Assembly: GCF_964188315.1 (NCBI RefSeq)
Contig: NC_135655.1
Span: 132,742,001 to 132,806,000 of the forward strand
Direction of reading: 5' to 3'
DNA length: 64,000 nt
Source of the DNA: Podarcis muralis
Taxonomy: Eukaryota
A program made the position numbers and the translations under genes. The notes below the pieces were generated by a model. It saw only the letters and a list, made by a program, of their open reading frames with translations, did not search any database and was not told the origin of the DNA. Position 1 is the stretch's first letter. Each line of letters opens with the position of its first letter. Positions 1-64,000 of the stretch are shown piece after piece.

Positions 1-559
1 AGTCGCAAAGAAAAAAAAAATGTATCTCATCGCACTTCAACCTTCAGCCAACTGACGCCACTCTCTTTCCCTGGCCTAAAACAGACATGAGATGGCAAAG
101 CTGCTATCACAATTCCCTACTCCACCAGCCGTTATTTAAATGCAGCTGCAATGCATGGAGGGCTTGATAAAAGTTATCAGGGTAGTAGCACAGCACTTCG
201 CTGACCAAAAGTGCAAACCCACCAAGCTGCTATTAAGCTTTGCAGCCAGGAGGAAATGCCTGGATTTGTATTCTTCCACAGCAGGGTAGGATTCGATATG
301 GGAAACAGGGAGGGAGGTTAACAGTCCCTACCCATTCTCAAGTACAATCTGACAAAAACTAATCTCAGACCCCTCTTCATGCAAGTGAAATAAGGAAACA
401 TTTATCTTGTTAAATCCTAGACCCTGGTTAGACATTGCTTTAGGCAAAACCACAGCAACAGAACCATTCACAGTAGTCAGGAAATAAGCCTCGGACAAAA
501 TACAGAATTATTCCATACCTGTTGAATTGTATCAAACTCAGCTGATACAACAAACCTAC

Positions 560-669
560 CTAATACCTAGGCATTTCAGAAGCTCTGTAAAAGTGAATGT
601 CACCTCATCCAGGTCAATGGCTGCTGTAAAAATACAGATCCCCCACCATTCTTTCTTAAGGTGCCTCTC
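560..669 (-). CDS. RB1: RB1 exon 3 (110 bp)
   Basis: ttttctAG acceptor, GTAGGT donor; [36 protein letters not shown](S). Confidence 0.95.
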
Positions 670-3600
670 CTAGAAAAAAACAAATAGTAGTTTTCATGCT
701 CATTGTAAATCAGAAGCAGAACTGAGTAGTCAATGTTGTTTCTTAAGACAAAACTGAGCGTTTTCTTAGGAATATGCATATGCTGGTATGATTTGGCAAA
801 TGATACCAAGAAGCAAATGTCAAATGATATAAAAATAGCTGAGGTTCTCCTGCACCCCCTCAGAATCAGCGGAATTCGTTTTTAAGATAGATTTTAAGAT
901 TAGGATACTGAAACCCCATTCATGTCAATGTGAAAAAATTAAGCACATCCCAGACTCTCCCATGGACATCAATAGGAAACAGAAGCACTCTAACACTTCA
1001 GAAGGGGATTGTGTCCCATGCGTGTGGCCCAACAGGGCACACCAGAGCCCAGGTTTCCCTCCTCAGGGTACCTGTAGACACATGCACAGGACATATCTAG
1101 ACATAAAAGGTAAAGGCAAAGGTACCCCTGCCCATACGGGCCAGTCTTGACAGACTCTAGGGTTGTGCGCCCATCTCACTCTATAGGCCGGGGGCCAGCG
1201 CTGTCCGCAGACACTTCCGGGTCACGTGGCCAGCGTGACATCGCTGCTCTGGCGAGCCAGAGCTGCACACGGAAACGCCGTTTACCTTCCCGCTAGTAAG
1301 CGGTCCCTATTTATCTACTTGCACCCGGGGGTGCTTTCGAACTGCTAGGCTGGCAGGCGCTGGGACCGAGCGACTGGAGCGCATCCCGCCGTGGGGATTC
1401 GAACCGCCAACCTTTCGATCGGCAAGTCCTAGGCGCTGAGGCTTTAACCCACAGCGCCACCCGCGTCCACCATATCTAGACATGGTGAGGAACAAAAACA
1501 TTTCCCACATGCCCATACAGCTTCTCCTCTCCACCTTATTCAACAATGTGAGCTTGGAACATCTGCATGGGAACGGCAGGAGGCCTAGGATTCCCATTCC
1601 TAGACCTGCCTGGTCTGCTGAGGACCCAACTGCACACGGCAATTGGGGAGGGGAAAAGGTCTTTATGCACATGAGTGTTGTGCTTATACAGGAAAGAACT
1701 GAACCCCATTTGAATGTTACTGGTCATAAATGCCTACATTTGATTAATGCAATTTCAGAAATATCTAAGGTTCACACTAAATTTATTATTTTTTAGAAGA
1801 CCATTACATATGCATGATTTCTACCAATACTGTTTGTTCGCAAACCAACTCAACTGCATAAGATGAAATAGAAACAAAGGCAGAAAAAAATGTTCTGAGT
1901 ATAAAGAGAGGCTAGTAAAGTTTTTGGTTTAGTGTTATTGTCTCGGTCTTCATAAGTATTTTATATCTTGAGCACATTCTAAGATAAATGGTCATTAATC
2001 TGTTAAGAAACAAATCATATACTTACTACAACTCCATCCAGAGACACTTTTTCATAAGTCTTCCAAGCGGTTACTCGCACACTGTCCGTCACATGCAAAG
2101 CATCACATAGGGCAAAAAATGCTTTTTCAGCAAATGGAAGCCTAAGGAAGAAAAATGTATCAAAATCTGACTGATTTTCACCCGTCCCCTCCAATCTTTC
2201 GCTGAGACATGCTGTGGTTTGCAAACAAGCTTGTGGGGCTTCTGCTGCTGATTCCTGTGCTGGCTGATGATTTAAGGGGCTTCTAATGGTGATCTTATTT
2301 CTCAAAAATAAATGGTTCTAGCAGTAAAGCAATCCCACTTGCTTTGCCTTTCATTTCGTCTCATAATATTATTTTTGCTGGCTTGCTTGGAAGAATAAAG
2401 GTTTGCTCCCTTTATTTGGATCTGTTGCATCTTTTCCTTCTAGGAATGCAGGTTGAGCATGGGGTGCAGATGGGAAACTATGACAAAAAGGATCAGGATT
2501 TTTGCAGGGGTGGGGAGTTCCCTTCCAAAAAATGTGCCTGGGGGCCATGCTCCCCCAGCTCCACACCCCTCAACTACGCCACTGCTCCTGTACCATTTAC
2601 AGGGAAGTGTTTTCCTTTACAGAAATAAAAACATTTAAAAATTTAAATAATCATGCTATGCGGGTATGAATGTACAGAATGAGTCAACGTCCCTCACTGA
2701 CAGCTCCACCTATCACAGAAACTGTGACTTTGCAAACTGAAAGAAAAAGGTTCTCCCCAGCGAGCGGTTAGAGTGTCGGTAGGGAATAGGACTGGGAGAC
2801 CTGGGTTCAAATCCCCACTCAGCCATGAAGTTCACTGGGTGTTAGTCTTATACATTCCTACATTAAAGTCCCCCTCTGCTCTCTGTATGAACTGTTTTAC
2901 TATGGCTGGTTACAATCCTCCAAATACCACAAATTACAAAAAGAACCAAATAAATTGGCTATGCAAAGTTGTTCACAAATTTATAGAGATACAGATTTTG
3001 CCAAACTACCTCTTCTAACTGAGTAAGAGATGTTTGGTTTTTACATCTGCTAGAATGGAACTGCAGTCCCTTCTCTTCTAGGCAGCTTTCCCACTTGACT
3101 GCTTCTGTGTACTAAAGAACTTTTCTTTTGCGCACAGCATTCATGCCATCTTCTGCTAGATCCCCCATCTTGCCTACATTTGCTTTGTAATCTTGTAGGG
3201 GGGAAATGACCATAAGCTAAGTTTAAGGTGGGTTATGGATTATTCTTCATTTATCAGGATGAAGAGTATCAGGATTCTTTGGGCAATCATAAAGTTCATT
3301 CTTCAGACCACGTAGTATTGCAGCAACATCAGCACATAATGAACCAGCTTTTATCAACGGTATTCGTACTCTACACCAAAACAAGAAACACAAATTATAT
3401 ACTGCAGCCGCACTGCACTACTGCTTAGAGCTACGGTTTCAAGAGTTCCGTGGGAAGGATTAACTGTTAAACCACTACAGTTCCCAGGATGATGAGGATG
3501 AGATTTATTTATTTATTTATTTATTTATTTATTTGCCGTCCATCTGGCTGGGTTGCCCCAGCTACTCTAGATGACTTCCAACAAATGATAAAAAACCACA

Positions 3601-6600
3601 CATTAAAATCTTCCCTATACTGGGCTGCCCTCAGATGTCTTCTAAAAAGTCAGATAGTTGTTTATTTCCTTGACATCTGGTTGCAGCGTGTTCCACAAGG
3701 ACGATGCCACTACCAAGAAGGCCCTTTGCAACCTCGCTTCGCTGTAACATCACTTCTTGCAATGAGGGAACCGCCAGAAGGCCCTCGGAGCTGGTGGTGG
3801 AAATGCTCTTTCAGGTATACAGGATTCTTTGGGAGGCACCATACCTGTTTAAAGTGGTATGATACTGCTTTAAATGTACAGTGCAGATGGGCCTGCAACG
3901 GATACTGAAACCTGGGAACTATTTCTGAATGTTATCAAGTTATTGCACCGTACCAGGGCCAGATGGTTTTACAGAAGAATATTACAAAACATTTATTAAG
4001 GGATTAGCATATAATTTTTGGACGCGGGTGGCGCTGTGGGTTAAAGCCTCAGCGCCTAGGACTTGCCGATCGAAAGGTTGGCGGTTCGAATCCCCGCGGC
4101 GGGGTGCGCTCCCGTTGCTCGGTCCCAGCGCCTGCCAACCTAGCAGTTCGAAAGCACTCCCGGGTGCAAGTAGATAAATAGGGACCGCTTACTAGCGGGA
4201 AGGTAAACGGCGTTCCGTGTGCTGCGCTGGCTCGCCAGATGCAGCTTGTCACGCTGGCCACGTGACCCGGAAGTGTCTGCGGACAGCGCTGGCCCACGGC
4301 CTATAGAGTGAGATGGGCGCACAACCCTAGAGTCTGTCAAGACTGGCCCGTACAGGCAGGGGTACCTTTACCTTTACCTAGCATATAATTTGTTAGAAGA
4401 AATAAATTAAGTAATGCAATATTTCCCCCTCAAGAAGGGATTAAGTCAAACAGGTGGTAAAACAAAAAAGAACCACTATTTCTCTAGAATAGAGTATTAT
4501 TAACCTATTGCTTTCCTGAACCAATATTACAAAATATGGACCACGATTCTGATCAAAAGTTTAAATACAATTATTGGTAAATACATTAAAGAACATCAGC
4601 TGCAGTTTATTAAAATCTACAAATATCAGAACCCATTTGATTATAATTAGTTTTTGGATGCTTTGGGGGGGGGTTGGTGTGTTTTATTGGGACAACACTC
4701 TACTCAATTTGTAAAATCTTTCCATGAATAGAACAAGCAGTCATCTAAAGAAAGGTCTTGCACTGAGAGCTGCCATTAAATCTGGCTACCTTTTGAAGTA
4801 AGCGTGCAAATTCCTTGCAAACATTTGCAGATGCAATTGAGGTCTCAGTGATTCCAAAACCAAATTAGTAACGTTTGTGCAAAATGATAGCTATAGTAAA
4901 CAAACAGTACTATTGGCTCACAAGAAAAGTTCTAACCCGACAGAAATAATTCTTGAGATTTAGATTTTAAAGCTGGTTGTATGAATGACTGCTGCAACTC
5001 CAAGTGAGATTTCCAATGATTCATCAAATCCTGCTTTATGGGATTCACTTCAGTTTTTGCAGCCTTTTATTTCTGACAAGGTGCTTCTGACTATGCACCT
5101 ACCAATGTGCTGTTGCAAGCCTTGCCCTTCATGTCTGATTAAACCTAGCCAAGGGAGAATGGTAGAGATAGGTACAAGTCCTAGAGGTTATGCGCAGGAC
5201 AAGGCACGGATCCTCACACACTGGGCTGGTACCCAAGGTGGGCCGTGACAAAAATATGGCTGCCATGTTGGACTCGCCCTGAAGCACTACATGTGTTGCC
5301 TTGGGCTACAACAAGCTTTTCTGATTAGACACTAATTTTATCCATTTCCATTTGGCGGGAGAAAGGCATGAGACGTCATCCATAAGATCTGAATTTCTGG
5401 CCAACCGTACGTCCCATTTTCCTATAACTAAGCCTCTAGTGATAGAGCACGACATGGAGCAAGGACACTCTATTCATTTTCTAACCCATCTCTATGACAT
5501 TCTGGATGTCACCAGGGTCAAAAGTGTGCTGGAATGCAGATGTGTCAGCAATACAGTGGTACCTCGGGTTAAGTACTTAATTCGTTCCGGAGGTCCGTTC
5601 TTAACCTGAAACTGTTCTTAACCTGAAGCACCACTTTAGCTAATGGGGTCTCCTGCTGCTGCTGCCCCGCGATTTCTGTTCTCATCCTGAAGCCAAGTTC
5701 TTAACCCGAGGTAATATTTCTGGGTTAGCGGAGTCTATAACCTGAAGCGTATGTAACCCGAGGTACCACTGTAGTTGCCAGGATGGCAGCAGCGGCTGGG
5801 GTCCCAGGAAGAGACATCTGGAGTCTGGTGGAGGCGGAAGTGGGAGCTGGAGGGAGCAGGGATGCCAGGGGAATCCTCACCTCACTCCCTATGACAGGAC
5901 TGGGTCAGAATAAAAGTTCCTTGGCGGGCAGAGAGAGAGGGGAGATCCATTTCGGGATCTCTGTTCTCTGTTGTCCAGTTCTGGGCACCACAGTTCAAGA
6001 AGGACACTGACAAACTGGAACGTGTCCAGAGGAGGGCAACCAAAATGGTCAAAGGCCTGGAAACGATGCCTTATGAGGAACGGCTAAGGGAGCTGGGCAT
6101 GTTTAGCCTGGAGAAGAGGAGGTTAAGGGGTGATATGTTAGCCATGTTCAAATATATAAAAGGATGTCACATAGAGGAGGGAGAAAGGTTGTTTTCTGCT
6201 GCTCCAGAGAAGCGGACACGGAGCAATGGATCCAAACTACAAGAAAGAAGATTCCACCTAAACATTAGGAAGAACTTCCTGACAGTAAGAGCTGTTCGAC
6301 AGTGGAATTTGCTGCCAAGGAGTGTGGTGGAGTCTCCTTCTTTGGAGGTCTTTAAGCAGAGGCTTGACAACCATATGTCAGGAGTGCTCTGATGGCGTTT
6401 CCTGCTTGGCAGGGGGTTGGACTTGATGGCCCTTGTGGTCTCTTCCAACTCTATGATTCTATGATTCTATGGTGTCCCTGGTGCCGTTTCCTTTCTCTCT
6501 GCTTCACATCCATCGCCCTCCTTTTCAGAACATCTGCTCCGGCTGCAGGAGCGTTACGAGGGGACAGCGCTGTCCTCTCTCTCTGCCGGTGGCAGGTGAG

Positions 6601-6876
6601 GCGCCGCGAGTCCCGCCAGAGCAACGGGCGGGCGAAGGAGGGAGGCGGGCGGGCGGGCATCCTCCACGCCCCGCCCCGCGGAGACGCGAAGCTGCCCCGG
6701 ACCCTCCGGACCCCGCGCAGCCCCGCCCGGCTCCCTTCGCCACAACCGAGAGGAAACGCCGCGCCCCCGCCTCGCAGAGACCTGACCGAGGGGGACGCGC
6801 CTCACCTGTCCCGCTCCGGCGTGGCCTGGCCGGCGGGCGGCGCCTCCGTCTTCCTGGGGGTCCTGGGGGTCGCCAT
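560..6876 (-). CDS. RB1: Retinoblastoma protein, 5' part (coding exons 1-3: 6876-6806, 2141-2027, 669-560); gene continues beyond the left edge
   Basis: Spliced translation [99 protein letters not shown]. The WGICIFxAAxDLDExxFTFTEL motif is characteristic of RB1 exon 3. GT-AG junctions with phases 2, 0, 2 as in human; adjacent to ITM2B. Confidence 0.95.
1105..1468 (-). mobile_element. Sauria SINE, full length, young subfamily (RB1 intron 2)
   Basis: Pol III A box (TGGCGCTGTGG) and B box (GGTTCGAATCC), (CCTTTA)n tail; 13-bp TSD CATATCTAGACAT at 1092-1104 and 1471-1483. Confidence 0.93.
2027..2141 (-). CDS. RB1: RB1 exon 2 (115 bp)
   Basis: cttccttAG acceptor, GTAAGT donor; FxALCDAL...VRxxAWxTYEKVS resembles RB1 exon 2; phase 2 in, phase 0 out. 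Confidence 0.93.
2766..2841 (+). mobile_element. tRNA-derived SINE head (Squam3/MIR-like), degraded
   Basis: GGTTAGAGTGTCGG...GGGAGACCTGGGTTCAAATCCCCACTCAGCCATGAAG with B box. Confidence 0.6.
3501..3825 (-). mobile_element. L2-clade LINE 3' end with (TAAA)n tail
   Basis: Same 3'UTR as the copies at 37868 and 43580 (CCAGCCAGATG..., AGACATCTGA.GGCAGCCC). Confidence 0.8.
3930..4620 (+). mobile_element. Old L1 ORF2 relic, interrupted by a SINE
   Basis: [14 protein letters not shown] matches the L1 ORF2 PGPDGF motif; degraded continuation after 4391. Confidence 0.55.
4020..4378 (+). mobile_element. Sauria SINE, full length, young subfamily (RB1 intron 1)
   Basis: A and B boxes, CCTTTA tail; 13-bp TSD TAGCATATAATTT at 4005-4017 and 4379-4391. 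Confidence 0.93.
5552..5773. mobile_element. Tigger/pogo-type MITE (family A)
   Basis: TA-flanked TIRs CAGTGGTACCTCGGGTTA...TAACCCGAGGTACCACTG. Confidence 0.85.
5972..6471 (+). mobile_element. CR1 LINE 3' end, 5'-truncated
   Basis: ORF2 C-terminus [16 protein letters not shown]...[18 protein letters not shown]; (ATTCTATG)n tail. Confidence 0.93.
6806..6876 (-). CDS. RB1: RB1 exon 1, coding part (71 bp)
   Basis: ATG in strong Kozak context (gggATGG), TPRKT motif as in the human N-terminus, AG|GTGAG donor of phase 2 matching exon 2, inside a CpG island. Confidence 0.88.
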
Positions 6877-6944
6877 CCCGGGCGCCGCCACAGCCGGACC
6901 AGCCTCCCACCGGCGCCCGCGGCTCCCGCCCCTCCTTCCGGCAG

Positions 6945-6970
6945 ATTCCCGCCCCCTGCGTCACTTCCTG
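6945..6970 (-). promoter_or_regulatory. RB1 core promoter: ETS/GABP (GGAAGT) + ATF (TGACG) + E2F-like (GGCGGGAA) sites
   Basis: Minus strand reads CAGGAAGTGACGCAGGGGGCGGGAAT; GGAAGTGACG matches the known human RB1 promoter core; 70-95 bp upstream of the ATG. Confidence 0.75.
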
Positions 6971-7224
6971 GGCAGAAGGTCGCCGCCCGGGCGCTGCCGC
7001 TCGCAAAGCATGCCGGGCTGCCCCGGCCCGGGGCGGCGGCGGAGCCTCGGCAGGCGGTGGGCGCCGAGCGGGGCAGAGAGCCGGGTCCTGCGGGCCTGTG
7101 GCCAGCGCTGCTCCCGTAGAAGCGGGGCCTCGAGTGGGACGCTGCGCCAAGAGGCACTTTCTTCCTTCTGCCCCGACCCTTTTGAAGCGAGGTGGGGCCA
7201 GAACTGGGCACCAGTTTTATTCTC

Positions 7225-7736
7225 TCTCTTTTTTTTTAAAGAGATGTTTATTAAGCATTTAAAGATTACAAAAAACATAAAAAGAAAACACAATAAAAAA
7301 TTAACAAACATACATCACAGTACATCTAAAATAAAGAAAAAACATAAACAACAGCAAAAAGAAGAAAAAACATTAAAACACATCCAATATTTCATAACTT
7401 TACCTTTCATTTACTTATTTCCTCGACCTCCTCACACCTCCCTTTTTGCATTCTAGTTCAATTTACTATTTCAGCAAATTCTTTCCATCTTTCTCAATTT
7501 TTGTTCTATAATTTACCTTAACCCAATCTGACTTTAAATTTTACACTTTGGCCCATTAACAATCCATTTTTACTTTATTCTTTATAACATTTCTGCTAAA
7601 ACCATGTAACTTCATTCCAGCATCCTTCTAACATTCATTAATTTTACTATATTTTTGTAAATATACATTGAATTTTTTCCAATCTTCTTCCACTGACTCT
7701 TCTCCCTGGTCTCGGATTCTGCCAGTCATTTCTGCC
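7225..7736 (-). mobile_element. L1 3' fragment inserted in the RB1 upstream region
   Basis: Poly(T) at the left end; ORF2 end homologous to the 8415 copy; 17-bp TSD GCACCAGTTTTATTCTC at 7208-7224 and 7737-7753. Confidence 0.9.
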
Positions 7737-7894
7737 GCACCAGTTTTATTCTCAACTCCTTCATCACAAACATGGAATCTGCCTTTTTTAACAGCTGCTG
7801 CTGCTGCTGCACATCATCAAGCTATTGACCACCACTCCAAGGTCTCATTCCTGGTCCATCGCCACCAGTTCAGACACCATGACATCTGTGAAAT

Positions 7895-10681
7895 TACCAT
7901 ATTTTTCGCTCTATAGGACGCACCGGACCATAGGAGGGGGAGAACGGGGGGGGGGGATTCTCCCCCTCTCTGCTTAGCACCCCTTCAGCGAAGCAGCAGG
8001 AGAGACGGGGCCCCTTCCATTTCTCCTCCAGCTTCGCTGAAGGGGCGCTGCGCAAAGGGAAAACTGCAGCGCCTCTCCAGTGAAGCGAAGCCTGGAGAGC
8101 AAGAGGGATCGGTGTGCACTGACCCCTCTCTCTCTCTCCAGGCTTCAGGCGGCTATCCGCAAGCCTTTGGAGTGCAGCGGGAACTCCTGCTGCGCACCGA
8201 AGGCTTGCGGATAGCTGCCTGAAGCCCCCGGAACGCAGCGGGAGTTCCCACTGCACTCCGGGGGCTTCATGCAGCTTCAGCGAAAGCAACGCAAAGCCTC
8301 CGGAGCGCAGGGGAGCACTCCCTCTGCGCTTCGGAGGCTTCGCGTTGCTATCGCTGAAGCCAAGGAGCCTGCATTCGCTCCATAAGACGCAAACACATTT
8401 CCCTTTAATTTTTGTGTTTTTTTAAATAAAATATTTATTAGAGATTTTAAACATTATAATCAGCCGACACATATAAACCCATCACCAACATACAATAAAC
8501 AAAAAAAAGACATAAAAAAGAAAAAGTTAACACATAATACAAAAAACATAACCATATTTTCTTAACTTTTTGCACTTCCTCACATCTCTCGTTCCTGCGT
8601 TCCTGGTTTGTAAAATTTTAAACAGCAAATTATCACCTTGTTTCAATTCTTATTTTATATTCTTCCAATATTCTGTCTCTAATTTTGAATACTTTTATCA
8701 AAAACTTAAATACTTAATTTAGACGTAACATTACTCCAAAATTTATCTTCTTCTCTAATCTCACCTATTCTCATATCCCTTTCAGCTAGTTTGCTGGTGC
8801 CCTGTTATTTTCAATCTTGCATCCTTCCTAGCATTCGTACACTTTACAGTATTTTTGTAAGTAGTCCTTAAATTTCCTCCAATCCTCTTCCACTGCTTCT
8901 TCTCCCAGGTCTCGGATTCTGCCAGTCATTTCTGCCAGTTCCATATAGTCTATCAGCTGCATCTGCCATTCTTCCAGCATGGGTAAATCTTGGGTCTTCC
9001 AGTGTTTAGCAATGAGTATCCTTGCTGCAGTTGTTGCATACATAAGAAATGTTCGATCCTTCTTTAACACCCTCTGGTCAACAATGCCCAAAAGGAAGGC
9101 CTCTGGTTTCTTAGGAAAGGTATATTTAAATACCTTTTTCAACTCGTTATATATCATTTCCCAGAAAGCCTTAACCCTAGGGCAGGTCCACCAGAGGTGA
9201 AAGAACGTTCCTTCAGTTTCTTTACATTTCCAACATTTATTATCAGGCAGGTGATATATTTTTGCAAGCTTGACTGGGGTCATGTACCACCTATATATCA
9301 TTTTCATAATATTTTCTTTTAGGGCATTACATGCCGTGAACCTCACACCGGTGGTCCATAACCTTTCCCAGTCAGCAAACATAATATTGTACCCAATGTC
9401 CTGTGCCCATTTTATCATAGCTGACTTAACAGTTTCATCCCGAGTATTCCATTTTAACAGCAAGTTATACATTTTTGAAAGTACCTTGGTCTTAGGTTCT
9501 AACAGTTCTGTTTCTAACTTCGATTTTTCCACCTGGAATCCTATCTTTTTATCTAACTTGAAGGCCTCTTTGATCTGAGCATAATGTAGCCAATCTCGCA
9601 CTTTATCTTTTAATTTCTCCAAACTCTGCAACCTCCAAGTATCTCCATCCTTTTCTAATATTTCCCAATATTTCGGCCATTTGGCCTCCATATTGAGTCT
9701 TTTCTGGGCCTTGGCTTCCATTGGTGACAGCCACCTTGGGGTCTTATTTTCTAATAAGTCTTTGTATTTTGTCCAGACATTGAACAATGCTTTCCTGACA
9801 ATGTGGTTCTTGAAAGCCTTATGATTTTTAACCCTGTCGTACCACAAGTATGCATGCCATCCAAAAACATTATTAAATCCTTCCAAATCTAAGACATCAG
9901 TGTTTTCAAGAAGTAGCCAGTCCTTCAACCAGCAGAAAGCTGCTGATTCATAGTACACCCTTAAGTCCAGCAGGGCAAACCCCCCTCTTTCTTTAGCATC
10001 AGTTAATATTTTAAACTTAATTCTGGGCTTTTTGCCCTGCCAGACAAATTTAGAGATATCTCTCTGCCACCTCTTGAAGCACTCCACTTTATCCACAATC
10101 TGTAAGGTCTGAAATAGAAACAGCATTTTTGGCAATACATTCATCTTTATAGCAGCAATTTGGCCCAACAAGGAAAGTTTCAATCTAGACCAACCTTCTA
10201 AATCCCTTTTAATTTCAGACCAGCACTTTTCATAGTTGTCTTTAAATAGACTTAAGTTCTTGGCTGTTATGTTTACCCCTAGGTATCTCCCTTTTTAACC
10301 ACATTTAAATCTGTCTCTTTCTGAAACCTTTCTGATTCTGAAGGTGTCAAATTTTTCCCCAATACCTTAGTCTTTTGCTTGTTTAATTTAAATCCCGCCA
10401 CCCGACCAAACTCATGAATCAATTGTAGTACTCTTTTCGTACTAGATTCTGGCTCCTGTAATGTCAAAATCAGGTCATCTGCAAACGCTTTAAGTTTGTA
10501 CTGTTTGGCTCCGACCTGAATTCCTTCAACCAACCGGTCCCCTCTAATCATATTCAAGAGCACCTCCAGGACCGAAATGAACAACAAAGGGGAAATAGGG
10601 CAACCTTGTCATGTTCCTTTTTCATTTCCCCTTAATTTTTGAAGGGGGAAAGGTGCGTCTTATAGAGCGAAAAATACGGTA
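7895..10681. mobile_element. Tc1/mariner (Tc2-like) MITE split by an L1 insertion (arms 7895-8414 and 10623-10681)
   Basis: TA-flanked TIRs CC(A/G)TATTTTTCGCTCTATA...TATAGAGCGAAAAATACGG; same family as 13757 and 43285. Confidence 0.8.
8415..10622 (-). mobile_element. L1 LINE, 5'-truncated (RT domain to 3'UTR), young
   Basis: QGCPISPLLF, AFADDL and C-terminal CWKC...HLWWTC zinc knuckle; 451-aa open segment; 19-bp TSD (1 mismatch) at 8396-8414 and 10623-10641; 1-bp frameshift near 10293. Confidence 0.95.
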
Positions 10682-11239
10682 ATAGAAATGCAACCCTGAC
10701 GGTTAGGTCCAGTCGTGGACGGGGGTTGCAGTGCTCATCTCGCATTCTAAAGAATGCTTACAGATGAGCTGAGATTTAAGAAGGGCATGTATAAAAATGG
10801 AAGAAAGGGGAAATCACATGAGAAGCCAACAGTTGCAGGGTCAGCCAGGGTAAAGCTCAGAATAAGCTCAGGCTTGAAAGAGACGTTAAAAATAATAAAG
10901 GTTTCTTTGCCTGTGTTTGAAGCCAGAGGAAGAACAAGCAAGTGGTAAGCCATTTGTGTGGAGAAGACAAAGAAATGCTATTGGGTGACAGAAGGCAAAA
11001 CTCCTCAACACTTAGGACTCAGCTATACAGCTGCAAATAAAAAAACATTTTAAGTGTGTTTTAAGTGCAATATACAATGAGATGATGGCGATGATGAGCC
11101 TTATGGAAAATTCTATGTACTGTATTTTTAAGAACACTTAAAAAAAAAGCATTTTCAGAGCAGTTTTTATGTGTATGTGGATTCCACCCTACTTTGCCTC
11201 CATCTTCATCCAAAAAGAAAATAATGCCCAACCTGGTGA

Positions 11240-11470
11240 TAACAGAATAAATGATATCAGGAGGGAGCTGCAGCCCAAGACAGGAAATGAGGTGGTAAGG
11301 AAAAACCTAGCAAATCTCAACAGTTAGTCTGTGGGCACTTTAGAAAAGGATGTGGCAATTACTAAGACCCAGCATGGGTTTCTTGAAAACAAGCCAGACA
11401 AATCTCGTTTCTTTTTCTTTTTTTGGAGTTACAAGTTTGGTGGATCAGTGGAATGCTGTGGACATAAATA
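11240..11470 (+). mobile_element. Degraded CR1 RT fragment
   Basis: LEKDVAITKTQHGFL...TSLVDQWNAVDI resembles CR1 RT (QHGF motif). Confidence 0.6.
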
Positions 11471-11926
11471 CCTTGACATGGGCGTATCCAAGAGGACAGC
11501 TGCCCTCCCCAATCAAGTCAATAAAGAAAAATACTTAACTCAAAGTAGAAATAATCTGAGTATTTGAAATTAAAATGCTCACTGAGGTCACTTGGATGAT
11601 TTTGGGGCACATTCTAGCAACACAACTGGCAACCCAGAAAGGCCCTTTCACTGGGGCAACTGTGGTAACTAACTGTGGTGGAAAAAGGACAAACAAAATT
11701 GAGAACATGAAGCAATTTTCTCTGTTTACTTGTTAGGATTTCCCATTTAATAATGGTTTCTATTGTTTAATCCATACAGTGATTTATAGTATTTTAGTCT
11801 CAAGTCTGCTCTAAAATATTATTAGCATTAAAATCCAGTAATTCAAACATTCCCAGAGAATAAGAATATAAAGAAAATTCCTCAAAGAAAAGTTACAAAA
11901 ACATTTAGACAAACAGGTTTGTAATA

Positions 11927-11932
11927 TTTATT
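11927..11932 (-). terminator. Candidate distal ITM2B poly(A) signal AATAAA (further candidates at about 12077-12082 and 12352-12357)
   Basis: TTTATT on the plus strand about 560 nt past the stop, in an AT-rich 3'UTR-like tract; which site is used cannot be told from sequence. Confidence 0.45.
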
Positions 11933-12489
11933 TTCACTGCACATACATAGCATATATACACGTCAGTAACATTCCGTTACTGCTTAACTTTGTTACAGCA
12001 GATGCTTATACTAGAACAGCAACTTGGAAATCAAACTTAAATGAAACTGTATTAAAAGAAGAAAATGAATTGCACTTTTATTACAAATTGTTTTCCCAAT
12101 GCTTCCCCAACATTGCAAGTAATATGCTATTAAAAATCTCAAGAGTTGCAGACCATTTGTGCATGTATTCTTTATAATAAATTCAGATGAATTATTCTCC
12201 AATTTTACTCTAAGATGGGATAAATTATTGACCTGGTATTACTTAAAGGTTCATTACATGAAATGTACTAACAACTAAGACTTTATATAGCAGCTATTCG
12301 AACATATAAAAAGGGCACCATGCTTCAAAATATGGGAAAACGTTAAAAAGGTTTATTGTAAGATAAAAAGTGTTGGCATTCAGCTATAAAGCCTTGTCCA
12401 CTACTTACATAAATGACTTAAAATAAAGATCACTGCACGTAATATAAAGGGCGGGGCCAATGTGTGTATTTTCAGTCACTACAGTGTGT

Positions 12490-33590
<21,101 letters not shown>

Positions 33591-34234
33591 GATGGCGGCG
33601 GGGGCTGAGGGGCGATCCCGGGAACTTCCGGCTCTCCGCTGGGCTGGCGGCGGCGGAGGGTGGGGCTGGGGCCTAGGTGCGCGCCGCTCCTGCGCCTCTG
33701 CCTCCCTTCCCTGCGCTCTCCGCCTCCGCCTCGCTCAGGCAAGCGACCGCGGAAGAGGGCGGGGCGAGGGAGGAGCCAAGGCCGCGCCGCCCGCCCCGAC
33801 CAGGCCCTGCGGCGGAGGCACCGGGCCCGGGGGAGCCGCCGGGCGAAGCTGCCTCAGGAGCCACCCGCGCAGGAGAGGCGCGCCAAAGGCGGACGGCTCC
33901 TCCTCGCCTGTGGCTGTTCAACTGGCCGGGCCCCGTTGGGGCAGCCGCCCCCCTCGAGGGCAGCTCGCCCGGCTGCCTCCCCGCAAACCCGCACCTGGCC
34001 AGCGGGAAAAGAAACGTCTTTCTCCCTAGCCCGCAAATAGGGCAGGCCCAGGGCTTTCAGAGTGAACCATTCACAGTGGGATCAGGTGTTAAACAGGCTT
34101 GGGTTGTCACCCCAGTTTATTTTTTTCATGGCCATGATCCTACACATTGTCAAAGGGAAACTCCCCACCGGAGTAGAAATCATTTATCGAACAGATGGAA
34201 ATCTCTTTCATTTGAGTAGGCTGAAAGCAAAGAG

Positions 34235-34842
34235 TTGTTGTTGTTTAGTGGTGTCCGACTCTTCGTGACCCCCTGGACCAGAGCATGCCAGGCACTCCTG
34301 TCTTCCACTGCCTCCCGCAGTTTGGTCAAATTCAAGCTGGTAGCTTCGAGAACACTGTCCAACCATCTCGTCCTCCGTCGTCCCCTTCTCCTTGTGCCCT
34401 CCATCTTTCCCAACATCAGGGTCTTTTTAAGATGCTGTCTAGGTTTCTCATTGCTTTTCTCCCAAGAAGCAGGCGTCTTTCAATTTCGTGACTGCTGTCA
34501 CCATCTGCAGTGATCATGGAGCCCAAGAAAGTAAAATCTCTCACTGCCTCCATTTCTTCCCCTTCTATTTGCCAGGAGGTGATGGGACCAGTGGCCATGA
34601 TCTTCGTTTTTTTTGATGTTGAGCTTCAGACCATATTTTGCGCTCTCCTCTTTCACCCTCATTAAAAGGTTCTTTAATTCCTCCTCACTTTCTGCCATCA
34701 AGGTTGTGTCATCTGCATATCTGAGGTTGTTGATATTTCTTCCGGCAATCTTAATTCCAGTTTGGGATTCATCCAGCCCAGCCTTTCGCATGATGTATTC
34801 TGCATATAAATTAAATAAGCAGGGAGACAAAATACAGCCTTG
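34235..34842 (-). mobile_element. Bov-B (RTE) LINE fragment, 5'-truncated with an internal deletion
   Basis: QGCILSPCLFNLYAEYIMR...NINNLRYADDTTLMAESEEELK; typical Bov-B 3' end with (CAA)n tail. Confidence 0.93.
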
Positions 34843-34860
34843 TAAGCAAAGAGTAAGGTC

Positions 34861-35810
34861 ACCATAACTTCCGTCATGGAGCTTCAATATGCTGATGACA
34901 ACCTAGTGTGTGCACACTCAGAGGATGAGCTCCGAATCATCCTAAATATATTTGCAGAAGCTTATGAAAAGCTTGGCCTATCACTCAACATCCGCAAAAA
35001 CAAAGTGCTGCACCAACAAGCACAAAACACCCCTCTGCAGCACCACAAATCCAAGCATAAATCACTTCTACCTGGGCAGCTACCTTTCCACAAGGGCTGA
35101 CATTCATGCTGAAATCCACCATCACCTGAGCTCTGCGAGTGCAGCTTTCTCTCAATTGAGGACTGGGAGATTTGCAGGGAAATCAAAATGCTTGTTTACA
35201 AAGCTATTGTACTAGCAACCTTACTGTAGGCTTGTGAAACATGGACCACTTATAAACGCTATCTCCAACTCCTCGAAAGATTCCATCAATGGGGTGTCTG
35301 AAAATTTTTACACATCACGTGGGAAGACAGGTGAACTAATATCAGTGTACTGGAAAAAGCAAAGATCATAAGTATCAAACAATGATTCTTCAATATCAAC
35401 TTTGTTGAACTGGTCATGTGTGAATGCCAGATTATCGTCTTCCAAAGCAACTACTCTACTCCAAACTTAAAAATGGAAAGCGTAATACTGGTGGTCAGTA
35501 ACAGAGGTTTAAAGACTCTCTCAAGGCATATCTTAAAAGAATGTAGTATAAACACCAACTTGAAAAAACTGGCCTGCGAGCGTTCCAGTTGGAAAACAGC
35601 CTTTACCAAAGGTGTCATGGACTTTGAAGACACTAGAACTCAGGGCGATAAGTAGAAATGTGCATGTTTGGCAAACCCTCACCATGATCAACTTCTGCCC
35701 GGAAACCTATGTCCCCACTGTGGAAGGACATGTGGATCCAGAATTGGCCTCACAGTCACTGTTAAAACCGTGTTCATAGAAGACAATCTTACTCGGCTAT
35801 CAATAATATC
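34861..35810 (+). mobile_element. RTE-clade LINE fragment (not Bov-B), degraded
   Basis: ELQYADD RT motif; C-terminal CPHCGRTCGSRIGL zinc-finger-like motif near 35710-35755. Confidence 0.8.
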
Positions 35811-36410
35811 AATTTGTGGTGTTCCCTTTTGATTTATATATACAACATTTGGTTTACTCTTTGTTGAGACCAGCTCTACAATTCTGTGAGCAAGCTATGC
35901 CTCAAAAGGTGGCCTATAGAAAAAAATAATAATTAAATAACCCAAGCCATGTTTACACTCTTTGCCAATAAAAACTGAATCTGAACCTGCTTTGGTAGTC
36001 TCAGGCAGGAGCAAGGAGTTACACAGAATGAGGTAACCCTGAGTGCTGTTTGAAGACATACACAAAGCCTGCAAGCACAGAGAAAACTCATGAAACCCAA
36101 TAGCTTAAATTTTGGGATACAGCCCCCAATGCAAAGCCTGAATGTAAAGTGCAAACTATTTTGATTTTTTTGTATTGGTCACAGTAACTTTAATAAACAC
36201 TGCCTAGTGATGAGCTATGAGTAATTAAAAACATGAGACAAACCACAGTAATTTTTATTTCTGCCCCCTCCCCCCACCCACCCCGGTTTGTAAATCAAAA
36301 TCAAACTATAAACATATTTTGCTCCATCTGATGAAGTAAGGGGGGAGAAAACAATGAGGATGTTGCCTGGGGGGAGCTGGTCAGTCTCTCTCTCTCCTCC
36401 TTGCTTTTGG

Positions 36411-37280
36411 CACCCAGCTCTACCTCTCTTTTAAATCAGAACCAGTGAAGGCGGTGAAGGTCCTGTGTGAGTGTCTGGAGGCAGTTGGAGGAAGGATGGC
36501 GGCTAACAGATTGAGGTTGAATCCTGACAAGACAGAAGTACTGTTTTTGGGGGGGGGACGGGCTGGGCAGGTGTGGGGGACTCCCTGGTCCTGAATGGGG
36601 TAACTGTGCCCCTGAAGGACCACGTGTGCAGCCTGGGAGTCATTTTGGACTCACAGCTGTCCATGGAGGCGCAGGTCAATTCTGTGTCCAGGGCAGCTGT
36701 TTACCAGCTCCATTGGGTACGCAGGATGAGACCCTATCTGCCTGCAGACTGTCTCACCACAGTGGTGCATGCTCTAGTTATCTCCCGCTTGGACTACTGC
36801 AATGCACTCTATGTGGGGCTAGCTTTGAAGGTAATCCGGAAATTGCAATTAATCCAGAATGCAGCAGCTAGACTGGTGACTGGGAGTGGCCGCCAGGACC
36901 ACATAACACCGGTCCTGAGAGATCTGCATTGGCTCCCAGTACGTTTCTGAGAACAATTCAAAGCGTGCTGACCTTTAAAGCCATAAACGGCCTCAGTCCT
37001 GTATACCTGAAGGAGCATCTCCACCCCCATCATTCAGCCCGGACACTGAGGTCCAGCGCCGAGGGCCTTCTGGCGGTTCCCTCATTGCAAGAAGTGAGGT
37101 TACAGGGAACCAGACAGAGGGCCTTCTCGGTAGTGGTGCACCCTGTGGAACGCCCTCCTATCAGATGTCAAGGAAATAAGCAGCTATCCTATTTTTAAAA
37201 GACATCTGAAGGCAGCCCTGTTTAGGGAAGTTTGTAATCTTTATTGCTGTATTGTTTTTAATACTCGATTGGGAGCCACC
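36411..37280 (+). mobile_element. L2-clade LINE, 5'-truncated; 3'UTR interrupted by a SINE
   Basis: GVILDSQLSMEAQV...SRLDYCNALY.GL...LQLIQNAAARL...HWLPV is the L2 ORF2 C-terminus. Confidence 0.9.
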
Positions 37281-37617
37281 TGTGGGTAAAACCTCAGCGC
37301 CTAGGACTTGCCGATCGAAAGGTCGGCGGTTCGAATCCCCGCAGCGGGGTGCGCTCCCGTCGTTCGGTCCCAGCGCCTGCCAACCTAGCAGTTCGAAAGC
37401 ACCCCCGGGTGCAAGTAGATAAATAGGGACCGCTTTCTAGCGGGAAGGTAAACGGCGTTTCCGTGTGCTGCGCTGGCTCGCCAGATGCAGCTTGTCACGC
37501 TGGCCACGTGACCCGGAAGTGTCTGCGGACAGCGCTGGCCCCCCGGCCTATAGAGTGAGATGAGCGCACAACCCTAGAGTCTGGCAAGACTGGCCCGTAC
37601 GGGCAGGGGTACCTTTA
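37280..37617 (+). mobile_element. Sauria SINE, young subfamily, lacks about 15 5' bases, no TSD
   Basis: B box and body near-identical to the 4020 copy. Confidence 0.92.
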
Positions 37618-37867
37618 AATAAAATTATGATGATGATGATGATTCTCTAGGCAAGCTACTCTCTCTGAGCCACAGCCCCCCACAGTCACTAGCCTCAGTC
37701 TGGAGAATCCTCATATTGCCTTTAAAGGTTTACTGAGATCATGTCTATGAAAGACTTAAACAGTCTGGGAAAAGATTATATAAATACTGTGTTAATACAG
37801 AGTTCTTCTAAAGTAATGTGTAAAACCTGCAGCAAATAAATGCCATGTATTGTTTATGTTTATGTTA

Positions 37868-38211
37868 TGGCCTCGGTCCAGTATATCTGAAGGAGCGTCT
37901 CCTCCCCCATCGATCTGCCCGGACACTGAGGTCCAGCTCCGAGGGCCTTCTGGCGGTTCCCTCACTGCGAGAGGCCAAGTTACAGGGAACCAGGCAGAGG
38001 GCCTTCTCAGTAGTGGCGCCTGCCCTGTGGAACGCCCTCCCATCAGATGTCAAAGCAATAAACATCTACTTGACATTCAGAAGACATCTGAAGGCAGCCC
38101 TGTTCAGGGAAGTTTTTAATATGTGACATTTTAGTGTATCTTTCATCTTTGTTGGAAGCCGCCCAGAGTGGCTGGGGAAACCCAGCCAGATGGGCGGGGT
38201 ACAAATAATAA

Positions 38212-38273
<62 letters not shown>
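37868..38273 (+). mobile_element. L2 3' end with long (ATT)n tail, just upstream of the NUDT15 promoter
   Basis: CCGCCCAGAGTGGCTGGGGAAACCCAGCCAGATGGGCGGGG stem-loop-type 3'UTR and (TTA)n. Confidence 0.9.
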
Positions 38274-38274
<1 letters not shown>

Positions 38275-38479
38275 TTCAGCGTTCATATTAAAAAAATAGT
38301 TGGAAACTAATGTAAATGCAGATGATATAGAGAAAACAATTTGATGGAATCTAACAACAATTAGAAGCAAACAATACATCGATTATTTTAATCCAAAGCA
38401 AAATAATATGAACCCAGCGTCTATTCGCCAAAGACTTCCAGGTGGGCGGCTTTGCCCTCACTCTGCTCTTTTCCCTGCC

Positions 38480-38830
38480 CGTCTGCGCCTGCGCTACGAA
38501 ACCTGGAGCCGCCATTTTTGGATCGGGAAAAGTGGAGGGGCGTGGCCCGGAGGCTCACTGGCGATTGGCGCAGCTGAGGCAATGGTCCCGCCCCCATTGG
38601 GCCAGGCGACGGAGGAGAGCCCCGCCCTTTCCGGTATGGCCTGCGGCCGGGGGCGCCCCGGCGTGGGCGTCGGAGTGGTGGTCGTCAGCTCTGCCCACCC
38701 AGGATGCGTCCTCCTCGGCCAGAGGAAGAGCGCTGTCGGCGCCGGCCTGTTCCAGCTCCCCGGAGGACACCTAGAGTTCGGGTAGGCCTGCGCGGGGCGA
38801 TGACGCCATTCTGCGTCGTCATCAGGCGAC
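38480..38830 (+). promoter_or_regulatory. NUDT15 CpG-island promoter (NRF1-like 38484-38494, YY1 38509-38518, ATTGG boxes 38564 and 38596, GC box 38619-38627)
   Basis: Motifs read directly: TGCGCCTGCGC, CCGCCATTTT, two ATTGG, GCCCCGCCC, TTTCCGG immediately before the ATG. Confidence 0.65.
38636..38781 (+). CDS. NUDT15: NUDT15 exon 1, coding part (146 bp)
   Basis: [48 protein letters not shown](G), then GTAGGC donor. Confidence 0.9.
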
Positions 38831-40648
38831 CTCCGCTGAGGGGCTGGGAGGCAGCAGGCCTGGCAGAAGAGAGATCTCTTGGGATCTGCTCCCCGATTTC
38901 AGTCACTCAGAAAAATCTCTAGTGTCCTAAAAAGAAAGCTAAATCAGGCCCCTATGTTCGTGCAAACTTCGCCTTCTGGTGCAGCCTTATTGCTGGTAGT
39001 GATTTCTTTGGGAACAATATCTTATATTTATATTTTCCTGACTTGGACCAATCACCTCATCTACCGCAAAAGGCTGCCGTGAAGTTCTATAGGAAGTATA
39101 AAATGTCCGCAAAGGGGGACGTGGTGCTTGTCTCATAGGCATCACAGTTTGGTTCCTTTCACCAGACTGATACATCTTAGTACTGCACTATGAAGGGTCA
39201 TGCCTTCTGCTTCCCCACTTTCAAATTAAAGGTAAAGGGACCCCTGACCATTAGGTCCAGTCGTGACCGACTCTGGGGTTGCGGCGCTCATCTCGCTTTA
39301 TTGGCCGAGGGAGCCGGCGTACAGCTTCCGGGTCATGTGGCCAGCATGACTAAGCCGCTTCTGGCGAACCAGAACAGCGCACGGAAACGCCGTTTACCTT
39401 CCCACCAGAGCAGTACCTATTTATCTACTTGCACTTGACGTGCTTTCGTACTGCTAGGTTGGCAGGAGCAGGGACCGAGCAACGGGAGCTCACCCCGTCG
39501 CGGGGATTCGAACCGCCGACCTTCTGATTGGCAAGACCTAGGCTCTGTGGTTTAACCCACAGTGCCACCCGCGTCCCTTACTTTCAAATTAGTACAGCTC
39601 TAATTCGCCCCACTTGTGTTCAATTCAGCTAACTCCTAGGTGTGTGCAGGGGATTGCTTCCAAAGAGGAGCTCTCTCTACTATTTTACTTTTATTTTGGT
39701 TGGTTTTAAAAGAGGATTAGACAATTTCATGGAGGATAAGGCTACCAAGAGCTGCTAGCCATGATGGCTATGCTCTGCCTCCATGGTCGCAGGCAGTTTG
39801 CTGCTGAATATTAGTTGCTGAAAATAACAGGGAGGCGGACTGCTATTGCGCTCAGGTCCGGCTTGCAGACTTTCAGTAGGCATCTGGTTGGTTACTGAGA
39901 AGAGGATGAGCCACATCCAGCAGACATTTTCCCACCTTCGCCGCATCAAGCAGTTGGTCCCTTACCTTTCCCGCCCCGACCTGGCCACAGTGATCCATGC
40001 GACGGTCATGTCCAGGCTTGACTACTGTAATTCGCTCTACGCGGGGCTGCCCTTGAAGCTGGCCCAGAAACTCCAGCGGGTGCAGAATGCTGCAGCGAGG
40101 CTCCTCACGGGGTCTTTGCCATGGGAGCATATTCACCCAGTGCTTTTCAAGCTGCACTGGCTCCCGGTGGAGTACAGGGTCAGATTTAAGGTGCTGGTTT
40201 TGACCTTTAAAGCCCTTCACGGCCTAGGACCCTCGTACCTACGGGACCGCCTCTCCTGGTATGCCCCACGGAGAGCCTCAAGGTCCATAAATAGCAACAC
40301 CCTAGTGGTCCCGGGCCCTAAGGAAGTTAGATTAGCCTCAACCAGAGCCAGGGCCTTCTCAACTCTGGCTCCTGCCTGGTGGAACGCTCTGCCTCATGAG
40401 ACCAGGGCCCTGCAAGACTTGACATCTTTCCACAGGGCCTGCAAGATGGAGCTGTTCTGCCTGGCCTTTGGCTTGGAGCCAGTTTGATTCCCGCCCCCTC
40501 TTTCTTTTTTCCTTTCTCCTCCTGTGAAGTGGCTGCATCTTAATATTTTAATGTTTCAATATTTTAATGTTGTATTTTAATTTTGTTTTTAAGTTGTAAT
40601 CATTCAACTTGTTTTTATTATTGCTTGTAAGCTGCTCTGAGCCCGGCC

Positions 40649-40690
<42 letters not shown>

Positions 40691-42099
40691 TTAATCATCT
40701 GACTGGACTGGATGACTTATCCCCCCTGCAAACCCAATAGAATTGGTCACGGCCAGTTGCTTGAGTACAGGGAAAACACCCCCCCCCATTTTAAATGACC
40801 TAATGGATCCATGTTTTTCATATCTTTGATTCTTTTGAGCCCCCTCTTCACGCCTATATTGTCCCTTAAATGGGCGGGGGGGAGGGCAAAGCCATTCAAT
40901 TACCATCTTTCATGCGGCTTCATGGCTAAGAAGCTGGGCTCTTACTTCAAGCAAATAGAACTGATTATTGCCTTCTCAGTAGAAATAGTATTTCTTTTTT
41001 CTTCTTGCTGTTTAGTGAAAGCTTGGCAGAATGTGCAGAAAGAGAGGTTTTGGAAGAGACAGCCTTGCACCTAACAAACGTTCGCTTTGCATCAACTGTA
41101 AATTCTGTTAGTCTGAAGGATAATTACCACTATGTAACGATCTTAATGAAAGGAGAGGTGGATATGAATTATGAATCTGAACCAAAGAATCTGGAACCTG
41201 ATAAAAATGAAAGTAGGATATTATATTTTTTACTCTTCAGTGAGCATTAGGTAGTTTCTGTAACCACATTCTCTGCATAGTATTAATGTAAGATTATAGT
41301 TTTCTTGTATCATGTATGAAAATGCTGATTTTTTTACTGTTTTTGGTGAGATTTAGGCTGCGACCTTATAAAGTATTACCTTGGGAGTAGACTAGGGTTG
41401 CCATATCTTGAAGAGCAAAAAAGAGGACAGCCCAAGATGGAGAAAGAGGGGTACAGATGCGCATGCCTCTTTCGCCAGCTTGGGTTGGCAGTGGCCGGGC
41501 ATGCAGACCATGTGCGCCTCTTTCCCTGGTTCAGGCTGGCACCGGCCGTGGCATGCAGAGCAGCGGTTGCACAAGAGAAAAATAAATAACCCCTAAACCC
41601 AGACATTTCCTTTAAAATGTAAAAATCTCCCCAGATGGGCATGTTTGCCCCCCAAAAGAGAGGACATGTCTGGGATTAGCCAGACGTATGGCAACCCTAG
41701 ATTAGGCTCTATTCTTTCCAAGATGGGATGGCATTTTGATGGGGACCACATTGTGTGGATGCCGCAAAATACTTGCATGCTTGAGTGGCACCAAGTACAC
41801 AATAAACTGGGTGGAAGCACTCAAATTCAAATGCATCCTGACCCTAGGGATGAAAATATTTGGGTGTTACCTGAGCCAGGTCATAGTTCTGACTTCTGAA
41901 CTTGCAGTAGCTATCATCATTTCTCTCTTTTTCTTTGTTTACAGGTTGGGAATGGGTAAAATGGGAAGAGTTTCCTTCAGCAGATCAACTGTTCTGGGCT
42001 TTATGCTGCTTAAAAGAACAAGGTTACAATCCTTTCACAGAAGAATTTAATCACCTTGTGGGATACACTGGAAATCATTGTGTGAAAAAAGAGTGCTAA
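38636..42099 (+). CDS. NUDT15: Nudix hydrolase 15 (MTH2), complete, 165 aa; exons 38636-38781, 41016-41212, 41945-42099
   Basis: [10 protein letters not shown]...[28 protein letters not shown] (Nudix box)...[14 protein letters not shown]...EPx[36 protein letters not shown] junctions, phases 2 and 1; 197-bp exon 2 as in human. An in-frame upstream ATG at 38582 is possible but lies among promoter motifs. Confidence 0.96.
39229..39577 (-). mobile_element. Sauria SINE, full length, second subfamily (NUDT15 intron 1)
   Basis: 12-bp TSD ACTTTCAAATTA at 39217-39228 and 39580-39591; 3' region differs from the other copies (GGGACCCCTGACCATTAGGTCC). Confidence 0.93.
39702..39907 (+). mobile_element. 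Old CR1 3' fragment
   Basis: TTTAAAAGAGGATTAGACAA.TTCATGGAGGATAAGGCTA, the end of CR1 ORF2 and start of the 3'UTR. Confidence 0.65.
39908..40690 (+). mobile_element. L2-clade LINE 3' part, second subfamily (NUDT15 intron 1)
   Basis: Open ORF2 C-terminus ([14 protein letters not shown]...[12 protein letters not shown]...HWLPV) to TGA at 40487; (TTA)n tail. Confidence 0.9.
41016..41212 (+). CDS. NUDT15: NUDT15 exon 2 (197 bp, Nudix box)
   Basis: tttAG acceptor, GTAGGA donor; REVLEE motif. Confidence 0.97.
41393..41699. mobile_element. hAT (Blackjack-like) MITE in NUDT15 intron 2
   Basis: TIRs TAGGGTTGCCATA / TATGGCAACCCTA; degenerate 8-bp TSD GAGTAGAC / GATTAGGC. Confidence 0.85.
41945..42099 (+). 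CDS. NUDT15: NUDT15 exon 3, coding part (155 bp, TAA stop)
   Basis: Long pyrimidine tract plus acAG; (S)[50 protein letters not shown]. Confidence 0.96.
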
Positions 42100-42375
42100 A
42101 TTTACTACATGGGAAATATGTGTTTTTACAGAGACATTTATTTGTAAAATGAATTCTGTATCACCTGGGAGGGGGTAGTTTTATCTAAGCATGAAGTCAG
42201 CTACTTCCACCAAATGTAGCAATAATCCTTGACACTAAACATGCAGCTTTTTTTTGCCTCTACTCTTCAATCTACAATGGCAAGTAAGATTTTGATGTAA
42301 TAGATATGCACTATTACAAAGCAAGTGTGCAAGAGGATGCAGTAGAGCAGCTTTCCTGAAAGCGTGATGAGCGCT

Positions 42376-42434
42376 GCAACCCCATAGTTGCCTTTGACTG
42401 GACTTAACCGTCCAGGGGTCCTTTACCTTTACCT
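42376..42434 (+). mobile_element. Sauria SINE 3' tip in the NUDT15 3'UTR region
   Basis: GACTGGACTTAACCGTCCAGGGGTCCTTTACCTTTACCT; ATTAAA follows at 42436. Confidence 0.7.
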
Positions 42435-43284
42435 TATTAAATACATGGTTGTTCCTTCCATACCCTGTGTGATAGCACGCTGATTGCTTTTTGAATGTTG
42501 TTTTTGATAAACAAGTATTGTGTTGTATGTTTCATGTTGTGTCTTCCTCACCAAAATAAGTTTCTCTGGCTCAATTTGGAGAGTTACCATCAAAAACAAA
42601 GCACAGAAAAGTAGTTAATACACAGAGTTTAGGGGACCTGTGGCTTTTCAGGTAGGAGAAACTCCAAAATTTCCCCTTTCCAGCCACGAAGAAAGCGAAA
42701 AGACACATTATCTGACAATGAAGGCTTGAATGCCTTTAGGAAAGCAGTGAGAAAAACTTTTCTGTTGACAATATTTAGGAGTGACACATTACTAGTGGAT
42801 GCTGCCAAATCCAGTGACCATTGGCACCCTTTTCCTCTCCCCAAAGGGCTTTCCACAGGAATAATAGATTGCTGGTGCCAGGAATGATTGCTTACAGAGG
42901 GTTTACCCCCCGCTTCTCCCATTACTATTCATCTTGGCCCCTTCCTCTAGATTGCCCACTCCCACAAGAAATTTCTAGACTGAGGGCCACAGGTTGCCAC
43001 CTATTTTAGAATGAGAGTAGCTGGCAGAGCAGTCCCCATGACAACAGGACATGCAATTTTTAAAGGTGGGGCAGCAGCAGCATCTGACGACCAGATGCAT
43101 CAGTCACCACTGCCTTAGCAAAACACACAACAGTATTTTTAAAGATGAAGCAAGCAATTAAATATATATATAGAACTGCCTAACTTGAGGGAAAAGACCA
43201 GAGGAAGCCTAAAATATGGAGATAAAGCAGCTACCATGCAATGCTGCTGCAAAGGAAAAGAAACAACACCTGCAATTTCATAGA

Positions 43285-43490
43285 CCATATTTTTCGCTCT
43301 ATAAGACGCACCAGACCATAAGACACACCTAGTTTTTAGAGGAGGAAAACAAGAAAGCAACGCAAAGCCTCTTGAGCGAAGAGGCAGGAGCGTTCCTGCT
43401 GCGCTCAAGAGGCTTTGTGTGGCATTCGCTCCATAAGACGCATACACATTTCCCCTGGGGGGGGGGTGTGCGTCTTATAGAGCGAAAAAT
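43285..43490. mobile_element. Tc2-like MITE, internally deleted
   Basis: CCATATTTTTCGCTCTATAAGACGCA / TGCGTCTTATAGAGCGAAAAAT. Confidence 0.8.
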
Positions 43491-43579
43491 TAAATGAGGT
43501 GGAAGAAGTTAAGATACCTGCTTACATACCTTCTCTGCAAGCCCAACAACCACCAGGTTTAGCACAAGCCAAGGGTCCT

Positions 43580-43883
43580 AGATCACCCCCATTGTTCTGC
43601 CCAGACACTGAGGTCCAGTGCCGAGTGCCTTCTGGCGGTTCCCTCGCTACGAGAAGCCAAGTTACAGGGAACCAGGCAGAGTGCCTTCTTGGTAGTGGCA
43701 CCTGTCCTGTGGAATGCCTTCCCACCAGATGTCAAAGAGAAAAACTACCTCCAGACTTTTAGAAGACATCTGAAGGCAGTCCTGTTTAGGGAAGCTTTTA
43801 ATGTTTAATAGATTATTGTATTTTAATACTCTGTTGGAAGCCGCCCAGGATGGCTGGGGAAAAAATTATCATCATCATCATCA
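43580..43883 (+). mobile_element. L2 3' end
   Basis: Same 3'UTR as 37868, with an (ATC)n tail. Confidence 0.8.
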
Positions 43884-44726
43884 CAAAGCTGCCTTTACCA
43901 GTTTTACTTCCTACCTGCCCGCCACTGAGTGGAGGTCTGCAGGCACCAGTTGGGAACCAAACTGGGCTAACTGGTGGCTCTCTCTTCCTTGGTTCTTTCA
44001 GTTGCTCTGAAGCTATATACCAGTCCATGGGGGATCCTTTTAAGTGAGGTGAAGTTCATTTTCCTACACATTTCACCCAGTTCAAACTACACTTTTCTCA
44101 GTCTAGCAAAAAAAAATTCTTAAGAGTAGGGATGGGGATAGTGCTGTTTCCATAAGAGGACAAAGCACTGGGCAGGGATTTGGCTGCTGGAACGCTGGTG
44201 ACAGGGGCCAAGCGCTGGACCATGCTGAGGTGCAGCTCTGTGGTATGTGAGGAAGTGCTGCGTGGCCCTGCCCACCCCTGGGGTTCCTGGAAGGCTGGCT
44301 ACAAGGGAAGGTGAGCCTCAATACTGCAGGTCCTGGAATATGGACAGTTGTGAGTAACATACTGCGTGAATTAAGTGGTGATGTTAGTCCTCCCTATCAG
44401 TGCTTTTTCTTTCTAAATCACCCACTACTACCCCGCCCCCCAGCAGCACACCTAACCTTCAAAGGTGAAATAAAAAACTAAGCATATATATACTGCAAGC
44501 AACCTGAGGGTGCAATCCAAATTCATGGTTGGCAGCAGTGGAGGTTAGAACTGTGTAGCCACTGCCACATCCATAGCTGTCTCTGGCACAGGAAAAATGT
44601 CTCTACTATGTGGTCCCCAGGCTAGCACAGTAGAGAGGCTGAAATCAAATCCATTACTACCACAGCGTGACCCAGCTCAGGATCCAGTACTGGCCAATGC
44701 CAACTCCCAAAATGCCATGGCAGGGA

Positions 44727-44967
44727 TACAGTGGTACCTCGGGTTACAGACGCTTCAGATTACAGAGGCTTCAGGTTACAGACTCCGCTAACCCAGAAAT
44801 AGTACCTCGGGTTAAGAACTTTGCTTCAGGATAAGAACAGAAATTGTGCGGCGGCGGCAGCAGCAGGAGGCCCCACTAGCTAAACTGGTGCTTCAGGTTA
44901 AGAACAGTTTCAGGTTAAGAACAGACCTCTGGAACGAATTAAGTTCTTAACCCGAGGTACCACTGTA
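44727..44967. mobile_element. Tigger-type MITE (family A)
   Basis: TA-flanked TIRs; inverse of the 5552 copy. Confidence 0.87.
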
Positions 44968-45448
44968 CTACCACCCACTGTTTACATGGTGACATTCAGG
45001 CACTCACCGGAAGGGTTCCTTTGCCACATCCAACCCCCTTCCAGCACAGCCGGTTGGGAGTTAGGATTGTTCTGTGAATAGTACAGCAATCTTCAATATC
45101 GCATGTACAATAGAACTCTTAGCACTGTATCCAAGGTTTGCTTGAACAGAAAGCAGCTTGCCTAGAGTTCCCCTACACTGCCCTGTAAAACCTCCAGAGG
45201 GCTGTAAGGCCCTCCTGAATAATGTGCACTGTGTTTGTGGGCACTGGCGGGAGGGTAGAATAATCCAAAGTAGCGGAGGCACTTGGTGTGTGCATTCACC
45301 TGATTTTAGGTGATTCTCCCCCACGCTGGCAGCAGCTGCCAGCACAGCCATTGATGTTCAGAAGGGTCTTCAGCCCTATGGAGAGGCTTTTCAGAAAGAT
45401 TGTTGTGGGGTGGAGTGGGTTGAGCTGAGGAATTCTGGTTGGATCAGC

Positions 45449-45454
45449 TTTATT
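45449..45454 (-). terminator. Candidate MED4 poly(A) signal AATAAA
   Basis: First minus-strand AATAAA I found after the stop, about 700 nt downstream. Confidence 0.5.
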
Positions 45455-46150
45455 TCGTGCAACAAGTGGATACAACTTTATGCCCTCCTATTCCATCGTT
45501 TTCAGAAAAAAAGATGACTAGTGGTATGCTTTTGTTTGAGGGAAAGCTGTTCATAATACACCAAAGTTAGTTCAAGCTTATATTCCATATACTGGTCATA
45601 AACTGAATCCAGCAACTAACTTCAAATATCTGTAAAAGTTTAACTGTTTTCACATTGCATATTCTCTCTGAAAAGTTAGAGAGATGAATCCAGAGATTCT
45701 GTGAGTGAAATTCTCCCCAAATAATATTTCTGTTAATGGAAATGCAAATGCTTTCCCCAAATTCCTTCATGCCCTCCAACTATCCATTCTGACAAGGCTA
45801 TTAGGGGAATTAGTGAAAATTTCCTCAGTCTGTTTGCTATCACCACCACTAGAAAAAAGCTCCTTCCACAAATTAATCAGATACCACTTCCTGCAGTTGT
45901 TCTTTCTGTTTCTTCTTCAAGAATTTGTTTTATCTACACGTTGAAATAAATTGTGTTACAGCTGCTGGAAACAAGCTTCACTTTCTCCAGGACTGTTTCC
46001 AGCCATAGCTAGGTTATTCTGAACAGCAATTCATAAAATATAATGAAATAAATGTCAAAGTTGTAGACAGTTTCTTTCCTTGCAATGTGGCTATCTGGAT
46101 TGCAGAGCAGGTGCTTAATGATGTGCACCAAACAGACTGAGATGCAGTCC

Positions 46151-46323
46151 CTAATCTGAGTCACTACTGCTGGTTGATGAATCTGTTGACATGACTTCCA
46201 CATCATCTTCATTCTCCTTATTATGTCCAGGAGGTTCCAGCATAAAGTCATTGCTGTGATTAGGCGGTAGCATGTTCATTGACATGTCACTTGATTGCCA
46301 GGGATACTGAGGTGCGAGTACAT
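46151..46323 (-). CDS. MED4: MED4 exon 7, coding part (173 bp, TAG stop)
   Basis: [57 protein letters not shown]. Confidence 0.97.
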
Positions 46324-49300
46324 CTAAAGGAAAAATGAAATGATACAAAAATCACACATCCAGATATTTTCATAGCAGTGTATTTTAACAACTTGCAGTC
46401 CATTGTTATGCACAGTTTAGAAGTTTCACAGAACTATGCAGTTCTTTATTTCTAACTACAGTGGTACCTCGGTCTACGAACAGCCTAGTTCACAAACTAT
46501 TTGGAACACAAAGACTTCAAAACTGGAAGGTGTTCCAGTTAGCGAACTTTTTCTGGAATCCAAACATACTCTGTTCAGGGGTGCACTTCTGTTTTGAGTG
46601 CCACACTTCTGTTGTCTGGCAGCGGAGAAGGGGGTCATCATGGCGTTTCCTGCAGCAGCAAGGGAGGGAAGCTATGTGCCCGCCAGCCAGCCAGCTGGCA
46701 GGCAGGCGCGCAACTTCCCCCCCATGCCACTGCGGGAGGCGCGTGCTCTAGGGAGCATTTCCCGCAGCAGTGTGGTGGTGGTGGGATCTGTGTGGATCCC
46801 AGTTCAGCTACCGACCGACTGATTGATTGTGTGACTGCGGAAATGGATAAAAGCCCCCCCCCCATCCAAACAATGACTCATCAGTGCAGATAAGAATTTT
46901 TTTAATTTTTATCATCTACAATACTGTTTTATTTATTTTATACATTGATTATTGCTTTCATTTCAATTGTCTCGTTAGATAGTAAAATTCATATTAAATT
47001 GCTGCTTTAGGGCTTGTTTTTAAAAGTCTGGAACGAATTAATCCATTCTGCATTACTTTCTATGGGAAAAGCGTGCCTTGGTTTAAGATTGGACTTCTGG
47101 AACGGATAAAGTTCATAAACCAAAGTACCACTGTAAATATTTACAAATTATGCAATAAAACTACGTATCATTTCAACCTAAGACAAACCATGAAAATACA
47201 AGCCAACCAAAGTTAAATGTTTAGGCCCAATTGATTTCAGAGGGAGATTGGTACAGTGGTGCCTCGCAAGACGAAATTAATTCGTTCCGCAAGTCTCTTC
47301 GTCTTGCGAGTTTTTCGTCTTGCGATGCACAGTTTCCCATAGGAATGCATTGAAAATCAATTAATGCGTTCCTATGGAAACCGCCTTCAGACCAGGTCCG
47401 GGGACAGTCTGTCCCCCGACCTCTTCTGAAGGTTGGGGGGGGGGGACAAGGGCTTTTCTTCCCACCCCCAGCATTTTAAAAAACCCCGGGACAGCGGAGG
47501 ACTTCTCCGCTGTCCGGGGCGATCTTAAAATGCTGGCGGGCGGCATTTTAAAATCGCCCGGGACAGTGGAGGACTTCTCCCTGTCCGGGGCGATTTAAAA
47601 GCCCCTGGGAAGGCAGGCAGGGGGGACAAAGACTTTTGCCCCCCGCCAGCCTTCAGAAGAGGTCCTGGACCTCTTCTGAAGGCCGGCGGGGGGCAAAAGT
47701 CTTTCCTCCCCCCTGCCTGCCTTCCCGGGAGAGCGGAGAAAGGCAGCGCGTTTCTCCGCTGTCCCGGACGGCTTTTGAAGGCAGGCTTTTGAAAGCCGTC
47801 CGGGACAGTGGAGAAACGCAGTGCGCCATTCCCGTTGTCCCCCGACTTAGCTAGAAGGCTGGCGGGGGGGAGAAGCCTGCTCCTCCCCGTTGCCAGCCCC
47901 GCAAACTCGGGAGACAGCGGGAGAGGCGCAGCGCGCCCTTCCCGCTGTCCCCCGACTTGGCTAGAAGGCTGGCGGGGGGGAGAAGCCTGCTCCTCCCCGT
48001 CGCCAGCCCCGCAAACTCGGGAGACAGCGGGAGAGGTGCAGCGCGCCCTTCCCGCTGTCCCCCGACTTGGCTAGAAGGCTGTGGGGGGGGAGAAGCCTGC
48101 TCCTCCCCGTCGCCAGCCCCGCAAACTCGGGAGACAGTGGGAGAGGCGCAGCGCGCCATCCCGCTGTCCCCCGACTTGGCTAGAAGGCTGTGGGGGGGGG
48201 GGAGAAGCCTGCTCCTCCCCGTCGCCAGCCCCGCAAACTCGGGAGACAGTGGGAGCAGCTTCGGCATGGCTCTGGGTCCCGTTCTGGGGGAGGGGGAAGC
48301 TCGGGCTTCCCCCGCCCCAGCCCGGCGGTGGGGGAATAAATTTTTTTCCCTTTATTTCCCTCCGCCAGGCTTCGGAGCAGCCTTCCGAAGCCTGGCGGCG
48401 GGAGGAGGTCTCTCCGCCCCCCCCAGGCTTCGGAGGAGGTCCGAGGACAGTGGGGAAGACGCGTTGCGCTTCCCCGCTGTCCCGGAGATTTCCCTATGGG
48501 CTTTCGTCTTGCGAAGCAAGCCCATAGGGAAATTCGTTTTGCGAAGCGCCTCCAAAACGGAAAACCCTTTCGTCTAGCGGGTTTTCCGTCTTGCGAGGCG
48601 TTCGTCTTGCGGGGTACCACTGTATAGACATTACATAGCCTAATGGTTGAACTGTGGTTTGCTCTCCTTCCCATTCAAATGCCCATTTTGGAATTGAGAA
48701 TGCCCTTCTGTCTCTCTCACACAAGCTATTCTCCCTCCATCTTCACTTTTTTCTTTTGCTAATCACAGCTAGCCTATAACCCTTTAATCCTGCTTCTGAC
48801 CATGGCTTCAATGTTAATGCTATATTGTTGCAAAGCACAGTTATTTCCAAAGAGGGAGTTGTTCAAGGGATGAGCAGGAGCTACAATGTGGTTGTCCTGA
48901 TTGCCATATTATGGTTTAACAATTAAATACAGTGGTATCTTGGTTCTCAAACTTAATCTGTTCTGGAAGACAGTTCCAAAACCAAAGCATTCCAAAACCT
49001 AGGCACGCTTTCCCATAGAAAGTAATGCAAAACGGAATAATCTGTTCCAGACTTTTAAAAACAACCTCTAAAACAGCAATTTAGCATGAATTTTACTATC
49101 TAACGAGACCATTGATCCATAAAATGAAAGCAATAAACAATGTACTGCAGTCATACAATCAATCAATCAGTAGCTGAATTGGGTTCCACAGTCACACAAA
49201 AAAAGAGCCGCAAAAACAAAACGCTAAATAAATAGCAAAAACAGACAGACCTCAGAGTAACAATCAAAACAGAAGTGTGGCACTCAAATGGGAAGCGTAA

Positions 49301-52300
49301 GACTCAAAATGGAGCACGATCGACTTCTGAAAAAGGTTCACAAACCGGAGCATTTCCGGGTTTGCAGTGTTTAGGTTCCAAGTTGTTTGAATACCAAGGC
49401 GTTTGAGAACCAAGGTACCACTATACTGTTTCAAACATATTAAGCCACCCTTAGCTTAGTGATTGCATGCTAAATAGCAGTACCAGAATGTTACCCACAA
49501 CAAATATCACTTCTTTGACCATGTTGTTTTTGTTGATAAAACATTTACTAAAATTGAAATCATAAATGTATTTTTGTTCTCCCTGTTAAATTAGCTGTTG
49601 GCCAACTAAAGCACATATACACTATTTGAAACAGCTCTAATGATTTGATTCAGTGAAGAAGTTTCATTTCTCTCATTTCCCATTACCTGGCAGTCTGCCT
49701 GCTGCAAGTGCATCGCCTGGCAAGTGTCCGTTGACACCATTTGCTGATGGGTTGTTCATCTGACCCAGCAAACCACTCCTCATCTCCAGATCAGTTGGGT
49801 ATGGCCTCCGAGGGTCACCTTAAAAATAAACAATTGGTTTGCAATGCTTTCTTTTTTAAAACAGATTTTTATTAAAGATTTCTTGGTTTAGAAAAGTATG
49901 TGCAATGTCTCTTTTTTCAAGTTGAATTTTCTACAGTTTCATTTGTTGTGAGACATTTGTGTTACATTAGGAAGAAAAGGGGGAAAGAGGTGGAGGGANN
50001 NNNNNNNNNNNNNNNNNNNNNNNNNNNNNNNNNNNNNNNNNNNNNNNNNNNNNNNNNNNNNNNNNNNNNNNNNNNNNNNNNNNNNNNNNNNNNNNNNNNN
50101 NNNNNNNNNNNNNNNNNNNNNNNNNNNNNNNNNNNNNNNNNNNNNNNNNNNNNNNNNNNNNNNNATCGTGAAGCTGAGGCTCCAATACTTTGGCGACCTC
50201 ATGAGAAGAGAAGACTTCCTGGAAAAGACCCTGATGTTGGGAAAGATGGAGGCACAAGGAGAAGGGGACGACAGAGGACGAGATGGTTGGACAGTGTTCT
50301 CGAAGCTACCAGCATGAGTCTGACCAAACTGCGGGAGGCAGTGGAAGACAGGAGTGCCTGGCGTGCTCTGGTCCAGGGGGTCACAAAGAGTCGGACACAA
50401 CTAAACGACAACACATATACATATACGTATACGTATATATGTGTGTGTGTGTGTATATAGCAAGACAACTATCCAATCTCCATCAATCATCTTTCCTTTT
50501 AACCACTGTTCACCTAGCAGCACGCAGCATATCTGCTACATAGAAAAGTGTGTTTCGCTGCATCTGCCTGTGAAATTCAGCCAAAACTTGTACACAAAGT
50601 ATAAGCAGAGATAAAACATTTTTAGATCCATTTTCCAGTGAAAATACAGCATGTCAAACGTTTAATTGTGAAACGTGTTACCTGGCACCCATGTCAGAGG
50701 AGCGCAAACAGCATTGCTGGCACTAATTCTATGAGCATATTTAATTATTTCTTCAGATGAAACTGCCCCTGTGAGAAGTGGAGAAAAAAAGATGCAGTAG
50801 GTAAAAAGCCTCATCTCTGCATTATGAGATTCAAAAGCCAGTGTTTCAGGAGGAAAAGCTGTCACTGCTCGTTTCCTGAGCCACCAACTCCCCCTCATTT
50901 TCTCACCCTTGCACACTGATTTTTAGACTTGTACACATTGTAGACCACTACTGTGGATTTTTTTGGGGGGGCAGATCACTATATGTTCTTATGTTATGGC
51001 TTAGTATGTAGGAGGCTGCCTGGAAGTTTCCAAATTAAAACAATTCCTTCCTGTTTATTAGACCATTCTGTTCTGCACTCCAATGCAGATGTCATGAACA
51101 CATGGGTGTAACTAAATTTATATGTGCTGGTGGCAGTGATTAACAACCAAGCAAGTTTCTAATTGTTGCATGGTTTGTAATCAGAAACCTAGCTGAAGTA
51201 AAGTGTGTGTGTTGCATCTAGATGCCAACTACATCCTTTTTTCTATTTTGGATACTGTCAGGGTCATAGAGTCAGGAAGGGGGTCTTGTAGACCATCTTG
51301 TTCAAGAAGAGCCTTTTAAATAATTGGCAGTATTGTCAAACTGTTCTTATCCATCAAGCAGTTTCTCCTAATCTTCAAATGAAAACTACTCCTCTGTAAC
51401 CTAAGCCCATTAGATCTCAGGGTAGCTGAGTACAACTCTTTGCCATCTTCAAATATCTATAGAAGAGTGTCATCATGTCCAGGATGCTAAACTGAAAATA
51501 TATTTTAGGAAATTATGTCTACAGGAATGTTTGTGTGTTTGCATGCATCTGTAACTGTTTATCTAACTGCCATATGTGGTTTGGGAGATGCAACTTTTTA
51601 AAACTGAAAAAGCATTATATACGTTTCACAGTCTCACACACATATATAATTTATATATATATATTTTTTTGGGAGGGTGGTGGCCAAAGTTGTGTTTTTT
51701 TGTTTTATTTTTTAAAGAAAACAAGATTGTTGAACTTTTTCTTGGGACATTACTGACCACCCTTGCCTACTTGACACATTTACTTGAGACAATTAAAAGG
51801 TTTTCGATATGTAAAGATATAAATGCTAGAAGAACAGATTGAATAAAATCCAACAGTGAGTTGAATTAGATTTCTTTGGAAATTAATCCAAAAATTTGTT
51901 TAACATTTGTAAAGATACAATACTATACATATATTTTCCATGTAATAAGATCTGTCATTAGTTGTCATTTAAATGCTTATTTTCTAGATGATCTTTAATA
52001 GCAGTTTTTCACTGGAAAGCTATTACACAAGAGATATAATCACCACACGTCAAATGTAGTTGTGGAAACTGGCCGTAGAACTTCCTAAAACACACTGAAA
52101 ATATAATACTCACCTTTTCTTGCCTTTTCTATTGTTTTCAGTTTTTCTTTTGCTTGATAAACAGCTGTGGCCTATATTAAAAAAATACTTTCATTGGCGA
52201 ACAAATATGTAACCAGAGTTTAGTACAAGAGAATTCCCATACTAGTTGAACTAAATGTTTTGCAAGTTGACCAAACATTTGACAGTATCTTAAGAATACC

Positions 52301-55300
52301 TTACACTGATTGACAACACATACTTCTAGCTTTTGTTGTTGCGGAGAAAATACTAAAACAGCATAGCCTCCCAGGGATATATCAACAGCAAGGCTTGTCC
52401 ACATATCCACTATGGTTGTAAACGATCACTAGGTAGAATTTCTGTGGCACCTATAATTATTGCCAGGTGCTAGACTTCAGGAAACGGGAAACATTACTAC
52501 ATGGAACTAGAGGGAGGAGACAAATTTAGGGATGCCAATCCCAGTAAAGTGGAGAAATGCAAGAGTGGGAGGAGAAATGGCAGTAGAGGTCCTGGGGTTA
52601 AAAGGGAACAGAACAATTCAAATGAATGGGGTGATTGAAGTGGAAGAGTCTGAGAACCTAGACTTCTCAAGAGAGTTGAAGGAAACCTGGACCTTGGGTT
52701 GAGGATGCCATAGTAACTGGAGTAAGGCACTCAAAAGCTGGACTATTAGTAAAGTAATGTGCAGTGTATCTTATTATGAGACATGTAAACCCCTAACTGT
52801 GTTTAGAAGACTAATTAAAACGTTCACCCTTCACTGCATGGCAGATTTATTAGACATGGGTGTCATGCCCATCTTCCGACATGCCATTTTATTCACAGAC
52901 TCACCAATATATGCTCTGCTTCCTTCAGCTGTTTCTGAAGCTGCTGGATATCACTGTCCCTCTTCTCCACCACTTTTTCCAACAGCTGCATCTCATGATG
53001 TATTTTTCCTTGATCAAGGGCCAGTTTCATTAATTCTTGGAACTCTTTATCCCTCTGAATCAACAACTCCAGGATCTGTCCAACAACCAATGTGTATTGC
53101 AATTTTTGATTGCTAAGTAGAAATTCAAAGCTGAATTGGAAAGTATATATACTGTCAATTTCTGAGCAGTTTATTGAAATAATTCTGCTCTGAATCAGCA
53201 TTTCCTAAACTGTGGGTCATCACCTGCAAGTAGGTTATGAATCCTGTGTATCTGAATTGCATGCTTTATGGATAAACCCAAAACAATTATTGCTTTAAAT
53301 CCTTAACTGGTATGATGAATGCCACATAAGGCTTTTTGTTTTGTTGGCATATTATAACCAAATGTCAGGACGGCTTGAGTCTTACATTTTAACCCTTGGG
53401 AACCACCCTCTGGTGGCAGATCTGGAGACAGTTTGCTGCACGGTCCTCATACAGGGCGTAGATTTGAGAGGCTATTACAACCTGTCTCTGATGTGCAGGC
53501 TCCAAAGGCAGCAGCTACACACCGGAGGCAAGGTGTAAAAGTCACTCAGAACGACTCCCTGTACAAGCACCTTGTGGCAAAGTTAAGCCAAGACTGATCT
53601 GAAGTTTGCTTATTCGAAGTAAGAAATAACATCCGTATCCTACGAATCAACTAAGTCTGGAAACCATCAAACAGGTCACTTCATTGGCAAAATGCAGGCT
53701 CAGATATCTCATGGATACTTCCCAAAATAGACTTTCTTATGAATACTGTTTAAAATATTCAGTTGGTTATAGCTAACACTGCTTGTGTAACCGTGTACAA
53801 CACAAACAAAAAATAACAAAGGAGGTTGATCCCAACTTGTTTTAAGATTTTGTACACTAGTACCCAGTGTTTGAAATTAGCCAGGCACATTTTGCACCTG
53901 ACTATCTGCCACTTGCGACCAAGTGAAGATGCCTGGGGGCCAGTATAGCGCCTGACATCTCCGCCATCTGGAGGTGCATGCCTGGGGATCATGGATCTTG
54001 ACTGTTTTCACACACTAATACCACATCCTGTAGAATTCTATCCATTATATTGTATCTGCACAATCAGAATGAATTTCAGGAACCAAAATTGTAGCTTGTC
54101 TTCACTTACCCCACCCCACTGCCCTGCTCACAGTGTGATTGTCAAACTTGTTATGGGGGCGTTTCTGTTCTGTTTTTGTGGTATAATTTAAGTTGCTGAG
54201 GCCTTCAGGTAACAAGTGACAAACAAGTCTAATAAATGATAATAATACCAACAATACTAGTATTTCAAGGAGCTGGTTTTAACATGTACAGCCTTATACA
54301 GCTTGCGTCTTATACAGGCCTCTCCCAACAAAAATATACCCAGACCTTATGAGCTCTTTAAATGTTTGCTTACCTGCCTCTCCTCCCCAGGTTGTGCAAG
54401 TTTCTGGTTTCTTGAAATGGCCAACATCTCAATCAGTTCCCTGAAGCAAAGTTTCCACACAATGGAAAAAGTCAGTTGCAGTTTCTGAAAATTGAGTTAC
54501 AGCCTTCACTCCTCCACAGTAAATACCAAGTCTAAGTAGAAAGATCCACAGAAACACTACAGTACCATGTCCATGCCACTTACTTGGGCGAAGCCATATC
54601 AAAAGTATAAATGAAATACTGCCATCTACAGTAGGATAATCCTTTGCCTCTTATGCAAAGCAAGTATATTAGAACTGTATCAGTTAGTAGTCTTTCAGAG
54701 TAAAAGAACTAGGTCCATATTTCTTGACTAGAAAAATATGGGTAACCATAAGACCCAATTTTCTAGGGTTTGCTTGGATCTCTTTGGGCTAATAACTGGC
54801 CTGAAATTCCAGCTTTCAATTTCCTGGCTTGTTACATATTCACTCTGTTAATCTGTATCTCTAAAAACTTGAAAAAAGAAAACAGCCTTCCTGAAAGTTT
54901 TGTGGGGAAAAGGCATCTGAAATACATTATGATTGCATATAGTGCACAATCAACTCGTGCAATTTCAACTTTACACAGTTGAAAGCCTGCTCATTGAAAC
55001 TGCACAAATTAAATGCAGTACACACAAGGTGTAGGTGTGGCAAAAACCTAATAGTAAATTGTCCTCTCCTTCTGGTGCAAGTCAACAGGGCTTCAGATAC
55101 TGAGGATCGTGAATCCTCATCCTCTGTAGCCCTTGGTTTGGATCACTTATTTATTTACTTACAGCATTTATACCATGTCCATCATTCAAAAATATGTCTC
55201 TTAAAATTTTCTGTTTGGGGTACATATTTCTACTCCATTTCTCAATGGTCCTGATGTGGAGAAGGGGGACTGAGAATGGAGAACTGCCCCAATATCACAA

Positions 55301-56246
55301 AACAAGCTCTCCCCCAGGGCAAACACTATACTCCTCTCTCCAAAGGCTCCTTCCAGGTGACAAACAAAAACCAACCTGTTCTTCATGCACATACTCATAT
55401 GTACTCAGAAGGAAGGTCCCACTGAACTCAGTGAGTGATGAACCTCAATGAAGATTACTTCTGAACATGCATGCACAGACTTGGGTTGGCTGCTTTGGAG
55501 CCTTTCCACATGTGCAAGTGGACTCCTAAAAAAGTAGATACTAAAAAAGAGCAGGGGTTAAACTATTTGTATATTTGGGGACCTTGAGACCATTCCTGCA
55601 TTAACCTAGTCAATTTAATATAAAAACAACCCATTTATTTTTGTATGCAAATAAATCATGAAATAAAAACTAACTAAAAACTAAATAAGATCCCGCAGAT
55701 GGGTAACAAGGTGCTTTTGATAAAAATCTAAACTATGCAGCAGTTGTTTACATTTGTCTATTTATAAGTTTGCCTTCGTGGGAACCTCAGAGCGAACCAG
55801 GGTGCATGGCTGTTTCGCAGCTGCCTTCAACTTAACATATAATAGTTTTATATGTTTAACTGGATTTTTTAAAAAAATGTATTTCCCCCCTTCCCATGTT
55901 TTTGTTTAAACCTGTAAACCACCTTGAGTCCCTTTCGGGGGAAAGAATAAATAAATGAGTTCCTTTAAACCTGCAATAAAATCCTAATAATGATAATAAA
56001 CAATAAATAACCGCTCCTTTAAGCCTGCGATGTAAATCCTAAGGGAGAACAGGAGCGTCGCCTTGGCTGACCGACTGTAAGGCGGGCGGGGGAAGCCGCC
56101 GCCGCCGCGCAAGCCCCTCCCCCGCCCGCGGCTGACCTTCCCTTGGCGACCCACCTGGCGAGGAGCTCCAGGTCGTCCAGCGCAGCCAAGAGCCGCTCGC
56201 GGGTGCTGCTCCGCCCTCCGCCAGCCGCCACCGCCGCCGCCGCCAT
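46151..56246 (-). CDS. MED4: Mediator subunit 4, complete, 259 aa; exons 56246-56155, 54440-54374, 53075-52905, 52171-52114, 50768-50682, 49818-49687, 46323-46151
   Basis: [32 protein letters not shown].../[30 protein letters not shown].../[12 protein letters not shown].../[47 protein letters not shown].../[11 protein letters not shown]...[12 protein letters not shown]. All junctions GT-AG; 780 nt in frame. Confidence 0.98.
46457..47135. mobile_element. Tigger-type MITE (family C-like), MED4 intron 6
   Basis: TACAGTGGTACCTCGG...AAGTACCACTGTA; right arm homologous to 30463-31127. Confidence 0.83.
47252..48624. mobile_element. Tigger-type non-autonomous element (family B, long form, 1373 bp)
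   Basis: TACAGTGGTGCCTCGCAAGACG...CGTCTTGCGGGGTACCACTGTA; GC-rich interior with no transposase motif seen. Confidence 0.88.
47810..48257. repeat. GC-rich minisatellite, about 4 copies of a 110-bp unit
   Basis: Unit starts at 47831, 47941, 48051 and 48160; near-identical copies. Confidence 0.92.
48928..49425. mobile_element. Tigger-type MITE (family C), MED4 intron 6
   Basis: TACAGTGGTATCTTGGTTCTC...GAGAACCAAGGTACCACTATA; inverse of 30463. Confidence 0.83.
49687..49818 (-). CDS. MED4: MED4 exon 6 (132 bp)
   Basis: [44 protein letters not shown]; GTAATG donor. Confidence 0.97.
49999..50164. other. Assembly gap (166 N) in MED4 intron 5
   Basis: Run of N. Confidence 1.
50165..50412 (+). mobile_element. 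Bov-B 3' end abutting the gap
   Basis: Near-identical to the 3' end of the 34235 copy (CCCTGATGTTGGGAAAGATGGAGG...GAGTCGGACAC); followed by a TA/TG microsatellite. Confidence 0.92.
50682..50768 (-). CDS. MED4: MED4 exon 5 (87 bp)
   Basis: [28 protein letters not shown]; cAG acceptor, GTAAC donor. Confidence 0.97.
51262..51480 (-). mobile_element. Degraded CR1 3' fragment
   Basis: CATAGA tail remnant; diverged homology to 61292-62218. Confidence 0.5.
52114..52171 (-). CDS. MED4: MED4 exon 4 (58 bp)
   Basis: [19 protein letters not shown](G); GTGAGT donor. Confidence 0.96.
52905..53075 (-). CDS. MED4: MED4 exon 3 (171 bp)
   Basis: [57 protein letters not shown]; GTGAGT donor. Confidence 0.97.
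53865..54134. repeat. Copy A of a ~270-bp dispersed direct duplicate (copy B 60254-60964)
   Basis: GCCTGACATCTCCGCCATCTGGAGGTGCATGCCTGGGGATCA...GAATTTCAGGAACCAAAAT shared at about 90% identity by eye. Confidence 0.9.
54374..54440 (-). CDS. MED4: MED4 exon 2 (67 bp)
   Basis: [22 protein letters not shown]; cAG acceptor, GTAAGC donor. Confidence 0.96.
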
Positions 56247-56510
56247 GGCCTCCGCCGAGCGTGCCGCGGACGAGGAGCAGCGAGCGACCGGAAGGAAGGG
56301 AGCGGAGGAGGAAGGCAGCTGGCCGGGCGGCTGGGAGGCAGCGCCACCTGGCGGCCCCTCGGCGCAGCACCGCTTCCCTGCCAGGCGCGCGCCGGCTTCC
56401 CGCTCCGAGCTCCCTTTTCTCCTCTGCCGGCGGAGCAAACCGGGGCTGCAGCCCCACGGAATCGAGGAGTGGGGCGGGAGAGAAAGGGGGTCGCTGTTTT
56501 TCTGCGTCGC
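56040..56510. promoter_or_regulatory. CpG island over the MED4 promoter and exon 1
   Basis: GC- and CpG-rich block around the ATG; CCGGAAG ETS-like site at about 56287. Confidence 0.8.
56155..56246 (-). CDS. MED4: MED4 exon 1, coding part (92 bp)
   Basis: gccATGG Kozak context; [30 protein letters not shown](R); GTGGGT donor. Confidence 0.93.
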
Positions 56511-57479
56511 CCTGAGCTTAGTATTACTGCAACATTTTTATATGCAGCTGTTGTTGTTTTGTAAAATTGGTAACTGTTTTAAGTTGCATTAGTTTTCTCT
56601 ACGTGCAGCATGCGTATATTTTTATATTACGTGTATAGAAATGGAGTAACAAAAATGAATGGGCAGTAGCCAGGGTTTATGTTGGGGAGGGCAGGTTCCA
56701 TGTTGGAGGCAAACGGGGATCAAACCTGCAACCATAGCACCACCCTCTAACCAACCGGGATAGTAGTAGCATTTCATGTACAGTATATTTATTTATAACC
56801 CGTTTTTCCAACTTACATATAAAAGTAGGGGAGGCGGTTAACAATCATAAAAATACAGTTTGCTGCACAATTACAGGTACACTAAGATGTCTCATAATGT
56901 ACCTGGACTGCAAATAATCTCTTCTGATATATATCCCTTTATACAGAGTAATAATCTACTAGCAAGACAACACATTTTGCATAGCCATTTTGCCATGATT
57001 CAGACCAAAGGAAGAGCACACATTAAATAAAATTTAATAAATAGTAATAAATCTATGGCCTTCAAAATGTGTTTGAAGGGGGTTCGGGTTTTTTATGTAT
57101 TTTGGGTTCTCATTTTGTATTTTTATGTTGTGAACCACCCTGTGATCTTCGGCTGAAGGGTAGTATACAAATTTAATAAATAAAAATAATTAACAAAACC
57201 AGATGTCAGGATGCTTCTAGATGCCCTGCCTGCTGTTTGTGGAGAGATCATCCTGATTTGTTTGTGCAAAGTCAGGCAAAGTTACAGCCAACAAGTGTGA
57301 TCCCACACTTTCCAGTGCATTTCCCTGTCACTTTCCTTATTGCAAAAGGTCTCATAATCTTTTGGGGAAATGGGTTTTTTGTTTTGTAAGAGTTTCAAAC
57401 AGCTTTAATTATGCAGCCTCGATTTGCCAGCATGCGAGTGAATCCCTCCTGAAAATAGCGACCCTCTGGAAGCGGTCTC

Positions 57480-58350
57480 AGCTTTGAGGCAGTCCTGCGG
57501 CGATGGGGAAAAAAGCAGCTGGAGATGTCAGAATAGTGCGGCTGGCGCCGGTGTTGCTGTGTGGACGCTGCGCAAGGACGGAGCAGGAGCCCTGCCGGAT
57601 GAGGCCGGGGCCGGAGCCTCCCACCAGACGCCTGCGGGGAACTAGCGAGCAGACCGGGATCGGGAGCCTCGGCGGAGGGCGGAGCCTAGTGGCCCAGCGA
57701 CAGCCCCGCCCCCGCCCTGCATTCGCCGCCTCCTCTTGGAAAGCCGCCCCGTGGCAGGGAGTTCCGCGGGCTGACTAGGACTCGACAGGCGGCGCCTGGC
57801 CACGGCCCAGCCCGGGGAGAGCAGCGGCCCGCCGGAGCCAGCGCGTCTGCGCCCCCCGCCGCCGCGCACGCGCACTGCCGCCGAGGCCAGTCCTGAGGGA
57901 GGAGGTGGATCATGGCCGCCTCCATGATGGGCGCCCGGGCGGCGGCGGCGGCGGCGAAGCAGCTGCTGGGCTGGGGCTGCGCGGAGCGGAGCGCCGCTGC
58001 CAAGGTGAGCGGGGCCGGGCCTCCCTTTGCTCGCCGCGCCCGCGGAGGGAGGACGCCGCGAGGGGACGGGCAGGCAGAGGCGGGGGCAGCGAGGGAAGGT
58101 CACCGGGCGCCTCAGCGACAGGCCTCCGGGGCGGAGCCAGCGGGAGCGCGCCGGGTGCGGGGCAGGGGGCGCCGGGTGCGGGTCCCTCCACGGCCCCCGG
58201 GGGGAGAACCCTCGGAAATGGCGAGGATCGGGACGGGCCTCGCCGGGAGAGGCGCCCGGCCCCGCGCAGGATCCGCGCCTCGCCTCCCCTCGGGGCCGGG
58301 GACAGGGAAAGGGGGCTCCGTCTTCGTGTCACCCCCCCGCCAAACTCAGA
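57480..58350. promoter_or_regulatory. CpG island over the SUCLA2 promoter and exon 1, with NRF1 site at 57863-57874
   Basis: CGCGCACGCGCA fits the NRF1 consensus YGCGCAYGCGCR (typical of nuclear-encoded mitochondrial genes); GC boxes at about 57673-57717. Confidence 0.8.
57912..58004 (+). CDS. SUCLA2: SUCLA2 exon 1, coding part (93 bp, mitochondrial presequence)
   Basis: [31 protein letters not shown]; AAG|GTGAGC donor, phase 0. Confidence 0.9.
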
Positions 58351-61300
58351 GAGGCTGCCAGCCAAGGCTGACATATTTGCAGAAGAAGAAAGCAGTTAAC
58401 AGGGCATCGCGTACTTTGGATTTCCTTTGCTTTCTTAGTGATCATTCTTCACCTTTAGAGTTTGTATTTCTGAGGGTCTCACATAAAACAGATGCTGCTA
58501 CTATTTCTGTTGGAAGCATTTTCTCAACACATCTCAGCCTCCCACCATCCTGCCTGTGTGATATTTATTTATTCAGAGCGTTTGCTCCCTGCTCCTCAGC
58601 CAAAAAGGCTCCTAGCATGGTTTACATACAGTCAAAGAACAAGACAGTTCCTATCTGTAGAACTTAACAATCTAAAAAAAGCAAAAAGACACAAGAGAAA
58701 AGGATCAGCGAGGGAAGAGCACCAGTTTCTAAAGAGCTGTTCCCATCATGACCAGCTGGCCCAGTCCAAGGGGCAGGAGGTGCCCGAGGGAGCTGGGCCT
58801 CTAGCAAAGTGGGTGACACGAGCCCTGCTTCTTCCTGTCTCTTCCACTAAGGCAGCTGGGTGCCATAGCTGCCCCTGGGTGACAGCTGAGAGGGGACCTG
58901 GTGGGGCTGGGCTGTCACAGCAGAGCGATGGCATGAACTCTGACTCTCAGCTCTCCCACTGCTGGAATGTAAGTCCCTGTGTGTCATGAGCTTGAGATGC
59001 TGTTCCTCCTGTTTGTAGCAACTTTGTGGAGGCATTTTTCTTTCTCCATTTTGGCTTTATTTAGGTTTAATAAATATAGACACGGTGTAATATGTTGTGT
59101 GTTGTTCATCTGAGGGTTGTATTTACCTATTTTATAGTTCTGTTAAAGAACAGATGATTGTTATTATGTCCTGATATGTAAAGGAGGTTGTACTTTTTTT
59201 TCTCCATGACTATACCTGTTGTGCAGGCTGCTGAGTAAGTGTTATGCAGATCTCAAGCAGTCAGTCCCTGAGTACAATTCTGGGAAATTGGTATTACAGA
59301 TTGAAGTAAAATGTGTTAGCCTTGGTCACAAACATTGAAGTATAATTTATGTTCTTGATATCAGAGTTACTGTTTTCTATGTGGCTGTATCTTTTTATTA
59401 ACTACTGTACCTTTGTGGCTTTTGGTGGTTCTTTTTCCCCTTAATGAATTTTTGGCAATATAAACAGACCCAATACAATGGGACCTATGTAGTAAGCATA
59501 TCATAAATACAGATTACATAGCTGCTGCTAAAAGCTGTAAATGAAAGTGGCAACCAAAATGTTTTCTTTGCCTGTTTGATTTCTTTCTGTTGGATTCTGA
59601 TACCAGTCAGTGCATGGGTAACCAGCATGGTGCTATATAGATGTTGCTGGACTCCAGTTCCCAACAGTCCTGTCTGTGGGCCATGCTGGCTGGACTGTGG
59701 TGCCCAGAGCTGATGGGAGTTGGAGTCCAACAGGCTCTGGATGGCACCATGTTAGCTATCCCCAGTTATATGGAGTGGAAGCTCTTCAGGTGAATTGTTT
59801 TCCCACTGAATATATGCCATTTCATTAATAGGAATGGGGCTTATTATGTCTGTTCCTGTTTAGAGCTCATGGCTCTTTTCACACTGATACTCTTTGTGCC
59901 AATTCTTAGTCCACTTTAGCAGTGCTGGCTCAACCATGAACTCAACAATGCTATTAGGCTTTAGTTGAAAACTTTATTCGCAATAGCCAATGGCCATAGC
60001 AACATAAAACAAGTAATATATACAATTAAAAAGACAACAATGGGTAAAAAGGGCAATCAAATGACCAAGATTATCATTCAGATAGTGGCCCTTAATCTTA
60101 TTGCACCCTCAATAAACCTAGCAACCTTTGCTGTTGTCTGATCATTTAGATCTGATAAAAGAAAGAACAATGTAGTCGCAGATGGGCAGCCTGGGATGGT
60201 AAGTAAGAGTGGGGTAATGATCTCATTCCTCAGATCTTTATAAAGGGGCAGGACAGTGTTCAAAATTAGCCAGGTGCCAGGCATATTTTGCACCTGAAGA
60301 TCAGCCACTTGTGTGTTTTTTTAAATAAATTTTTATTGGGTTTTCACATTTTATATAGACAACACAAACACACAAAGACAAAAACAAACATGTATAATTT
60401 CAAATCCTTACTTTCTTAACCACTTTCCCTGACTTCCCCTCACCTCCCCTTCATGCATCCCAATTCCAATAATTAGCTCAGCAAGTTCTTCTCTCTCATC
60501 CTTACAATATTATTATCATTTTTTAACTTGGTTCTTCTTGGTTAGCCAAATTTAACTTATACACAACTATTATAAACATTACATCCTTTTCTAAGGTCGA
60601 CCCAGATTCCCTTCCACAAATTTCCCTTTTTTATATTAATTATTGGTCATGATAACTAAACACCAAAAAACATAAAAGTTCTTAAAGTTCTAGATCAGCC
60701 ACTTGTGACCAAGAGAAGCTGCCTGGGCACCAGGATGGTGCCTGACATCTCCGCCATCTGGAGGTGCATGCCTGGGGATCATTGGATCTTGACAGTTTTC
60801 ATACACTAATACCACATCCTGTAGAATTCTATCAGTTATATTTTATCTGCACAATCAAAATGAATTTCAGGAACCAAAATGCTTGAGCAGGAGCAGTGAA
60901 CAGTGTTATACAGTAGTTGATTGATGTAGCTTGCCTTCACTTACCCCACTGCCCTGCTCACAGTTCTGAAGAATATACTTGCGTTATGAAACAGAGGCTG
61001 GAATAGGCCGATATATATGTGGACTGTCCCTGCATCAAGTGAATTTTCTTTCTTAAGTTTTCAAAGTTCTTATCCTAACTCAAGATTGTCATCTGAACTA
61101 GCCATATGTTTAATGGAGTTGTCTTGCCCCCAAATGGCAACTAGACACTACATTTTGCTTGAAGGAGCCATTTGGCACCTAGCTTATATATCTGACTTTC
61201 TATCTGACTGATTGTGACTGATTTAGACTCTAAAGCAGATAATCTGCCCCCAGGCACACAGTGACAGAAAAGAATGGCATTCTAAAACGTATTCATAGAA

Positions 61301-62914
61301 TCATAGAATTGGATGGGACCCCAAGTGTCATCTAGTCCAGCCCCCTACAAGGCAGGAATCTAGCTAAGGCATCCATGACTGATGGCCATGCACCTTCTAC
61401 AGTGGTGCCTCGCAAGACGAAAATAATCCGTTCCGCGAGTCTCTTCGTCTAGCGGTTTTTTTGTCTTGCGAAGCAACCCTATTAGCGGCTTAGCGGTTTA
61501 GCGGCTAAGCGGCTAAAAGGCTATTAGCGGCTTAGCGGCTTAGAAAAAGGGGGGGGGAGCGGAAAAAAATCGCAAGACTCGCAAGACGTTTTCGTCTTGC
61601 GAAGCAAGCGCATAGGGAAAATTGTCTTGCGAAGCAACTCAAAAACGGAAAATCCTTTCGTCTAGCGGGTTTTTCGTCTTGCGAGGCATTCGTCTTGCGG
61701 GGCACCACTGTACTTAAAAACCTCCAATGAAAGAGTCCACAACCTCCCATGGGAGTATGTTCCACTGTCAAACAGCTCTTACCGACAGAAAGTTTTTCCT
61801 GCTGTTTAGTTGGAATCTTTTCTTGTAACTTGAAGCCATTGGTTCAGGTTAGACCCTCCAGAGCAGGAGAAAACAAGCTTGCTCCATGTGACAGCCCTTG
61901 GGATATTTGAAGACAGCTATCATATCTTCTCTCAGTCTCCTCTCTTCCAGGCTAAGCATACCCAGCTCCTTCAACCATTCCTTATAAGGCTCGGTTTTCA
62001 GACCCTTGATCATCTTGGTTGCCCTCCTCTGCACACATTCCATCTTGTCAATATGCTTCTTAAATTGTAGTGTCCTGAATTGGTGGTCTGACCAAGGCGG
62101 AATAGAGCAGTACTATTACTTCCCTTGATCTTGTCACTAGACTTCTATTGAATGCAGCCTAGAATAGTATTAGATTTTTTTTTGCTGCTGCATTATACTG
62201 TTGACTCATGTTAAGCTTATTTCTGTTTTGTATATTCTAAAATATGATTTGCAATTGCTTTAAGATTGTTAATGTCTCCTCAACATAATAAGCAGTACTG
62301 TGGTACCTCGGGTTCAGAACTTAATTTGTTCTGGAGGTCCATTCTTAACCTGAAACTGTTCTTAACTTGAAGCACCACTTTAGCTGCCATTGTACCACCA
62401 CCGTGCAATTTCTGTTCTCATCCTGAAGCAAAGTTATTAACCTGAGGTACTGTTTCTGGGTTAGCAGAGTCTGTAACCTGAAGCGTCTGTAACCTGAAGC
62501 GTCTGTAACCCGAGGTACCACTGTATTGCTTTGCCATTTTTCTCCCTGTTTGATATATGTCATTATTATTTACATACCCCCATCCCCTTCATCTCAACCA
62601 GAGGGTGAAGCTGCTGTTTATCCCTTGGCTGTGTCACTGTAAAAAGATCACGTTTTGGTTGTTTATATAGTAAAGTATGTAAACTGTAAATAAATGAAGC
62701 CTTGTTAAACTGAAAGTCGTGTTCCTATTTTCCTAGGTATTCAGTGGAAGACAAGGTTTGTTTCCTAGCTATGTGTTCCAAGTGCAGCAACGAAGGAGCT
62801 TGTCGCTGCATGAATACTTAAGTATGGAACTATTAAAAGAAGCTGGCATTTCTGTTCCATATGGATTGGTTGCAAAGACACCAGAGGAAGCTTACAACAT
62901 TGCAAAAGAAATAG
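57912..62914 (+). CDS. SUCLA2: Succinate-CoA ligase [ADP-forming] beta subunit, 5' part (exons 57912-58004, 62737-62914); gene continues beyond the right edge
   Basis: MAASM start, Ala/Arg-rich presequence, then [45 protein letters not shown](G) matching SUCLA2 exon 2; GT-AG junctions. Confidence 0.95.
60254..60964. repeat. Copy B of the ~270-bp duplicate, interrupted by an L1 and a ~44-bp indel
   Basis: Collinear with 53865-54134 once 60314-60707 and 60881-60924 are removed. Confidence 0.9.
60314..60691 (-). mobile_element. L1-type 3'UTR-only insertion
   Basis: Poly(T) start; 16-bp TSD AGATCAGCCACTTGTG at 60298-60313 and 60692-60707. Confidence 0.85.
61292..62218 (-). mobile_element. CR1 LINE 3' part, interrupted by a MITE
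   Basis: (CATAGAAT)n tail; [14 protein letters not shown]...[17 protein letters not shown]. Confidence 0.9.
61398..61712. mobile_element. Tigger-type MITE (family B, short form) nested in the CR1
   Basis: TA-flanked TIRs; matches 22875. Confidence 0.88.
62296..62525. mobile_element. Tigger-type MITE (family A)
   Basis: TIRs and core as in 5552. Confidence 0.85.
62737..62914 (+). CDS. SUCLA2: SUCLA2 exon 2 (178 bp)
   Basis: ttttcctAG acceptor, GTATAG donor; SLHEY..ELL.EAG.SVP motif. Confidence 0.96.
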
Positions 62915-63174
62915 GTATAGAACTGAAGTCTATAGATGTAGTAAATGTTTTCTTTTTGTTGTTTTTCCTCCATGCACAAAGTTTTAGAGACTTAATAGGT
63001 AGTGGTAAAACTGCTTACATTTTTCAAATTCTTGCTTCTTTCTCAATTTCTGAGATCCTACAAAATCACTTTAGGAGAGAGAATACCATTCAGAGATTTG
63101 TCAACTGTGAAGTACTTAGATGTACTTTTTGACACTAGTTATGTTACTGACACTTTCCAAAACCCAATTGTATA

Positions 63175-64000
63175 TACAGTGGTGCCTCGCAAGACGAAAT
63201 TAATTCGTTCCGCAAGTTTTTTCTTCTTGCGAGTTTTTCGTCTTGCGATGCACGGTTTCCCATAGGAATGCATTGAAAATCAATTAATGCGTTCCTAGGG
63301 AAACCGACTTCAGACCAGGTCTGGGGACAGTCTGTCCCCCGACCTCTTCTGAAGGCTGGGGGGGGGGACAAGGGCTTTTCTTCCCACCCCCAGCATTTAA
63401 AAAAACCCCGGGACAGCGGAGGGCTTCTCCGCTGTCCGGGGCGATCTTAAAATGCTGGCAGGCGGCATTTTAAAATCGCCCCGGGACAGCGGAGGACTTC
63501 TCCGCTGTCCGGGGCAATTTAAAAGCCCCTGGGAAGGCAGGTAGGGGGGACAAAGACATTTGCCCCCCGCCCTCCTTCAGAAGAGGTCCAGGACCTCTTC
63601 TGAAGGCTGGCGGGGGCGAAAGTCTTTGCTCCCCCCCGCCTGCCTTCAAAAGCTGTCCGGCCAAGGCTTCGCGGACCTCTCCGCAAGCAGCGGCAGCGCT
63701 GCCGCTGCTTGCGGAGAGTTGCCGGCATGCCGAAGCCTGCGCGCGCTGAGATCAGCGCGCCCAGGCTTCGCGGACCTCTCCTGCCTTCAAAAGCCATCCG
63801 GGATAGCGGGAAGCGCTTCCCTGCTATCCCGGACTGCTTTTAAAATGCTGGCGGTGGGGAGCAAAGCCTTTCGGCCCCCGCCAGCCTTCCTGGACCTCTT
63901 CTGAAGGCCGGAGGGGGGGGGGAAGGCTTTGCTCCCCACCGCTAGCATTTAAAAGAGGTCCCCGGAGATTTCCCTATGGGCTTTCATCTTGCGAAGCAAG
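63175..64000. mobile_element. Tigger-type element (family B, long form), truncated by the window edge
   Basis: First ~480 bp and last ~40 bp match 47252-48624; the middle differs. Confidence 0.88.

What the first reader, a model, noticed from the sequence alone, without database searches (positions are those of the whole stretch)
42001..42012. Lizard NUDT15 encodes Cys at the human Arg139 position (the R139C thiopurine-toxicity residue)
Seen: exon 3 reads [16 protein letters not shown], with codon TGC at 42004-42006. Known: human reads LDQLFWGLRCLKEQGY (R139-C140), and R139C is the main NUDT15 loss-of-function allele; it destabilises the protein by losing the R139-D132 contact. The D132 equivalent is retained here, and the frame, Nudix box and splice sites are intact, so the gene does not look like a pseudogene. 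Inference: this is either a fixed 'human disease allele as wild type' with compensating changes (the neighbouring G137 is A, and there is a C-terminal extension with two extra Cys), or a CpG transition (CGC>TGC) segregating in this individual. If fixed, it is a natural model for suppressors of R139C.
Basis: partly seen in the sequence, partly recalled or inferred. Interest (0 to 1): 0.75.

Follow-up and report, generated by a model that had tools for sequence, protein, structure and literature searches.

The report
Lizard NUDT15 wild-type Cys at Arg139
The wall lizard's NUDT15 enzyme really does carry, as its normal fixed residue, the cysteine that in people is the drug-toxicity allele R139C, but the same cysteine is also normal in most frogs and two other reptiles, so this is an ordinary lineage difference and not a rarity.

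Summary
The window holds a three-exon NUDT15 gene on the + strand (38636-38781, 41016-41212, 41945-42099; 165 aa). Its exon translations equal the RefSeq protein of Podarcis muralis. Codon TGC at 42004-42006 aligns with human Arg139.

It is neither an assembly error nor a segregating variant. Contigs from three further DNA runs of three studies, and raw RNA reads, all carry T. Podarcis raffonei, P. lilfordi and Lacerta agilis also read TGC. The closest Arg-bearing relatives sampled (Rhineura, Hemicordylus, python, Emydura) read CGC, so the change was a CpG transition on the lacertid stem.

The gene is expressed, its Nudix box is intact, and dN/dS is 0.08-0.20.

The residue is not deeply conserved. 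It is Ala in 24 of 25 fishes and Cys in 16 of 22 amphibian sequences, all 16 of them frogs (Xenopus included). Arg holds in all 25 birds and 38 of 40 mammals. Cys also arose independently in a skink and a side-necked turtle.

The compensators it proposed (A137, C-terminal cysteines) do not track Cys139. Two other lacertid-stem changes, at human positions 42 and 153, match the amphibian states. They are weak, untested candidates.

This is a new example of a known kind, the compensated pathogenic deviation. Interest is low to moderate.

The parts
38636..38781 (+). NUDT15 exon 1 coding part. ATG at 38636; ends in GG + GT donor (phase 2). Encodes residues 1-48 and the first two bases of Gly49.
   Evidence: The translation is identical to residues 1-49 of P0115 (Podarcis muralis XP_028559820.2). 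RNA depth is about 13 in bins 38600-38847 and 0 in 38848-39095.
41016..41212 (+). NUDT15 exon 2 (AG acceptor, GT donor). It holds most of the Nudix box (E50, R58, E59, E62, E63 = human E54, R62, E63, E66, E67).
   Evidence: RNA depth is 11-16 over 40956-41203 and about 1 beyond.
41945..42099 (+). NUDT15 exon 3 coding part, ending in stop TAA at 42097-42099. The 3'UTR continues beyond 42300.
   Evidence: RNA depth is 15-27 over 41948-42300 with first mates on the - strand, as expected for a + strand RNA in most stranded libraries.
42004..42006 (+). Codon TGC = Cys135 of the lizard protein = human Arg139 position. This is the finding itself.
   Evidence: All four lacertids and Tiliqua read TGC. 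Rhineura, Hemicordylus, Liasis and Emydura read CGC, and Anolis reads CGT.
38765..38781 (+). Start of the Nudix box (G44...), which continues in exon 2 to 41067.
   Evidence: Pfam PF00293 NUDIX, E = 9.3e-18, 65 bits against a cutoff of 21.1.
38747..38749 (+). Codon CTG = Leu38 (human Ser42 position). This is a lacertid-stem change (L or M) away from the Thr-dominated (T/A/S/Y) states of other lepidosaurs; Met is the amphibian state. Candidate partner of Cys135, untested.
42046..42048 (+). Codon TTT = Phe149 (human Leu153 position). This is a lacertid-stem change away from the Leu of all other lepidosaurs sampled. Phe is the state of amphibians, Pelusios and most turtles. Candidate partner of Cys135, untested.
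41185..41187 (+). Codon AAG = Lys106, polymorphic with AGG (Arg) through A>G at 41186.
   Evidence: G is seen in 10 of 10 RNA reads of X23 and in the X11 contig. The older P. muralis protein P0031 and the other lacertids have Arg.

Best explanation
The window carries the functional NUDT15 orthologue of Podarcis muralis, and Cys at the human-Arg139 position is its fixed wild-type residue. The change was a C>T transition at a CpG (CGC>TGC). It happened on the stem of the sampled lacertids (Podarcis and Lacerta), after their split from amphisbaenians. It has since been kept while the rest of the protein stayed under purifying selection. It is tolerated because Arg139 is not a universal requirement of the fold. 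Arg is an amniote-specific state: fishes use Ala and most frogs use Cys. In human NUDT15 the Arg side chain only clamps the short eta3 turn to helix alpha2 through main-chain oxygens. Whether that clamp is needed depends on the surrounding sequence. This makes the case a compensated, or context-tolerated, pathogenic deviation. Shown here: the residue, its fixation, its age, the mutational path, expression, the constraint on the gene, and the distribution across vertebrates. Inferred: that the lizard protein is adequately stable and active, and which residues make that possible. Candidates are the lacertid-stem changes at human positions 42, 153, 21 and 64.
For: Identity and gene model: the three exon translations map exactly onto P0115, P. 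muralis NUDT15. Pfam NUDIX hit. AF2 model pLDDT 90, rmsd 0.8 A and TM 0.91-0.97 to human NUDT15 5bon. Fixation: contigs of X3, X8 and X11 (three studies) cover exon 3. Their difference counts are fully accounted for by SNPs at 41763, 41781, 41840 and 41910, none at 42004. Raw RNA reads at about 19x list no alternative. Age and path: TGC in P. muralis, P. raffonei, P. lilfordi and L. agilis; CGC in Rhineura, Hemicordylus, Liasis and Emydura; CGT in Anolis. In the gene tree the lacertids (100/99) sit with Rhineura + Salvator. Tiliqua and Pelusios lie elsewhere. Constraint: NG86 dN/dS is 0.08-0.20 within lacertids and 0.10-0.16 between Arg-bearing squamates. Population SNPs are three synonymous and one conservative K106R. 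Column across vertebrates: fish 24 Ala + 1 Ser; amphibians 16 Cys, 3 Ser, 1 Thr, 1 Ala, 1 Arg; birds 25 of 25 Arg; mammals 38 of 40 Arg; reptiles Arg except lacertids, Tiliqua and Pelusios. Structural role of Arg139, and the R139C Tm loss of 9.4 C in the human background: PMC8079283.
Against: No stability or activity measurement exists for any Cys-bearing orthologue, so 'tolerated' rests on conservation, expression and dN/dS only. Logan contigs can drop minor alleles, and only one raw-read run (RNA) was laid, so a rare Arg allele in the species is not excluded. Tiliqua and Pelusios each rest on a single assembly or annotation. Only four lacertid species of two genera were available. The depth of the change within Lacertidae (Gallotiinae, Eremiadini) is therefore unknown.
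Confidence: 0.85

Rival explanations
1. Uncompensated hypomorph. The lacertid Cys destabilises the enzyme much as in humans. It drifted to fixation, helped by CpG hypermutability, because the amount of NUDT15 is only weakly selected. No suppressor exists.
For: The human R139C allele is common: 7,399 of the 8,871 gnomAD individuals with any NUDT15 variation carry it. The deep-mutational-scan authors argue that drug-metabolism genes are not under strong selection (10.1101/740837). The same CpG change recurs in Tiliqua and Pelusios, and a His at this site occurs in Dugong. That pattern fits mutation pressure plus weak selection. Tiliqua carries Cys without the 42 and 153 changes.
Against: The gene as a whole stays under purifying selection in lacertids (dN/dS 0.08-0.20). 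Cys has been retained in four species, and across frogs, without decay of the gene. Arg is kept in 25 of 25 birds and 38 of 40 mammals despite the hypermutable CpG, so the site is selected at least in some backgrounds.
Confidence: 0.25
2. Assembly error, or a heterozygous or rare variant of the sequenced individual.
For: CpG transitions are the commonest polymorphisms. An older annotation of this species' gene was flagged 'LOW QUALITY PROTEIN', and an older model has a frameshifted C-terminus.
Against: T at 42004 is found in contigs of three other DNA samples from three studies and in RNA reads. The same TGC is found in three other lacertid species' assemblies. No indel is seen in exon 3 in any run.
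Confidence: 0.02
3. Adaptive gain. The adjacent pair Cys135-Cys136 (human 139-140) acts as a redox-sensitive switch on helix alpha2.
For: The CC pair recurs in lacertids, Tiliqua, Pelusios and most frogs. A Cys139-Cys140 disulphide was once proposed for the human variant (PMC5355121; discussed in PMC8079283).
Against: The 1.4 A structure of human R139C shows the Cys139 thiol pointing away from Cys140, with no disulphide (PMC8079283). Pelobates (CS) and Spea (CG) have Cys139 without Cys140. Cys140 is ancestral and also present with Arg or Ala.
Confidence: 0.04

Closest known systems
Human NUDT15 p.Arg139Cys (c.415C>T), the main thiopurine-intolerance allele
   Same: The same residue sits at the same aligned position, in helix alpha2, next to Cys140 and downstream of the eta3 turn. 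The mutational path, C>T at a CpG, is also the same (PMC8079283).
   Different: In humans it is a polymorphic allele that lowers Tm by 9.4 C and lowers abundance (PMC8079283; 10.1101/740837). Here it is the fixed wild type of a whole lizard group, in a protein 74% identical to the human one. Its effect in this background is unmeasured.
Compensated pathogenic deviations (CPDs): human disease residues that are wild type in other species
   Same: [quoted passage not shown] CPDs are typically of mild impact, which matches a destabilising but non-catalytic variant.
   Different: The human allele is pharmacogenetic, not disease-causing without the drug. No compensating substitution has been demonstrated here.
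Anuran NUDT15 (for example Xenopus laevis, Hyla, Bufo, Pelobates)
   Same: Wild-type Cys at the same column, mostly also followed by Cys. It is accompanied by Met at human position 42 and Phe at 153, states that lacertids also acquired.
   Different: In amphibians the column is variable (C, S, T, A, R) on that background. In frogs Cys probably replaced a non-Arg residue and not Arg.
Tiliqua scincoides and Pelusios castaneus NUDT15
   Same: Independent Arg>Cys at the same site among reptiles. Tiliqua reads TGC, against CGC in the related cordylid. Pelusios has Cys against Arg in Emydura.
   Different: Each is a single species and assembly. Tiliqua lacks the 42 and 153 changes. For Pelusios only the protein was available.

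Membership tests
NUDT15 (Nudix hydrolase 15) orthologue | Nudix domain and Nudix box with catalytic Glu/Arg residues | tested here: met
   Pfam PF00293, 65 bits against a cutoff of 21.1. G44, E50, R58, E59, E62 and E63 are present and lie in invariant or nearly invariant columns of 69 orthologues.
NUDT15 (Nudix hydrolase 15) orthologue | Best and collinear similarity to NUDT15 and not to MTH1 or other Nudix proteins | tested here: met
   Exon 3 against PDB: human NUDT15 at E = 7e-22, next family (plant NUDX1) at 1.6e-3. The model matches human NUDT15 at rmsd 0.8 A and 74% identity, and MTH1 only at TM about 0.6. The exon translations are identical to RefSeq P. muralis NUDT15.
NUDT15 (Nudix hydrolase 15) orthologue | Three coding exons with the same breakpoints as in other squamates and a turtle (a gene with introns, not a retrocopy) | tested here: met
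   The same three protein blocks were found in ten loci. GT/AG sites are present. RNA depth follows the exons.
NUDT15 (Nudix hydrolase 15) orthologue | Hydrolysis of 6-thio-(d)GTP / dGTP | not testable with these tools
Compensated pathogenic deviation | Residue identical to a deleterious human allele at the orthologous position | tested here: met
   Human effect from PMC8079283 and 10.1101/740837.
Compensated pathogenic deviation | The residue is the fixed wild type in the other species, and the gene is functional there | tested here: met
   Reads from four runs. Four lacertid species. Expression. dN/dS 0.08-0.20. Function itself is inferred, not assayed.
Compensated pathogenic deviation | Identifiable compensatory substitution(s) | tested here: inconclusive
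Lacertid-stem changes at human positions 42 and 153 match amphibian states: 2 of 4 private sites against 3 of 54 in other lepidosaur lineages, p = 0.034, post hoc. Tiliqua lacks both. Residue distances could not be measured because no coordinates were available.
Pseudogene or retrocopy of NUDT15 | Loss of introns, a broken frame, or relaxed constraint | tested here: not met
   Introns are present, the frame is open over 165 codons, the gene is transcribed, and dN/dS is well below 1.

The most novel reading that the evidence does not exclude
The lacertid stem acquired a coupled set of changes that recreates the amphibian configuration of this corner of the fold: Leu/Met at human position 42, Cys at 139 and Phe at 153, perhaps with Val at 21 and 64. 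One or more of these would be natural suppressors that could restore stability to human R139C.
Probability: 0.15. Interest if true: 0.5.

Novelty: new member of a known kind. Interest (0 to 1): 0.25.

Why it matters
NUDT15 R139C is one of the most clinically used pharmacogenetic variants. It acts by destabilising the protein. Cys is the normal residue in lacertid lizards, a skink, a turtle and most frogs, and Ala is normal in fishes. Arg139 is therefore a background-dependent requirement of amniote NUDT15, not a universal one. This cautions against reading the site as 'conserved'. It also gives several natural backgrounds, including Xenopus, in which suppressors of the instability could be looked for. 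Beyond that, the case is an ordinary example of a well-described phenomenon, and every sequence involved is already in public annotation.

Tried and rejected
(1) Assembly error or heterozygosity: rejected by the reads and by three other lacertid assemblies.

(2) Pseudogene: rejected.

(3) G137A as compensator: rejected. The position is A, P, G or S irrespective of residue 139, and mouse has Ala with Arg (PMC8079283).

(4) C-terminal extension cysteines as compensators: rejected. The terminal ...EC occurs in Arg-bearing Rhineura. Cys160 is Tyr in L. agilis and P. lilfordi.

(5) A strict endotherm/ectotherm rule (Arg needed only at high body temperature): weakened. Most reptiles keep Arg, while Dugong (His) and Jaculus (Gln) do not.

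(6) A single origin of Cys in squamates: rejected. Arg/CGC is found in Rhineura, Salvator and Hemicordylus, and the gene tree separates the lineages.

(7) Per-variant deep-mutational-scan scores for positions 42, 139 and 153: not obtainable. No supplementary tables are held, and the PNAS version is not in the library.

(8) Earlier notes of this scan near the locus: none.

(9) A literature search for prior mention of Cys139 in frogs or lizards found nothing relevant.

(10) Pfam scan of the eight longest other ORFs in the window: no hits.

Full report
**Observation**

The + strand around the finding holds the last coding exon of a Nudix hydrolase gene. After an AG acceptor at 41943-41944 the frame reads [27 protein letters not shown]... 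and stops at TAA 42097-42099. The first Cys of the CC pair is TGC at 42004-42006. A phmmer search of this exon against all PDB chains aligns it without gaps to residues 120-163 of human NUDT15. The best-scoring chain is 7b65, the human R139C mutant, because the lizard Cys falls exactly on residue 139.

**Gene model and identity**

Exon 1 is 38636-38781, exon 2 is 41016-41212 and exon 3 is 41945-42099. The splice sites are GT/AG and the frame is open for 498 nt (165 codons). I joined the exons in scripts only, to number codons, to find the frame and to map window coordinates.

For full-length searches I used database proteins. The three exon translations map exactly onto P0115 (XP_028559820.2, Podarcis muralis NUDT15), so the window is P. 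muralis. P0115 hits Pfam NUDIX at 65 bits. An AlphaFold2 model built on 69 orthologues has pLDDT 90. It superposes on human NUDT15 (5bon) at 0.8 A rmsd, TM 0.91-0.97 and 74% identity. Cys135 lies in helix alpha2, just after the short eta3 turn. All Nudix-box catalytic residues are present.

**Is the T real and fixed?**

I laid 38600-42300 on Logan contigs of three DNA runs from three studies (X3, X8, X11) and on raw reads of a bulk RNA-seq run (X23).
- The exon 3 contig of X3 has 0 differences from the window.
- The contig of X8 has 2 differences, both listed (41763, 41910).
- The contig of X11 has 3 differences, all listed (41781, 41840, 41910).
- None is at 42004, and these SNPs show that the contigs are different haplotypes.
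- The RNA reads cover exon 3 at about 19x and list no alternative base there.

RNA depth follows the three exons (about 13, 11-16 and 15-27) and drops to 0-2 in unique intron sequence. First mates lie on the - strand, as expected for a + strand transcript. The splice joints themselves were not among the rows shown.

Coding polymorphisms seen are synonymous at codons 23, 68 and 77, plus K106R.

Caveat: contigs can drop minor alleles, and the table of differences was truncated. A rare Arg allele is therefore not formally excluded.

**Comparative evidence**

Exon-only queries cannot use the word search because of its length window, so I ran the representative search with exon 3. I then ran the word search with the returned proteins P0014 and P0115, and a cluster look-up. 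I read the column in 146 named sequences.

- Lacertids: P. muralis, P. raffonei, P. lilfordi and Lacerta agilis all have Cys.
- Arg-bearing reptiles: Rhineura (amphisbaenian), Salvator (tegu), Hemicordylus (cordylid), snakes, Anolis, three geckos, tuatara, Emydura, eight cryptodire turtle species (ten sequences) and the gharial.
- Two further reptiles have Cys: Tiliqua scincoides and Pelusios castaneus.
- Birds: 25 of 25 Arg.
- Mammals: 38 of 40 Arg. Dugong has His and Jaculus has Gln.
- Primate 'NUDT15-like' entries: four of the five 'NUDT15-like' entries, the primate ones, have Cys; the fifth, from a seal, has Pro. They look like extra copies and were not pursued.
- Amphibians: 16 Cys (all frogs, including Xenopus laevis, Hyla, Bufo, Pelobates and dendrobatids), 3 Ser, 1 Thr, 1 Ala, 1 Arg.
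- Fishes, including coelacanth, lungfish, sharks, bichir and sturgeon: 24 Ala and 1 Ser.

Arg139 is therefore an amniote state, Ala is probably ancestral, and Cys is a common wild type outside amniotes.

**Mutational path and number of origins**

I fetched nine orthologous loci and mapped the exons. The codon is TGC in all four lacertids and in Tiliqua. It is CGC in Rhineura, Hemicordylus, Liasis and Emydura, and CGT in Anolis.

In a maximum-likelihood protein tree the lacertids (100/99) group with Rhineura + Salvator (90/93). Tiliqua lies outside that group and Pelusios sits among turtles. On the accepted squamate phylogeny (my knowledge), this means at least three independent Arg>Cys events among reptiles: the stem of the sampled lacertids, the Tiliqua lineage and the Pelusios lineage.

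**Constraint**

NG86 dN/dS was summed exon by exon over 150 complete codons.
- P. muralis against P. raffonei: 0.08.
- P. muralis against P. lilfordi: 0.14.
- P. muralis against L. agilis: 0.20.
- Pairs across or outside the Arg>Cys change: 0.10-0.16.

Counts are small, but there is no sign of relaxation after the substitution.

**How it probably works**

In the human enzyme R139C lowers Tm by 9.4 C and reduces activity in vitro and abundance in cells (PMC8079283; 10.1101/740837). The crystal structures show that Arg139, which is solvent exposed on alpha2, bonds the main-chain oxygens of Leu131 and Leu134 and pulls eta3 towards alpha2. Cys139 makes longer, weaker contacts and forms no disulphide with Cys140. 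An MD preprint found it at only 15% (apo) and 1.8% (holo) occupancy.

The contacts are to backbone atoms of a flexible surface turn. It is therefore plausible that other sequence backgrounds hold that turn without Arg, as fishes (Ala) and frogs (Cys) evidently do. This step is inference. No Cys-bearing orthologue has been measured.

**Compensators**

Position 137 is A, P, G or S regardless of residue 139. The terminal ...EC is shared with Arg-bearing Rhineura. Cys160 is Tyr in L. agilis and P. lilfordi.

Besides R139C, which Tiliqua shares, the core positions where all lacertids differ from every other lepidosaur sampled are T21V, T42L/M, T64V and L153F (human numbering). Met42 and Phe153 are the majority amphibian states, present in all 19 frogs compared. 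Val64 is the fish state.

Among other lepidosaur lineages only 3 of 54 private changes match the frog majority, against 2 of 4 for lacertids (3 of 5 if site 139 is counted). The one-sided hypergeometric p is 0.034. The test is post hoc and based on few events. Tiliqua has Cys without either change, and Phe153 also occurs with Arg in most turtles. I treat positions 42 and 153 as candidates only. I could not measure their distance to residue 139, because no coordinates are returned by the tools.

**Verdict**

- The 'segregating variant' branch and the proposed compensators are wrong.
- This is a new, clean example of a compensated (or context-tolerated) pathogenic deviation, a class defined in PMC6606640. 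It is not a new kind of thing.
- I found no paper noting it, but all the sequences are already publicly annotated.

The N run at 49999-50164 was left untouched.

Noticed in passing
window 41186 (codon 106, AAG/AGG): Nonsynonymous K106R polymorphism. The window has Lys. RNA run X23 (10 of 10 reads), the X11 contig, the older P. muralis protein and all other lacertids have Arg, so Lys looks like the derived allele segregating in P. muralis.
   Followed up: partly
window 42050-42152, compared with proteins P0121 and P0031: An older P. muralis model (UniProt A0A670HVM3) ends in a frameshifted tail that corresponds to the +1 frame ORF at 42078-42152. RefSeq version 1 was flagged 'LOW QUALITY PROTEIN'. 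The window's frame is intact and no run shows an indel in exon 3, so the older assembly probably had a 1-base error here.
   Followed up: partly
window 39220-39591, 39964-40707, 41328-41451, 41576-41699 (introns of NUDT15): Very high-copy interspersed repeats. Summed contig depth reaches thousands to millions, against about 10-45 in unique sequence. The first one is also abundant in RNA reads on both strands.
   Followed up: no
window 8831-10183 (- strand): A 451-codon open frame with no Pfam hit. Its C-terminal CWKC...H...C pattern looks, from my own recollection, like the tail of a LINE ORF2 protein. It is probably a retrotransposon fragment.
   Followed up: partly
window 6392-7456: A G+C-rich stretch with long overlapping open frames on both strands and no Pfam hit. 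It is probably a CpG island or promoter region of a neighbouring gene and not coding sequence.
   Followed up: no
window 38582-38584: An in-frame ATG lies 54 nt upstream of the annotated start and would add 18 residues. Some database models (P0121, P0122) start even further upstream. RNA reads cover 38600 onwards.
   Followed up: no
proteins P0134 (Dugong dugon) and P0139 (Jaculus jaculus): Dugong NUDT15 has His at the Arg139 position, the same residue as the human R139H risk allele, while the manatee has Arg. Jaculus has Gln. These are the only non-Arg states among the 40 mammalian sequences read.
   Followed up: no
proteins P0006, P0019, P0060, P0090, P0104, P0142: Several primate 'NUDT15-like' or unnamed mammal-like entries carry Cys at this position. 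Some have degenerate sequence and are probably retrocopies in which the same CpG decayed. They were not examined further.
   Followed up: no
window 49999-50164: A run of 166 N (assembly gap or masked).
   Followed up: no
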